From a virus, in the IMG/VR virus record IMGVR_UViG_3300027746_000644, positions 1-64,000 of that record: DNA of 64,000 bases; one strand, written 5' to 3'. Positions 1 through 64,000 of this stretch are shown piece by piece (position 1 is the first letter of the stretch; each line of letters opens with the position of its first letter). The notes under the pieces are model-generated. The model was not told where the DNA came from and searched no databases. It worked only from the letters and a program-made list of their open reading frames with translations. The position numbers were made by a program, and so were the translations under genes.

Positions 1-400
1 ACCTCCTATCAGCAACAGTGCTGTTTTTGAAGCAGGCACTAGTGTCAGTGCAGATTGGAGTATGGCTGATCACAAAGCCAAGGCAGACGCCTACGGTAAA
101 ATCTGTATGGCGGCTGGCGGAACTGCAAGTCAGCAAACTAAAATCTATCGCACAGACAGCGAAGCAACCAGCACCGAGTTCAGTGAAATGGCATTGCGTA
201 CATCATGTAAGAGTGTTGACCTGACTGGTGTTGAGGTTAAAGAAATCAAACATATTGCAGAAGGCCCACGTTTCCGTACTTACGTATTGGTAGCATTGCC
301 AACAGGCGATGCAAATATTCTACGTAAAGCTAAGGAAGCCGCCAAGCAACGTGAAATTGCCGCTGGTCGAGCAACTGAAGCATTTAAAGAATTACAATGA
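1..400 (+). CDS. 5'-truncated phage protein, probable LPP20-like lipoprotein
   Basis: The frame of ORF 62..400 is open back to the window edge (PPISNSAVFEAGTSVSADWSMADHKA...). The C-terminal half resembles phage LPP20-like lipoproteins; the start lies outside the window. Confidence 0.45.
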   Translation, partial: PPISNSAVFEAGTSVSADWSMADHKAKADAYGKICMAAGGTASQQTKIYRTDSEATSTEFSEMALRTSCKSVDLTGVEVKEIKHIAEGPRFRTYVLVALPTGDANILRKAKEAAKQREIAAGRATEAFKELQ

Positions 401-401
401 T

Positions 402-430
402 TAGACTTTGGTTATTAATGGTGTTATAAC
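402..430 (+). promoter_or_regulatory. sigma70-type promoter (extended -10)
   Basis: TAGACT (402-407), 17 bp spacer, TG-n-TATAAC (422-430), intergenic ahead of ORF 460. Confidence 0.5.
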
Positions 431-459
431 CCCTACAGTACAAACGAACGGAAAATAAC

Positions 460-708
460 ATGTTTAATTGGTTTAAGACGTCCGACTATAAAAATGTAGT
501 ACCAATGTTCCCGGATAAGGTTCCGTATATTGAAACTCCTGAGCAAGAATCAGAAACTTATTATAGTATTGGTGTAACCAGCGATAGTCGCATCAGTATT
601 AAAATAGGATATACTACACTAACAATGAATCGAAAAGGTATCCAAGATTTGATTCAACAGTTGCAAGTATTTAGAGATCAACTTCCGGAGGAAAACAATG
701 ATACTTGA
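460..708 (+). CDS. hypothetical protein
   Basis: 82-aa ORF downstream of the promoter, coupled to the next gene. Confidence 0.7.
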   Translation: MFNWFKTSDYKNVVPMFPDKVPYIETPEQESETYYSIGVTSDSRISIKIGYTTLTMNRKGIQDLIQQLQVFRDQLPEENNDT

Positions 709-838
709 AGTATTCTTATACGGATTTATTACTGCCTTTGGTTGGTGGAGTGCCAATCATTACGTAATAGATCCTTATTTTCCTCCACCGATTGAAAAAG
801 TAGAATCAAAAAATAAAGAAAAACAAAAGGAAAATTAA
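698..838 (+). CDS. small membrane protein (46 aa, absent from the ORF track)
   Basis: GGAGG RBS, then ATG at 698: [46 protein letters not shown]. Its TAA overlaps the clpP ATG (TAATG) and it fills the gap exactly. Confidence 0.7.
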
Positions 839-1428
839 TGCCAAATTTAGTACCAATGGTTATTGAGCAAGAAGCTCGCGGTGAACGCAGTTACGACATT
901 TACAGTCGTCTTCTTAAAGATCGTATTGTTATGTTAGATACTGATGTAACCGAGCACTCTGCTAGTTTGCTAGTGGCTCAGCTACTGTTTTTGGAGAGTC
1001 AAGGCAACGAAGACATTACCATGTTCATTAATAGTCCTGGTGGTATGGTTACAGCAGGCATGGCTATTTACGATACTATGCAATTCATTAAGCCTGACAT
1101 TTCCACAGTTGTTATGGGTCAAGCCTGTAGTATGGGAAGTCTGCTGGCCACAGCTGGCGCGGCTGGTAAGCGTAAAATGCTACCTAGTGCAAGGCACATG
1201 ATTCACCAGCCCTCAGGTGGTGCAGGTGGTCAGGCCACGGACATGGAAATCCAAGTTGAAGAAATTCTCAAAATGAAGAAGAATTTGACGCAGGTCTACG
1301 TTAACCATAATTCAAAGGGCAAAACTTACGAACAGTTTAGACACGATATGGAGCGTGATAAATTTATGAGTGCGCAAGAGGCCCTAGAATACGGTTTGAT
1401 TGACGAAATCATAACAAAACGCCCATAA
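838..1428 (+). CDS. clpP: ATP-dependent Clp protease proteolytic subunit
   Basis: [19 protein letters not shown], catalytic Ser in QACSMGS, His in MIHQP, Asp in [17 protein letters not shown]. Confidence 0.97.
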
Positions 1429-1440
1429 AGTGCGTATATA

Positions 1441-1488
1441 ATGGTACACCCTGGTATAATATAAATATACTTACTAGGAGTGTACCAT
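1441..1488 (+). promoter_or_regulatory. late promoter TATAAATA inside an RBS/ATG-sequestering hairpin
   Basis: ATGGTACAC-CCTGGTA (1441-1456) pairs with TACTAGG-A-GTGTACCAT (1472-1488), covering AGGAG and the start codon. TATAAATA (1460-1467) lies in the loop. Confidence 0.7.
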
Positions 1489-2215
1489 GACCCGCAAAGC
1501 GTTTAATTGGTCTGCGTTGGATCGAAACACGTTGTATTCAACACTTTACGAACTCAAATCTGAAATTGTAGATAGACGCTTACCCATTGGTGAAATTACC
1601 CGACTAATGAGTAAGCATATTAAAGCTCACCTGCCACTCAAAGTAACCAGCAACAGACACAAGCCTGTTAAATCAGGCGAGATTTGGATCGGTGGCGCTT
1701 ATCACAGCTATTTTGATGTTGCTGGCCACAAGCGTTTTATTGAAATTGAACTGGCATTTCCTACCACTGCCAACACAATGAAAACTAGCCTATATCGCTG
1801 GGAACGTATTTGCCGACTGTTTGCTGACACAGTGCTACATGAAGTTATACATACACGGCAATATCGTGCTAGAAATTTCAAAGATATTCCTGGATATGAA
1901 AGCACCGCATACTATGCCAGAGATCGCCGTGAACAAGAGTACTATGGGCATCGTGATGAAATGGGCGCACACAGTTTCAACCTTGCACAAGACATGATTG
2001 ACAAATTTGGTTTTGATACTCGAGCTATTAAAACATATTTAGACAGCCCTGTACCAAAAAGAGTACGCCCAAATAGTTGGGGACGTTTTATGAAAGCATT
2101 TGAGTACGATCATGCTCATCCAAAAGTTAACCAAATGAAACATAAGATTATGACTCAATTGGAAAACGCCTACCTTGGCAAACCATTTAAGACCACAAAC
2201 CACTTGACATACTGA
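1487..2215 (+). CDS. putative zincin-type metallopeptidase
   Basis: HExxH motif (VLHEVIHTRQ) and a downstream candidate third ligand in YYGHRDEMGAH. Confidence 0.55.
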   Translation: MTRKAFNWSALDRNTLYSTLYELKSEIVDRRLPIGEITRLMSKHIKAHLPLKVTSNRHKPVKSGEIWIGGAYHSYFDVAGHKRFIEIELAFPTTANTMKTSLYRWERICRLFADTVLHEVIHTRQYRARNFKDIPGYESTAYYARDRREQEYYGHRDEMGAHSFNLAQDMIDKFGFDTRAIKTYLDSPVPKRVRPNSWGRFMKAFEYDHAHPKVNQMKHKIMTQLENAYLGKPFKTTNHLTY

Positions 2216-2232
2216 TAATTACACTGTATAAT
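2204..2232 (+). promoter_or_regulatory. consensus sigma70 early promoter
   Basis: TTGACA (2204-2209), 17 bp, TATAAT (2227-2232), upstream of the ligase. Confidence 0.85.
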
Positions 2233-2264
2233 ATAAACTTATACAGTTAATCATCGGAGTCAAA

Positions 2265-3590
2265 ATGAGCGTTTGTGCCAGTCATATTTGGAATTTAGAA
2301 ACCCATAATTCACGTTTAGATAAAGAAGGCATTATCGAAGTCATTGCACAAGAAAAGTGTGATGAGTTTTTCGAAGGTTGCCGCCTTGCTCTTGATCCCA
2401 TGATTACTTTTGGACTCAAACAAATACCGGAGAAAAAAGATGAAGATGGCGCTGGGCTACCTTGGGATAGTTTTACTCTCGCTCTTACTGGTTTTGTTAC
2501 TCGCAACGTCACCGGCAATACAGCACGTGACATGATTCAAGCCATGATGAAGTCAGCTACCAAAAAAGAATGGAATGGCTGGTATCGTCGTATTTTGATC
2601 AAAGACTTGCGCTGTGGGGTGAGCGAAAAAACAATTAACAAAGTAGTGGAGAAAAAATATGCTGATTATGCTATTCCTGTTTTTGGTTGTCAGCTTGCTC
2701 ACGATAGTGCTAACCATGAAAGCAAGGTCGCAGGGAAGAAACTTATCGAAGTTAAACTTGATGGGGTTCGTGTTATCACTATTGTACGCAGTGACGGTCG
2801 CGTGGATATGTTTAGTCGCAATGGTAAAGAGCTTGCAAACTTTCCTCACATTGTAGAACAGCTCAGTAATGTGGTCAAGACACATGGCACTGATAAAAAT
2901 ATAGATGTGGTGCTGGATGGCGAAATTATGTCCAGCAGTTTTCAAGATTTAATGAAACAGGTACACCGTAAAGACAATGTGGAAGCAGGAGATGCTGTTC
3001 TTAATTTGTTTGATGTAATACCATTAGCAGATTTTGAAACGGGCTTTTGGGACAAAGATCAATCTGCTCGCAGTGATATGATATACCACTGGCATAAAAC
3101 ATATAAAGATATGTTGCCCAATGTCACAGTTGTTGGACATGAACTGGTTGATTTGGACACATCAGACGGACAGGTACGTTATAAAGAAATTAACGCACAA
3201 GCAGTGGCTGGTGGGTACGAAGGTATTATGATTAAAGATCCCACAGCACCTTACGAATGCAAACGCAGTGTGGCATGGCTGAAGTTGAAGCCTTTTATTG
3301 AAGTAAGTTTGGAGGTAACAGATGTCGAAGAAGGAACAGGAAGAAACAATGGCAGGCTTGGAGCGATTGTATGCCAAGGAGCCGACGATGGAAAAACTAT
3401 TCAAGTCAACGTTGGCAGTGGTTTTAGCGATAGTGATCGCGATAGTTATTGGACTGCACGTGATTCCATACTTGGTCAGATCGTGGAAGTGCGAGCAGAT
3501 GCCGTTACCCAAAACCAAGACGGCACATACAGTTTGCGGTTTCCAAGGTTCTTACGGTTCAGGGGCTTTGAAATAGGAGAAAAACTATGA
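2265..3590 (+). CDS. lig: ATP-dependent DNA ligase
   Basis: Motif I EVKLDGVR, VLDGEI, FD, EGIMIK, WLKLKP and a C-terminal OB fold with SLRFPRF. Confidence 0.95.
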   Translation: MSVCASHIWNLETHNSRLDKEGIIEVIAQEKCDEFFEGCRLALDPMITFGLKQIPEKKDEDGAGLPWDSFTLALTGFVTRNVTGNTARDMIQAMMKSATKKEWNGWYRRILIKDLRCGVSEKTINKVVEKKYADYAIPVFGCQLAHDSANHESKVAGKKLIEVKLDGVRVITIVRSDGRVDMFSRNGKELANFPHIVEQLSNVVKTHGTDKNIDVVLDGEIMSSSFQDLMKQVHRKDNVEAGDAVLNLFDVIPLADFETGFWDKDQSARSDMIYHWHKTYKDMLPNVTVVGHELVDLDTSDGQVRYKEINAQAVAGGYEGIMIKDPTAPYECKRSVAWLKLKPFIEVSLEVTDVEEGTGRNNGRLGAIVCQGADDGKTIQVNVGSGFSDSDRDSYWTARDSILGQIVEVRADAVTQNQDGTYSLRFPRFLRFRGFEIGEKL

Positions 3591-3787
3591 CAGACGTTAG
3601 TAGAGTCACTGCACAAAATGCAGAGGCGTATCGACAGACTGAGGTTAAAAAGTTGGATAGGCGGCACGAAGAACTTCGTTTAGAAGAACGACGTGTACAA
3701 GCAAATATCAAAGCCAACGAACAAGCAAGAGTTGAAATGAATCGCCGGATGAATCGCCCGGGACAACATGTGGATAGGATGGCATAA
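3587..3787 (+). CDS. hypothetical coiled-coil protein
   Basis: AGGAG RBS, ATGA overlap with the ligase stop, TAATG coupling to the next gene. Confidence 0.7.
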   Translation: MTDVSRVTAQNAEAYRQTEVKKLDRRHEELRLEERRVQANIKANEQARVEMNRRMNRPGQHVDRMA

Positions 3788-4149
3788 TGACAAACCCGTT
3801 TAGAGATCAAGAAAAGTTTATGAAGGCTTGCGACCAAACAGTTGACAAGTTTAACGAACTGCAATACAACATGTATATCAAGTTGATCGATGAAGAACAT
3901 CAAGAATTGTTGGAAGCCACACTGTCAGATGATCGGGTAGAACAATTGGATGCATTAATTGATATTTTGGTTGTTACTATTGGAGCAATCCACAGTGCAG
4001 GATTTGATGCAGAGGGTGCATGGAAAGAAGTTATGCGAACTAACTTTGCCAAAGTTGATCACGACACTGGCAAGGTGCGTAAGCGTGAGGATGGTAAAGT
4101 GTTGAAACCCGTGGGTTGGAAGTCGCCTGAGTTGGCGCAATTTATTTAA
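3787..4149 (+). CDS. MazG-like / PRA-PH NTP pyrophosphohydrolase
   Basis: EExxE...DALID acidic motif, EVMRTNFAK and REDGKVLKP, typical of phage all-alpha NTP-PPases. Confidence 0.85.
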   Translation: MTNPFRDQEKFMKACDQTVDKFNELQYNMYIKLIDEEHQELLEATLSDDRVEQLDALIDILVVTIGAIHSAGFDAEGAWKEVMRTNFAKVDHDTGKVRKREDGKVLKPVGWKSPELAQFI

Positions 4150-4160
4150 AGGAGAATAAT

Positions 4161-4856
4161 ATGTTTGGTGCAAATTATACAGATGGCGGTATTATAAATT
4201 ATCGTTCAGCAGAAGAAATCAATAGTGCAATGGGCCGTGTTTATGGACACATGAGTCTTGCTGTGATTGTGTCCATGGTGATCAGTTACTTTGTGGGCAC
4301 AAGCCCAGAGTTGCTGGCGTTCTTTTTTACAGGTGTACTAAAGTGGATTGTGATCTTTGCTCCACTTGCGGCAATCTTTGGTATCAGTTATGTGTTAGGC
4401 AACAACCCCAGTAAAGGTGTAGCACAGTTATGCTTACACGGATTTGCGGCACTCATGGGATTGAGCTTTGCCATGATCTTTGCTGTGTTTACCATGGGGT
4501 CGATTGTGTCGGCCTTTATGGGTGCGGCTATTTTATTCGGTGTTATGAGTGGCTATGGCTATTTTACAAAACGGAGTCTAGATAGTCTTGGTAAGTTTAT
4601 GTTTGTTGGTTTGATTGCAATTGTTATTGCCAGCATCGTCAATATCTTTATTGGTAGCACTGTGATGCAGATGGTGATTTCTGCACTAGCCATTATTATC
4701 TTCTTAGGACTTACTGCTTATGATACACAACAAATTCGAGAAGAGCTAAGTGTAGAGACTAGTGACAGCGCAGAAATTCGTGGAGCACTGACTCTGTACA
4801 TGGACTTTATTAACTTGTTTATCAACTTGTTACAGTTGTTTGGAGATAGAAAATGA
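4161..4856 (+). CDS. Bax inhibitor-1 / YccA family membrane protein
   Basis: About 7 hydrophobic helices, AYDTQ and the C-terminal ALTLYMDFINLF signature. Confidence 0.92.
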   Translation: MFGANYTDGGIINYRSAEEINSAMGRVYGHMSLAVIVSMVISYFVGTSPELLAFFFTGVLKWIVIFAPLAAIFGISYVLGNNPSKGVAQLCLHGFAALMGLSFAMIFAVFTMGSIVSAFMGAAILFGVMSGYGYFTKRSLDSLGKFMFVGLIAIVIASIVNIFIGSTVMQMVISALAIIIFLGLTAYDTQQIREELSVETSDSAEIRGALTLYMDFINLFINLLQLFGDRK

Positions 4857-5290
4857 TTCGTGAATACATCAATATTGTAGAAGGTCTGCATATCACTGAC
4901 GACTGGTTTAAGGACGGTGGATTCAAAGCCTACAAGCGTCCTGCCAAAGAACGTTATGAGATTGCAGATGAACCTGGTACTATTGACACACTGGAAGGTC
5001 CAGTCAAGTATCCAAAAGGATTCTATATCATGACTGGGCCCAAAGGAGAACAATATCCTATCAGTCCAGAACGTTTTGATGACCTTAAAGACGATTTGGG
5101 CGACGGTGTTTGCACACCAAAGAAGATAGTCAAATGGGCCAAATTGGCAGATCGCTCCGGATCAGTTGACACATCGTGGGGCGAGAAGTTACACTACAAC
5201 ACAGACGAAGATGTTATTGTTCGTCACGGTGAGAACGACTACGGTGTAGTCAAACGAGATATATTTGCACAAACATACGAGAAAGTATAA
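4853..5290 (+). CDS. PGDYG-like protein with two internal repeats
   Basis: TLEGPVKYPKGFYIMTGPKGEQYPISPERF repeated as TSWGEKLHYNTDEDVIVRHGENDYGVVKRDIFAQTYE. Confidence 0.55.
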   Translation: MIREYINIVEGLHITDDWFKDGGFKAYKRPAKERYEIADEPGTIDTLEGPVKYPKGFYIMTGPKGEQYPISPERFDDLKDDLGDGVCTPKKIVKWAKLADRSGSVDTSWGEKLHYNTDEDVIVRHGENDYGVVKRDIFAQTYEKV

Positions 5291-6132
5291 TGGCACAACA
5301 CACACATTACTGGAGTTGTACTCCGTTTGCAGACTGGCTTCGCGGCACTAAAAAACTCAGTGCAGGCACCGCTGAAGAATGGGACGACTGGACAACAGCC
5401 GCACAAATGAAACACAACTTTCGTTACTGGTTAGCCGAAGAAGGCCTAGGCTATATCCAGGATTTTGTCACATGGCCAATTAGAAAGATCTACGATGTTA
5501 AGTATTACATCAATAATCGCTGGGTTAGTCGTACTCACAGTCTCACCGCCCATGCTCGTGATATTAAGCCTGGTGCTTGGTGCGATGTTGGCAATCGGTT
5601 CCTGCCATGCCTATTTAATGAGTTGGTTGATTTCGTCGAAGTCGAATCCGCTTGGTCGCACATCGCCTGGGGAGATAAAGAAGCTCGTGCAAAGTATGAT
5701 CCTCCCTTTTGGGCTAGTGGTTGGTTCCGTTGGCGTACTTGGCGTTGTCCTCAGGCAGGCATCGATCATCTTGTCTGGGCAATGACTCTAACCAACACTG
5801 ACTGGTGTGAACCAGACGATCCAGAGTACGGCAAACCTACTGGCCAAGCAGAACGTGCAAAAGAAATCAAAGAGTTATACACATGGTGGACTGTGACCTA
5901 TCGCAATCGACCTGATCCATATGAAGCCAGCGGCTGGACCGAGTACTGTGAAGCTAGCCGGCTAGCAAACGGTGGCAAACTCAGTTGGTTGGGCAGTGAC
6001 AAGACTCCCGAGCTTAAAGCTATGAGCGATGCCTCACACAAAAAGTTACAAGAAATTGAATCAGCTTACGAAGCAGAAGACGAAGCCATGATGATTCGAC
6101 TGATCAAAGCCCGTGATAGTTTGTGGACATAA
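5290..6132 (+). CDS. hypothetical Trp-rich phage protein
   Basis: 280-aa ORF, TAATG-coupled on both sides. Confidence 0.8.
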   Translation: MAQHTHYWSCTPFADWLRGTKKLSAGTAEEWDDWTTAAQMKHNFRYWLAEEGLGYIQDFVTWPIRKIYDVKYYINNRWVSRTHSLTAHARDIKPGAWCDVGNRFLPCLFNELVDFVEVESAWSHIAWGDKEARAKYDPPFWASGWFRWRTWRCPQAGIDHLVWAMTLTNTDWCEPDDPEYGKPTGQAERAKEIKELYTWWTVTYRNRPDPYEASGWTEYCEASRLANGGKLSWLGSDKTPELKAMSDASHKKLQEIESAYEAEDEAMMIRLIKARDSLWT

Positions 6133-7556
6133 TGCAATATAACAGGAATGTTAAAGGTAACGGTCTTAGGAAAATAAACGGCAGATACGAATCTAGGTAC
6201 TTACACGACTCTGAGTTTGTGTTTAATAAACTTAATGAAGTAAGTCCTAGTTTTTGTCTTGCTAAATGGTTCAATGTTAGCATACATTTACCTACTGGAA
6301 AAACACACAGTTGCTATCATCCAGATGCTCATGCAATTCCATTAGAAGAAATTAAAATTGATGTTAGTGCATTACATAACACTAATTATAAAAAAGAGCA
6401 ACGTAAATTAATGCTTGATGGCACACGCCCTAGCGAGTGCAAATTTTGTTGGCAAATTGAAGACAGCGGTGACAACCTAAGTGATCGAGCATATCGTAGT
6501 AAAGATGTCTACGAAGAAGGACTTATAGAAGAAGCGCAGACATTATCATTTACTGGCAATGCTAAACCTCGATATGTTGAAGTTAATTTTAACCAAGCCT
6601 GTAATTTTAAATGTAGCTATTGCAGTCCGCATTTGAGCACAGCATGGATGGATGAAATACAAAAGCACGGCGCATTTATATTGGAAGATCGATGGCATAA
6701 CGACATGGCATGGATGAAGGCCAATATGCCCGACAATAGCCCAACCAATCCGTATGTTGTTGCATTTTGGGAATGGTTGCCACAAATTTATCCTACACTG
6801 CAAACCTTCCGTATGACCGGTGGTGAGCCATTGATGGACAAAAATACCTTCCGTATGTTTGATTATGTCAAAGAACATCCTAAGGAAGATTTGCATTTAA
6901 GCATTACCAGTAACTGTTGTCCACCAGGAGATCAATGGAACAAGTTTATGGTTAGTTTGAAAGAAATAACAGATAAAAATGCTGTAGATCATTTTATGTT
7001 ATTTTGTAGTTTAGACTCGTGGGGTGCTCAAGCAGAGTATATACGCAACGGTATGGATTTTGATTTGTTATATAGTAATGTTACGGATTATTTAGAAAAT
7101 AGCAGTAAGCACAGCATAACCTTTATTGTTACTTTTAATGCATTAAGTTATACTGGCTGGAATACATACATTAAAAACATTCTAGAATTGAGAAAACGAT
7201 TTAACACCACCCGACAGTTAGTATGGTTTGATGTTCCTCCACTGCATGATCCAGACTATCTTAATCCCAAATTAATTCCAGAACTAGTAGTTGAATTAGA
7301 AAAAAGTTTAGAATTTATGAAAGCCAATCCAGAAACTAGACATAATGAGTTTAAAGGATTTAGCGATTTTGAAGTTAGTAAAATACAACGCTTGATCGAT
7401 TGGATCAGATCTGAAACTGGGTTTAATCGAGCATTGGCCATGAAGAATTTTTATTTGTTTTTTAGCCAACATGATGTTCGACGTGGCACTGATTTTGTAA
7501 ATACGTTTCCTGAACTAGAAAATTTTTGGAAGGAATGTAAGAATAGTGCCATGTAA
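6132..7556 (+). CDS. radical SAM protein with N-terminal Cys-rich (twitch/SPASM-like) domain
   Basis: CNFKCSYC, TGGEP, N-terminal FCLAKW...SCYHP...CKFCW. The ATG at 6132 overlaps the upstream stop. Confidence 0.9.
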   Translation: MQYNRNVKGNGLRKINGRYESRYLHDSEFVFNKLNEVSPSFCLAKWFNVSIHLPTGKTHSCYHPDAHAIPLEEIKIDVSALHNTNYKKEQRKLMLDGTRPSECKFCWQIEDSGDNLSDRAYRSKDVYEEGLIEEAQTLSFTGNAKPRYVEVNFNQACNFKCSYCSPHLSTAWMDEIQKHGAFILEDRWHNDMAWMKANMPDNSPTNPYVVAFWEWLPQIYPTLQTFRMTGGEPLMDKNTFRMFDYVKEHPKEDLHLSITSNCCPPGDQWNKFMVSLKEITDKNAVDHFMLFCSLDSWGAQAEYIRNGMDFDLLYSNVTDYLENSSKHSITFIVTFNALSYTGWNTYIKNILELRKRFNTTRQLVWFDVPPLHDPDYLNPKLIPELVVELEKSLEFMKANPETRHNEFKGFSDFEVSKIQRLIDWIRSETGFNRALAMKNFYLFFSQHDVRRGTDFVNTFPELENFWKECKNSAM

Positions 7557-8259
7557 ACTTTATATTTTTGGAGATAGTTTTTCAGTAAATTACGGACAGC
7601 CGTCTTTGATTCAGAGGTTTTTTGAAAAAACTACAATCTATGAACAACAACCGTCTTGGATACAGCAACTTTCTCAAAAATACAAAGTAAGGAATTTTTC
7701 TGAAGGCGGGTACAGTAACTCTCATATTTTTTTAAAATTTGTTGAAAATATAGATAGCATAACCAGCAACGATTTTGTTATTATTGGTTGGTCTGATGTA
7801 ACACGACCTTACGCAGATATAAAAATGACTCAGAAATTAAGAGAATTGTATATGGAATATTTTTACAGTCACAGGTTGCATAGAGAACACAGTAAAATGT
7901 ACATGAGCACGGTCAAAGAAATTCTTATCAAACGCAACATACCTCATTTGATTTTTTGGTCATTTCCTAGCTATTATGATAACGGTCCTTCGTGGACTTG
8001 TCGTGATCTAAATAACTTTGTTTACTGTGATGAGTTTGCAAATGAAATACGTCCTGCATTGATATATTTTTCAAGAATTGAATTAGATAGTAATCTCACT
8101 GTCCAGGAATATATTGAGTATATGGGTAACGATTCACGTCTTAATCATGTAGGCAACGCAACAGTTCATAACGAGTTATTCAAAATAGTAGTAGATGTGA
8201 TAGACGGAAAGTTATCCGGAATGATAGATTTAAAACAAAGGTTAGATAATGTCAAATAG
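7546..8259 (+). CDS. SGNH/GDSL-like hydrolase or acyltransferase
   Basis: Block I IFGDSF, GGYSN, IIGWS and a C-terminal His (RLNHVG). Confidence 0.55.
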   Translation: MPCKLYIFGDSFSVNYGQPSLIQRFFEKTTIYEQQPSWIQQLSQKYKVRNFSEGGYSNSHIFLKFVENIDSITSNDFVIIGWSDVTRPYADIKMTQKLRELYMEYFYSHRLHREHSKMYMSTVKEILIKRNIPHLIFWSFPSYYDNGPSWTCRDLNNFVYCDEFANEIRPALIYFSRIELDSNLTVQEYIEYMGNDSRLNHVGNATVHNELFKIVVDVIDGKLSGMIDLKQRLDNVK

Positions 8260-9643
8260 TTATATGGATCGGGTCAAGTCCACACGAGATACGTTAAATG
8301 AAGTAGGACCGGGCTTCTGTCTAATGAAGTGGCGCAATGAAACCTTATACTTACACATGGGCGATAATCATAGTTGTTATCATCCACGACCACAGAAAAT
8401 TCCTCTAGCAGAAATTAAAATTGACGTTAGTGCATTACACAACACTAAGTGGAAAAAAGAACAACGTAAAACCATGTTAGAAGGTGGAAGACCTGAAGAA
8501 TGCTATTACTGTTGGAACATTGAGGACTTACAAGGTGAAAATTTTAGCGATAGAATGTTTCATAGTGCTAGCGGTTGGTTAGATGCTAAGAAAGAAACTG
8601 AATACATAAAATCTATTCCATGGGATACTAATGTCAATCCTATGTTCTTAGAAGTTAGTTTTGGCAATGGTTGCAATTTTAAATGCGGATATTGCTGTCC
8701 CCAAGCTAGTAGCTTATGGGTTGACGAAATTAAAAAACACGGTAACTACGATATAAGTTATAACCAATATGGCATCGAGTTTCTAGATCAAATGAAAGTG
8801 TATTCAGACGAAGAACCTAATCCGTACATTGATGCATTTTGGGAATGGTGGCCAAGCCTCAAACAAGATTTAAAAGTATTCCGGATAACGGGCGGGGAAC
8901 CATTAATTAATTCAAACACCTGGAAGCTATTAGATAAACTACGTATAGAACCAGTACCTGATCTAGAATTAAATCTTAATAGCAACATGGGTGTTAGCAA
9001 TGAGAAAGTTAAAAGGTTAAGCGAAACTGTTGATAAGTTATTAACAGAAAAACAAATTAAATCTTTTATGTTGTACACATCAATAGATGGCTGGGGCAGG
9101 CAAGCAGAGTACATGCGTCGAGGTTTAGATGTTGATCTTTGGGTAAAGAACTTAGAAACATTTTTAAACACTAATCCTGATTTCAAAGTTTCTTTTATGA
9201 TCACTTATAATATTTTAACTGTTGCTTCTTTTAGACCGTTATTAGAAAAAATATTAGAATTGCGTAAAAAATTTAACATTAACAACAATCGGATTAATTT
9301 TGATACACCATATCTTAAAGAACCTCCACACTGGATGATGAATTTGTTACCTGCAGAATTTGGCGCATACATTGATAAAGATTTAGACTTTATTAGAGAA
9401 AATATTACAAATAATTTTAATGGATTTGACGATCACGAGTATGAGAAATTAAAAAGAGTTAGAGATTATTTTTACGAAGGTGGTTCACGTATTACTCCAG
9501 AATTAGTTACTCAAGGTAGAATTGATTTTTATAAATTCTTTTCTGAATACGATTCTCGTAGCAATTTAAATCTAACAGAAACATTTCCGCTGTATGCAGA
9601 TTTTTATAATTTATGCAAGGACACGTATGAATCTAATCGATAA
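8249..9643 (+). CDS. radical SAM protein, paralog of 6132..7556
   Basis: CNFKCGYC, TGGEP, FCLMKW...SCYHP...CYYCW; shares EIKIDVSALHNT with the first paralog. Confidence 0.9.
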   Translation: MSNSYMDRVKSTRDTLNEVGPGFCLMKWRNETLYLHMGDNHSCYHPRPQKIPLAEIKIDVSALHNTKWKKEQRKTMLEGGRPEECYYCWNIEDLQGENFSDRMFHSASGWLDAKKETEYIKSIPWDTNVNPMFLEVSFGNGCNFKCGYCCPQASSLWVDEIKKHGNYDISYNQYGIEFLDQMKVYSDEEPNPYIDAFWEWWPSLKQDLKVFRITGGEPLINSNTWKLLDKLRIEPVPDLELNLNSNMGVSNEKVKRLSETVDKLLTEKQIKSFMLYTSIDGWGRQAEYMRRGLDVDLWVKNLETFLNTNPDFKVSFMITYNILTVASFRPLLEKILELRKKFNINNNRINFDTPYLKEPPHWMMNLLPAEFGAYIDKDLDFIRENITNNFNGFDDHEYEKLKRVRDYFYEGGSRITPELVTQGRIDFYKFFSEYDSRSNLNLTETFPLYADFYNLCKDTYESNR

Positions 9644-10826
9644 ACCTTTCTTCTGCGTGTTACCTTGGATTCATTTATATACAAATCCCGAAGGTAAAAT
9701 GTTGCCCTGTTGTGTTGCAGATAACTCCGCACCGTTTCCCATAATGTCTGAAGGTGAATTTCCAGTATTATTTAATAGTAAACCTATGAGAGAACTGAGA
9801 CAGAACATGTTAAATGATATTCCGTCAAAGACTTGTAATTATTGCTACAAGCTGGAAAAATACGGAACACATTCTCATCGTAAACATTCTAATGGCAAAT
9901 ACTTGTCTCATGATAATGTGCTTAAAATTATTGAAAATACCAATGACGACGGCACCATTGATGATATTAATATATTCTACTGGGATGTAAGATTTAGTAA
10001 TGTGTGTAACTATAAATGCAGAATGTGTGGGTCGCGTTACAGCACTAAATGGTATGAAGATGCTGACTTATTGGGCTGGAAAACAAACCCGAAAGATCCA
10101 ACTGTTAGTATTGCTAATATAAAGGAATTTTGCGATACTAATGCGTCTTATTTAAAAAGTATCAAATACATTTATTTTGCAGGCGGTGAGCCGTTAGTTC
10201 AGCCGGAGCACTACGAATTTTTAGACTGGTGTATTGAAAATAATGTAGATGCAGAATTATACTATCAAAGTAACGGCAGTATTTTAAAATATAGCAAGTA
10301 TGATATTTTTGATCTGTGGAGTAAATTCAAAAGAGTAACTTATAGTGTTTCATTAGATGGTCTAGGTGCCATGGGAGAATACATACGATCAGGATATAAT
10401 GATGCAAAAGTTGATAATAATTTAACTAAGATTTGCGAAGCATTTGGTTCTAACGAAGAAATAACAGTTAATGCAACCTTCATGGCTTACAATGCATTTT
10501 TTGCTATTGAATTTTTTGACCAAATGGAAAGCAAGCCGTGGGTTATGATGTCAAATGTTTATACTCAGTTGTTGATTGGTCCTGAACATTTACAACCTAA
10601 AGTATTACCTGTAGAATTAAAAAAACAAGCAATTGAAAAAATACTCAATTCTAAATGGTACGAAAAATATCCTAATAAATTTGAATCATTATTATCAAAT
10701 TTAAAAGAAGAGTCAACTCAAGAACTATGGAGTAAATTTAAACAATATACATTGGCTCTTGACGAACGTCGAAATGAAAATATACTAAATTATTTTTCAG
10801 AGTTAGGGCCTTACTATAATGACTAG
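9627..10826 (+). CDS. radical SAM protein with N-terminal twitch-like domain
   Basis: FCVLPW...PCC...CNYC, CNYKCRMC, AGGEP. AAGGA RBS before the ATG at 9627. Confidence 0.9.
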   Translation: MNLIDKPFFCVLPWIHLYTNPEGKMLPCCVADNSAPFPIMSEGEFPVLFNSKPMRELRQNMLNDIPSKTCNYCYKLEKYGTHSHRKHSNGKYLSHDNVLKIIENTNDDGTIDDINIFYWDVRFSNVCNYKCRMCGSRYSTKWYEDADLLGWKTNPKDPTVSIANIKEFCDTNASYLKSIKYIYFAGGEPLVQPEHYEFLDWCIENNVDAELYYQSNGSILKYSKYDIFDLWSKFKRVTYSVSLDGLGAMGEYIRSGYNDAKVDNNLTKICEAFGSNEEITVNATFMAYNAFFAIEFFDQMESKPWVMMSNVYTQLLIGPEHLQPKVLPVELKKQAIEKILNSKWYEKYPNKFESLLSNLKEESTQELWSKFKQYTLALDERRNENILNYFSELGPYYND

Positions 10827-12027
10827 ATGCATTAATGCAGAGCTTGGATTACGCATAAACACCGATGGCACTTGTAAACATTGTTGTATGCAAAAAGAAA
10901 ATTTAAAAAGTTCTGAAACTGGAAAAGAATTTAAAATTAGTTCTGATAAATTTATTGATATTTTATCAAGTAAACATTCAGTGGCGATACAAACCGATTT
11001 GAAAAACGGTATTCAACATCCTGCATGTTCTCTATGCTGGGAAGAAGAATCGTCGGGCAAAGACTCAAAACGAATTAGAGATAACAAGCAATATAATCAC
11101 TTGTTTGATTCTAATATAACTGCTCCTTCATTTTTAGATGTAAGTATGGGGACCACATGTAATATCAAATGTAGAACATGCGGGCCTTTTAATAGTAGTC
11201 AGTGGAATGATGAATGGCAAGCGGCTGGGTACTTTAAAGGCACTACTGACAAATATAAAATAATGTTGCAATCGTTTAATCACAGTTTTGATGACGATAG
11301 CTTATTTTGGAGTGAATTTGAAAACAATATAGGAAACATTACACATATTGACTTTTACGGTGGCGAGCCGTTTCTAGTTAAAAAGCAGTGGGATCTTATG
11401 AAGTCAGCGGTTGCTACCGGAATTGCTAAAAATATCACAGTGCATTACAATACTAATGGAACTGTATGGGATGACGACAAAGTTGATATATTAAAACACT
11501 TTAAAGCAGTTAATATTGATTTTAGTATAGATGGTATCTATGATAAACTTACTTACATACGGTATCCAGCAGATTGGAACACAGTATTTGGTAACTATTT
11601 AAAGTTACAAGAAATAGAAAAGAAATATCCAAACTTTCATTCTTCTGTTTGTTGTACAGTGAGTACATTTAACATATACGATATAGATGAAATAATGGAA
11701 TTCTTTAGTCGATATACAAAAAATTTATATTTAAATTTAGTACATGGTCCGGAACATCATTGCATTAAGAATATTCCAGAGTCGTTAAAACAAAAGATAA
11801 CTGATAAGTTAAAAAATACAGTAAAAAAAGATTGGGCTGGATATTATACCTTTGCTAGTACTATAGAATTTATGAACGGTACTGCATGCCATATGCCTAA
11901 ATGGGATAAATTTCTAAAAACAACGCTCTGGCACGACCAATATCGTCAACAAGATTTTAAAGAAACTTTTCCCAAGTTTTATAAATTAATAAAAGAAGAA
12001 AATTATGAAATATCTATGGAAAGATAG
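10819..12027 (+). CDS. radical SAM protein with N-terminal twitch-like domain
   Basis: C...CKHCC...CSLCW, CNIKCRTC, YGGEP, YNTNG, SIDG. Confidence 0.9.
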   Translation: MTRCINAELGLRINTDGTCKHCCMQKENLKSSETGKEFKISSDKFIDILSSKHSVAIQTDLKNGIQHPACSLCWEEESSGKDSKRIRDNKQYNHLFDSNITAPSFLDVSMGTTCNIKCRTCGPFNSSQWNDEWQAAGYFKGTTDKYKIMLQSFNHSFDDDSLFWSEFENNIGNITHIDFYGGEPFLVKKQWDLMKSAVATGIAKNITVHYNTNGTVWDDDKVDILKHFKAVNIDFSIDGIYDKLTYIRYPADWNTVFGNYLKLQEIEKKYPNFHSSVCCTVSTFNIYDIDEIMEFFSRYTKNLYLNLVHGPEHHCIKNIPESLKQKITDKLKNTVKKDWAGYYTFASTIEFMNGTACHMPKWDKFLKTTLWHDQYRQQDFKETFPKFYKLIKEENYEISMER

Positions 12028-13237
12028 TACAGTTAAATTATTGCATATTGAGCTTACAAACTTTTGCAATGCCGCATGTCCATTTTGTCCTCGATTTGTG
12101 GATGCTACTGATATCTTACGCCCTGATATTAATTTGGATCAAATGACCATTGAGCAGTTTAAAGAGTGGTTTCCAAAAGAAGTACTAATTGATGTTCATC
12201 GAATTTTATTCTGCGGCACACACGGCGATCCTATGATGGCTAGGGATTTGTTAGATATTGTTCGATACATACGAGAAACTGCTCCGCATTTAAATATCAT
12301 GTTTAATACAAATGGTGGCATGCGCAAGCCTGAATTTTGGAGTGAGCTAGGTAATTTATTAAAAGTCCATCCAGCTGGCAATGTTACATTCAGCATTGAC
12401 GGCTTGGAGGACACTAATCACCTATATCGACGAAATGTAAAATGGGACATACTCATTGATAATGTAAAAGCATACACAGATACTGGCGCAAATGCATCGT
12501 GGGATTTTTTAACCTTTAAACACAACGAACATCAACTACAAGAAGCAGAAGCTCTTTCAAAAGAACTAAAAATTAAAAACTTTTTAGTTAAACGTGCATT
12601 GGGATTTGAAGAAGGCGACGGCGGTTTTAAAGCCAGGGGCATATATGACAGAGACGGAAATCTTGATTACATTATAGAGCCGCCATCAGAACAAAGCCTA
12701 GTCAATGTTAATGAATATAAAGATGCTAAAAAATCAGTGTCGCAGACTATAAATCTTAGTTATTTAAAAACTATGAAAGAAACCAAAGTACATGCTGGAG
12801 TAACGGAAAAACTAGCAAATTTTTCTCACGAAAATGTTCCGCATTGGAACACGTATGTGCTGGAATACGATCATCACGAAATTAAATGTAAAAGTGATTG
12901 TTCAAAAAATAGTGAAAAAACATTAACAGAAGTTTATGTCAGTTGTCACGGTATAGTGTATCCATGTTGCTATGTAGGAACTCGTGTGGAAAGTTCGATA
13001 GATCTTTATGAAGATACACAATTACGGTATGCATTAAAAAATGCAGGCCTTGAAAATTTTAGCCTTAAAAAGAAGTCATTAAAAGATATTGTTAATGGCG
13101 GATTTTTAGATTCAGTGTTTACTGCATCTTGGGAGTTGCCGTCAACTAAAGACGGCAAGCTATCATACTGTGCTATGACTTGTGGCGAAAAAAGTCAAAT
13201 TGATAAAATTTATGTAAATCCAAAATGGAAATCTTGA
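12005..13237 (+). CDS. radical SAM protein with C-terminal SPASM/twitch domain
   Basis: CNAACPFC, GTHGDP, NTNGG, SIDG; C-terminal C...VYPCC...CAMTC. Confidence 0.9.
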   Translation: MKYLWKDSTVKLLHIELTNFCNAACPFCPRFVDATDILRPDINLDQMTIEQFKEWFPKEVLIDVHRILFCGTHGDPMMARDLLDIVRYIRETAPHLNIMFNTNGGMRKPEFWSELGNLLKVHPAGNVTFSIDGLEDTNHLYRRNVKWDILIDNVKAYTDTGANASWDFLTFKHNEHQLQEAEALSKELKIKNFLVKRALGFEEGDGGFKARGIYDRDGNLDYIIEPPSEQSLVNVNEYKDAKKSVSQTINLSYLKTMKETKVHAGVTEKLANFSHENVPHWNTYVLEYDHHEIKCKSDCSKNSEKTLTEVYVSCHGIVYPCCYVGTRVESSIDLYEDTQLRYALKNAGLENFSLKKKSLKDIVNGGFLDSVFTASWELPSTKDGKLSYCAMTCGEKSQIDKIYVNPKWKS

Positions 13238-14025
13238 ATAATATTAACAGAATAGTTGCATATGGGTGCAGTTACACAGCAGGCGATGAACTGCTAGATC
13301 ACGAAATTCTAGGAATGTCTTTTGATAATTGTAACAAGTTTAAAAAAAAATTTGCAACTGTTTTAGATTTCAATAACTATTCATTAAACGGCCAAACAAT
13401 ATTTAAATTAATAAAAAACGATGATCGTAATAGAGGTGTTTCATGGGCAGGTCAGCTGGCTAAATTATCCAGTAAAACATTTGAAAACAGAGCCATTGGA
13501 GGTTCTTCAATAGAGGAGCATTATTATTCAATAGTGCGAGATCTATCAAATAATCAAATTGTCCAAACAGATTTAGTATTAGTTGGTCTAACAATACCTG
13601 ATAGAATTTTTATATACCCCACCGGATCAGATAAACCACATTCCAAACTGTTATCAAATACATGGCAGTGGAGTGACCCTAAATTAAAAGAATACGCTGT
13701 TAATTATTTTTTTACAGATTTTTCGATTATTTTAAATTATTATAAAACATTGAAACTACTAAGCACTCTTAGTACTAAAATTAATATAAGAGTACAGCCC
13801 ATGCGACCTTCTGTGATTCCTGGGCATAACTTTTTTAAATACAAATCAGATATTTTAGAGTTGAACAACTATGTTAATACAGTGTGGCATGATTGCCAAA
13901 GTATTTTTATTGACTCCGATTACAATTCAACATTAACTGAAAATAGCGGCGACCTATGCGGGTTTGGTCATCAAAATGTACAGAGTCACATTAACTTAGC
14001 TGAAAAACTTTTAAAAAATTTATAA
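13225..14025 (+). CDS. SGNH-like protein
   Basis: AYGCSYT, NRAIGGSS, VGLT..DR and a C-terminal GH; same architecture as 7546..8259. Confidence 0.5.
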   Translation: MEILNNINRIVAYGCSYTAGDELLDHEILGMSFDNCNKFKKKFATVLDFNNYSLNGQTIFKLIKNDDRNRGVSWAGQLAKLSSKTFENRAIGGSSIEEHYYSIVRDLSNNQIVQTDLVLVGLTIPDRIFIYPTGSDKPHSKLLSNTWQWSDPKLKEYAVNYFFTDFSIILNYYKTLKLLSTLSTKINIRVQPMRPSVIPGHNFFKYKSDILELNNYVNTVWHDCQSIFIDSDYNSTLTENSGDLCGFGHQNVQSHINLAEKLLKNL

Positions 14026-14026
14026 T

Positions 14027-15205
14027 ATGATTAATTTTATATTTCCAGATTATGATTATAATTTTTCAAAATATAATCTAAATTATAACACATTTACCAA
14101 AGAAAACCCGCACGACCCCTGGACATTAGAGTGGCTATTATATCAAAGTAACATAACATTTACTAAATCAATTACACCAAAAACTGATAATGATTATGTA
14201 TTGTTTAATCTAGCAGGGCCTGGAGATTATAGAGATTTTCAAAATGTGCCAGATAAAATTTGGGATTATATTAATCAACATGACAATGTAAATTTAATTT
14301 TATATCACGGCATTGAAGCAACTTCGCGCTCAGTGTACCAAAAACCTTGGAACAATTTAGAAATTATTCTACAAGAAAAAAATATATTACCTAACAAAGT
14401 ATTTTATATCACCGGTGATATCATTGCTCCGTTAAAATATAAACAAAGCAACAGTGATTATTTTTCAAAAATAAATGTATTAGGGTTGGATGTATTTGAA
14501 ATGATGCATATGCATCGCCATTTTAGAGCCTCGGGGTTTAATTTCTTAGAATCAATTGAGCAGTATTGCAGTCAAAAGAAAGAAAAAAAGTTTTTAAATT
14601 TAAACAACATCATGCGGCCGCATCGTCGTGCATTACTATTTTATCTTAAAAAAAATAATTTATTAGATGAAGGCTTTGTGAGTAGCCTTGAGTGGAGAAG
14701 TAATGGGATGGATAATGTGTGTAAGAATACATTTAACTTTCATTATAATTTTGATGATTCTGACTACGAAGATTTTTTAAAGATTAACGATACTATAATA
14801 ACATTAGATTCTCTTGGAAATCAAGCATCTGACAAAGAATTGTATATCAACAGCTATTACAGCCTTGTCACCGAGACACAAACATCAAAGGATTTGCTTT
14901 TCATAACAGAAAAGACTTACAAACCAATCTTAATGGGGCATCCGTTTATGATATTGGGATGTCCCAATTCACTATCATATCTTAAAAATAACGGATATTA
15001 TACCTTTCCGGAATTGTTTGACGAGTCTTACGATAGCTGTCTAATGGAGAAAGATCGATTAAAAATTATAATTGACAATTTAAAAAGAGATGTGGTCATA
15101 ACTGATGCAATTTATGAAAAACTAAAACATAACCAACGATTGTTTTTAAAGCAACCAACATTGCATACTAACAAACATAGTCTTATGCAGTTTCTTGTAA
15201 AGTGA
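14027..15205 (+). CDS. glycosyltransferase, GT10/fucosyltransferase-like C-terminus
   Basis: FLNLN..RPHR, SLVTET, FITEKTYKPILMGHPF, GYYTF..FDESYD resemble the GT10 nucleotide-sugar-binding motif. Confidence 0.6.
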   Translation: MINFIFPDYDYNFSKYNLNYNTFTKENPHDPWTLEWLLYQSNITFTKSITPKTDNDYVLFNLAGPGDYRDFQNVPDKIWDYINQHDNVNLILYHGIEATSRSVYQKPWNNLEIILQEKNILPNKVFYITGDIIAPLKYKQSNSDYFSKINVLGLDVFEMMHMHRHFRASGFNFLESIEQYCSQKKEKKFLNLNNIMRPHRRALLFYLKKNNLLDEGFVSSLEWRSNGMDNVCKNTFNFHYNFDDSDYEDFLKINDTIITLDSLGNQASDKELYINSYYSLVTETQTSKDLLFITEKTYKPILMGHPFMILGCPNSLSYLKNNGYYTFPELFDESYDSCLMEKDRLKIIIDNLKRDVVITDAIYEKLKHNQRLFLKQPTLHTNKHSLMQFLVK

Positions 15206-16043
15206 TATTGATATGTGAGTTGGTAAAATCATCGCTAGACACTAGGGTTTTTATTAATTTTTTTTGATCAGTAGACAATGTGCCAATAGGAACAAAACCA
15301 ATTTTACCAGTATAATTGTCTTTTAACAACCATTCTTGAAAACGAGGATCCTTCCAAAAGTTTTTGAGATCGTCGTTATAATCAATGCAAACTCCGCAAT
15401 AACTGACATGGCAATTACTGATATCCCAACTGTTTGATGTATCTTCATTGAAATATGAAAAAAGAAAATCTTTGCCTGTTATATGTTTAATTGCATAAAC
15501 ATCTGCGTTCCAGGTAACTAAATCGCTATAAGGAACACAATCAATAATTGTAGTCTTATCTAAATTACTACACTGTAGTTCCAAGCAATTAATTTTTTGA
15601 TTACCCCATGCCTGTATAGTTGGATTTATGATGTATGGCTCCAGCATATGGCATTGATCGTTGATTTCATTTATTAGACTAAGAATATTATCATTAATTA
15701 AAACACGTTTTCCATAGAACGTTTTATGCTGAAACATATTTGTAAATATTCTATGCAGTATATTTGTATAATAGTTATAGCTTGTAATATCATAGGTTTC
15801 CGGAAGTTGCACAGTGTCAAGTTCATTTATTTCTGACAGTAATTTGTAATAAGCAGACCTTAACGCTTGCCAATGTGTGTCAACTTCTTTTTGATTCCAA
15901 TTATTATCAGCACAAGGCCATGTTTTTGGGATTATATCCCACCCTTTGACATTTGGCATTTTCTTAATGAGTTGATCTGTAAATCCGTTTGATATTATAT
16001 CAACTGATATACTCAAATTATTTAATTCTATAACTGCTTGCAT
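15183..16043 (-). CDS. hypothetical protein (opposite strand within the cluster)
   Basis: 286-aa ORF filling the gap; no recognisable motif. Confidence 0.7.
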   Translation of the reverse strand: MQAVIELNNLSISVDIISNGFTDQLIKKMPNVKGWDIIPKTWPCADNNWNQKEVDTHWQALRSAYYKLLSEINELDTVQLPETYDITSYNYYTNILHRIFTNMFQHKTFYGKRVLINDNILSLINEINDQCHMLEPYIINPTIQAWGNQKINCLELQCSNLDKTTIIDCVPYSDLVTWNADVYAIKHITGKDFLFSYFNEDTSNSWDISNCHVSYCGVCIDYNDDLKNFWKDPRFQEWLLKDNYTGKIGFVPIGTLSTDQKKLIKTLVSSDDFTNSHINITLQETA

Positions 16044-16051
16044 TATAAATA
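16044..16051 (+). promoter_or_regulatory. T4-type late promoter, probably leaderless transcript
   Basis: TATAAATA ends 6 nt before the ATG at 16058; no SD. Confidence 0.55.
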
Positions 16052-16057
16052 CCCTGT

Positions 16058-16507
16058 ATGAAAAATTACTTAATTGTTGTCATGGATGTTGGAGATCCTG
16101 CATATTTAGATTCCTATAATGAGGATCTAGAAACCAATGATAAATTTATCTCTTATTTAAACGAAAAATTATTTTGGTTGGCAAAGAATGGCTCCACTAT
16201 AGTGTTTTCAAATTTTGTTGGAAAAACACACCCATTATTGACTATAGAGCCCGCCGAGCAAACAACATCGATAGACATTTTGGTAGATTTTATAAAAAAT
16301 AGAAATTTTGAAAAAATTGTCTATGTTGGATTACATTGGCCTGTGTGTAGCCATAACGGTAGATCAACCAGCAGTCATGCATTACAAGCAGTTACGAACA
16401 ATGACAACATATATGTTTGTCCTTTTTTAAGCAGGCCAGTGTACAAGTTGTACGGAGGAATTCCTCCGACTGATAACGATACAAAAATTAAACAAATTAT
16501 GTTATAG
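16058..16507 (+). CDS. hypothetical protein, possible isochorismatase/cysteine-hydrolase fold
   Basis: N-terminal LIVVMD and later IVYVGLHWPVC loosely match the Asp...Cys pattern of cysteine hydrolases. Confidence 0.4.
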   Translation: MKNYLIVVMDVGDPAYLDSYNEDLETNDKFISYLNEKLFWLAKNGSTIVFSNFVGKTHPLLTIEPAEQTTSIDILVDFIKNRNFEKIVYVGLHWPVCSHNGRSTSSHALQAVTNNDNIYVCPFLSRPVYKLYGGIPPTDNDTKIKQIML

Positions 16508-16514
16508 GAAAAAT

Positions 16515-17741
16515 ATGAAAGTAGCAATGATAGGGCTAGGAAAACTAGGATTGCCCTGTGCAGAAGTAATGGCCGAACACTATAGTGTTTGCGGATACGA
16601 TATCAATATTGTTGATCCCACAATTACTGTACAAATTAAAAAATCAATAGCAGAAGCAGTTGATACAGCACATTTTATTTTTGTAGCAGTTCCTACTCCA
16701 CACGACCCAGTCTATGGCGGCGGCACTCCAATTGCAGATTTGCCTCCTAAAGATTTTGATTACAGTATTGTTCAATCAGTACTAAATGAAATTAATCATT
16801 GTGTTAATAAAGAACAATTGGTAGTGCTCATTAGTACAGTGTTACCAGGAACAGTTAGAGAACATTTACAACCTTGTATCACCAATGCTAGGTTTATTTA
16901 CAATCCATACTTGATTGCCATGGGTAGTGTTAAATGGGACATGGTTAATCCTGAATGTTTGATTATTGGCACTGAGGATGGGTCCAGCACCAGCGATGCA
17001 AAATTGCTGGTGGATTTTTACAAGCCTATGATGAAAAATAATCCGCAGATCAATATTGGCACATGGGACGAAGCAGAAGCAATAAAAGTATTTTACAACA
17101 CATTTATTAGTGCTAAAATTGGGTTGGTTAACATGATCCAAGACGTTGCAGAAAAGAACGGCAATATCAATGTTGATGTGGTAACTGATGCACTTAAGAA
17201 TGCAACACAGCGTATTACAGGTCCAAAGTATTTAACAGCAGGCATGGGAGATGCTGGTGCATGTCATCCCCGAGATAATATTGCCTTGCGATATCTTGCT
17301 GAACGATTGGATTTGGGATATGATTTATTTCATACCTTCATGTCAAGTAGAGATCAACAGGCTAAGAATATGGCTCTTAAATTAGTAAGCCTAGCTAAAC
17401 AACATAACTTACCTGTAATAATTCATGGTCGTGCTTATAAGCCGTATGTAGAATATACCATCGGAAGTTACAGTGAACTAGTGGGACACTTTGTAGAGCA
17501 AGAAGGTATCAGTATTGCATATGCTGATCCATTAACTGGAGATGTTGCAAGCGGCCGTGCAGTAATATTGATGGCTCACAATCCAGCGGTGACCTATGCA
17601 GGCACTGGCGTAGAAATTAAACCTGAACAATTTTATTTTTATATTGAACCAGGCAGTGTTATTTTAGACCCGTGGCGCACTATAACAGATATTACAGGTT
17701 GTACAATCGTACACTACGGCAACACAAGGATTAAAAAATGA
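16515..17741 (+). CDS. UDP-glucose/GDP-mannose 6-dehydrogenase family
   Basis: Rossmann GLGKLG, VAVPTP, STVLPGT, EAIKVFYN, catalytic Cys in GACHPRD. Confidence 0.92.
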   Translation: MKVAMIGLGKLGLPCAEVMAEHYSVCGYDINIVDPTITVQIKKSIAEAVDTAHFIFVAVPTPHDPVYGGGTPIADLPPKDFDYSIVQSVLNEINHCVNKEQLVVLISTVLPGTVREHLQPCITNARFIYNPYLIAMGSVKWDMVNPECLIIGTEDGSSTSDAKLLVDFYKPMMKNNPQINIGTWDEAEAIKVFYNTFISAKIGLVNMIQDVAEKNGNINVDVVTDALKNATQRITGPKYLTAGMGDAGACHPRDNIALRYLAERLDLGYDLFHTFMSSRDQQAKNMALKLVSLAKQHNLPVIIHGRAYKPYVEYTIGSYSELVGHFVEQEGISIAYADPLTGDVASGRAVILMAHNPAVTYAGTGVEIKPEQFYFYIEPGSVILDPWRTITDITGCTIVHYGNTRIKK

Positions 17742-18496
17742 GAATAGTATTAGTGACTGGCGGATTTGATCCTTTGCATAGTGGGCATATAGAATATTTT
17801 GAGTCAGCAAAGAAATTAGGCAATATGCTTGTTGTTGGGATCAATACAGATGATTGGTTGGTTCGTAAAAAAGGGCAGGCCTTCTTGGATGAATACGAGC
17901 GTAGCCGAATTATTGAATCTCTTAAAGTTGTAGATAAAGTAGTTTGCTATCCTGACGCTGACGGTAGTAGTAAAAACACTATCACAGGTGTTAGAGCTAT
18001 GTATCCCGATGCTACTATTATTTTTGCCAACGGCGGAGACCGTACAAAAGAAAATATACCTGAGATGGACCTGATAGACAATAAACTAGAGTTTGTATTT
18101 GGTGTTGGTGGAGAAAACAAAGTTAATTCAAGTAGCTGGATATTACAAGAATGGAAAGCACCTAAAACTGAGCGGCCGTGGGGGTACTATCGTGTGCTTC
18201 ATGAAGTAAAAGGTACCAAAGTTAAAGAATTGACTATTGAGCCAGGTCAAAGTCTTAGTATGCAACGACACAAGTCTCGTAGCGAATACTGGCATGTTAC
18301 CAGTGGAACAGCAGTGGTGTGTTCTATGATGCCAAACGGTTATAGTTTACCCGCACTCAAATTAGAGACGCACTCAGATTACAAAGTACCAAAAAACGAT
18401 TGGCATCAGTTAACCAATCCGTTTGATGTTCCATGTAAATTGGTTGAAATTCAATTTGGCAAGTTGTGCAACGAGGAAGATATTGAGCGCAAATGA
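17738..18496 (+). CDS. cytidylyltransferase (RfaE/TagD-like) fused to a type II phosphomannose-isomerase-like cupin
   Basis: TGGFDPLHSGH, FANGGDR, SSS; C-terminal ERPWGYYRVL...SLSMQRH..RSEYWHV...WHQL..P...LVEIQ. Confidence 0.88.
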   Translation: MRIVLVTGGFDPLHSGHIEYFESAKKLGNMLVVGINTDDWLVRKKGQAFLDEYERSRIIESLKVVDKVVCYPDADGSSKNTITGVRAMYPDATIIFANGGDRTKENIPEMDLIDNKLEFVFGVGGENKVNSSSWILQEWKAPKTERPWGYYRVLHEVKGTKVKELTIEPGQSLSMQRHKSRSEYWHVTSGTAVVCSMMPNGYSLPALKLETHSDYKVPKNDWHQLTNPFDVPCKLVEIQFGKLCNEEDIERK

Positions 18497-18499
18497 TTG

Positions 18500-18528
18500 T
18501 TGACAAGCACCGTTCAAGGTGCTATAAT
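18500..18528 (+). promoter_or_regulatory. consensus sigma70 promoter with extended -10
   Basis: TTGACA (18500-18505), 17 bp, TGcTATAAT (18520-18528). Confidence 0.85.
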
Positions 18529-18558
18529 ATGTATATTGTTTAATAAACAGGAGCAGAA

Positions 18559-19755
18559 ATGGCTACCAAAGCACCAGCAACAAAAACCCGTGTAACCAAA
18601 GCACAAGTTACGGCTCACCGAACCAAAGCTGTTAAAGACCACAGCCCAACTTGGGATGGTTGCGAAACTATGGACGCTGACAAATTTATGCGCCACTGGC
18701 ATGGCGCAATGAGCTACTACCGTTTGGAATTTTCAGGCAAGGACTTGAAGCCTGCTGTGATCAAATGGATGACTACTGTTGGTTGCACCAAAGAAGATGT
18801 TGCGGCTTTTAAAAGAACCAAAGACAATCGTGTAAATGTCACAATGGGTGCCATTGCATCATGTTTGCTTCGCGGCATGCCCGCAGTTCGTGCGGACTTT
18901 AACAAGGGCCGTGACACAGCCGCTTGGTTGCGTAGCGAAATTGTTCAAATTGTGTCACAAGGCAAAGACGACGTGGACGAAGGTGCAGTTGTGGAAATCA
19001 AGCCAGCTGTTTACACTCCATCAATCCAGGACCGTGTTAGAGAAGCCGCTTACAGAATGACTGAAGAAATTGAAGAAGCCATTGAAGGTTTTCAAACTGA
19101 TCCAGAAAACTTTGATCCAAAAGCATTTAAAATGCTGAACTTGCTCAAAGGCAAAGAAGTCAAAGCCGCTCATGCACGTATTATCAAAGGCTTCTACGAA
19201 CGTGATTTAGCAGAACTTGAAGAACTTGCTGGCGGCAATGCAGACGAGCAGTTGAGAGAAGGTTACAGCCATCGCACTAAAAAACAAGTTAAGAATATGA
19301 TTGTGTTTTATCAAGAGATTATGAGTGCGTGTGACATGTTGGCACAAGAAGCCAAAGTTAATCGCAAGCCACGTAAAACTAAGGTTGTTCCCAAAGATAA
19401 AATTGTTGCAAAACTCAAGTTCTTAAAGACCAACGAGCCTCTAAAGCTAGTCAGTATCAATCCCACAGACATCATCGGTGCTAGCGAACTGTGGATTTTC
19501 AATACTAAAACACGTAAATTAGGCAAGTATGTTGCTAACGAATTCAACACATTGAATGTTAAAGGCACTACGATTACCAACTTTAACGAGTTTACTAGCG
19601 TACAAAAGACTATTCGCAAGCCTGAGGAAAAGCTCAAAGAGTTCAAAGCCGCAGGTAAAGTTCAGTTACGCAAGTTCTTAGACGATATTAATGCCACAGA
19701 TACCAAGTTGAACGGGCGTATTAATGAAGAAACCATTTTGCTTAAGGTAGCATAA
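18559..19755 (+). CDS. basic hypothetical phage protein (early)
   Basis: 398-aa ORF with an AGGAG RBS after a strong promoter; Lys-rich C-terminal domain. Confidence 0.8.
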   Translation: MATKAPATKTRVTKAQVTAHRTKAVKDHSPTWDGCETMDADKFMRHWHGAMSYYRLEFSGKDLKPAVIKWMTTVGCTKEDVAAFKRTKDNRVNVTMGAIASCLLRGMPAVRADFNKGRDTAAWLRSEIVQIVSQGKDDVDEGAVVEIKPAVYTPSIQDRVREAAYRMTEEIEEAIEGFQTDPENFDPKAFKMLNLLKGKEVKAAHARIIKGFYERDLAELEELAGGNADEQLREGYSHRTKKQVKNMIVFYQEIMSACDMLAQEAKVNRKPRKTKVVPKDKIVAKLKFLKTNEPLKLVSINPTDIIGASELWIFNTKTRKLGKYVANEFNTLNVKGTTITNFNEFTSVQKTIRKPEEKLKEFKAAGKVQLRKFLDDINATDTKLNGRINEETILLKVA

Positions 19756-19768
19756 TTTGGTAGTTTAT

Positions 19769-19810
19769 TGATGGAGTCTCTGATAAATATTAGATAAAGA
19801 GACTCCATTA
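19769..19810 (+). promoter_or_regulatory. late promoter GATAAATA in the loop of a hairpin covering the translation start region
   Basis: ATGGAGTCTCT (19771-19781) pairs with AGAGACTCCAT (19798-19808); GATAAATA at 19782-19789; ATG at 19810. Confidence 0.7.
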
Positions 19811-21021
19811 TGACAACACAACAATTAACCGTACGAAACGATAGATTATGGGCAGATAGCAACCTAGATCTGTCTGCTGATCATGTTTATAAAATTGATA
19901 ACACACCTGTATTATCAGCTAACGAGCTTGGCCTTACTGTTACTAAAAGTAATCTGAGAGAAATTGGTACACTAAAAAGTTTAGAAGTATCGGGCACCAC
20001 AACTCTAGCAGAATTTGCACATTTTAACAGCTCAAACGGAAGACTAGGACTCGGCACTATAGATGCCAATGCCAGCATCAGTATTTTAGACAACGATGTT
20101 GAAATTGCTATCGGTAGTCCAGAGCCTGGCATTGCACATTTTGGAACTTATTCCACTAGCGATGTTGCTATTATCTCCGACAATATTCCACGCATACTTG
20201 TAAAAAGTAATGGTGAAGTAATTATCGGAAGTGAGGCTGGAAAAACTGGTGTGCTACGAGTGCATGGATCATTGCACGTTGATAATTTTGTTTCTGACAC
20301 AAGGGTTGAGCGTACTAGTTCGTTAGAATTTAAAGCCAACAGAGATGCTAGCATATATGGATTAGGTCTGTTATGGACTGCTGAACGCAACAATAAAGAA
20401 TTAATTATGCGGTCCGATCCTGATAGATTGTGGGCTAACACGTCTGTTGATTTAGAAGAACATAATGCATATTACATTAATGGAAGACCTGTACTAAGCG
20501 CGACCAATTTAGGAACAAGTGTTGTTAACAGTAATTTGATCACTGTGGGTCCATTGCAATCGTTAATAGTCACAGGCGACACTGTGTTACAAGGCGAGTT
20601 AGATGCCAGTTCAACCAATGCCAGCTTAAAATCACTTTTAATCAACAACGGCATTGACAGCGTTTCATTGAACGCCAGCGGCACCAACAGTAATAAAAAA
20701 TACAAGATTGCTATTAACGAAGAAGATGTATTCTACGCTAGTAATGACGAAATAATTATTGGTAATCCAAATTTTGGTCGTAGGTCAGTTAAGATATTTG
20801 GTCCAATTGCCACTACTTCAGATTTAACAGTTGATGGCGCCGTTACTTTAAACAACAAAAAGTTTACCAAAGGTGACCATGCACCAACCCAAGGACAATT
20901 CAACAAGGGCGACATTCAGTGGAATGAAAATCCAGTTGAAAGCGGTTATGTTGGTTGGGTATGCGTTGCATCTGGAACACCAGGACAGTGGTTACCATTT
21001 GGTGCTATTGCTCGCCAATAA
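19810..21021 (+). CDS. virion structural protein, tail-fibre-like
   Basis: Duplicated RLWA...DL...Y.I...PVLSA..LG..V..SNL..G.L.SL unit; C-terminal GDIQWN..P...GYVGWVCVASGTPGQWLPFG fibre/tailspike-type motif. Confidence 0.7.
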   Translation: MTTQQLTVRNDRLWADSNLDLSADHVYKIDNTPVLSANELGLTVTKSNLREIGTLKSLEVSGTTTLAEFAHFNSSNGRLGLGTIDANASISILDNDVEIAIGSPEPGIAHFGTYSTSDVAIISDNIPRILVKSNGEVIIGSEAGKTGVLRVHGSLHVDNFVSDTRVERTSSLEFKANRDASIYGLGLLWTAERNNKELIMRSDPDRLWANTSVDLEEHNAYYINGRPVLSATNLGTSVVNSNLITVGPLQSLIVTGDTVLQGELDASSTNASLKSLLINNGIDSVSLNASGTNSNKKYKIAINEEDVFYASNDEIIIGNPNFGRRSVKIFGPIATTSDLTVDGAVTLNNKKFTKGDHAPTQGQFNKGDIQWNENPVESGYVGWVCVASGTPGQWLPFGAIARQ

Positions 21022-21023
21022 CA

Positions 21024-21051
21024 TTGACTTTGTTGTATAAAAGTATATAAT
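21024..21051 (+). promoter_or_regulatory. sigma70 promoter for queD
   Basis: TTGACT (21024-21029), 16 bp, TATAAT (21046-21051). Confidence 0.7.
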
Positions 21052-21057
21052 TATATT

Positions 21058-21101
21058 ATGCGGACTTAGGCATTCATCCCGCAATATAAACTCTGCATGT
21101 C
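21058..21101 (+). ncRNA. candidate preQ1-I-like riboswitch aptamer (variant)
   Basis: P1 TGCGG/CCGCA, 15-nt loop ending in CATC, A-rich tail, possible GGCAT/ATGTC pseudoknot; lies in the queD 5' UTR. Confidence 0.55.
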
Positions 21102-21124
21102 ATTGCTTATTCAAGGAGAATACA

Positions 21125-21640
21125 ATGGCAAAATTTTACTCAACAAAAACTTACGGTAACGACAGAGGTTTATCCTGCTGTTTTAGACAATGGCGTGCCA
21201 GTCATAGCCACTGTTCAACACTACATGGTTACTCAATTGGTATCAAACTTATATTCGAGTGCGATACGTTAGATGACAAAAACTGGTGCATGGACTTTGG
21301 CGGACTCAAAGAATTCAAAGCATGGTCTGACAGCATGTTTGATCATACTCTAGTAGTTGCTGAAGACGATCCAATGTTGGATTTTTTCAAACACATGAAC
21401 GAGATAGTGGACATAGACAGCAAAGATCATCTGAGTAAACTTCCACATGAGCGCGGTGCCTTGTGTGATCTACGCATCGTACCCGGAGTAGGCTGTGAAA
21501 TGTTTGCCAAAATGGCATATGACAAAATGGCTGAACTATTGGCATCCGGCGATATGCGCTACCCAATTAATCCCACAGTAAGAGTTAAATCAGTTGAAGT
21601 ATTTGAACACGGTGCTAATTCGGCTACGTACGAAGGTTAA
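21125..21640 (+). CDS. queD: 6-carboxy-5,6,7,8-tetrahydropterin synthase / PTPS family
   Basis: HCSTLHGYS, MDFGGLK, FDHT, GCEMFA and VEVFE; AAGGAG RBS. Confidence 0.88.
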   Translation: MAKFYSTKTYGNDRGLSCCFRQWRASHSHCSTLHGYSIGIKLIFECDTLDDKNWCMDFGGLKEFKAWSDSMFDHTLVVAEDDPMLDFFKHMNEIVDIDSKDHLSKLPHERGALCDLRIVPGVGCEMFAKMAYDKMAELLASGDMRYPINPTVRVKSVEVFEHGANSATYEG

Positions 21641-21794
21641 GCATTATTGGAGACTTTGGGCAAAAGCCCTAGGTGAAAAATCAGGCAGTTCGGACGTGGA
21701 AGCGGACCGAATTGCTTGCATTAGAACGCTAGTTGTGTTAATATACATTATCACAAACTTTTTTATAATCGCAGGCGTCATAAGGCATTGGTAA
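21594..21794 (+). CDS. small membrane protein (start uncertain)
   Basis: WRLWAKALGEK...DRIACIRT followed by a TM helix; TAATG-coupled to uvsE. Confidence 0.6.
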   Translation: MKYLNTVLIRLRTKVKHYWRLWAKALGEKSGSSDVEADRIACIRTLVVLIYIITNFFIIAGVIRHW

Positions 21795-22822
21795 TGGGCA
21801 AAATAGGCTTCGCATGTAAATGGATCGATCATGCAGATCAAGTAAACGGCATCAAAAAAGATGACGATGCTAAACAATACAACACCGGTACAACTACCAT
21901 AAGTTGGTTAAATAGACAAAGCAAAGAAGTTGCAGAGCAAAAACTTTGGGACTTAATGGTTCAAAATTTATTAGCTACACAAAAACTAGTAGACCGTGTA
22001 GGAGGACTTAATGAAAATCTTAGGATGGTTCGCCTTAGTAGCGACATTCTTCCTGCTTATACCGAGCCTACTTGGAGTTATTTTTGGCGTCGGCCTGACG
22101 TTGTCAGCTATCTTGAGCGCAATTTTAGCCTTATTGGTCATAGTGCTCGTGCAAGCAATACCCGTCTTAGTATGCATCCTGGTCAGTTTGTTGTTCTTGC
22201 TAGTATTAATCCGGGTATTGTTCAACGAAGTATAGAAGAATTTGAATATCATGCTGACATGGCTCGTTATATGGGCTACGGCAGGAAATTCCAAGATTTT
22301 AAAATTAACGTACACATCAGTGGCCGACTAGGACCCGATGGCATTCGTGATGCTTATAAGAAATTAAGCAACGAAGCACGTAATTGTATTACAATTGAAA
22401 ACGAAGAAAACTCATGGGGGTTGGATGACTGTCTTACTATTAGCGATGTTGTGCCTATTGTTATGGATATTCACCACCATTGGATCAGGGAAGGTGTATA
22501 CATTACACCAGAAGATGATCGAGTACAACGTGTTATTGATAGCTGGCGTGGTGGTCGCCCTACTATGCATTACTCAGTTAGTAGAGAAGATTACCTAGTT
22601 GATCACGACACAACTATTATGCCTGACTATACAACACTGTTAGAGTTGGGACATAAAAAACAAAAACTAAGGGCACACAGTGACTTTTATTGGAATCAAA
22701 AAACAAACGAATGGGCAATAACTTTTCTAAAACAGTTCGACATGATGTGCGAAAGCAAGGGCAAAAACCTCGCCAGCATGGCAATGTACAATCAAGCCAA
22801 AAGCTATCTCGAGAACAACTAA
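21794..22822 (+). CDS. uvsE: UV-damage endonuclease
   Basis: IGFAC, RLSSD, RLSMHPGQF, IENEE, DIHHHW, HYS and AHSD motifs of the UvdE/UVDE family. Confidence 0.92.
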   Translation: MGKIGFACKWIDHADQVNGIKKDDDAKQYNTGTTTISWLNRQSKEVAEQKLWDLMVQNLLATQKLVDRVGGLNENLRMVRLSSDILPAYTEPTWSYFWRRPDVVSYLERNFSLIGHSARASNTRLSMHPGQFVVLASINPGIVQRSIEEFEYHADMARYMGYGRKFQDFKINVHISGRLGPDGIRDAYKKLSNEARNCITIENEENSWGLDDCLTISDVVPIVMDIHHHWIREGVYITPEDDRVQRVIDSWRGGRPTMHYSVSREDYLVDHDTTIMPDYTTLLELGHKKQKLRAHSDFYWNQKTNEWAITFLKQFDMMCESKGKNLASMAMYNQAKSYLENN

Positions 22823-22944
22823 TACATCGGTTGGAAACTCTTAGGGAAGAGCTAGAAGAAAATCCCAACTTGAATGAACAGCGTAAGGCTAGAATTCAAG
22901 AGGACCTGACTCGTTACTCCGATCAACTAAAACGGTTTGAATAA
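22690..22944 (+). CDS. small hypothetical coiled-coil protein (start uncertain, overlaps uvsE 3' end)
   Basis: The C-terminal half (LSREQLIHRLETLREELEEN...) fills the gap before the terminator. Confidence 0.4.
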   Translation: MESKNKRMGNNFSKTVRHDVRKQGQKPRQHGNVQSSQKLSREQLIHRLETLREELEENPNLNEQRKARIQEDLTRYSDQLKRFE

Positions 22945-22967
22945 AAAGGCCTTGCGCCCTTTTTATT
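22940..22967. terminator. bidirectional intrinsic terminator (one stem mismatch)
   Basis: AATAAAAAGG-CCTTGCGC-CCTTTTTATT between convergent genes. Confidence 0.65.
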
Positions 22968-23184
22968 ATTTTGTTACTTTAGTAGCACGTGGCTTTTTAG
23001 CTGCCGGCGCTTTCTTAACAGCTGGTGCTTTTTTGGCTGCTGGTTTTTTGGCTGGAACAATAGACTCCACTACTGCTTGTACAGCTTGCTCAGAAACCGC
23101 TGGGGTAACCTCAACTTTATATGGTGCTTCTGCTTGAACTTCAACAGGTTTTCCTGTAAAAAACTCTTTAATTTTTTTGAACAT
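22966..23184 (-). CDS. small protein with Lys/Ala/Pro (PAKK) histone-like tail
   Basis: GGAGG RBS on the minus strand; PAKKPAAKKAPAVKKAPAAKKPR. Confidence 0.75.
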   Translation of the reverse strand: MFKKIKEFFTGKPVEVQAEAPYKVEVTPAVSEQAVQAVVESIVPAKKPAAKKAPAVKKAPAAKKPRATKVTK

Positions 23185-23205
23185 TGTATGTTCCTCCTTG
23201 TGGAT

Positions 23206-23223
23206 TATTTATACTGATAAATA
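23206..23223. promoter_or_regulatory. back-to-back late promoters
   Basis: TATAAATA on the minus strand (23206-23213) and GATAAATA on the plus strand (23216-23223). Confidence 0.6.
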
Positions 23224-23228
23224 TCATT

Positions 23229-23789
23229 ATGTATAACTTTATTCGTCACATTACCTTAAATGAAGGTAATACACCTAAAACATTAACTCAAGCAGTCTTG
23301 CACTACAAGAAAGACGATTTAGAGCCGGCGATCTCAGAAGAAACCATTAATTACCATTATGGTAAGTTGTATAAAACCTATGTAGAGCGTTTTAACAATG
23401 GCGAAGGCGATGCTGACTTTAATGAAGCGGGTGCGTTTTTACACCATTTGTTGTTTACTCAATATCAATCGCCACAATCCTCAAATGCACCTACAAATAT
23501 TGCTGAAAATTTTATCAACAAATATTTTAAAAGTTTTGATAATTTTAAAGATGCTTTTCAAAAAGAAGCAATGAAGATACAGGGCAGTGGATGGGTGTAC
23601 TTGTCAACTGATGGCAGTATTAAAACTATCAAAAATCATCAAATAAAAATGGATATTGTATTCATAGTTGACTGGTGGGAACATGCATGGGCATTAGATT
23701 ATCAAAGTGACAAAAAAGGATATTTGGCCAATCAGTGGAAAATTATCAACTGGAACATTGTCAGTTCTAGAATTGGTCTAAGGTCTTAA
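23229..23789 (+). CDS. sod: Fe/Mn superoxide dismutase
   Basis: LEPAISEETINYHYGK, FLHH, GSGWVYL and DWWEHAW retain the four metal ligands; likely start is the ATG at 23229. Confidence 0.88.
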   Translation: MYNFIRHITLNEGNTPKTLTQAVLHYKKDDLEPAISEETINYHYGKLYKTYVERFNNGEGDADFNEAGAFLHHLLFTQYQSPQSSNAPTNIAENFINKYFKSFDNFKDAFQKEAMKIQGSGWVYLSTDGSIKTIKNHQIKMDIVFIVDWWEHAWALDYQSDKKGYLANQWKIINWNIVSSRIGLRS

Positions 23790-24054
23790 GACTGCTTACA
23801 GGCATATCCCATACCTTACGTGCTTCCACACCCTTTAGTTGTGCAAATTTCTTAGGGTCGCAATCTCCGCACACATGATAGAAATTATTGTTTAATCGCT
23901 TGGGATCCATGGATCCTTTTTCTCGATTAAACACTCCTTGACAACAATCACACTTAAACAATACTACTGTGACCTTACGGCTATAAGAATGGGTCTTACC
24001 CTTCTTACTGGTGCGTATGTGCTGGTTTATTCTAAATTCAGTTCCAATATACAT
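23767..24054 (-). CDS. hypothetical zinc-ribbon protein
   Basis: CDCC...CGDC; the ATG at 24054 lies 5 nt after GTAAATA on the minus strand. Confidence 0.7.
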   Translation of the reverse strand: MYIGTEFRINQHIRTSKKGKTHSYSRKVTVVLFKCDCCQGVFNREKGSMDPKRLNNNFYHVCGDCDPKKFAQLKGVEARKVWDMPVSSLKTLDQF

Positions 24055-24112
24055 AACTGTATTTACATTAAGGTTATAAAATCCTTTGATAAATATCATA
24101 TCGAGGACTATT

Positions 24113-24436
24113 ATGATCACCATTTCTGAATCAGCAAAGACAAAAATCAAGGATTTACTTCTTGAAGAAAACAACCCAAAACTAGCATTACGTACATTTG
24201 TGCAAGGCGGCGGCTGTAGCGGCATGAGTTATGGATTTACGTTTGATGAGGAAATGAACGAAGACGATTTCGAAGTTCCCTTAGACCAATTTCGAGTACT
24301 TGTAGATAGTATGAGTATGCAGTATTTGACTGGCGCAGAGATAGATTATAAAGAAGATTTACAGGGTAGTTCATTCAGCATAAAAAACCCCAACGCACAG
24401 ACTACTTGCGGATGCGGTTCAAGTTTTGGAGTTTAA
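24113..24436 (+). CDS. erpA: iron-sulfur cluster insertion protein (HesB/IscA/ErpA)
   Basis: [29 protein letters not shown]. Confidence 0.93.
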
Positions 24437-24442
24437 ACACAA

Positions 24443-27400
24443 ATGACACAACAACTAATTGATATTGGCGTACAAGGTAATGACGGCACTGGCGATAGTA
24501 TTCGCGAATCGTTCCGTAAAGTAAACGAAAACTTTAACGAGATCTACTCTGTCTTTGGACTAGGCGGAACTATTAGATTTACCGACCTAGGTGATACTCC
24601 TAATAGTTACACTGCTAATCAAGTTATCATGAGTGACACCACCGGAACAAGCCTAACTGCTAGAGATTTAATTGCAGGTGCTGGTATTGCAATTAATAAG
24701 ACTAGTAACACCAGCGTAACTATTACATCAACCACTACTGGACTAATTGGTGATTCAGCGCCTAGTTTAGGGCTAAATTTAAATGCAAATAATTTTACCA
24801 TTGCTCGTTTGGCAAATCCTAGCCAAGCATTAGTTGATGCATTTAATGCATCGTATGCCACTTTAGGTGTATCAACCACACTTGCACAACTGGCTATTAA
24901 CAAAGGATATGCAGACAGCAATTACGTTGCTGTTTCAAATGGGTATATTACTAATGCATTAAGATCAAGAAGTGAGCCAGCAACTCCTCAAATTAATGAT
25001 CCAGATTATGATAAAACACTGACAAGTAATTATCTTTCTACTGAAGTTATGCAACGTAAAGATGTAGTTTATCGTGGTGGAGATACTATGACCGGTGCGC
25101 TGACATTGAATGATCATCCAGCGCCTTTAACAGGATTTGGTACTCCAAACGGTGCCAACGATTTGCAAGCCGCTACCAAATATTATGTTGATAACAACAG
25201 TTTTTCTAGCAATGTCAACTTGTATGTGTCAACTGCCAGCGGCGATGACCAACAGACCAAAAGCCCTGCGGGAAAAGAAGGTAGATTTTGGCAGTACGCT
25301 TATAAGACTGTGGGGCAAGCGGCCTTGGCAGCTGAAAACTTAATTAACCTGGCAAGTATTGAACCAGGCCCTTACAAACAAAAAATTTCCTACACGGTAG
25401 GCGTAAATCAAACATTCAGTACTATTCAAAGTGTGACATTGAGTGGCGGCAATGCCGGAGTTAGCGGGTATGAACACGCAAGTGAATTGTTGAGACTTAA
25501 CAAAGGATTCATACTCAGCGAAACCATTGCATACCTTAACAAAAAATATGTAAACTACATTCCAATTGACTCGGGCCGTTACACCGCAATCATAAACAAC
25601 ATTGTTGATGGCATCAGTTACGATTTGGTGTTGAACACAAATTACAACACGGTAACACAAGCTTCTAAATTATTTAATCCGTTGAATATAGATTTAGTCA
25701 CCGAACAATTAACACAACTGTTAGACGGTATTGAATATGCCAAAAACATAATTTTAGCTTATAGTTATAGTACAGTCAACGCACAAAATTACATTGGAGC
25801 AGTTATAGATGCCATATGCTATGACCTAGTATTTCAAGGTTCATTCCAAAGTATTCAAGTAGCATTGGCATTTGATCAATATAATACTGGCCTAGATTTG
25901 AATGAAATCAAAGCCACTTTGTTAAATTTAAAAACCAGTTTAACGGCCATAGCGTCAGTTGCGCTATCCCCAAATGCTGTGGCATCTATCAACAATAATA
26001 TTACCGTCATTGACAATTTATTAACAACTGATGTTATTCCAACTGTGTCATTCCCTGCAATTCAAACCACTGCGGCTGGCCAAGTCAGCGCAAGAGAATT
26101 GTTGTTGAATAACATTCCGTTTATACAAGCTGAAATCACTGCGTACTTGAAAGCGAACTTTCCAACAGTGGTATACAGTTCGACAAAAAGCCAACGTGAT
26201 GTAAAATACATAGTATGGAGCATAACATATGATTTAATGTATGGTGGCAATCAACAAAGCGTGTATGCTGGATTACAATATTGGCAAAGCGGCGTTTATC
26301 AACTGCTAGCTTCTGAGAAAGAAGCCTGCGTTTCGGCCATTGGATATATTAATACATTGGCACAAGCTATTATTCTCAATGCCGCGCCAGCAATTGTTTA
26401 TCAAACTAGCTTTAGACAATACACAAATGAAACCATTACTGGTGGTGGGGCCGCGGCAACTAGCATTTCAACAAACATAGCCTCCATAGTGAGTATTGTT
26501 AATGCTATTAGTTTGCCCGCTCCTACTGTGGTGTATCCAACAATCAGTTCAGTATCTTCTGTGTTGTTAACAGCAAGGACTGACATTTTAGCTCAAAAGT
26601 CCGCATTAAAAACGGCGGCAACTACTTACATTAATTCCAACACAAGTTTTTCTGTTATCAACAACGATGTTATTAATGGTATTATTACCACTAATTTTGC
26701 CACTATAACAAACATATTAACTGTAGGTATTGGTTCAAGATCCGTGCCTACCTATACTAGCCCAACTGGATTAAGTTCAGGGTTCACCTATGCCAGACAG
26801 GCATTGTTGGCCAATATCAATTTCTTAGTAGAAGAAACATATGCTTGGCAACTGGCGCAAACACCTACATTTGTTCCTGCAGAAGGTGTTGTTTCATTCA
26901 AACGTAGACTGGGTTATTTTTTAGAAGCAGTTGCATATGACATAACCTACGGTGGAAATTCAGGTAGTTTACCAAACGGTTATGAATACTGGGTTAACGG
27001 AGTGTCAACGTTGTCCAGCGGTGAACGTGCCATTTATGCACAATCAATTGGACGGTTACAAAATATAGCGGCATTATCAGTTGGTAATAATACCGTGACT
27101 CCAACATTTCAAAGTGGTGTTACCCAAACATTTAATATTGTATGGGCGGGCGGGGCCGTAGCCAACCCGTTAGTAAGTGAAAAACTTGGAAATATTTCAA
27201 CTATTATTGCAAATAATACAACATTGGTGTATGTGTATCCAGATTTGGCAGTGTACGACAGTGTGTACAAAGCCGCAAGAACCACTATTATTGGTACCAG
27301 AGCAGCCATATCAACCAGTGTTGTCAACTATCTAACTATCAAATACATAGGTGGATTCAACTACAACGAATTTACTTGTTACAGAGACCTTGGCTATATC

Positions 27401-30400
27401 ATTGAAGGTATGCGTATTGATTTGTTGACTGGTGGCAATTATCAAACAGTCACTGCTGGTAAGAGTTATTACAAAAGTGCCAGTGCTAGACTAGCTATCA
27501 CAACTCAGTTGACAGAAACTGTTGACGGCATCACGTTTGCTAAGAACTTGGCATTGCAAGTATTGAATCAAACTTCAGCTACTCGCTTTCAAACACTAAT
27601 TGCTCAAGCGTTCAACGGATCACTGACTGCGTCAACTGCCGCAAAGACCACACTTGCCAACAATATGAACACTATCCTTAGCATTATTGCTAACGGGTAT
27701 GGATCAGCCCCTGCGGCCAGCTTTGGTACTGGAATATACACTGTGGTTTTTAGTAACGGTGGAAACGGTTATGTTGACCAAGGGTCTCCAGGCAGTGTTC
27801 ACATTATTCCTGCTAAAATATTATTAGGCAGCACATCTGGAGCAGGCGGATCCATTGTAAAGTATCTTCCAGGCAGTGGCGCCAGCGCAGATTCCATTTG
27901 GGTTAGATTAACTAGACCAAGTTTCTTCCAGGAGGGAGAACAGATGGAGTTTGGAGAAACTGTTAAAGATCTCAACATCACTATTTTTGTGGAAAGTGGC
28001 ATTTATCAAGAAGACTATCCAATACGACTGCCTGCCAACTGTAGTATCAAAGGTGACGAATTCCGTAGAACAATTATTCGACCATTGGATAGAGTTTCGC
28101 AATCACCGTGGAGGAAAATATTCTTCTACAGAGATGCAGTTGTTGACGGCTTGCAGATTGGATTAACAAATACATCTGTAGATTATGCAACTGCTTCGAG
28201 TATCACATTAGGCGGAACTAGTGGAAAAATTGTTATTACACTAGGATCAGGACAAGCTCAGGCTAGTTGGATTGGAAAAATTATTCAAGACAATAATGTT
28301 CCGGCTGGAAAAGCTGTGGTTGAAACTGTGGCAGGCAACACTATGAACTGTGGAGTTATCTATCCATTTGCCACAAAGACCACATATGCATCGGGCAACT
28401 GGCACATTTACGGAACATATAATTACGGACGTCATTACTTGGTTAATCCGTTGGACATAACAAGTACTGCTAAAAATAACCGAGACATTGACGTGGTACT
28501 GTGCGGCGATGCTACTAGGATCAGTAATATCACGTTCCAAGGACACGGCGGCTTTGCCATGGTGCTAGATCCGGAAGGACAAATTAAAACCAAGTCGCCA
28601 TACGGTCAAGTATGTACAAGTTTTAGTCAGTCTGTAAATAAACAAGCGTTCCGAGGTGGCCAGTTTGTTGACGGATTTGCTGGTAGACTATTTGGTAACA
28701 TTACCAATGTGGCTGATTCTGGTATCACTGTTACTGTTACTGGTGGCGTTAACAGTGGATTAGATATTCGTCCGCCGCAAGTTCCATGTGTATTTTATGT
28801 ACAAGGAAATCGTTTCCAAGTTAATGATATTGTCAGCTATGATCCTGCCACATACACTGTGACTATGACATTGGATGTATCAACTCCATTTAACACCGTT
28901 AACATTTATAACACTGCTAATTTCTCATCTGAAGTAGGCTTGCTCATTGACAATCTGACCAATGATTTAGTATTAGGATCAAACTTTCAAAGTATCAAAT
29001 CAGGGTTATACTATCTACAAAATGCAAATGTTGTGGTTGGTATAAAACAAATATTTCGTTTAGCTGGATTGAACAAAGCTCGAAACTTGATGAATGCGGC
29101 TATTTCTAATGGCACTTCTACAAACATCATAACAAGTCAGATGACCACTATCACTGACATGATAACTAATGGGTTTGCGGCAATGCCCACTGCAACGTTT
29201 CCAGAACCTATCGGAGCAACTGCCAATGTTATAAAAGCTAAAAATATATTAATTGCCAATAAACAATTTGTTCAAAATGAACTAGTTGCGTGGGTCGCAC
29301 AGAATTTTGCAACTAGAGGATACCCTGGATATAATGCGTTTGTGTTAAGTCAGCGCATGGGATATCTAGTTGATGCAATGACTTACGATTTGTTGTACGG
29401 CGGTAACAGTGCAACTAGAGACATTGCACAACTTTATTACAGCAATGGTATCAGTCAGATTACAGGTTTAGAATATTTGTATTCAAGCGCAATTTCTAAA
29501 CTGGTGTCTTTGGTAAAATCTATAGTAGAAAATACCACTATAACACCAACTGTAGGAAACATATCTACACAAGTTACTAATTTGCCTGTGGCTACTTCAG
29601 CACAAGGAATAATACTAGCTAACTTGGCCAGTTTGGCAATTGACTATATTATAGAAGGTAACTATAACAATTCAATTATTGGTACTATCACTAGTGGAAG
29701 TTCCAACATAACCAACGTGTCATACAATCCTGCATTGATAAATGGAGCAACTATTGCCAGTGCAGTTAATGCCGGCGTGCCTGTATCAACAACTATTGTA
29801 TCTTATAATGCAACAACTAATGTTATTGTAATGAGTGCGGCAGCAACTCTTAATAGTACTAATTTAAAACTAACAGTGGGAGGAGCCGTACCTAGTAGAA
29901 CAGCTCCTACTATAACTGGACAAAATAGCCAACGTATGAATGATGCTGGCACTGTTGTTTCTGCAAAAACTTCTATACAAAACGGTGTTACCAGTTATCT
30001 AGACGCAGGTGCTGGCACAGCTATCAACATTGAAATGGGCGGCAACCGTAGTATGTTGGCCAATGACTTTGCCATGATTAACGACCTGGGCTATGCTATT
30101 GTGGCAACCAACGGTGGCGTGACAGAACAAGTGTCGACATTTACATACTATTGTCATACTCACTACTGGGCAAACAATGGCGGGCAAATTCGATCAGTGG
30201 CTGGCTCAAATGCACACGGTAATTTTGGTTTAAGATCCAGCGGATACGATGTGACTGAATTGCCAGATGCTGTGAAATTATCCAATGACATGGTACAGAC
30301 CGCACGGGTATACAAACAAGGCCTAGTTGCTGGTCAGATGGTTCCAACTATTTCTGCTCAAGCATTGGGAATTTGGATTGTTGGTTACACATATAACCCG

Positions 30401-33400
30401 CCAAATAATGCAGAGATTGAAATTGACCACTCTGCACAGGGCGGTGCCATTTATCGTTATCTCATCAGTACTGTTGAGCACACTACCATCACAGTTGATG
30501 GACAAAATGTACTTAAATTAAATTTAAGCACTGCTGGTACCAACAGTACTATCACCACAGGGTTGCAGTATGCGTTATACGATGGGCAAATGTTGACCAT
30601 TCGTGTTAATCAAAATATCAAATTTAACGATATCGATAATGTCAAGCCAACAAGGCCAAGTACTGCTGTGCAATACAGTGAGAATCTAGGTGACATTTAT
30701 AGAATTATTGCTTACAACTTGACAGAATCAACAGGCGAACTGTTGCCAGCCAACGTTGCTGTTTTACAAAGCGATGCTTCGTTCAACTATTATAAATTTG
30801 TAACAGATGGTACCAATCTTACTCAGCTAGATCCCGGTAATGCCGCTAAGACACAGGGTAGTAAAGTTGGTGATAATAAAATAGCAGTATTACAAATCAG
30901 TCAACAAAGCCAAATTGACCAGTTGAACAAAGGAATTTTCCTAACTGGTTGGAATGGCCGAGTTCATCGTATTACTGGATACACTCCGCCGTTGTTTATT
31001 GCAACTGGTGCGTTCAACAGCTACAACGCCGGAACTTTCACGTTAGTTGTAACCAACGTGGCTGGAAGTATTGACATTGGTGATGTGATAACTGGTACAG
31101 GATTTGTCAGTGGGCAAACTGTTTCAAATGTTGTGTTGAGCGGAATTGGAACTATAACTGCAACAGTTACGCTGAGTGCTGTGGCGGATACTACGCCAGC
31201 AGGTACTATTACATTTGGTGTTAATAAGAACGGATATTTAAGTATAGATCCTAATTCTGTTCTTAACAACTCAGCTGATGGTACTGGCATTGCTTCAATG
31301 AATTATTTCTCAAGTGCTGTTGGTCCCACTGGTACCACATATACGCAAGTAAATTTTGATGTACCATTCACTACCACATTGCCAGTTGTGGACAGTTATT
31401 TAACAATTGCAAATCAAGCAACCACTGCATACAACGGAACGTACCAAGTGGTGGTTGTTACTAGTAAAACACAAATTTTCATTGCCAGCACCAGTGCGTT
31501 ATCGGTGGGCATGGTTATTAGTAGTTCAGCAACTGGTGCATATATACCTACAACTTGTGTTATTCAAAGTGTTGACAGCTCAACTGCGTTTACGGTCAGT
31601 CCAGCCGCATGGATTCCAGCAGGAGCAAGTATTGTATCAACGCTGGTGGCTTACCTGTCAGGATTAACTATCAGTAACCCAGGAACAAATTACACAGTAG
31701 TTCCGCAAATCACAGTGTCAGGCGGTGGTGCACTGGTACAAGCCATTGCGACTTGTACCATTGCTGGTGGCAGTATACAATCAGTAACCATAGTTAGTCC
31801 AGGATACGGATACAGCAGTGCTCCAAATGTCACTGTCAGCTACGGTGATGCAGTGCTAACTCCAGTTCTTTCTGAGTCACCACAGATTAACTCCACAGTG
31901 ACCTCAGGCAACATAACAACTAGATTGGGTTTAATTTATGCCAGTAATCCTGGAGTGTTTGCTGTAGGCACTGTTAGAACAGTTAGTGCATTTGCCAGCA
32001 TTGCAGGCAGCGGTCCATACACGGTTAATTTAACAATAAACTCTGGCGCAGTTCCAACGGCTGGCTCATGGTATCAAGTTAGCGGTAATACCAATACGTT
32101 ATATAATGGTTTCTATCAAATTGCTGCCACTGGTTCGTCAGCAACCAATATTACCTTAATTTATAATTATAATCCAGGCACGTGGAGCAGTGTTACCCCC
32201 ACCACAGCGACACTGTCGGTAACAAATGCAACCAGTACACAATTGGGCATCAGTAAACCATTTAGTTCAAGTACAGCGGTAACATTGCGTGGGGGTTATC
32301 CTGCAGATTCGGCAGCACAAGTTACCACACGTATCAGTACTTGTCGTGTTACTGGGCATGACTTGCTGGACATTGGTACTGGTAGTTACAACACCACCAA
32401 CTGGCCCACTGTGATTTACGGTAATCCAGCAAAGGCGTATCAACAGTCACAAGAAGTATTAGAAGAAGGTGTGGGACGTGTGTTCTATGTGACCACTGAC
32501 CAAAACGGTATCTTCCGTGTGGGTCGTTTCTTCACAGTTGACCAAGGTACTGGATCAGTTACATTTAGCGCAAGTATTGCTTTGAGTAACTTGGACGGTT
32601 TAGGATTCAAACGTGGTGTTGTTGTGAGTGAATTCTCAACTGATCCAAGCATGACTAACAATGCCAGTGATACTGTTCCTGTGATGAGTGCTATCAGAAG
32701 TTACATTGATAAACGTTTGGGTATTGACCACGGCGGCAGTCCAGTTGCATTGGCAAACTTGATTGGTTCAGGGTACGTGCCGTTAAACGGCACACTGGCC
32801 ATGAAGTCCACTTTCAACATGGGTAACTTTAACATTGTTAACTTGGGTTCACCTGGCTCTAACTACGAAGCTGCCAATAAACTGTATGTCGACACTCAAG
32901 TGGTATCTTACAACGCTCTCAACAAAATGACTGATGTGACAATTACTAGTCCATCAACCAACAACATTTTAATTTACGATCAGATTGACAACAAATGGAA
33001 AAATAAAACTGCGGTGGGTGATGTAAATCTTGTGTACACTGCCGGCACTGGAGTATTGTCCGCTGTTATACAAACCGGTGTGATTGTCAACGCTCAAGTG
33101 TCAACCACTGCTGGTATTTTACAAAGCAAGTTGGCAATGAACATTGCCAACGTGTCAGGATCCGCTCCAACTGGCAATGCGGCCGCAATACAAGCCAGTA
33201 ACGGACTTGTGAGTTTTAACACTAACCAATTTGACTTGTTCAACGGTTGGGCAAGTTTAAAAACTGCAACTAGCGCAAGCAATGGTGTAACATTAGGAAA
33301 GATACAACACATCAGCACTGGAACATTGTTGGGCAACAGAAGTGGCTTGGCAGCAAGTCCAATAGAAGTTACACCAGCACAAGTAGTAAGCGATGCAGGT

Positions 33401-34315
33401 GGCCTCACAAACACATTGTTCAATGCCACCGGTGCGATAACTGTGGCGTTTGATGGTTCTAATGTGGCAAATAATGTGTATGCTGTGACAGGTATCACTA
33501 CCACTAGAGCTGTTAACAGTCTAGTCAAAACAGACAGTCTAGGTGGCATTGATGTTAACTTTGTGAAGGTAGGCGGATACCGAGCATTGGGAATCACATC
33601 CTTAACCAATACGTTTACTACACCTGGTGGATTTGATTACATGACTGTGCTGGGAACGACATCAAGTAATTCCAACATGACTGTGTTTGGCACGCTGGAT
33701 GTCAGCAACGGCACGCTAAAAACCAACTTGTTGACCACTGATAAATCAGGAGCAAGTAGTGGTCCTAATGCGGGTAGTGCAAGTATTAGTGGCTGGTGGG
33801 CCATGCAAGCATCCAGTCAACTTGACTTTAGTCTTGGTACGCTGAAATCGCTAACACTGACCACTGGCGGAGAAGCTGTTGCAGGCACCATGACTGGACG
33901 TTGGACGTTGGCTGGTGCAAGTAGATTGCAAGCCACCTATGCTGACTTGGCAGAATATTACGAAGGCGATCAGGAATATGAAGAAGGAACCGTATTAGTA
34001 TTTGGTGGTGATAAAGAAGTTACCACAACAACACAAATAAACGACACACGAAGTGCTGGCGTGGTCAGTGCCAACCCAGCGTATGTGATGAACGGTGAGC
34101 AAACTGGCATTAAGGTGTGTATTGCACTGGCCGGTCGTGTGCCATGCAAAGTAATTGGTAGAGTCAAGAAGGGTGACATGCTGACCACCAGTGCCACTGC
34201 TGGTTATGCTGTTAAGGCTTTGAATCCTACTTTGGGTGCTGTTATTGGCAAAGCACTGGAAGACAAAGACTACGGAGAAGCTGGCATGATACAAGTTGCT
34301 GTGGGGAGAGTATAA
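24443..34315 (+). CDS. giant (3290 aa) tail fibre / virion structural protein
   Basis: gp9/gp10-type N-terminus (NDGTGDSIRESFRKVNENF), K.YVD fibre repeats, beta-helix-type segments, helical RD..Y...YDL..GGN repeats and a C-terminal ADLAEYY...GRVPCKV...GDML chaperone-like domain. Confidence 0.85.
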   Translation: MTQQLIDIGVQGNDGTGDSIRESFRKVNENFNEIYSVFGLGGTIRFTDLGDTPNSYTANQVIMSDTTGTSLTARDLIAGAGIAINKTSNTSVTITSTTTGLIGDSAPSLGLNLNANNFTIARLANPSQALVDAFNASYATLGVSTTLAQLAINKGYADSNYVAVSNGYITNALRSRSEPATPQINDPDYDKTLTSNYLSTEVMQRKDVVYRGGDTMTGALTLNDHPAPLTGFGTPNGANDLQAATKYYVDNNSFSSNVNLYVSTASGDDQQTKSPAGKEGRFWQYAYKTVGQAALAAENLINLASIEPGPYKQKISYTVGVNQTFSTIQSVTLSGGNAGVSGYEHASELLRLNKGFILSETIAYLNKKYVNYIPIDSGRYTAIINNIVDGISYDLVLNTNYNTVTQASKLFNPLNIDLVTEQLTQLLDGIEYAKNIILAYSYSTVNAQNYIGAVIDAICYDLVFQGSFQSIQVALAFDQYNTGLDLNEIKATLLNLKTSLTAIASVALSPNAVASINNNITVIDNLLTTDVIPTVSFPAIQTTAAGQVSARELLLNNIPFIQAEITAYLKANFPTVVYSSTKSQRDVKYIVWSITYDLMYGGNQQSVYAGLQYWQSGVYQLLASEKEACVSAIGYINTLAQAIILNAAPAIVYQTSFRQYTNETITGGGAAATSISTNIASIVSIVNAISLPAPTVVYPTISSVSSVLLTARTDILAQKSALKTAATTYINSNTSFSVINNDVINGIITTNFATITNILTVGIGSRSVPTYTSPTGLSSGFTYARQALLANINFLVEETYAWQLAQTPTFVPAEGVVSFKRRLGYFLEAVAYDITYGGNSGSLPNGYEYWVNGVSTLSSGERAIYAQSIGRLQNIAALSVGNNTVTPTFQSGVTQTFNIVWAGGAVANPLVSEKLGNISTIIANNTTLVYVYPDLAVYDSVYKAARTTIIGTRAAISTSVVNYLTIKYIGGFNYNEFTCYRDLGYIIEGMRIDLLTGGNYQTVTAGKSYYKSASARLAITTQLTETVDGITFAKNLALQVLNQTSATRFQTLIAQAFNGSLTASTAAKTTLANNMNTILSIIANGYGSAPAASFGTGIYTVVFSNGGNGYVDQGSPGSVHIIPAKILLGSTSGAGGSIVKYLPGSGASADSIWVRLTRPSFFQEGEQMEFGETVKDLNITIFVESGIYQEDYPIRLPANCSIKGDEFRRTIIRPLDRVSQSPWRKIFFYRDAVVDGLQIGLTNTSVDYATASSITLGGTSGKIVITLGSGQAQASWIGKIIQDNNVPAGKAVVETVAGNTMNCGVIYPFATKTTYASGNWHIYGTYNYGRHYLVNPLDITSTAKNNRDIDVVLCGDATRISNITFQGHGGFAMVLDPEGQIKTKSPYGQVCTSFSQSVNKQAFRGGQFVDGFAGRLFGNITNVADSGITVTVTGGVNSGLDIRPPQVPCVFYVQGNRFQVNDIVSYDPATYTVTMTLDVSTPFNTVNIYNTANFSSEVGLLIDNLTNDLVLGSNFQSIKSGLYYLQNANVVVGIKQIFRLAGLNKARNLMNAAISNGTSTNIITSQMTTITDMITNGFAAMPTATFPEPIGATANVIKAKNILIANKQFVQNELVAWVAQNFATRGYPGYNAFVLSQRMGYLVDAMTYDLLYGGNSATRDIAQLYYSNGISQITGLEYLYSSAISKLVSLVKSIVENTTITPTVGNISTQVTNLPVATSAQGIILANLASLAIDYIIEGNYNNSIIGTITSGSSNITNVSYNPALINGATIASAVNAGVPVSTTIVSYNATTNVIVMSAAATLNSTNLKLTVGGAVPSRTAPTITGQNSQRMNDAGTVVSAKTSIQNGVTSYLDAGAGTAINIEMGGNRSMLANDFAMINDLGYAIVATNGGVTEQVSTFTYYCHTHYWANNGGQIRSVAGSNAHGNFGLRSSGYDVTELPDAVKLSNDMVQTARVYKQGLVAGQMVPTISAQALGIWIVGYTYNPPNNAEIEIDHSAQGGAIYRYLISTVEHTTITVDGQNVLKLNLSTAGTNSTITTGLQYALYDGQMLTIRVNQNIKFNDIDNVKPTRPSTAVQYSENLGDIYRIIAYNLTESTGELLPANVAVLQSDASFNYYKFVTDGTNLTQLDPGNAAKTQGSKVGDNKIAVLQISQQSQIDQLNKGIFLTGWNGRVHRITGYTPPLFIATGAFNSYNAGTFTLVVTNVAGSIDIGDVITGTGFVSGQTVSNVVLSGIGTITATVTLSAVADTTPAGTITFGVNKNGYLSIDPNSVLNNSADGTGIASMNYFSSAVGPTGTTYTQVNFDVPFTTTLPVVDSYLTIANQATTAYNGTYQVVVVTSKTQIFIASTSALSVGMVISSSATGAYIPTTCVIQSVDSSTAFTVSPAAWIPAGASIVSTLVAYLSGLTISNPGTNYTVVPQITVSGGGALVQAIATCTIAGGSIQSVTIVSPGYGYSSAPNVTVSYGDAVLTPVLSESPQINSTVTSGNITTRLGLIYASNPGVFAVGTVRTVSAFASIAGSGPYTVNLTINSGAVPTAGSWYQVSGNTNTLYNGFYQIAATGSSATNITLIYNYNPGTWSSVTPTTATLSVTNATSTQLGISKPFSSSTAVTLRGGYPADSAAQVTTRISTCRVTGHDLLDIGTGSYNTTNWPTVIYGNPAKAYQQSQEVLEEGVGRVFYVTTDQNGIFRVGRFFTVDQGTGSVTFSASIALSNLDGLGFKRGVVVSEFSTDPSMTNNASDTVPVMSAIRSYIDKRLGIDHGGSPVALANLIGSGYVPLNGTLAMKSTFNMGNFNIVNLGSPGSNYEAANKLYVDTQVVSYNALNKMTDVTITSPSTNNILIYDQIDNKWKNKTAVGDVNLVYTAGTGVLSAVIQTGVIVNAQVSTTAGILQSKLAMNIANVSGSAPTGNAAAIQASNGLVSFNTNQFDLFNGWASLKTATSASNGVTLGKIQHISTGTLLGNRSGLAASPIEVTPAQVVSDAGGLTNTLFNATGAITVAFDGSNVANNVYAVTGITTTRAVNSLVKTDSLGGIDVNFVKVGGYRALGITSLTNTFTTPGGFDYMTVLGTTSSNSNMTVFGTLDVSNGTLKTNLLTTDKSGASSGPNAGSASISGWWAMQASSQLDFSLGTLKSLTLTTGGEAVAGTMTGRWTLAGASRLQATYADLAEYYEGDQEYEEGTVLVFGGDKEVTTTTQINDTRSAGVVSANPAYVMNGEQTGIKVCIALAGRVPCKVIGRVKKGDMLTTSATAGYAVKALNPTLGAVIGKALEDKDYGEAGMIQVAVGRV

Positions 34316-34515
34316 TGACTAAATTAAATGTTAATATTGGACTCAGTGTCAACGACAAAACTGGTGACACACTGCGCACAGCATTTGATAAAATAAATCA
34401 AAACTTCACTGAACTGTATGCCAAGCCAGCTTATATTAGTACAACTAGTCTAAAAGCCATAGTTGCGGCCAGTACTAGTTTTACAGATTTCCAAGCAAGA
34501 ATTGCGGCACTATAA
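34315..34515 (+). CDS. mini baseplate/fibre protein (gp9/gp10-type N-terminal motif)
   Basis: NDKTGDTLRTAFDKINQNFTELY plus a C-terminal AASTSFTDFQARIAAL motif. Confidence 0.75.
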   Translation: MTKLNVNIGLSVNDKTGDTLRTAFDKINQNFTELYAKPAYISTTSLKAIVAASTSFTDFQARIAAL

Positions 34516-34544
34516 TACGGTAAATACACTAAACGGAGCACAAC

Positions 34545-35096
34545 ATGCCAATACAACGAATTGAAATAGGTGGATATGCAAATGACGGTACTGGTGACGA
34601 TTTGCGCACAGCATTTAACAAGGTCAATGCCAACTTCACACTGTTGGACAGCGATGCGCAAATTAACGATGGTGTTAATCTAGGCACAGGCGTTGCTGTA
34701 CTAAAGGGCAAAACCAGCACTATATTGCAGTTCAAAAGTCTTACCAGCACAGACACATCAGTTACACTGACCGCAACTGATAACACAGTAAATTTAAAAG
34801 CCAACACACGTTTAATAGAAGATATTACGCCCGCACTGGGTGGCAATCTAAACTTAAACAACAGAAACATAATTGGCGCTGGAGATGTAAAGGCCAGCGT
34901 TTATGGAGTTGATATTGTAGCTCTTAACGCCATGATGGCATTGTTAATCGAATCCAACAAAAATCTTGTTGTTGACTTTGGAGATTTTGATAATCCGTCT
35001 GGCTACGAAACTAACCCGCAGGGATATTTGTTTGACATGGGCGACTTTGTTGGGCCGCAACCTAGCAATAGATTTAATTTTGGCACGTTTGTTTAA
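34545..35096 (+). CDS. baseplate/fibre protein (gp9/gp10-type N-terminal motif)
   Basis: NDGTGDDLRTAFNKVNANF and P.LGGNLNLN; GGTAAATA upstream at 34519-34526. Confidence 0.75.
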   Translation: MPIQRIEIGGYANDGTGDDLRTAFNKVNANFTLLDSDAQINDGVNLGTGVAVLKGKTSTILQFKSLTSTDTSVTLTATDNTVNLKANTRLIEDITPALGGNLNLNNRNIIGAGDVKASVYGVDIVALNAMMALLIESNKNLVVDFGDFDNPSGYETNPQGYLFDMGDFVGPQPSNRFNFGTFV

Positions 35097-35107
35097 TTGA
35101 GACACAT

Positions 35108-37726
35108 ATGGCATTGAATATTTGGTCACAACCGTCTGGCTACGCATTTGGAACTTTCCAAGAGCAGGCTATTTTTAATAGACCCTTGCCATTAGTAGCC
35201 GGTTATGTCAGCGGTGCAACATTTAAGATAATTTCAGGCAAACTGCCGCCAGGGCTAAACGTTGTTGGCAGCGCAATCACTGGAACACCATATTCTGTAT
35301 CTGACATCACTGTGTTTACATTTTGTGTTAGAGCAACGTTAACTGCCACAGGTGAAATTGCCGATAGAACATATTCCATAACCATTGATGGTGCTGATGC
35401 TCCAGAATTTGTAACACCTACTGGCAGATTAGCAGTCGGTACACATCAACAAATGTATGTTCTGGACAAAACCTATATCAATTATCAAATTGAAGCATTC
35501 GACTTGGATACCAGTGCTGGTCAAAAATTGAATTATTTTATATCTTCGGGAGATGGAAAATTGCCGCCGGGACTGACCATGTCGTCAGATGGAAAGATTA
35601 GTGGATTTATTCTACCGGCTGTAAAAATTAAGCCCGCCGACGGTACCGGCACATACGACGATGCATATTATGATGCGGCGGCATTTGACTTTGGATTAAG
35701 AGCTACCAACGGATTTGACAGTTATATTTACGACAGAGTATTTTATGATTATAACTTACCCAATGTGAGACCGTCAACTTTAAATGTTAACTATCAATTC
35801 AAAGTAACTGTGAGTGACGGCACTAGCATTGCACAACGTATTTTTAAAATATTTGTTGTCGGTGATGACCAGTTTAGAGCGGATACTACTACAACAGATG
35901 GCTTTGCAGACGAGTTGTTCACTGCTGACGTTACCTATCTAAGACAGCCTGCTTGGCTTACCAATACTAATATAGGGCTGTTTAGAGCCAATAACTATCT
36001 AACTGTACCTGTAGCATTATATGATGACTCAAATGTTTTTTATAATTTAGAATTAATTAATCAAGAAGTTAAGGCACAAGCAGTTAATATTTTGCCTTCA
36101 GACAATTTTAAAAACGGAAATAAAATAACCGTAACTAATGTTACTGGAACTATACTGCCTGGATATCTTTGTCACTTTGAAGGCATCATTGCAGGTGCAA
36201 CTGCTCAACTTTACAAAATCAGTGTGGTAGAAAATTTAGGCAGTGGCCGTTATCGTCTCACTATCCTAACACCCTTGCAATTAAGTATTCCAACTGGTAC
36301 TAGTTTTTACATAGGTACAATGAGCGCATTACCAAAAGGCACTAGTTTTGACATACAGACTGCTACTATTTTTGGATTAGTTCCTTATCAACCTGCTATT
36401 ACAAAAACCTATAACTTTACTATTACTGCCACTAGATTTGGAGATAAACAAGACAGCGCAACTGCATCGAGAACATTTACCATTGGTATCATTGGTGAAA
36501 TTGACAGTGTTATTACATGGTTAACTGATGCCAACTTGGGTAATATTAATGCAAATTTTATTTCCAACTTGAGTGTTTCAGCTTCAAGTACCATACCTGA
36601 TGCCATTGTGTCATATACTTTAACCAACGGTGCATTGCCCCCAGGGTTAACTTTAAATTATGATGGAGAAATCATAGGCAAAGTCAATCAGTTTTACAAC
36701 GCTACCACAGGTTCATTAGGGTTAACACGATTTTATGATGGTGTTGTCAGCAGTAGAACATTCATAACATTTGACTTTGACACCACTACAGTGGACAAAA
36801 AATACACGTTTGTTGTTCAAGCTAGGGATCAGTACGATTACAGTGCAACTGAAAGGACATTTACACTATATGTGGATACACCCAACAGCATAGGTTTCAG
36901 CAACATCAAAACCAAACCGTTCTTAAAACAATCTCAAAGAACAACATGGAAGACATTTATTAACGACACTTCTATTTTTACTCCAAACAGCATTTATAGA
37001 ACTAATGACGCTAACTTTGGAGTACAATCCGATTTAAACATGTTGATTTATTCAGGAATAGAAACAAAGGATGCCGCATTGTTTGTGGGTGCCATTGGTC
37101 TCAATCATAAAAGAAAACGGTTTGCCTTTGGTCCAGTCAAATCAGCTGTTGCTATTCAAACTGGAACTAATAATGTAGTATACGAAGTTATATATGTCAG
37201 CATGATTGATCAGCAAGAACCCAATGGAAAATATCTTCCGAGAAAGATACAATTACCTGGTCTAGCTAGCAATGCAATAACTGTGGATAACAGCACAAGT
37301 ATTTGGAGCAGAACGCTGGATTCGTTGGGTAACGACAGTCCAGAACGTGTTAGGCCTGAGCCACTGATCACCGTTGACAGCACTGGGTATGAAGTATCAA
37401 ATCCCAATGTTAACGCATATTTTCCCAACAGTATTACCAATTGGCGCAGTAGAATTAAGGATGCTGGCGCAACTGAAAGAAACTACATGCCCTTATGGAT
37501 GCGAAGTATTCAGCCCGGCGCAAGTCAAGAATTAGGATTTGTATTGGCCATTCCAATTTGTTATTGCGAAGCAGGAAAAAGTGCTGATATATTATTAAAC
37601 ATAAAATACAGCGGATTTGATTTTAAATCCTTAGATTACACAGTGGACAGATACATAATAGATTCTGTCACCGGTTCGATTAACGATAAATATCTTGTAT
37701 TTAGAAACGATAGGATAACAGTATGA
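35108..37726 (+). CDS. baseplate/tail protein with putative Ig (He_PIG-like) repeats
   Basis: Repeated G.LPPGL.....G.I.G units (SGKLPPGL, DGKLPPGL, NGALPPGL) followed by Y/F.F.V.A strands. Confidence 0.75.
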   Translation: MALNIWSQPSGYAFGTFQEQAIFNRPLPLVAGYVSGATFKIISGKLPPGLNVVGSAITGTPYSVSDITVFTFCVRATLTATGEIADRTYSITIDGADAPEFVTPTGRLAVGTHQQMYVLDKTYINYQIEAFDLDTSAGQKLNYFISSGDGKLPPGLTMSSDGKISGFILPAVKIKPADGTGTYDDAYYDAAAFDFGLRATNGFDSYIYDRVFYDYNLPNVRPSTLNVNYQFKVTVSDGTSIAQRIFKIFVVGDDQFRADTTTTDGFADELFTADVTYLRQPAWLTNTNIGLFRANNYLTVPVALYDDSNVFYNLELINQEVKAQAVNILPSDNFKNGNKITVTNVTGTILPGYLCHFEGIIAGATAQLYKISVVENLGSGRYRLTILTPLQLSIPTGTSFYIGTMSALPKGTSFDIQTATIFGLVPYQPAITKTYNFTITATRFGDKQDSATASRTFTIGIIGEIDSVITWLTDANLGNINANFISNLSVSASSTIPDAIVSYTLTNGALPPGLTLNYDGEIIGKVNQFYNATTGSLGLTRFYDGVVSSRTFITFDFDTTTVDKKYTFVVQARDQYDYSATERTFTLYVDTPNSIGFSNIKTKPFLKQSQRTTWKTFINDTSIFTPNSIYRTNDANFGVQSDLNMLIYSGIETKDAALFVGAIGLNHKRKRFAFGPVKSAVAIQTGTNNVVYEVIYVSMIDQQEPNGKYLPRKIQLPGLASNAITVDNSTSIWSRTLDSLGNDSPERVRPEPLITVDSTGYEVSNPNVNAYFPNSITNWRSRIKDAGATERNYMPLWMRSIQPGASQELGFVLAIPICYCEAGKSADILLNIKYSGFDFKSLDYTVDRYIIDSVTGSINDKYLVFRNDRITV

Positions 37727-38814
37727 CCAGTCAAATAAATTTCGGAGCAATCAATGCATCTTACCCAGTAGCTGGGCAAGATAACAACAGCCAAGGATTT
37801 CGTGATAATTTCACAGCAATCTCAGCTGGATTAGCCATTGCCAAAACAGAACTCACTGCATTGCAAGACAAAGCTGTGTTAAAAGCAAACCTCACAACCA
37901 ATGCGGTTGTCAACAACGACCTAAACGGCAGTACCATAAGCAACGGATTATACAATAAATTCTACGGGGTATATTTCAGCGGTGGAACTGTTTCAGCTTC
38001 GGCAAATATTGATTTAGTCAACGGTCCTGTACAAAAATTTGTGCTGTCAGGAGATGCCACATTGACCTTTACCAACTGGCCCACTGCCGGTAAAATGGGT
38101 TTGATCCGTGTGTTGATTTCTAGCGATCAAAACGGAGTGCGTACTCCGGGATTTGCAACCAGCGGCGGCGGCACTATCAGATACGACGTAGCATATCCCA
38201 CATTGCCAAACAGTTCAAGTCAAGGATTTAAGGTTGGTGGGGAAAGTGTTCGAAGCATCACAATCATAGAAGCCGGCAGCAAATATCAAACTCCAACCAC
38301 TGTTTCGTTTACCAGCCCAACATTGACTGGCGGAACAGTTGCAACTGCGACTGCTGCCTACAAAGTACTTTCTGCCACAGCTTCGTCAGGTGTACTGGGC
38401 ACTGGTTATGCTAATGGTGATAAACTAGTTGTAAACGAAAATTCAAAAATTGTACTGTCAGTAACCGGAGTAAACGGAACCGGCGGCATCACTAACCTCA
38501 GCGTGGTTGTTAATGGTCCTTTAGAATCTCCCTTGACTGGATCAAAAACTGTTACATCATTATCCAGTTCTGGAACTGGAGCTCAGGTTGATTTAATTTG
38601 TGCTATTGATACAATAACCGTGACAGATAGCGGAGATGGTTGGTCTGGTGTTCCACCAATTGTTACCGTTGGGCCTCCTTCGGTAACAGGTGTTCAAGCA
38701 ACGGCAACTGCTGTATTAACATCTAATACAGGTGATAACGTCAAAGTAATAGAAGCATGGACAGTTGATGCTGGACTCAACGTATATCTAAGATATGTTG
38801 GTGAATACAATTAA
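37723..38814 (+). CDS. virion structural protein
   Basis: YPVAGQDNNSQGFRDNF N-terminus and Gly/Thr-rich I...G..Y...P.V beta repeats. Confidence 0.7.
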   Translation: MTSQINFGAINASYPVAGQDNNSQGFRDNFTAISAGLAIAKTELTALQDKAVLKANLTTNAVVNNDLNGSTISNGLYNKFYGVYFSGGTVSASANIDLVNGPVQKFVLSGDATLTFTNWPTAGKMGLIRVLISSDQNGVRTPGFATSGGGTIRYDVAYPTLPNSSSQGFKVGGESVRSITIIEAGSKYQTPTTVSFTSPTLTGGTVATATAAYKVLSATASSGVLGTGYANGDKLVVNENSKIVLSVTGVNGTGGITNLSVVVNGPLESPLTGSKTVTSLSSSGTGAQVDLICAIDTITVTDSGDGWSGVPPIVTVGPPSVTGVQATATAVLTSNTGDNVKVIEAWTVDAGLNVYLRYVGEYN

Positions 38815-39044
38815 TGCATCCGTTAATATCACATTTAGAAGATTTGAAGGACAGTGAGATTGATTCAAAAATTAATGATCTCACTAAAAAATATTTCCAA
38901 TCAATGAATCCACAATTGAAACAACAAGTTGCTATGGCATTGGATTCTTACAAGGAAGAACAAGCTAAAAGGCGTCAAGCTGAATGGCAAAAAATGGTTG
39001 ATAATCGCGATAAAAGCCTTGACAAATTAATCAACATACAGTAA
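38814..39044 (+). CDS. hypothetical coiled-coil protein
   Basis: 76-aa ORF, TAATG-coupled. Confidence 0.75.
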   Translation: MHPLISHLEDLKDSEIDSKINDLTKKYFQSMNPQLKQQVAMALDSYKEEQAKRRQAEWQKMVDNRDKSLDKLINIQ

Positions 39045-39047
39045 AAT
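39019..39047 (+). promoter_or_regulatory. sigma70 promoter, near-leaderless for the DnaE fragment
   Basis: TTGACA (39019-39024), 17 bp, TAAAAT (39042-39047); ATG at 39055. Confidence 0.7.
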
Positions 39048-39054
39048 ATAGGCT

Positions 39055-39564
39055 ATGCGCCTAGACAAATATAACAATCCCATATTTTCAGAACAAGATT
39101 TATTTGATGCCATTTATAAAGGACATCAATTTAATGTCAACGATACTATGATTGTTGAACGTACCGATGCTGTAAAAGAATTAGAAAAACAAATTGGTTT
39201 TAGATTTGTTCCTCCGTACGAACCTCATTTTGACGTAGCAGACTACGATCGAGCTTGCCAATCTAATTGGAATATACCCAATGAGTATAAAACACTGGAT
39301 ATTGAATCTTGGATATGGGAGCAATGCCCACCGTGGGATCCTCAGCATACTAGAGTAACTGAGGAACTGGCAGCATTTAGAGAACGCAATATGATAGATT
39401 TATTGCGTTGGCTCAAGTATTTTGTTGATACTTGCAACAAAAATAATGTAGTTTGGGGAATTGGTAGGGGATCTAGCGTGGCCAGTTACGTACTCTATTT
39501 AATAGGAGTACATCACATCGATAGTATTAAATATAATCTCGAGTGGCAGGAATTCCTGAGATAA
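39055..39564 (+). CDS. DNA polymerase III alpha (DnaE/C-family) N-palm fragment
   Basis: RVTEEL...GIGRGSSVASYVLYLIGVHHIDSIKYNLEWQEFL aligns by eye with DnaE GRGS...D...FERFL; it stops before PDxDxD. Confidence 0.8.
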   Translation: MRLDKYNNPIFSEQDLFDAIYKGHQFNVNDTMIVERTDAVKELEKQIGFRFVPPYEPHFDVADYDRACQSNWNIPNEYKTLDIESWIWEQCPPWDPQHTRVTEELAAFRERNMIDLLRWLKYFVDTCNKNNVVWGIGRGSSVASYVLYLIGVHHIDSIKYNLEWQEFLR

Positions 39565-39592
39565 GTAGTAGTATAATTAAGGAGATTTAAAA

Positions 39593-39895
39593 ATGGAACA
39601 ACAACCAAAACAAGTATATCGCTCAATGCAAGGCAAAGAAGTTGATATGAATAGATTAGTTAACGTTAACGAACTTACTCCAGCAGTTGGTAATATTAAA
39701 GTTAATGCCCGTGGTGACGAACTAGGAGCGGGTGGTCGCATTGTTAGAAAACGCGAAGAAATCCTAAGAGAAGCAGAAGCCAACAGAATTGTCCCAGATC
39801 AAATTAACATCAGGACACCCGAAGAAACTGTTGTTGCAAAACCAGTTGTTGCTAAGAAAAATGTAGCAGACATGGATCCTGAAGGAAACGAATGA
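39593..39895 (+). CDS. conserved hypothetical phage protein
   Basis: AAGGAG RBS; YRSMQGKEVDM...AVGNIKVNARGDELG. Confidence 0.75.
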   Translation: MEQQPKQVYRSMQGKEVDMNRLVNVNELTPAVGNIKVNARGDELGAGGRIVRKREEILREAEANRIVPDQINIRTPEETVVAKPVVAKKNVADMDPEGNE

Positions 39896-40302
39896 AAAAA
39901 GTACCAGTATATGCTAGTAAATTAAAACCAATTCGAGATAACATTGTTATCGTTGATATGGATTTTGGCGAGCAAAAAACTAAAGGCGGGCTTGTGCTGT
40001 TAAGCGACGATGGCAAAAGCGAAGGTGTTAAAAGTCGATGGGGCAAGGTTTATTCCATCGGGCCAAGTCAAGTGGATGTAAAGGTTGGTGAGTGGATTTT
40101 GCTTGAGCATGGCCGTTGGAGTCGTGGGTTTACTGTGTTGGATGATGACGGCAACGATATGATTATTCGTCGTGCTGATCCAAAAGGAATTTTAGCAGTC
40201 ACTGACGAAAAACCAAATGAAGTTATTTACGGTGCCCACAGTACTGTATCACACCAAACATTTGATCCAGCTTCGTTTGCAAGACCAAGCTTCGAACAAT
40301 AA
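39892..40302 (+). CDS. groES: co-chaperonin GroES-like
   Basis: LKPIRDNIVI, KTKGGLVL mobile loop, G.VYSIGP, VKVGE. Confidence 0.8.
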   Translation: MKKVPVYASKLKPIRDNIVIVDMDFGEQKTKGGLVLLSDDGKSEGVKSRWGKVYSIGPSQVDVKVGEWILLEHGRWSRGFTVLDDDGNDMIIRRADPKGILAVTDEKPNEVIYGAHSTVSHQTFDPASFARPSFEQ

Positions 40303-40863
40303 ATGATTATTGAATCTGTATTCCCAACATGTGTTCTCCAGGATTCTAATGTAGAGTTAGCTAACGCATTGTTGCCGTTGTGTAATAAGTATACATCATT
40401 AACTACAGACAATTTACTTAATATCGATAATTTTCCATCAACACTTGGGTCTAATGATCTCAATCCTGTTGTGATGTCAGAGCCGCTGGTACAGCAAACA
40501 TTGAATACAATAATAACGCATTATGCTGTTAAATTAGCAGATGCGGCGGGCATGAATTATTATCAAATAGATTTTAAACCATATGGGTTTTTTAGTTCTA
40601 TGAATAAAAATGCGTATCTAAGAAGACACATGCATCACCAATGTACATTTTCTGGAATCATTTACTTAGAAGTTGGTGACGATGTTCCGCCGTTGGTATT
40701 GTTTAATCCAAAATCAATATCAGTGTTTAATAACGAAATACAAAACACATATTTTGTTGAGCCAAAAGTTGGAAACATTGTGATATGGAACGCTTGGATG
40801 GAACACGAAGTTCCGCAAAAATTAAACAATAATCCTAGAAAATCATTTTCATTTAATATTTGA
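40303..40863 (+). CDS. putative 2OG-Fe(II) oxygenase (TIGR02466-like)
   Basis: HMH...SGIIYL...W.EHEV...RKSFSFN. Confidence 0.75.
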   Translation: MIIESVFPTCVLQDSNVELANALLPLCNKYTSLTTDNLLNIDNFPSTLGSNDLNPVVMSEPLVQQTLNTIITHYAVKLADAAGMNYYQIDFKPYGFFSSMNKNAYLRRHMHHQCTFSGIIYLEVGDDVPPLVLFNPKSISVFNNEIQNTYFVEPKVGNIVIWNAWMEHEVPQKLNNNPRKSFSFNI

Positions 40864-40875
40864 GCATCAATCTTA

Positions 40876-40926
40876 TTGACTATTAGGCAACGTTCATTGT
40901 ATAATTAGAAGAAGAGTTTCTAATTA
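40876..40926 (+). promoter_or_regulatory. sigma70 promoter overlapped by a 9-bp inverted repeat
   Basis: TTGACT (40876-40881), 18 bp, TATAAT (40900-40905); TAATTAGAA (40902-40910) pairs with TTCTAATTA (40918-40926). Confidence 0.6.
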
Positions 40927-40936
40927 AGGAGATACA

Positions 40937-41200
40937 ATGAACGCTAAAGACCAAGCAAAGAAAGATTACGAAGAAAATATTCAACTGATGCAAGACCTTA
41001 TGGGTCGTCTAGACGCTGTGGAGAAAAAAACTACCAGCGAGGTAGAGCATCCAGATCCAACCAAACACAAATATATTAGCTTTGTAAAAAGCTTCTTTAG
41101 AATTATTGCTGGCATTGCATTATGCTTTGGCGAATTTACTGTTGCTGGTCTGTTATTGATTGTTGCAGAAGCACTTGGAGTTTACGAGGAAATGGTTTAA
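40937..41200 (+). CDS. small membrane protein
   Basis: AAGGAG RBS; C-terminal hydrophobic hairpin ending AEALGVYEEMV. Confidence 0.75.
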   Translation: MNAKDQAKKDYEENIQLMQDLMGRLDAVEKKTTSEVEHPDPTKHKYISFVKSFFRIIAGIALCFGEFTVAGLLLIVAEALGVYEEMV

Positions 41201-41201
41201 A

Positions 41202-42116
41202 ATGAAAGAATTATGGGTAGAAAAATATCGGCCTAACACCATTGATGGTTATGTGTTTAGAGATAATCATCAAAAAGAACAAGTAGAATCTTGGATCAAA
41301 CAAAAGTCAATTCCGCATTTGCTGTTTAGTGGCAACGCTGGTATTGGCAAAACTACTCTAGCAAGGGTACTGTTTAACGAATTACAAATTAATGATCTAG
41401 ATGTTTTGGAAATCAATGCGTCACGCACAAACTCAGTTGAAGATGTTCGTGACAAGATTGTAAATTTTGTACAAATGATTCCGTTTGGTGATTTTAAAGT
41501 AGTACTATTAGACGAAGCAGACTATCTGTCACCTAACGCACAGGCGGCTTTGCGTGGAGTTATGGAAGAATACCATACTACTGCAAGATTTATCCTTACC
41601 TGTAACTATCCTAATCGTATTATTCCAGCATTGCATAGTCGTTGTCAAGGTTTTCACATTGAAAAAGTTGATATTGCTGAATTCACTGCTCGTGTGGCTA
41701 CCATTCTCATGGAAGAATCTGTAGAGTTTGATTTGGATACCTTAGACACGTTTGTCAAAGCTACCTATCCAGACCTACGCAAATGTATCAACACCACACA
41801 AATGAACAGTATGGATGGAAAATTACATACTCCAGAAAAAGCAGATAGTGGGCAAGCTGATTATAAGTTAGACATGGTTCGATTATTCAAAGCAGGAAAA
41901 ATCACAGAAGGTCGTAAACTTGTTTGTAGTCAAGCACGACCAGAAGAGATGGAAGAAATATTCCGCTGGCTTTATGACAACGTGGAAATTTTTGGTGACG
42001 AAGCAATCCAAGACAAAGCAATTCTTATTATTAAACAGGGATTAGTGGATCACACATTGATTATTGATCCAGAAATTAATCTTTCAGCAACGTTAATTAG
42101 ACTGAGCCACCTATGA
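41202..42116 (+). CDS. sliding-clamp loader AAA+ subunit (RFC small subunit / T4 gp44-like)
   Basis: LWVEKYRP, Walker [23 protein letters not shown] motif. Confidence 0.93.
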
Positions 42117-42436
42117 CATATTTGGTGTTGGAAAATTGCATTAAATGCAAACATACTGACTGTGTAGAAGTTTGTCCAGTTGATTGCTTCAAAGAAGGCC
42201 CCAACTTTCTAGTTATCGATCCAGACGAATGTATTGACTGTGGAGTATGTGTCCCCGAATGTCCAATTGATGCTATTATTCCAGATACAGATAAAACTGT
42301 GGATGTTGTATTCTGGACTGAACTTAACACAAGGCTTGCTAAAAAATGGCCCGCTATTACCAAGCGTAAAAATGCACTACCTGATGCAGAACTGTGGAAG
42401 GATAAGCCTAATAAATTAGACTTGTTAGAAGAATGA
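42113..42436 (+). CDS. fdxA: 7Fe ferredoxin (FdxA type)
   Basis: [18 protein letters not shown]...[12 protein letters not shown] with the FdI-like C-terminal extension. Confidence 0.92.
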
Positions 42437-42885
42437 AAGAAAAGTTCGTAGATGCATACATGGATGTTGCTGAACGATTTGCTGAACTGAGTTCAGCACG
42501 TAGACTTCATGTAGGTGCTATTGTTGTAAAAGACGACCGCATTATTAGCATAGGCTACAACGGTATGCCCGGCGGTTGGGACAATGACTGTGAACTTGAA
42601 ATCTACGAAGATAATGGTGACGATGAACCCGTAACCATTTTAAAATCTAAACCGGAGGTACTACATGCAGAAACAAACGCAATCGCCAAGTTGGCTAAAA
42701 GCACTGAATCTGGGGCTAATGCTACTATGTTTATTACTCACAGTCCTTGTTTGGATTGTGCCAAACTTATTTTTCAGTCTGGCATTAGCAGTGTGTTTTA
42801 CCGCGACTCTTATCGTAGCGAAGATGGAATACAATTCCTCACAAAATCGGGAGTAACTGTTACACAAATAAAAAAGGGCCCGTAG
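42433..42885 (+). CDS. dCMP deaminase
   Basis: GYNG, HAE, PCLDC. Confidence 0.92.
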
Positions 42886-42895
42886 GCCCTTTTTT
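42870..42895. terminator. bidirectional intrinsic terminator
   Basis: AAAAAAGGGCC-CGTA-GGCCCTTTTTT between convergent genes. Confidence 0.85.
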
Positions 42896-43628
42896 ATGAA
42901 TCTCCGTACAATGCTAATACTTCTTTCACAGCATTATGACGTTCAATATCTTTGGCATTGAATTGCACAATGTCAACGTGTTTCAATCCCTGCTTTCCTC
43001 CAAGTAAATTACAAAAATTGATTAATCCATTATCATTTAATCTATCTGCTTGAGCTAAATCTCCAGTTACTACCATGCGAGAACCATCTCCGAGTCTAGT
43101 TAACAACATTTTCATTTGGTTTACAGTTGTGTTCTGACACTCGTCAGCGATAATGTAAGCATTTTTAAATGTGCGTCCTCGCATATAAGCGAGCGGGCTT
43201 ATTTCGATAGTTCCATCCTCCAACATTTTTGCAATGTCTTTTTGTTGGTAATACTCTCCTAAGACGTCAAATATGGGTCTGGTCCACGGCGCCATTTTTT
43301 CATTTAGCGTGCCTGGCAAAAATCCCAAATCTTCATCTACACTCACGGCGGGTCTTGTCACAATGATCTTGTCAACTTTACCTTCCTGAAATAATCTAAT
43401 CCCGTTCTGTACGGCCAGCATAGTTTTTCCCGTGCCGGCTGGACCAATGGCTAAAATAATGCTTTTGGCATCATCTTGCAATTTTCTAACGTATAATTCT
43501 TGATTAGTGTTGCGCGGTGATAGTTGTACACGTTGCTTCTTTTGAGGCAAGTATGGTTGAAAATCAATTATGTTAACTTCTGATGTAAAACGTTTTTTCA
43601 CTCGTTGCGTTACTCGTTGTTTACTCAT
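42894..43628 (-). CDS. phoH: PhoH-like ATPase
   Basis: GPAGTGKT, RPAV, LGFLPG, YMRGRTF, DECQN, TRLG, GDLAQAD. Confidence 0.95.
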   Translation of the reverse strand: MSKQRVTQRVKKRFTSEVNIIDFQPYLPQKKQRVQLSPRNTNQELYVRKLQDDAKSIILAIGPAGTGKTMLAVQNGIRLFQEGKVDKIIVTRPAVSVDEDLGFLPGTLNEKMAPWTRPIFDVLGEYYQQKDIAKMLEDGTIEISPLAYMRGRTFKNAYIIADECQNTTVNQMKMLLTRLGDGSRMVVTGDLAQADRLNDNGLINFCNLLGGKQGLKHVDIVQFNAKDIERHNAVKEVLALYGDS

Positions 43629-43636
43629 CTAAGTTG

Positions 43637-43712
43637 CTCCTACTTTACTTGGTTAAGTAGGACTTGTAGCGACCGCCCTTGATAACTACAGAGGTCCTAC
43701 ATTTTTATTTAC
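43637..43712 (-). promoter_or_regulatory. phoH structured leader with alternative anti-SD pairing
   Basis: Minus-strand GTAAATA, then a GTAGGAC...GTCCTAC stem whose 3' arm (TCCTACTT) can instead pair with AAGTAGGA, which covers the SD. Confidence 0.5.
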
Positions 43713-43792
43713 TCTATTCAAAAAATAATAAACTGTTATGTTATCGTTTAAAACCAGCTAAATAAGTATAGAAACTTCTGGGACTTACCATA

Positions 43793-44386
43793 ATGCATGA
43801 TATAATAGACGTCATTAACAACATACAAACATTGTATGAAAACAACTCTAATCTAGCTGTTTTAAAGGATTTTGAGCGTGTTTTAGATGAGATGGATACT
43901 TATGTATTCGAAAACTGGGTCGATGGCGAACTAGCATACGGACCACGTGTTGATCGTCATTGGATCACTGCCTCATTTATGTGGCCGCAAGATAAAATGC
44001 CTGATCCAGATGCAGGTAAAAGACTAGTAGATTTAGGTTGCAAAGTTCGATACCAAAAAAGCCATTTGCTGGAACCTCGTAAAATTCGCACACATGAAGA
44101 CATACGCCCAGGAAGCAAAAAAGGAAAATTAGATCGTAAACCTATTTGGCTTGTCGAAATTCAGATGCCTAAGAAAGTAGCGTTTGATGTGTACAAAGGC
44201 TACATGGATAAGATGAAAAATGAAAATCAAGCTGGTAGTGCTCCCAGTGAGGCAACTTCTCCAGCTGTTGCAGGGCCAACTGCTCCGCCAATGCCAGGCG
44301 GTGCTCCTGGTGGCGGAATGCCTGGTGGTGCTCCGGCTGCTCCGGCTGCTCCTGGTGGAATGCCTGGAGGTGCGCCTGCGGCGTAA
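43793..44386 (+). CDS. conserved hypothetical phage protein with Pro/Gly/Ala tail
   Basis: 197-aa ORF with low-complexity MPGG/APAA C-terminal repeats; TAAATA upstream. Confidence 0.8.
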   Translation: MHDIIDVINNIQTLYENNSNLAVLKDFERVLDEMDTYVFENWVDGELAYGPRVDRHWITASFMWPQDKMPDPDAGKRLVDLGCKVRYQKSHLLEPRKIRTHEDIRPGSKKGKLDRKPIWLVEIQMPKKVAFDVYKGYMDKMKNENQAGSAPSEATSPAVAGPTAPPMPGGAPGGGMPGGAPAAPAAPGGMPGGAPAA

Positions 44387-44394
44387 GGATCATT

Positions 44395-45126
44395 ATGAAA
44401 ATTAATGAAAGTTTGCGAGCTCAAGACTTGCGCCATATGATTAAAAAAGTCTTTGGCATTGACAGCTACAAAAGTAAAGTTGGCAATGACGAAGAAGTTG
44501 TTGTCCTAAGTTTTGTAGTATCTGAAGAAGATCCTGCAAAAGATCTTGAAAATTTTATTGAGATGGGTTATGATTTTGTATTAGATGCAGATGTTACCCC
44601 AGGCGAAACCGATGACGGTGAATTTTTGGTATTTGTAGAATTAGAACGTGGAAGACATGTTGCGGAACAAATTATGCAAATTGTCAGCGGTGTTACTAAG
44701 CTAACAGAATTTGATTATATGAGATTCCGTTACTTTAAAAATTTTAAAAGTCAAGAAGCAACAGAAGAGAATTTAGCGGCAATAGTTCCAGCAGATAAAA
44801 ATTCTTATAAAATTTCTACAGAACGATCTAGTTTAAATAATTTTAGCGAATTCTTTTCTAGGAGTTATGCGGATAAAGTAACAGTGTTAGACGAATCAAT
44901 TACATTTAAACGATCTGCTAATCAACCAATATCATTTAATATCGTTGCAAGTGGTAAAAAACAAGATGTATATAATAATATGCAGGGCCCAATTATGTTA
45001 GAAGGAAAAGATATTTCAGAAGTATTGTTCTTGACTAAAACAATTGGTAACTACAATATTACTAAGATTAGTAATAAATTTATATTTGAAAACAACGGAT
45101 GGGCCGTTGCACTTGAAAGGAATTAA
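44395..45126 (+). CDS. hypothetical phage protein
   Basis: 243-aa ORF, AAGGA RBS, begins MKINES. Confidence 0.8.
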   Translation: MKINESLRAQDLRHMIKKVFGIDSYKSKVGNDEEVVVLSFVVSEEDPAKDLENFIEMGYDFVLDADVTPGETDDGEFLVFVELERGRHVAEQIMQIVSGVTKLTEFDYMRFRYFKNFKSQEATEENLAAIVPADKNSYKISTERSSLNNFSEFFSRSYADKVTVLDESITFKRSANQPISFNIVASGKKQDVYNNMQGPIMLEGKDISEVLFLTKTIGNYNITKISNKFIFENNGWAVALERN

Positions 45127-45128
45127 TA

Positions 45129-45758
45129 ATGTCAAATTTTGATTTTGAATTTACAGAAAATAAATTATCACAAATAATTACAAACAATCAATATGTTAAT
45201 GATTGGTTTGAAGCATTATCTAAATTATTACCAGATTATGATATCAACACAGTGCCACGTGTTGCGGCATTTTTAGCACAAACAGCACACGAATCCGGCG
45301 GATACAAGGCTCTTAAAGAAAATTTAAACTATCGTGCAGAAACACTTATGAAAGTGTGGCCACGTTATTTTCCTAATATGGAAATTGCAAATCAATACGC
45401 TCATAAGCAAGAAGCCATTGCTAACCGTGCATACGGCGGACGCATGGGTAATGGTCCGGAAGCATCAGGCGATGGTTTTAAATATTGCGGACGTGGACTA
45501 ATCCAATTGACTGGCAAAGATAATTATACCAGCTTTGCCGAAAGCATTGAAACACCTGTGGAAGAAATTCCAGAATTCCTTGGAACATTTGAAGGTGCTG
45601 TACAAAGTGCCTGTTGGTTCTGGGAAAACAATAATTTAAATCAGTTTGCAGATAGTGGAGATATGCTGACATTAACTAAACGTATTAATGGCGGCACATT
45701 GGGATTAGATGAACGTGTAGCACATTATAACCATGCCATGCATATTTTAGGAAGCTGA
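45129..45758 (+). CDS. glycoside hydrolase family 19 endolysin
   Basis: AAFLAQTAHESGG, ENLNY, GRGLIQLTGKDNY, SACWFW, TKRINGG. Confidence 0.93.
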   Translation: MSNFDFEFTENKLSQIITNNQYVNDWFEALSKLLPDYDINTVPRVAAFLAQTAHESGGYKALKENLNYRAETLMKVWPRYFPNMEIANQYAHKQEAIANRAYGGRMGNGPEASGDGFKYCGRGLIQLTGKDNYTSFAESIETPVEEIPEFLGTFEGAVQSACWFWENNNLNQFADSGDMLTLTKRINGGTLGLDERVAHYNHAMHILGS

Positions 45759-45759
45759 C

Positions 45760-46380
45760 ATGGGACAGTTAGGGTGGCTGTTTAGTTTTATCCCAGATGG
45801 TCTTTTTGTTTGGCTTGCTTATATTCTGTTTGGAATAGGTGTTGTGTTGTACTCGGCCAGCAAATTAGTTATATGGATTCCCATGATGGGACAGTACAAA
45901 CTACCAGCAGAAATAGTTGGTATTGTGTTTCTAGTGATGGGTTCTTATATGTTTGGTAGCTACGGTACTGAAATGGTGTGGCGTGAACGTGTGGCAGAAC
46001 TAGAAGCCAAAGTTAAAGTTGCCGAAGAAAAGAGTCAACAGGTCAATACTGTGATAGAGACTAAAATAGTTGAAAAAATTAAAGTAGTCAAGGAAAATGT
46101 ATATGTTAATAGAGAAATTATCAAAGAAGTTGCAGGCAAACAGTTGGATGCTCAGTGTACTTTGCCTCGGTCTACTGTCAGCTTGCACGACAGCGCCAGT
46201 CGTAATGAAGTTCCCGAGCGTGCCGCCGCAACTGATGGAACCCCCAGTGGAGTTGAAGCCAGTAGGCTCCTCGACAGAGTTGTTGAAAACTACGGCGCCT
46301 GTCACGAAAACGCAGAAAAACTAAAAATGTGGCAAGAATGGTATAGGGAGCAGAAGAAAATTTTCGAATCAGTTAAATAG
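45760..46380 (+). CDS. i-spanin (Rz-like)
   Basis: N-terminal TM segments, coiled coil, LHD.A...VVENYGACHEN; directly follows the endolysin. Confidence 0.75.
   Translation: MGQLGWLFSFIPDGLFVWLAYILFGIGVVLYSASKLVIWIPMMGQYKLPAEIVGIVFLVMGSYMFGSYGTEMVWRERVAELEAKVKVAEEKSQQVNTVIETKIVEKIKVVKENVYVNREIIKEVAGKQLDAQCTLPRSTVSLHDSASRNEVPERAAATDGTPSGVEASRLLDRVVENYGACHENAEKLKMWQEWYREQKKIFESVK
46097..46324 (+). CDS. o-spanin (Rz1-like lipoprotein) embedded in the i-spanin, +1 frame
   Basis: Lipobox LLSA-C followed by Pro-rich TTAPVVMKFPSVPPQLMEPP; exact start uncertain. Confidence 0.7.
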   Translation: MYMLIEKLSKKLQANSWMLSVLCLGLLSACTTAPVVMKFPSVPPQLMEPPVELKPVGSSTELLKTTAPVTKTQKN

Positions 46381-46404
46381 TAATATAATTTAGGAGCGAA
46401 CTAA

Positions 46405-46941
46405 ATGTCAGAAGAAGTAAAAAGCGCAAGCGAGACAAAGAAAGAAGATTGGATGAACAGCAAATGGCGTCCAATGATGGGCTGGATGTACATGCTGGTC
46501 TGTGTTATGGACATGGTTATATTTCCAATCTTATGGAGTCTATTACAGTCTTTAAATCACGGTCAAGTTTCAAGCCAATGGAATCCTTTAACCCTACAAG
46601 GTGCTGGCTTATTCCATATTGCCATGGGTGCAGTGTTAGGTCTGGCAGCATGGGGGCGAACACAGGAAAAACTGGGAGGAGCCAATAATGGCGGTATGCA
46701 ACCAGTGGCGCAAAGCGTCACAACAACATTTGGTTCTCCGCAGTCCCAAGGCTTTGGCAACTCCGGTGGTTTCAATTCGCCAGCACCAAGTAACTATAGT
46801 GGTGGATTTGGTAGCACACCACCAACAAGTTTTGCGCCAGCGCCAAGCTGGGGTACAACACCAACAAACAATTTTGGCGGCCCAGCTGTAACTGCCAGCG
46901 GTAAAAAAATTGTACCGCAAGATCAAGATCCAGTTCTATAA
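46405..46941 (+). CDS. holin (GTA 3TM-holin-like) with Gly/Ser/Pro tail
   Basis: WRPMMGW, TM helices, GAVLG..AWGRTQEK; located in the lysis cassette. Confidence 0.7.
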   Translation: MSEEVKSASETKKEDWMNSKWRPMMGWMYMLVCVMDMVIFPILWSLLQSLNHGQVSSQWNPLTLQGAGLFHIAMGAVLGLAAWGRTQEKLGGANNGGMQPVAQSVTTTFGSPQSQGFGNSGGFNSPAPSNYSGGFGSTPPTSFAPAPSWGTTPTNNFGGPAVTASGKKIVPQDQDPVL

Positions 46942-46952
46942 AGGAAAATAAA

Positions 46953-47165
46953 ATGAAATCGATTCTAGTATTATTAGCAAGTTTAGCATTGGTTGGAACA
47001 GCATACGCAGGCGGCGAAACCAAAGAAGTTTGTAAAAACAAACTGGACAAAGCCGGCAAAGTTGTAACTGGCAAGGATGGAAAGCCTACGCAAGTGTGCA
47101 AGAAAATCAAAGTACACGAAAAGGCCGAAGGACATAAGGTTCCGGACGCAACTAAAAAGAAATAA
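46953..47165 (+). CDS. small secreted/periplasmic protein
   Basis: Signal peptide (MKSILVLLASLALVGTAYA), two Cys, Lys-rich. Confidence 0.7.
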   Translation: MKSILVLLASLALVGTAYAGGETKEVCKNKLDKAGKVVTGKDGKPTQVCKKIKVHEKAEGHKVPDATKKK

Positions 47166-47178
47166 TTAGCTCAGACTC

Positions 47179-47225
47179 TTGACGGGTCAAGTCTAATATA
47201 GTATAATTACTGTATTACTTGACCC
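47179..47225 (+). promoter_or_regulatory. sigma70 promoter embedded in a long inverted repeat
   Basis: TTGACG (47179-47184), 17 bp, TATAAT (47202-47207); arms 47184-47203 and 47208-47225. Confidence 0.6.
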
Positions 47226-47231
47226 ATTATT

Positions 47232-47930
47232 ATGACTATGAACGAACAACAACCAATTATGATTAGCCCGTTTGGGCCTGTATTTTTAAAATTTCAGCTC
47301 CCTAACGATATGCTTACAGCATTGCTTGAAGAAAGCGAAATAATGAAGTCAAAAACTCAAGACGACGCATATATTAAAGAATATGATTGGTCCGAGTATC
47401 TTGTTGGAAAAAATACAAACCAACTATTATTGACTTATGATTTTTTTGTCCAATCAAATTTACAATCTTTTTTAGTAGCACTTGGGGAATTCTATTTACA
47501 AAGTCACCATTCAACAGACGATGATGTTAAAAATACAAAATTAGCAATTGCGGCGGCTTGGTTAAATGTTACTAAAAAACATGATTACAATTGTATTCAC
47601 GATCATAACAAAAGTCCGTTATCTGGCATCATATATCTAAAAGAAGATGCTAGTATAGGAGAAGAAATTGATAGATTGGAAGAAAATTCTAAAATCAAAG
47701 GCGGAAGTTATTTGCCAGGCGTGACTCATTTTATATACAGTGCCAACAAAAACTTTTTAGATTCTACCAGTTTTTCATTTAGAGGAAAACCCGGAGATGT
47801 ATTAATTTTCCCCGGATGGGTTTCACATCTAGTCAATCCGTTTACAGCAGATGGAGAAAGGATGACTGTGGCTTTTAACTATCATAATGATGAAAATGTA
47901 ATTCATAAATATCCTAAGGAAATGCAGTAA
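47232..47930 (+). CDS. putative 2OG-Fe(II) oxygenase
   Basis: AWLN...HDH...LSGIIYL...IFPGWVSHLV.PF...ERMTVAFN. Confidence 0.8.
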   Translation: MTMNEQQPIMISPFGPVFLKFQLPNDMLTALLEESEIMKSKTQDDAYIKEYDWSEYLVGKNTNQLLLTYDFFVQSNLQSFLVALGEFYLQSHHSTDDDVKNTKLAIAAAWLNVTKKHDYNCIHDHNKSPLSGIIYLKEDASIGEEIDRLEENSKIKGGSYLPGVTHFIYSANKNFLDSTSFSFRGKPGDVLIFPGWVSHLVNPFTADGERMTVAFNYHNDENVIHKYPKEMQ

Positions 47931-48781
47931 TGACTAATCACTACCAAACACTGGGAGTTAACGAACAAGCAACTCCAGACGAAATTAAAAAAGCCTATAG
48001 AAGTCTAGCCAATAAACATCATCCAGACAAGGGTGGAGACCAAGCTATGTTTAAAAACATTAGCGTTGCTTACGAAAATCTAAGCGACCCTCAAAAGAAA
48101 GCTGAATACGATCAACAGAGGATGGGTGGGCCGCAAGTTCGTTTCCATACAGGTGGATGGGATCCGTTTGAGCAGGCATTTGGACAACACAATCCGTTTG
48201 CAGGACATCCGTTTGGAGATATTTTTGGACGTCAAGCGGGTCGTGGCCGAAACAGAGATTTAAATATCCAATGCCAAATTACATTAATGGATTCGTTAGT
48301 AGGTAAACAATTAGAAGCAAATTACAGATTACCCAGCGGTCGAACACAAACAGTTGTTATTAATGTTCCTCCTGGTATTGGACATGCCGAAACTATTAGA
48401 TATCAAGGATTAGGCGATGACAGTATTCCAAATGCGCCCCGTGGCAACTTAAATGTAACTATTGTGATATTACCCGATCCTAATTTTACACGCCAAGACG
48501 ATGATATCTATGCAAAGGTCTACATTAGTCCAATCGATGCTATGATCGGCTGTAGAAAACAAGTGAAAACATTATCAGGTCAAACATTAGATCTTGATCT
48601 TCGGGCTGGTATAGAGGATGGATCTGAATTTGCCAGTCAGGGCAATGGATTTCCCAATGTAAATACTGGACATAAAGGTCGATTTGTATCCATTGTTAAA
48701 ATACGCACACCCGGAGTGACTGATCCGTCATTAGTAGAACGCCTTAAAGCAATTAACAATGAAATTAATAAAACATCCTGA
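47930..48781 (+). CDS. dnaJ: DnaJ/CbpA-type co-chaperone (class B, no zinc finger)
   Basis: J-domain with HPD, G/F-rich linker, C-terminal substrate-binding domains. Confidence 0.9.
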   Translation: MTNHYQTLGVNEQATPDEIKKAYRSLANKHHPDKGGDQAMFKNISVAYENLSDPQKKAEYDQQRMGGPQVRFHTGGWDPFEQAFGQHNPFAGHPFGDIFGRQAGRGRNRDLNIQCQITLMDSLVGKQLEANYRLPSGRTQTVVINVPPGIGHAETIRYQGLGDDSIPNAPRGNLNVTIVILPDPNFTRQDDDIYAKVYISPIDAMIGCRKQVKTLSGQTLDLDLRAGIEDGSEFASQGNGFPNVNTGHKGRFVSIVKIRTPGVTDPSLVERLKAINNEINKTS

Positions 48782-49262
48782 TCCAGTATTGAAACAATCA
48801 GCAGTGCCTTGGCAATTTCAAGTTGCAGATGACTTTGAGCAAGCTAGAAAGATTGAGCAGGAAATGATCAGCTTGATGAAGTCGGCAAATGGTATTGGTT
48901 TGGCTGCACAACAAGTTGGTTTATTAAAACGTGTGTTTGTCATGCGTACACAAGACGGTAGAGAATTTGGTGTGTTTAATCCTGTTATAATAGAAGTAAA
49001 TAATGAAAAGGAACTAGGCGAAGAAGGATGTCTAAGTTTTCCAGATCTATGGTTAAAAGTTGAACGCAGTAAAAGTTTGATTGCAAAATACCTTGACAAT
49101 ACGGGAGAAGAGCGTATAATACAATTAGAGGGTCTAGATGCTAGGTGTTTTTTACACGAATTAGATCATTTAGACGGAGTATGTTTCATAGATGGACTGA
49201 GTCCTCTGAAACTATCGATGGCAATTAAAAAACAGAGGAAATTAAATGGTAGAACCAAGTGA
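48759..49262 (+). CDS. def: peptide deformylase
   Basis: GIGLAAQQ, EGCLS, HELDH. Confidence 0.95.
   Translation: MKLIKHPDPVLKQSAVPWQFQVADDFEQARKIEQEMISLMKSANGIGLAAQQVGLLKRVFVMRTQDGREFGVFNPVIIEVNNEKELGEEGCLSFPDLWLKVERSKSLIAKYLDNTGEERIIQLEGLDARCFLHELDHLDGVCFIDGLSPLKLSMAIKKQRKLNGRTK
49093..49120 (+). promoter_or_regulatory. internal sigma70 promoter within def, upstream of clpA
   Basis: TTGACA (49093-49098), 16 bp, TATAAT (49115-49120). Confidence 0.6.
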
Positions 49263-51519
49263 TAACTTGCAGGCAGTATTTGAAAAGGCTTTAGAAACTG
49301 CTAAAAAACTGCATCATGAATATTTGACAATTGAACATATTTTTCTATCCATGCTAATGGAAGAATCCTTTGTTAGTTGTTTACAAAGTTTTGGTTCAAA
49401 TCCTGAAACTATGAAGTCAGAATTGACCGATTATTTAAAAAATAAATGCAGTGAAATTACTGTACAAGATGTAGTTGTTAAGCCTAAGAAAACTCAAAGT
49501 GTTGAACGTGTACTTAATCGTGCATTTACTCAAGTGCTGTTCAACGGCAGGCAACGCATCGAACCCACTGATGTTTTTGTAGCCATGATGGGTGAAAAAC
49601 GCAGTTGGGCATACTTTTATATTTCAAAAGCTGGCATTGATAGAGATAAGTTTGCTGACTTCTTAAACAATAGTTCCGATGAACCCGAAGAAGACCAACA
49701 AGAAAGTAGTGGACAGCCAAGTAAAGCACTACAGGCATTTACTACAAATTTAAACGTTCAAGTAGAAAAAAATAAAATTGATCCAGTTATTGGTCGCGTT
49801 GACGAATTAGAAAACATTGCTCTTGCAATGGGTCGTCGTAACAAAAATAATGTCATCCTAGTTGGTGATCCGGGTGTAGGTAAGACTGCTATAGCAGAAG
49901 GACTAGCCTATAATATTGTTAAAGGTGCAGTTCCGGACTTTCTAAAAGATTATACTGTTTATAATTTGGATATTTCAGCTATGTTGGCTGGATCCAAGTA
50001 TCGCGGCGATTTTGAAGAAAGATTCAAAGCAGTTATCAAAGCTCTTCAAAAGAAAGGCAAGACTGTGCTGTTCATCGACGAGGCACACATGATCTCTGGC
50101 GCAGGATCTGCTGGTAACTCAGCTAACGATCTCGCTAACATGATGAAACCGGCTCTAAGCAAAGGCAACATTAAAGTTGTGGCCAGTACTACTTGGGAAG
50201 AATATCGCAAACACTTTGAAAAGGATCGTGCGTTGATGCGACGATTCCAACGTATCACTGTTGACGAACCTACTTTAGAAGTAACATTACAAATCCTCAA
50301 AGGTATTAAAAAGTATTACGAAGGTTTTCACAATGTTAAGATCAAAGACGATGCATTACATTCAGCAATCAAACTAAGTGTAAAATATCAAACAGATAAG
50401 AAACTTCCAGATAAGGCAATTGATTTGATTGACTTGGCTTGTAGTCGTTTCAATCTTAAACTTGCAGATGAGCGTGTTATTACTGAACGTGAAATTCAAT
50501 ACGAACTTGCCAAGATGGTTCAAATACCCGAAGAGCAAGTTTCAGAAACTGAAAGTGCAAATATTTCCAAGTTACAAGATAATGTCAGTGCAGATGTGTT
50601 TGGACAAGAGTCAGCTGTTGGAGAAATAGTGGATAAAATTATTGTTGCTCAAGCTGGACTCAAGAGTGAAAACAAACCCGTTGGTTCTTTTGTGTTCATG
50701 GGGCCAACTGGTTGCGGTAAGACTGAAACTGCCAAGAGTTTGGCCAAGCACTTGGGTGTTAAACTATTGCGCTTTGACATGTCAGAGTACCAAGAGAAGC
50801 ACAGCATTTCCAAACTAATTGGATCACCTCCGGGTTATGTGGGCTTTGAAGAAAATGCTGGCTTGTTGATTACTCAGATTCAAGAAAATCCCAATGCTGT
50901 GCTGTTGTTTGACGAAGTTGAAAAGTCACATCCAGATGTGTCAACTGTGTTGTTGCAAATTATGGACAATGGATTTATTACTGGTTCAAATGGTAAAAAA
51001 GCCGACTGCCGCAACATTGTGTTAATTCTTACTACAAACGCAGGTGCTCAGGATGCTGATAAGAACACAATTGGATTTGGCGCACAGGAAAAAGACTACA
51101 GTGATAAAGATTTGAAGAAGTTTTTTACTCCTGAATTCCGTAATCGTTTAGATGCAGTTATTACCTTTAACAAACTTAATAAAGAAACAATGGTCAAAGT
51201 TGTTACCAAGTTCATAGACGAGTTGCGTGAGCAAGTTAAAGACAAGGGCATCCGCATTAAAATTAACAACGAAGCTACTAACTGGCTGATCGCCAAAGGC
51301 TTTGACAGCAAGATGGGTGCTCGTCCACTGCAACGTGTTATTGACAAGGAAATCAAACGTGACCTTGCTCGCATGATGTTGTTTGGCGATTTGAAGAACG
51401 GTGGTTGGTTAACTATCTCTATTGATGATGATAAAATATCATTAGTGGCCAAAAGTAAAGCTTCTAAAGTTCCAATGCTGGCTATTGAAAATAACGAAAA
51501 TGCAGTTCAAGCAAACTAA
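49246..51519 (+). CDS. clpA: ATP-dependent Clp protease ATPase subunit ClpA
   Basis: N-domain HEYLTIEH, two AAA+ modules (GDPGVGKT, GPTGCGKT), no middle domain, IGF ClpP-docking loop, GARPL. Confidence 0.92.
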   Translation: MVEPSDNLQAVFEKALETAKKLHHEYLTIEHIFLSMLMEESFVSCLQSFGSNPETMKSELTDYLKNKCSEITVQDVVVKPKKTQSVERVLNRAFTQVLFNGRQRIEPTDVFVAMMGEKRSWAYFYISKAGIDRDKFADFLNNSSDEPEEDQQESSGQPSKALQAFTTNLNVQVEKNKIDPVIGRVDELENIALAMGRRNKNNVILVGDPGVGKTAIAEGLAYNIVKGAVPDFLKDYTVYNLDISAMLAGSKYRGDFEERFKAVIKALQKKGKTVLFIDEAHMISGAGSAGNSANDLANMMKPALSKGNIKVVASTTWEEYRKHFEKDRALMRRFQRITVDEPTLEVTLQILKGIKKYYEGFHNVKIKDDALHSAIKLSVKYQTDKKLPDKAIDLIDLACSRFNLKLADERVITEREIQYELAKMVQIPEEQVSETESANISKLQDNVSADVFGQESAVGEIVDKIIVAQAGLKSENKPVGSFVFMGPTGCGKTETAKSLAKHLGVKLLRFDMSEYQEKHSISKLIGSPPGYVGFEENAGLLITQIQENPNAVLLFDEVEKSHPDVSTVLLQIMDNGFITGSNGKKADCRNIVLILTTNAGAQDADKNTIGFGAQEKDYSDKDLKKFFTPEFRNRLDAVITFNKLNKETMVKVVTKFIDELREQVKDKGIRIKINNEATNWLIAKGFDSKMGARPLQRVIDKEIKRDLARMMLFGDLKNGGWLTISIDDDKISLVAKSKASKVPMLAIENNENAVQAN

Positions 51520-52132
51520 AAAGTTATTTTACGGAAAATATCAATACAAAATTGTGTTGGTATTTTCTGGTGCCCATTTATTTAGAGGCGCACCAAGTGA
51601 TGTTATCGCTGACCGTATAAAACATGTAAAATTAGAAACTGATATATATGCTAGAAAACGCTGGACTATAAAAACCGAAGAAGAATTAAAATATGCAGTT
51701 AAATTAGAACATGCGCTTTCCAATTTAGAAAACTTTGAGTTGCGTGTTGAAACGCCATGGGTTACCATATACACCAACAATAAAAAAGATGTTGACAAGT
51801 TATCAAACTTGGATAAATCCCGTGTAAAGTACATCTGCGAACCCTTAAAAGGCACAACTTTAGAAGAAAACACAGTTATCTTACCTAAAATAAAGTACGA
51901 TTACAGAGTAACACTGGGCAAGACTTCACAAGAATACAGCACCTTTATCACGTGGGCCAACACTAATTCCAAAATAAAACTGACTAAATCCTGCAAAACT
52001 GAACTGTTAAGAAATACCAGTTGGGGCGGCAGTTACTTTTATATAACGGGTGATAATAACCTACTTATGGCCAAGATGCATCTCTGCGGTGCAATTTCCA
52101 AAGTTGAGCGGGTCGTTAACGAGAAAGCCTAA
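51500..52132 (+). CDS. hypothetical protein
   Basis: Long ORF overlapping the clpA end; likely start is the ATG at 51500. Confidence 0.75.
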   Translation: MQFKQTKKLFYGKYQYKIVLVFSGAHLFRGAPSDVIADRIKHVKLETDIYARKRWTIKTEEELKYAVKLEHALSNLENFELRVETPWVTIYTNNKKDVDKLSNLDKSRVKYICEPLKGTTLEENTVILPKIKYDYRVTLGKTSQEYSTFITWANTNSKIKLTKSCKTELLRNTSWGGSYFYITGDNNLLMAKMHLCGAISKVERVVNEKA

Positions 52133-52150
52133 ACACTAATTGCGTTTTAC

Positions 52151-52158
52151 GATAAATA
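52151..52158 (+). promoter_or_regulatory. T4-type late promoter heading the late block
   Basis: Intergenic GATAAATA. Confidence 0.6.
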
Positions 52159-52216
52159 CTCTAAAGGCGAGCATGTGTCGCTATACATGTAATTTTTGTT
52201 AAAACCGGGCTTTATA

Positions 52217-52588
52217 ATGCGTATACGTGAACTATTAGAAAATAAATTCTTTAAAGATTTAGATTTTGTTAAATCTACCGAAAATGGGCGAGAACTTGAC
52301 TATGACTTAGTAGAAGACTTGACCCATTTCATGAATCATGACGATGATGTGTATCGCCGCCATGTTTACCCAAGTATTGCCAACTGTTTGGATCGTGCCA
52401 ACAACAAGCGTTCAATAAATCCTGACATTTTTAAACCAGCTGTTGTGAGTAGCTATAAACTGTACGTTAAAAAATTCCCAATACGCGAGCTACCTGAGTC
52501 GTTAGACGAAAAAACTGTTACCAGTGTTTGCAAAAAGATGCAGGAAGACTTTAAGCAACACCTGGCTGATGGCAAGTACAAGGACTAA
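52217..52588 (+). CDS. hypothetical protein, putative head-targeted
   Basis: Begins MRIRELLE. Confidence 0.75.
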   Translation: MRIRELLENKFFKDLDFVKSTENGRELDYDLVEDLTHFMNHDDDVYRRHVYPSIANCLDRANNKRSINPDIFKPAVVSSYKLYVKKFPIRELPESLDEKTVTSVCKKMQEDFKQHLADGKYKD

Positions 52589-52590
52589 TT

Positions 52591-53805
52591 GTGCTATTAA
52601 GAGAATTGTTTTTACGTGAAGCTGTTGAACCTGTCAAAGCTAAAGTTGGCAGAGCATTCAACCACGTGGAAGATTTAACGTTCTTGCATGGCACTGCTGG
52701 TGTAATCAAGGCACTTGAACATATACGCAAAGCAGGAACAGTGAGTTCAGAAAATACTAGATTTAAATGGGACGGTGCTCCTCAAATCTATTGGGGCTAT
52801 ACCAAAGACGGCCAGTTTATCCTATGCGGGCACAACGGATGGAGTCGTGGCGGAACAGGTACCAGTGATGTGAGTGACTTTACCAGTGTGCGTGGCATTT
52901 ACAATTTTATTTTAAACAAAAGTGGAGATGCAGGCAGCGATCCTGCAAAACAAGCAGAGCGCCAACAATTTGCTACAGAATTTAGTCACTTGTATGAAAT
53001 TTTCAAAGCCGCTACTAAAGTTCCAAGAAAAGGCAAAGAAATTTATTTTTATGCAGATGGATTGTTTACAACTCCTCCTGAAGAAGTAAATGGTGTATAC
53101 GAGCTAAATCCCAATTTAAAAAGTCAAACACAATATCATATAGCTACTAATACAGCATTGGGCACAAGAATTGCAGAAGGTGCCCAGGCTATGGTTGCGG
53201 CGCATGGTAGTTTTGATAATTTTGGTGCTGGCGACAGTGCGCAAAAGCCAGTTAAAGATTTCACAACGTACATGATGCCAACCACAGAGTTGATTGTGCT
53301 GAGTCCTTATTATGCCAAAGTACAACCAAAATTAGATACCAAAGCTATTGATAAAATTGAAATGGATCTTGGCAAAGATAAAGCAACCATTGATGCGTTC
53401 TTATCGCCTATTCCAAAAGTATCAAATTTCAAAGGCATTATATATCGTTACATGAACGAAAAATCTAAAGCAGGACAGTTGGCTAATGTAGGTGACGATT
53501 TTATGACTTGGGTTGATTTAGGTGCAAGTGGCATGGTTAAATCAGACAGCATGAAATTAAATATTAGATCTCGTATAGATGCAGTACCGGCTGGCGTTAC
53601 TACTATTTTCAATTATGTTAAACGAATTATGAATTTAAAAAATCAACTGCTATCACAGTTAGAAATGAGTCCTCCAGAAATCAAAGTTATCAACTCCGAA
53701 GGTTGGGTACAGTATGACGCCGCAGGAGATATGCATACCAAATTTGTTCCAAGAGACAATGTTCAACATAATAGCGGAGAAATATTGCCAAGGTGGGTAC
53801 CATGA
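52591..53805 (+). CDS. ligase-like nucleotidyltransferase-fold protein (DUF6267-like)
   Basis: GTG start, HVEDL, KWDGAP (KxDG), EGWV, KFV; the family name is from recall. Confidence 0.55.
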   Translation: MLLRELFLREAVEPVKAKVGRAFNHVEDLTFLHGTAGVIKALEHIRKAGTVSSENTRFKWDGAPQIYWGYTKDGQFILCGHNGWSRGGTGTSDVSDFTSVRGIYNFILNKSGDAGSDPAKQAERQQFATEFSHLYEIFKAATKVPRKGKEIYFYADGLFTTPPEEVNGVYELNPNLKSQTQYHIATNTALGTRIAEGAQAMVAAHGSFDNFGAGDSAQKPVKDFTTYMMPTTELIVLSPYYAKVQPKLDTKAIDKIEMDLGKDKATIDAFLSPIPKVSNFKGIIYRYMNEKSKAGQLANVGDDFMTWVDLGASGMVKSDSMKLNIRSRIDAVPAGVTTIFNYVKRIMNLKNQLLSQLEMSPPEIKVINSEGWVQYDAAGDMHTKFVPRDNVQHNSGEILPRWVP

Positions 53806-54896
53806 AGTTAAGAGAGATGTTTGAAGGTGAGCAACCAGCCAATAGTGTAAAAACTATTGGAATTTCTTTTGGACGATTTAATCCTCCGCACAAAGGCCAT
53901 GCGGGTGTATGGAAAGCCGCTAGTAAAAATCCTATTTGGTATGTTGGTACTAATGACAGCACATCCGGTCCAAAAGATCCCTTGCCATATGACGTTAAAT
54001 TACAATGCATGGCCGCAGTGTTTCCAGCAGTTGCAGGGCATGTGGTTCCTGAACAAGGTCTATTAACATTGGCAACCAGTGTTTACAACAAGTACGGTGA
54101 GAATGTGCATTTGAAAGTGTACACTGACGAGTCATGACTAGCTGATGTACTGGTCAAATACAACGGTGCTGAAAGCGAACACGGCATGTACAAATTTAAA
54201 CATATCGAACATGTGGCAACAGAACGATTGGCAAGTGCAACTGATTTACGATCAGCTGTTAGATCAGGTAATCGTAAAGAATTTTATCGTGACATGGGAG
54301 TTAATCCCAGTGTAACTGTTGAAGTTGATGGAGAAGACAAGCCTATATTTGATGTAGTTGCTCATTATCTAAATCAATATCCAGAGAAAGCAAAACGTGC
54401 AGTTAAAGCAAAAGAAGATGCCGCTGGTGTTGGCATTATTACAACACAAAATACTACAGTTGATGTGAATAAAAATACTCCTAATAAAAATCTTCGTGCT
54501 TTTCGATTAGAAGAACAAATTAAAGAAATGACTGCAATGATTGAATCGTCTCAAGCCAAGATGACAAAACGTCAACAGCAACCAACTCGAGGTGTTAACA
54601 CTTATGGTGATAGCGAGCATATGAGCGGTGATTATACTGCATATCGTTTAGGTATGGCAGTTGCTGGTGCTAATGGTAAAGATCCAATTGAAATGAAGGC
54701 TAAGAGTTGGATTGGTAAAAGTAAATCTACTCATCCTTATACTCAAGAAGAACAAGACATGTTAAAACAAGCATACAAAGTTGTCGGTGCTGAATATCAA
54801 GACACAAATAAAGGTGACATGAAGAGCCGAGAATTAGATTCTACACATAAAGTTAGTCCTGTGGCCAAGCCTAAACGAAACAAATACGGAGTATAA
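53802..54896 (+). CDS. cytidylyltransferase-like (HxGH) protein interrupted by one in-frame TGA at 54135-54137
   Basis: FGRFNPPHKGH, KDPL; the frame stays open past the TGA into RLASATDLR, the SxT/R motif of this fold. Track ORFs 53793 and 54186 are in the same frame. Confidence 0.7.
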
Positions 54897-54897
54897 C

Positions 54898-55335
54898 GTG
54901 GACGAAAAATATCACTTAGCATTAAAAACAACATTTGCCAGCGAATATGCATTTGCTATCAAAGCGCAGAATTTTCATTGGAACGTAGAAGGTCCATTGT
55001 TTGTGCAACTACACGATTTGTTTGAACGCATTTATACAGAAGTATACGGAAGCATTGACACGTTTGCAGAAGAACTACGTGCTTTACAAATATACACTCC
55101 TGCTAGTTTATCCAAGTTCAGTATGCTGACTAAGGTTGAAGATGAAAATTCAGTTCCTGAATTTCAAGACATGTTACGTGAACTGTTAGCTGATAGTGAT
55201 AAAATGGCCAATATGTTTAAGATAGTGTTTGCCATGTCTGAAGAAGCCGGCGATCACGGACTAAGCGACTTCTTAGCAGGTCGTCAAGATGCACATAAGA
55301 AGCATAGCTGGATGTTAAGGGCAAGTTTAAAATGA
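54898..55335 (+). CDS. dps: Dps / DNA-binding ferritin-like protein
   Basis: FHWNVEGPLFVQLHDLFE, IDTFAE, HKKHSWML. Confidence 0.93.
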   Translation: MDEKYHLALKTTFASEYAFAIKAQNFHWNVEGPLFVQLHDLFERIYTEVYGSIDTFAEELRALQIYTPASLSKFSMLTKVEDENSVPEFQDMLRELLADSDKMANMFKIVFAMSEEAGDHGLSDFLAGRQDAHKKHSWMLRASLK

Positions 55336-55619
55336 AACAATATAGGATCACTACACAGGATTTGAATCAAAGTGCAGACGACGATTGTTATCTTGATCCT
55401 GATGATCCTATACACGAATTAAAAGCATTAGCTGGGTTAGGCGGGTTAGGCGGTGAAGCAAGATTGCATGAATATCGTGCTGGCTTAGGCAGTAACATCA
55501 GCGTGACTGGTGATAACAACGGCGAGATACAGCGTAAGAATAATATTAAACCAGGAACTCCTGAATGGTTCAAGTTATGGTTTAGTTTACCATACATGAC
55601 TGGGGAGAAGAAATTATGA
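55332..55619 (+). CDS. hypothetical protein
   Basis: ELKALAGL, NIKPGTPEWFKLWF; ATGA-coupled. Confidence 0.75.
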   Translation: MKQYRITTQDLNQSADDDCYLDPDDPIHELKALAGLGGLGGEARLHEYRAGLGSNISVTGDNNGEIQRKNNIKPGTPEWFKLWFSLPYMTGEKKL

Positions 55620-56227
55620 AAATGACGGATTTAGATGCAAGTGTTAAACAAGATATAGTAGAAAGTGAAAAGAAAGGACTATACTACTATGTGAACAAAC
55701 GTAAAAAAGCAGGCACTAGCAGAGATGCTGATAGTCCCAAAGCACCCACCGCACAGGCTTGGAAAGATGCGGCCACGACTGCCAAGAAGGAAGGTGTATC
55801 AGAAATGCGTGATCGCAGAGATTCAGTTCAACGAGATTATGACTCCAGCATTGCTGGAATGGACGGCAGTGACAAGCGTGAATTCAAACGTCGTGAAATG
55901 GAGCACGAGTTGGGGCACGAAACCAACAACTATGCTGTCAGCATCAATGGTAAAACATGGAAAGTGTTTGGTTCACGTCAAGAAGCCAACCGCGTGTCAA
56001 ATGCCATGGAACGTAAATATCCAGACAAAAAGATTGGTGTACACGCAACAGGCGCTGAAATTAGTGAATCAGCCACGCTGGGTGCTACAAGTGCGGCCAA
56101 TGTGGGAGTAGGTGCAATATACAAGAACAAACCAGTGAATCAGCCCAAAAACAAAAACGGCACTGCTAAAAATGCCCTTGATATGAAGGGTGCCAACCTA
56201 TTGGGCGGCGGCAGCATCAAAAGATAA
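55616..56227 (+). CDS. modular hypothetical protein, putative head-internal
   Basis: Short modules separated by IVE|S, VSE|M and ISE|S. Confidence 0.7.
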   Translation: MKMTDLDASVKQDIVESEKKGLYYYVNKRKKAGTSRDADSPKAPTAQAWKDAATTAKKEGVSEMRDRRDSVQRDYDSSIAGMDGSDKREFKRREMEHELGHETNNYAVSINGKTWKVFGSRQEANRVSNAMERKYPDKKIGVHATGAEISESATLGATSAANVGVGAIYKNKPVNQPKNKNGTAKNALDMKGANLLGGGSIKR

Positions 56228-56254
56228 ATATTACAAGTTAACGGAGTTACAAAC

Positions 56255-57748
56255 ATGTCAGATCAAATGAACCCAATGGGACCAGCAGAGCCAGAAATCA
56301 TGTCGCAAGACGCGGAAAATGTAATTGGATTACAACCCGGACAGTCCGATCGCGAAGGTGCAATGGCCAAAGCTGATTTATACAAAATTGCAAACTATTC
56401 ACACAAGCTGTTTAAACAGATTGATGATCAAGATCAGATGGAAGCCTGGGTACAAGCTAAAATTACCAAAGCCGCTGACTATATTGCATCCGTTTATCAC
56501 TATCTTGAATACGAAATGAAGTTTAGTCAGTATGGCCAAGCTCTAGAAGACAGCGAAGTTTACAGTGAAAGCCAAAAGCGTATTATTAATAATCGCTTGA
56601 TGGAAGCTAAATCCAAAGTTAAAGAACTTAAAAAAGCTCATGCTGGCAAAATTAAGGCTGATGCCGACGACAAAATTGCCGAAGGCATATTGAGTGGCGG
56701 ACATCGTGAATGTACAGAATGTGGCGGCAGTGGCATGGTGTACGAAGAGCCAAAAGCAATTCCGGATCACGTTAAAGGCAAAGTTGAAAAGTACAATCGT
56801 CAAGCCAAAGCATTTCATGCTGCCAGTAAACGTATAGACGCTAACAAGAATGGCATTCCAGACGACGAAGAAATGGAAGAAGGATTTGAAGCAGATGCCA
56901 AAGTTGGTTCTACAAAGAAAACCCCCACTGGCGAATTAACTAAAACTGATACCGGTGTCAAGCATACCAATACCAGCTACAAAGATGACGGCGACGAATT
57001 GGATTCTATTGCCAAATCAGGCAAAGGTGTTAAGAGTCATGCTAAAGCACAAAGTGCCGCTGAGAAGAAAGATCGTGCTCCAGCACAAAAGCAAAGTCCA
57101 AAAAGTGCCAAGACATGGGGCATGAAAGACAGCGAGAAGTTTGACAATAGAGATGGTGCTCCTGCCAAGCCAAAGAAAGAAAAAGAAGCTGAACTAGATG
57201 AATCATTAAAAGGCGGCCAGAAAAAATTAGATGCTAACAAAAATGGCAAGTTAGAAAAAGACGATTTTGCCAAGTTACGTGCTGGCAAAGTTAAAGAGTC
57301 GGCAACAGACAAAAAATGTAATCATACAGACAAGGGTGAGAAGTGTCCAGTACACGGTCTAAAAGAGTGCGGTATGTACGAAGCCGCCAAACCAAGTGCA
57401 GGACTAAGCAAGGCTAAGAAATCAGCAGTTGTTAAAGATGCCAAAGCAGGTAAAGATCTTGGTAAGCCTGGAAAAGGGTTTGACAAGCTAGCCAAGAGTG
57501 CAGGTGGTGGTGAGAAAGGCGAGAAGATTGCCGCTGCCGCTATGTGGAAAAACATCAAAGAAACTACTGCATACATTGCTGAAAAGAAAGCCAAAACAGA
57601 CTGGGATAAAGACGGCAAAAAGGAATCTGAACAAGAAGAACATGCCGGTGTTGTAGACAAAGCTATCAAAGCTAATAAAAAAGAAGTAGTAAAAGAATCA
57701 GCTGACTTGGCTCGTATGAAACAATTCTTAACACGTTTAAACGGTTAG
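56255..57748 (+). CDS. charged modular protein, putative head scaffold/internal protein
   Basis: GATAAATA at 56223-56230; DxNxNG loops, CTECGGSG, CPVHG, many [ILVM]xE sites, C-terminal ESADLARMKQFL. Confidence 0.7.
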   Translation: MSDQMNPMGPAEPEIMSQDAENVIGLQPGQSDREGAMAKADLYKIANYSHKLFKQIDDQDQMEAWVQAKITKAADYIASVYHYLEYEMKFSQYGQALEDSEVYSESQKRIINNRLMEAKSKVKELKKAHAGKIKADADDKIAEGILSGGHRECTECGGSGMVYEEPKAIPDHVKGKVEKYNRQAKAFHAASKRIDANKNGIPDDEEMEEGFEADAKVGSTKKTPTGELTKTDTGVKHTNTSYKDDGDELDSIAKSGKGVKSHAKAQSAAEKKDRAPAQKQSPKSAKTWGMKDSEKFDNRDGAPAKPKKEKEAELDESLKGGQKKLDANKNGKLEKDDFAKLRAGKVKESATDKKCNHTDKGEKCPVHGLKECGMYEAAKPSAGLSKAKKSAVVKDAKAGKDLGKPGKGFDKLAKSAGGGEKGEKIAAAAMWKNIKETTAYIAEKKAKTDWDKDGKKESEQEEHAGVVDKAIKANKKEVVKESADLARMKQFLTRLNG

Positions 57749-57752
57749 TAGT

Positions 57753-58685
57753 ATGCGTATAACTGATGTTGAACCAGGATTTATTTTTGAAGGTGAAAAT
57801 CCTCAATACGCTCAACTAACACAGTTGTTACAGACTGCTCGCGAGCCTTGGGAAAGAAATCAAATCAAATGGCGTATTGAAAATCTACGTAGTTCTGAAG
57901 CCTTGGCGGGCGAGCCTGGTGGAGGTAACGGGGCGCCGTTGGATTCGCAAGGAAACTATATTCCAGTATTGCCTACTAAAGAATGGATGGCTAAAAATCC
58001 AAGTATTGTTAAAACATTGCCTAACGATTGCTTACCTCCAAATATGCAGAAACCTGGAGTATTAGATAAGATTAGCAATGCTATTGGTAAAGGTGCTGAT
58101 GCTGTTTTTAACTGGGCTGATAAACAGCCTAACAGCAGAACAAATCTTGAAAGAGACAAACAACAAAATCGCGACGATGCAAATGGTGTAATGAGAGAAG
58201 GTGCTGATCAAGATTTAGGAAATGGATTTACTTTAACAACTACTGAATTTGAAGGAAAGACAGTGCCAGCTGTACTTGATACACAAGACAAAATATATTG
58301 GATTGAAAATAACACAGGTAGTAGAAACTACGGTATGTCTTCATATATAAAAATTCAAAATGGAAAAGCGGACGGCGGAAGGCCAGGAAATCAAACCTTA
58401 GCCGCAATAAAAGCCGCAGGATGGAACGTACCCGAAACTCGCCAACGCGAACCTCGACCAGAACCTGCTCCATCTGCGCCATTTGTTCCTAAAGATTATC
58501 AAACTGGAGAACCACTGACAAAAGGTCAAGATGGTAAGTGGTACAACAAAGCAGGACAAGAACGCGACAACTTGCATGGCGGGCCAATAATGCCCGGCGG
58601 TACTGCACAGTTTAGAAGTTTAAAAGAAAATTCAGAATTAACTCGCATTAAAGATATAACCAGCAGAGTATTAAAAGGTCAATAA
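57753..58685 (+). CDS. hypothetical protein, putative head-internal
   Basis: MRITDV...IFE|G, VMRE|G, C-terminal LKE|NSELTRIKDI. Confidence 0.7.
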   Translation: MRITDVEPGFIFEGENPQYAQLTQLLQTAREPWERNQIKWRIENLRSSEALAGEPGGGNGAPLDSQGNYIPVLPTKEWMAKNPSIVKTLPNDCLPPNMQKPGVLDKISNAIGKGADAVFNWADKQPNSRTNLERDKQQNRDDANGVMREGADQDLGNGFTLTTTEFEGKTVPAVLDTQDKIYWIENNTGSRNYGMSSYIKIQNGKADGGRPGNQTLAAIKAAGWNVPETRQREPRPEPAPSAPFVPKDYQTGEPLTKGQDGKWYNKAGQERDNLHGGPIMPGGTAQFRSLKENSELTRIKDITSRVLKGQ

Positions 58686-58686
58686 C

Positions 58687-60618
58687 ATGGACATGAGGAA
58701 AATTTTACAAGCAATGGATGGCATTTCCGCCCGGCCTGTAGAAGGTGCTGACAGCATGGCACGTTTTCTTCGTGTGGTTCGAGAATCTGAAATTAATCAG
58801 GCAGAAGCAGTGGGAGATTTTAGTGCTGATCCAAAAAGTCAAGCACAAATGTACCTACAGTTTCATACTGGTATGATGGATCCATCAACGTTGCCTGCGT
58901 TTATGGCCATTACACCAAGGGTATCATTGGCTGTGCAACCGCCTATTGGTACAACAGGGTCGCACGAAGAAGTATTAGCAAGTTTATCAGCCGCTAACAA
59001 GCGGTTACCCAAAGATCTACAAGTCAGCTGGGACGAATTAAAAGATATTGGCGGTGTCAGTGACACTATTAAATTAACCGGTGAGCCACACCCTGACACA
59101 TATAACCCTACAACTGATCCAGTTAAAGAAGGATTAGTTGATAGCAATGGCAATCCTGTTTTGTCAGGCAGTGGACAACCCATACAAACTGGTCAGCCTG
59201 CGACAGCGCCTGCTCCAGCACAACCGCAAATTGATCCAGCAAACTACAAAGTACCCAGCATTGAATTCTTAAAAAAGAACTATGAGCATCCGGCTGATAT
59301 TATTGACGGCGGCACACGTTCGGAAACTGAACCTGATAGACTTGGGGCTTGGAACGGCATAAGTGACTTTGCAGATTTGATGATGGCGCTAGATGCTTCT
59401 TATTATCGAGCTCGTAAGGCCGATCCTAATTACAAACAGCCTGCTTTTGTTAAAGATGACTGGGAACTAATTCAGCGTATGTTAGGAACCCCAGAAGGTA
59501 AAGAATATGCAATTGATACAAAGATTGGTCTAAGTAGTATTCATGACAAGTCCCCAGACGCAGAATTTAATCGTGCTCAACATACAGAATTTGAAAAACA
59601 AGCTAACGCTAGATTCATGCAACAACCTGACGGGGTAGTGACTCCTGGTTGGAAATTTGATCAAAAACTAGGAATGACTCCAGTGCAAGCAGAATTACAA
59701 AAACAAAAAGCACAACAGCCTGCTCCAGTACAAGAAAACAGTCTAAGTAAATTTTTATCTATTGTGAGAAAGAACGATGTCAGCATGTTGAGCGAAGGTA
59801 CCAATCCACACCGAGTAGCATTGCCAGTGCAACTGGCCATGCAACATTATCAACAGCCTGTAACTAAACCGCAACCACGTGAACGTTTGATTGACAAGTA
59901 TTTTGTGGAAGCTGAAACTGACCTTACTCAACGCAAAGAAGAAAAACGTGCTGTATATAATCAGTATGCCAAGACTATTGCTAACCGTGTGCTGATGAAA
60001 GAGTCCGCACAAGATGTGTCAGAAGACAATGTACCAACTGATCCAAATAAATTAACAGCATCTATGTTAATGGGCGGTGAGTATAAAGAACTTGATCTAA
60101 CACCACTCATAGCAAAAAACAATTGGGTAGGCACGCCAAAACAAGTTATCAATCAGGCCGACAAATGGTTAAGTGATTTTTTAAGACAACGTGGTAACAT
60201 GTATTCTAATCTAAAAATCAAATACAAAGGCCTAACAATGACCTCTAGTAAAATAGGTGATATAGACGCATCGGATCCAGAATTTGAATCAATAGCAGAA
60301 GCGCCGATTGCCATGGATCCCGCTGAACCAAACAATCCCACTATACACAATCACCAAAAAGCCAACACAATGACATTGAAAGGTCGTATCATGAGTGCTC
60401 GTGCGCAATTACAAGAATTAGCTGAATTATCTGAAAGTGATAGTTTATTGGTGTGGGAACAAATTTGTAAAAAAGCCAAAGGCGGCATGTTCATGGGACT
60501 TGAACAGAACTTGGAACAAATCCGTCATGGTATTGAACAACTAGCGGCCAAGCGCAAGCAAGGTGGACGCGGCAGCAGAGGAATTACTCCAGGCATTGGC
60601 GAAGGAAAAAGAAAATGA
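58687..60618 (+). CDS. hypothetical modular protein, putative head-internal
   Basis: MDMRKILQAMD, repeated S[ML].[RK]FL..VR helices, several [ILVM]xE sites. Confidence 0.7.
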   Translation: MDMRKILQAMDGISARPVEGADSMARFLRVVRESEINQAEAVGDFSADPKSQAQMYLQFHTGMMDPSTLPAFMAITPRVSLAVQPPIGTTGSHEEVLASLSAANKRLPKDLQVSWDELKDIGGVSDTIKLTGEPHPDTYNPTTDPVKEGLVDSNGNPVLSGSGQPIQTGQPATAPAPAQPQIDPANYKVPSIEFLKKNYEHPADIIDGGTRSETEPDRLGAWNGISDFADLMMALDASYYRARKADPNYKQPAFVKDDWELIQRMLGTPEGKEYAIDTKIGLSSIHDKSPDAEFNRAQHTEFEKQANARFMQQPDGVVTPGWKFDQKLGMTPVQAELQKQKAQQPAPVQENSLSKFLSIVRKNDVSMLSEGTNPHRVALPVQLAMQHYQQPVTKPQPRERLIDKYFVEAETDLTQRKEEKRAVYNQYAKTIANRVLMKESAQDVSEDNVPTDPNKLTASMLMGGEYKELDLTPLIAKNNWVGTPKQVINQADKWLSDFLRQRGNMYSNLKIKYKGLTMTSSKIGDIDASDPEFESIAEAPIAMDPAEPNNPTIHNHQKANTMTLKGRIMSARAQLQELAELSESDSLLVWEQICKKAKGGMFMGLEQNLEQIRHGIEQLAAKRKQGGRGSRGITPGIGEGKRK

Positions 60619-62399
60619 ATTTTAGAGAACTTATCAACAAGTTAGATCACATCAACGAAGCCGAAGGTCTCACACTGCAAAGCATTGCCGCTATTGAAAA
60701 AGCCGCAATGGAAAAAGCTGGCACTGAAAAAGCCAAAGGTGGTTGGACTGGTTTTACCACATGGGATCCTCGTGTGGCTGGTAACATTGCGTTGGCTAAA
60801 CTGGCGCAACAAAACAACTTTGAAGGCCTATTCAACAGCGAAGGTGATTTTGTTGTGGCCTACGGAAATAGAACATGGAGTTCAAACAGTGAACTGCATC
60901 CAGGTGAGAATCCTCGTGTTGTGCCGCCAAGTCCAGATGACTGGAAACCATTGGCCGCAAAAGGCCTAGTTCCACAAAATGCCAAAGGCCCAGCTGGTTT
61001 ATTAAATTGGTTGTCAAACGGTGGAGCACAAAAAGAATTTGATGCTGTTAAAAAACAATCAGCTGATGCGGCGGCCGCTTCAGCAGATGCGGTCAATGGC
61101 GCGGCGGCTCCACAAGCCGCCAGCGTTTCTACAGCAGACGAAGAAACAATGATGACTCAACTGGAAGAGTTAGTTGATCAGTATCTTGCATTAAAAACAA
61201 CCAGTAAGAAAGTTGTGGTACCTGCCAAAACTGCCAATGGCAAAACTACTAAAGCAAACAGCAACACAACTGATACTGTAGACAGTGACTCTAAAAAATC
61301 TGCTCCAGGCGAAACAGCATTGAAAACTGCCGGTGGAGCAACTGCTGGCTATTTACTAGGTAATAAACCAAAAGCTGGCCCTAAAGGCAAACTCCGTCCA
61401 AGTCTTGGCGGCATTATTGGAGGCTTGGCCGGTGGCTATGCAGGAAGCCAGTTGGACGAAAACATTGCCAAGAGTCTAGTTGAAAGTTTTGGCTATCAAA
61501 AAAAACCCAGCATTGAAGAAATAGTTGAAAGTCTTGGCTTGAGAAAAGACTATCCTTACGGACATCAATTTTTAAAAGAAGCGATTATTACATCCAAAAA
61601 AGATGAATTAGAAATTGATGATGACGAAGAAGACGAAATTATCGATCCAGTAAAAAACAACAAGGTTTTTGGTGCTGGAGGTACAGGTTCAAAAGCAATT
61701 CAAGGCATAGGCAAAGCACTGTCCGGCAATAATAAATCAGTCAGCAAAGATCCGCAAAGTTTATTTGATATGGCGTTTCACAACAAGTATTGGAACAACT
61801 GGACTGAAGATTCATTGTCATGGGATGATGTGATTGTTCCAGGTTTTGACTGGATGGATGGCGAGCCACTATATACCTTTAGAGAACTTGGATTAGATTT
61901 GGGAATTGCGGCTGGTTTTGTTATGGTGGGCACTATCATGGCGCCGTTTACTGCGGGCGCATCTGTGCCAGTGGCCGCGGCAGCTGGCGTTACGGCCGGT
62001 GTAGTCAGGGCCACTGGCTCAATATTAATTAAGTTGTTGATTAAGATAGGAATAGCCATTGCCAAGGCAGTAAAACTGTACGGAAGGCCATTTTGGGAGT
62101 TTGCGAAAAAGAACCCAAGCAAGGCCGCAAAAGCAGTGGGACAAATTGCAAAGACTCATTTGGAAGCATTTTATAATGGCATAGCAAAAAACTTTGGTGC
62201 TAGCAACATGGGGTGGATGGTGCTTGGGACCATGGGCTTTCAAGCTCTGCTCACGGCATGGGAGAAATACAGTGGAAAAATTCTACCTGATTATATAAAG
62301 AATCCCATAGATAAAGGAGCTGGGTGGTTGGCAGACAAAGCAAGACAGGGATTTGATGGCGCAAGAAAAATAACAGGACTAGAGGAAGGCATGGCATGA
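60615..62399 (+). CDS. putative ejection/membrane-inserting protein
   Basis: MNFRELINKLDHINE|A, glycine zipper GGIIGGLAGGYAG, long hydrophobic segment APFTAGASVPVAAAAGV. Confidence 0.65.
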   Translation: MNFRELINKLDHINEAEGLTLQSIAAIEKAAMEKAGTEKAKGGWTGFTTWDPRVAGNIALAKLAQQNNFEGLFNSEGDFVVAYGNRTWSSNSELHPGENPRVVPPSPDDWKPLAAKGLVPQNAKGPAGLLNWLSNGGAQKEFDAVKKQSADAAAASADAVNGAAAPQAASVSTADEETMMTQLEELVDQYLALKTTSKKVVVPAKTANGKTTKANSNTTDTVDSDSKKSAPGETALKTAGGATAGYLLGNKPKAGPKGKLRPSLGGIIGGLAGGYAGSQLDENIAKSLVESFGYQKKPSIEEIVESLGLRKDYPYGHQFLKEAIITSKKDELEIDDDEEDEIIDPVKNNKVFGAGGTGSKAIQGIGKALSGNNKSVSKDPQSLFDMAFHNKYWNNWTEDSLSWDDVIVPGFDWMDGEPLYTFRELGLDLGIAAGFVMVGTIMAPFTAGASVPVAAAAGVTAGVVRATGSILIKLLIKIGIAIAKAVKLYGRPFWEFAKKNPSKAAKAVGQIAKTHLEAFYNGIAKNFGASNMGWMVLGTMGFQALLTAWEKYSGKILPDYIKNPIDKGAGWLADKARQGFDGARKITGLEEGMA

Positions 62400-64000
62400 A
62401 TAATTTAACCACCCACATGGCAGAGCTTAGAAAAATCCTTGCCGAAATAGAAAACAAAACCATTACTGAAGCTTTGGTATCTAGGATTCTTGGAGGCGGG
62501 GCAGCGGAGCAGATACTCAAAGACGGTGTTACAGGACTGGCTAAACAAGGTGCTAAAACAATTATAAAACAGTTAGGCGAGGAAGTTACAGTTAATGTAA
62601 TTCGTCGAGTAGGTAAAAAGAAAATAGAACAAGAAGTTGAATTAGTATTAAAAAAAGTTGCCGACCAAGATTCGTATCTAATAGTTTTACGAAACGGCAA
62701 ACAACCACAGAAGACTACTATATTATCAGCAGAGCAAGTAGCAGATGATGTTGAAAAAGCAGTTGTTGCTGGCAGATCAGTAAAACTTAGTGGGGAATTA
62801 CAAGTTAGGGCATCGTCAGAACTAGCACAGCAAGCCGTCAAAGATGCCAACAACATGACCGATGCACAGCTTGAAGCGGCAATTAAAGATACAGATAGAT
62901 CACCTGCCATAAGAAGAGAATTCAAAGCAATATTAGACCAAAGAAAGGCCAGCAAGACAGGCGACTCCGAATCTTTAAAACGCGAAGCGGAGAGAGGTGC
63001 AAAGGACATAGCCGGCAAAACCGATGCTGATTTGCAAGCACTGTATAATAATCCAAATGTGACTGCGGCACAACGCAAGGCAGCTAAAGAAGAATTAGAA
63101 CGTCGTGGAATAAAACCAGAAGCACCTAAAACAGATGCACCTAAACCAGCTGAAGCACCTAGAACAGAACCAGAAGCACCTAAAGCAGGCAGTCAAGAGG
63201 CAGCTAATCTTGAAAGAGCTCGAGTTGATTACAAAAAATTATCTGATAGTGAATTACAAACAATATATAACGGTCGAGATGAAATGTATAATTCTTGGCA
63301 AAAACAAGCCGCTAAAGAAACATTAGAAAGCCGTGGTATTAAGCCTGGTGTAACTAAAGTAGAACCAGCGCCTGAACCTAAAGTAAATGCACCCAAAACA
63401 GCCGACGATGTATTACAAGCAAAGAAAACTGCGGCCGCTGAAGCCGAGGCCAAAGCCGCTATTGATGCAGGTGAAGTAAAAATTAAAGAAGCTGATTTGT
63501 TGCCGGCAAAACCCGGAGAAACTGCAAGTGAGAGATTAAAACGCACACTTGAAGAAAAACCTGAAATAGTAGACAAGTGGAACAGCCTCAAAGGCACTAA
63601 GGGCGAAGAAGGATTTTGGCAGTATGTTAAACGACGCAAAGTAGCCACGCTAGTAACAGCACTCACAGTAGCGGCCATAGCGGCTGGTGTGTACAACAGT
63701 GGGGCAGAACCAGAAGAGGTTGACAATGCCGCAGAACCAGCAGAAATTGGTGATGATGAGCCTGAGGAATTAGATGATGAGGCCGTCGCGGCAGCAGCCG
63801 CCAAGAAGAAAGCTGAAGCAGATGCTGCCAAGAAGAAAGCAGATGCCGCTAATTCGGAAGCAGGACAAAGTGCTAGTACAACAACAGAAAAAGACGGAAA
63901 AGAAACTGACGGAAAAGAAACTGACGGAAAAGAGACAGACGGAGTTGCTGATAATTCTGCAGAACAACAAGAATTATTAACGCAGATAAATGCACTAATT
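62396..64000 (+). CDS. large protein, 3'-truncated by the window (absent from the ORF track)
   Basis: ATGA overlap at 62396 after GAGG; MNNLTTHMAELRKILAEIENKTITEA...; the frame appears open to the window end (…EQQELLTQINALI). Contains helical repeats and one TM segment. Confidence 0.8.
   Translation, partial: MNNLTTHMAELRKILAEIENKTITEALVSRILGGGAAEQILKDGVTGLAKQGAKTIIKQLGEEVTVNVIRRVGKKKIEQEVELVLKKVADQDSYLIVLRNGKQPQKTTILSAEQVADDVEKAVVAGRSVKLSGELQVRASSELAQQAVKDANNMTDAQLEAAIKDTDRSPAIRREFKAILDQRKASKTGDSESLKREAERGAKDIAGKTDADLQALYNNPNVTAAQRKAAKEELERRGIKPEAPKTDAPKPAEAPRTEPEAPKAGSQEAANLERARVDYKKLSDSELQTIYNGRDEMYNSWQKQAAKETLESRGIKPGVTKVEPAPEPKVNAPKTADDVLQAKKTAAAEAEAKAAIDAGEVKIKEADLLPAKPGETASERLKRTLEEKPEIVDKWNSLKGTKGEEGFWQYVKRRKVATLVTALTVAAIAAGVYNSGAEPEEVDNAAEPAEIGDDEPEELDDEAVAAAAAKKKAEADAAKKKADAANSEAGQSASTTTEKDGKETDGKETDGKETDGVADNSAEQQELLTQINALI
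63893..63943 (+). repeat. 15-bp tandem repeat (DGKET x3.4) in coding sequence
   Basis: GACGGAAAAGAAACT x2, GACGGAAAAGAGACA, GACGGA. Confidence 0.85.

Follow-up and report, generated by a model that had tools for sequence, protein, structure and literature searches.

Class I preQ1 riboswitches (preQ1-I; Rfam RF00522; types I to III) are H-type pseudoknots with a 5-6 bp P1, an A-rich L3 in the minor groove of P1, a conserved L2 cytidine that reads the ligand, a conserved L1 uridine and L3 adenine, and sequestration of the Shine-Dalgarno sequence (SD) (PMC10622847). Every preQ1 riboswitch known to us is an OFF switch. Other small pseudoknots, such as the guanidine-III (ykkC-III) riboswitch, act in the opposite direction: formation of the compact H-type knot frees the ribosome-binding region and activates translation. 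In phages, an H-type pseudoknot at the 5' end of the T4 gene 32 leader nucleates binding of the gene's own protein and governs translation of the downstream gene. Riboswitches are rare in phages; the glutamine (glnA RNA) riboswitches of aquatic T4-like phages (marine myophages) belong to a bacterial family already in Rfam (PMC9004378), and the phage riboswitches known are copies of bacterial families.

Here we analyzed the leader of a queD-like gene in an uncultured lake phage. It was originally predicted to be a variant of the preQ1-I riboswitch, with an A as the first loop base and a longer loop, by which the phage would feedback-control its own 7-deazaguanine or pterin pathway. The predicted structure was confirmed by comparative analysis, and well over a hundred related phages keep it through compensating base changes. 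The functional interpretation was only partly supported: the layout resembles preQ1-I, but the element does not reach the threshold of any Rfam family, and its wiring suggests that the knot turns translation on. Full-text literature searches found no description of this motif.

The leader of the queD-like gene

The window analyzed is a 64,000-nt stretch of a 94-kb IMG/VR virus record (hereafter G000), which CheckV rates 26% complete, suggesting a phage of several hundred kilobases. Related records of 228-355 kb carry the same locus, and one of them has terminal repeats and is rated 100% complete. The proposed promoter, P1, loop ending in C, A-rich tail, P2 and SD were all found in the sequence. 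The features, all on the plus strand, are as follows.

21024..21051 (+), sigma70-type promoter, TTGACT (21024-29), 16-nt spacer and TATAAT (21046-51); the predicted transcription start is about 21058, 1-2 nt before P1
21059..21063 (+), P1 5' strand, UGCGG, pairing with 21079-83
21064..21068 (+), L1, ACUUA, in which C65 and U66 belong to the N-C-U start
21069..21073 (+), P2 5' strand, GGCAU (pseudoknot), repeating the GGCA that follows the AUG of the gene
21074..21078 (+), L2, UCAUC, in which C78 takes the position of the specificity cytidine of preQ1-I
21079..21083 (+), P1 3' strand, CCGCA
21084..21096 (+), L3, AUAUAAACUCUGC; the tail begins with the A-rich AUAUAAAC
21097..21101 (+), P2 3' strand, AUGUC, complementary to GGCAU; four of its five bases (21098-101) are shared with the predicted start-hiding hairpin
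21098..21130 (+), predicted initiation-region hairpin, in which UGUCAUUG (21098-105) pairs with CAAUGGCA (21123-130) and UAUUC (21108-12) pairs with GAAUA (21118-22); the SD AAGGAG (21113-18) lies in and next to the 5-nt loop, and the AUG (21125-27) lies inside the stem
21125..21640 (+), the presumably regulated gene, encoding a 171-amino-acid QueD-like T-fold protein (PTPS family)

P1 encloses a 15-nt loop that ends in C78. The pattern TTGACT-N15-19-TATAAT occurs twice in the window against 0.13 expected. The only other perfect site, TTGACT-N18-TATAAT at 40876-40905, lies just downstream of the ORF 40303-40863 and about 255 nt upstream of the ORF 41160-42116. The window leader does not fold unusually well on its own (z = -1.5), and representatives of related leaders do not fold better than shuffled sequences (z from -0.2 to -1.5). 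The evidence for the structure is comparative.

The protein matched PF01242 (E 1.6e-15) and PHROG 2389 (QueD-like) but scored only 34.6 bits against the NCBIfam QueD equivalog cut-off of 89. A phmmer search against PDB returned nothing, whereas a profile of 25 relatives found the solved QueD structures 7v0f (E 9e-11) and E. coli QueD 3qn0/4ntm. In an alignment of this phage QueD family, H-C-x3-H-G-Y is invariant where E. coli QueD has C-x3-H-G-H. A non-histidine (C, A or V) sits where the first zinc histidine would lie, and Q22, FDH and DDP are invariant, suggesting that the metal site may differ from that of canonical QueD.

Conservation and covariation of the pseudoknot

A search with the protein found 341 relatives in viral contigs. 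Of the 80 loci retrieved, all but four (L042, L073, L078 and L080; L numbers denote loci of relatives) carry a recognizably homologous leader. We then scanned viral contigs independently of the gene, using a pattern of at least 14 bases taken from the invariant letters. This returned at least 80 loci; all of the 80 retrieved are true motifs, each in front of a QueD-like ORF, and these ORFs fall into six subfamilies below 62% identity. In total, 131 distinct leaders were collected by regular expression. Two of them were not full motifs (a false match in L172 and a degenerate copy in L161), and 129 were tallied.

Lack of covariation in homologous leaders would have spoken against the original prediction, but both helices covary strongly. 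P1 is paired in 99.2% of cells across 53 distinct homologous leaders, and 4 of 5 pairs show double changes. Seven P1 variants were seen: AGCGG/CCGCU, AGAGG/CCUCU, UGCGG/CCGCA, AGUGG/CCACU, ACCGG/CCGGU, AGUCG/CGACU and AUCGG/CCGAU. For P2, alignments by MAFFT and by a covariance model put the 4-bp variants out of register, and we therefore aligned 107 distinct 42-nt cores anchored on the invariant L2 and L3. In this register, each of the five core positions is paired in 81-92% of sequences, and all seven counted pairs show double changes. The covariation score is 0.609, against 0.223 +/- 0.016 for shuffles (0 of 500 reach it) and at most 0.18 for slid controls. An alignment-free test agreed: cognate loop-tail duplexes average -5.45 kcal/mol, against -4.02 +/- 0.15 kcal/mol when tails are swapped among sequences. 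P2 types include GGCAU:AUGCC, GACGC:GUGUC, GACUU:AAGUC, GGCG:CGCC, GGUG:CACC, GACAA:UUGUC and the 7-bp AUGGCAU:AUGUCAU. An alternative P2 register, pairing the invariant G95-C96 with the loop GC, was rejected because loops without GC (GACUU, ACGUCAU) still pair in the main register.

The unpaired positions are nearly fixed. L1 begins ACU, UCU or CCU in 129 of 129 leaders and continues for 2-7 more nucleotides, whole loops being 13-19 nt. L2 is UCAUC in 102, UCACC in 14 and UCAAC in 8 of 129 leaders; its last C is invariant in 107 of 107 aligned cores and in 129 of 129 leaders. L3 is always 13 nt, with the consensus N-U-A-N-A-N-A-Y-U-C-U-G-C, and A86, A88, A90, U92, C93, G95 and C96 are invariant in the 107 sequences. 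Such conservation is expected of a binding pocket.

The promoter type in front of the motif differs by subfamily (upstream of P1 in L001-L232, for example in L008, L013 and L053). Of 128 leaders, 36 have TTGAC-N16-19-TANNNT, and in 33 of these 36 the -10 box ends 6-9 nt before P1. About 50 have a T4-late-like TAAATA within 30 nt. The RNA element is kept regardless of promoter class. Metatranscriptome contigs cover the motif and the gene in relatives, and two contigs from a lake-water RNA library, at 99% identity or more, lie on flanking parts of the analyzed stretch. Contigs neither show a 5' end nor prove transcription, and the uncovered stretch 20822-21006 is not evidence.

Comparison with preQ1-I and other RNA families

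The phage motif shares with preQ1-I the H-type topology, a 5-bp P1 ending G-G/C-C (the consensus NGNGG/CCNCN is like genuine examples), a cytidine directly 5' of the P1 3' strand and an A-rich L3. Like preQ1-I, it lies at the 5' end of a queuosine/7-deazaguanine pathway gene and is predicted to act on translation. A role of C78 in recognition is inferred from its position alone.

However, RF00522 gave no hit in the window at the gathering threshold (39 bits) and none at E <= 10 on 20950-21250. Across five related phage genomes, only a 9.3-bit partial hit was obtained, at the motif of one relative (G004). Genuine aptamers in three bacterial genomes scored 45-57 bits with the same tool. L1, P2 and L3 are also longer than in class I: L1 is N-C-U plus 2-7 nt rather than short and U-rich, P2 is 4-7 bp, and L3 is 13 nt with an extra invariant YUCUGC rather than 6-8 nt, A-rich and running straight into P2. 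Genuine examples read AUAAAAAACUA. The aptamer-like core is about 43 nt rather than about 34. Moreover, the P2 3' strand does not contain the SD but lies 12 nt upstream of it, and is complementary to the start or SD region.

Conversely, a covariance model built only from the phage sequences (R1) placed its best hit in each of three 3-kb bacterial loci exactly on the genuine preQ1-I aptamer, with scores of 9.7, 6.5 and 6.3 bits covering model positions 9-41. These hits are weak, but they are unlikely to occur three times by chance. We therefore class the motif as working like, and possibly descended from, preQ1-I, but do not assign it to that family. An ordinary, diverged preQ1-I riboswitch that represses queD when preQ1 or preQ0 is plentiful could account for the topology, the invariant C, the weak model hits and the pathway of the gene. 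It is nevertheless unlikely, given the RF00522 scores, the loop differences and a P2 3' strand whose pairing in the knot should expose initiation rather than hide it.

The only Rfam model touching the region was freshwater-2 RNA (RF02980), with 14.8 bits (E 6.8) against a gathering score of 49.9. It shares UUAUGCGG..CCGC and the AAGGAGAAxACAAUG end, but its first hairpin falls on the promoter, and neither the pseudoknot nor L3 is modelled. We treat this hit as chance or as shared phage leader style. Guanidine-III has no sequence likeness to the motif and a different gene context, and no Rfam hit above threshold was obtained in the window. The gene 32 leader is not known to have a competing start-hiding helix, whereas a mutually exclusive helix and aptamer-like invariant loops are present here. 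In contrast to the glutamine riboswitches of marine myophages, the present motif has no bacterial counterpart apart from small contigs of metagenome-assembled genomes (MAGs) that look like phage DNA.

A predicted hairpin competes with the pseudoknot for the P2 3' strand

The nested minimum-free-energy fold of the window leader consists of P1 plus the initiation-region hairpin, in which the AUG is buried. Since four of the five P2 3' bases belong to this hairpin, the knot and the hairpin exclude each other. Nested folds of 6 of 8 representatives also gave P1 plus this hairpin. The same design recurs in relatives with compensating changes, CAUUG:CAAUG becoming CAUC:GAUG or CAUCUU:AAGAUG. Three-way covariation was observed: genes that start AUGACUU have the tail AAGUCAUC (AAGUC) and the loop GACUU, while genes that start AUGGCA have the tail UGYCAU and the loop GGCA. 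In the CCUAUG subfamily, the tail ..CC runs into CCUAUG, which pairs with CAUAGG of the SD; here the overlap between P2 and the anti-SD helix is only 2 nt (2-5 nt among the forms seen). Cognate anti-start/start duplexes average -8.69 kcal/mol, against -6.95 +/- 0.15 kcal/mol for swapped partners. Thus, the loop strand imitates the initiation region and competes with it for one shared strand. Some relatives start the queD-like gene with UUG (L013, L022) or GUG (L202) while keeping the leader architecture.

In our preferred model, the first ~45 nt of the mRNA form an H-type pseudoknot aptamer. Without the knot, the P2 3' strand would close a hairpin over the AUG or, in a sister subfamily, the SD, and block 30S binding. 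When the knot is stabilized, most likely by a small ligand held by the invariant L1, L2 and L3 nucleotides, the strand would be withdrawn and translation of the QueD-like enzyme would go up. The element would then be a translational ON riboswitch, the opposite of the feedback repression originally inferred. The analysis itself establishes the two helices with their conservation and covariation, the invariant unpaired bases and the competing helix. That a ligand exists and binds the RNA, that it stabilizes the knot and changes expression, and hence the ON direction, are inferences, resting on the assumption that the effector stabilizes the pseudoknot, as ligands do in every pseudoknot riboswitch known to us. 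The transcription start is likewise predicted. A ligand with a guanine-like face, for example a 7-deazapurine such as preQ0, preQ1 or CDG, or a pterin such as the QueD substrate dihydroneopterin triphosphate, is no more than a guess. We hold the existence of a conserved regulatory pseudoknot with a competing start-hiding helix to be very likely, and the ON riboswitch of a new class or variant to be moderately likely. ON control of a biosynthetic gene by a pathway product would be unusual, and P2 is weak (about -5 kcal/mol) beside the competing hairpin (-9 to -14 kcal/mol), so that the outcome may be kinetic.

The two competing structures exist without any need for a ligand, and P1 starts at the predicted 5' end, where hairpins protect mRNAs. 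The knot could therefore compete with the hairpin constitutively, or as a function of temperature or Mg2+, setting a fixed translation level or stabilizing the mRNA 5' end. We consider such a ligand-independent device unlikely, since eleven invariant unpaired positions across very diverse phages, and an L3 of exactly 13 nt in all 129 leaders, are more than a stability hairpin or a simple competitor needs.

If the model holds, a 7-deazapurine or pterin intermediate, possibly the QueD substrate made by the phage's own FolE or a host-derived queuosine precursor, may switch on translation of the phage QueD-like enzyme, and large aquatic phages would meter a modified-base pathway with their own metabolite sensor. 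This would be a new, phage-specific riboswitch class, built on or converged upon the preQ1-I fold but with inverted logic; the evidence does not exclude this reading, although it remains tentative. Binding of such a ligand would make the element a new aptamer class, or a specificity and logic variant of the smallest known natural aptamer. It would also provide a handle on how phages time the synthesis of modified bases, and a compact ON switch for synthetic biology. If the ligand is not a pathway metabolite, the element could reveal a new signal that phages read during infection. Its small size and very clear two-state design make it easy to test.

Gene context and distribution

The motif is abundant in aquatic phage metagenomes and is present as one copy per large phage genome. 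Every full-scoring copy but one precedes a QueD-like gene. The exception is a second copy in L063 (1339-1396; 51.9 bits), which lies before a 312-amino-acid radical-SAM ORF in the same cluster, 1.6 kb upstream of the queD copy. A degenerate copy in L161 (7-54; P1 ACCAG/CUGGU, UUCGC in place of UCUGC) precedes a methyltransferase-like ORF, and a remnant in L069 (2297-2322), made of promoter, P1 and loop without L3, precedes another gene.

These data bear on the possibility that the pseudoknot is a protein-binding operator, at which the QueD-like protein itself, or a phage or host RNA-binding protein, shifts the balance between knot and hairpin, as in the gene 32 leader. The element sits at the 5' end of one specific gene family in large phages that look T4-like (TAAATA promoters), RNA and gene travel together, and invariant loops could equally be protein contacts. 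However, the loop letters stay invariant while the proteins diverge to below 62% identity in six subfamilies, the element resembles a known metabolite aptamer, and the copy before the radical-SAM ORF argues against simple autoregulation. A protein effector thus remains possible but is unlikely.

Homologues in cultured phages (45-50% identity) include those of Pseudomonas phage Iggy, Acinetobacter phage HD01, Pseudanabaena phage Pan1 and Rhizobium RHEph phages. In Iggy, HD01 and Pan1, the gene abuts the preceding gene, among annotated queC, folE and dpdA or tRNA-ribosyltransferase genes, with no leader and no motif, and the RHEph hits overlap queD and queC annotations. This ties the protein family to 7-deazaguanine synthesis. 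The R1 model, run with filters off, found no motif at six cultured-phage queD loci (Marzo, BCSR5, Phosso, Pan1, Iggy and HD01), where queD is translationally coupled inside queC-queD-folE(-dpdA) operons. A blastn search of the locus and of two leader types against 50,697 cultured phage records gave only chance-level matches, and the motif was found in no cultured phage.

A pattern scan of 185,579 prokaryote species genomes gave 56 hits, close to the number expected by chance. The model confirmed only six, four small contigs of three Bacteroidota MAGs and two contigs of a marine 'Rickettsiales' MAG, all with the phage-type gene; the rest fall in coding DNA. The two 'Rickettsiales' contigs (L116/L135), which are probably phage DNA binned with a bacterial MAG, carry a divergent form of the motif (29 bits; P2 GACUU:AAGUC) behind a TTGACA promoter and before a QueD-like gene that starts MPFYSTKTYGHN.

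In the uncultured phages, queD is a free-standing gene with its own promoter and variable neighbors. Downstream, we found UvdE in 21 of 92, a KDO8P/DAHP-synthase family protein in 12, a QueE-like radical SAM protein in 5-7, a purine-type phosphoribosyltransferase in 3 and YhhQ/Vut_1 in 2. Upstream, we found HIT in 17 of 113, a cytidylyltransferase-like protein in 9 and a phosphoribosyltransferase in 5. FolE is encoded in G000 at 78984-79511, outside the window, and within 3-4 kb of queD in three relatives. QueC-like hits were weak, and no TGT/DpdA (PF01702) was found in any of five genomes, including the complete 355-kb relative. The queD-like gene travels with FolE, a purine-type phosphoribosyltransferase, a cytidylyl/adenylyltransferase-like protein, a HIT protein, QueE-like and weak QueC-like genes, and sugar-nucleotide enzymes (G002, a related genome, L273:3250-10951; L063; G000), which may represent a nucleotide-level 7-deazapurine route rather than DNA transglycosylation. 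In the window, queD is followed by a UvdE-type UV endonuclease (21788-22822), the commonest downstream neighbor in relatives, and an Fe/Mn superoxide dismutase (23184-23789).
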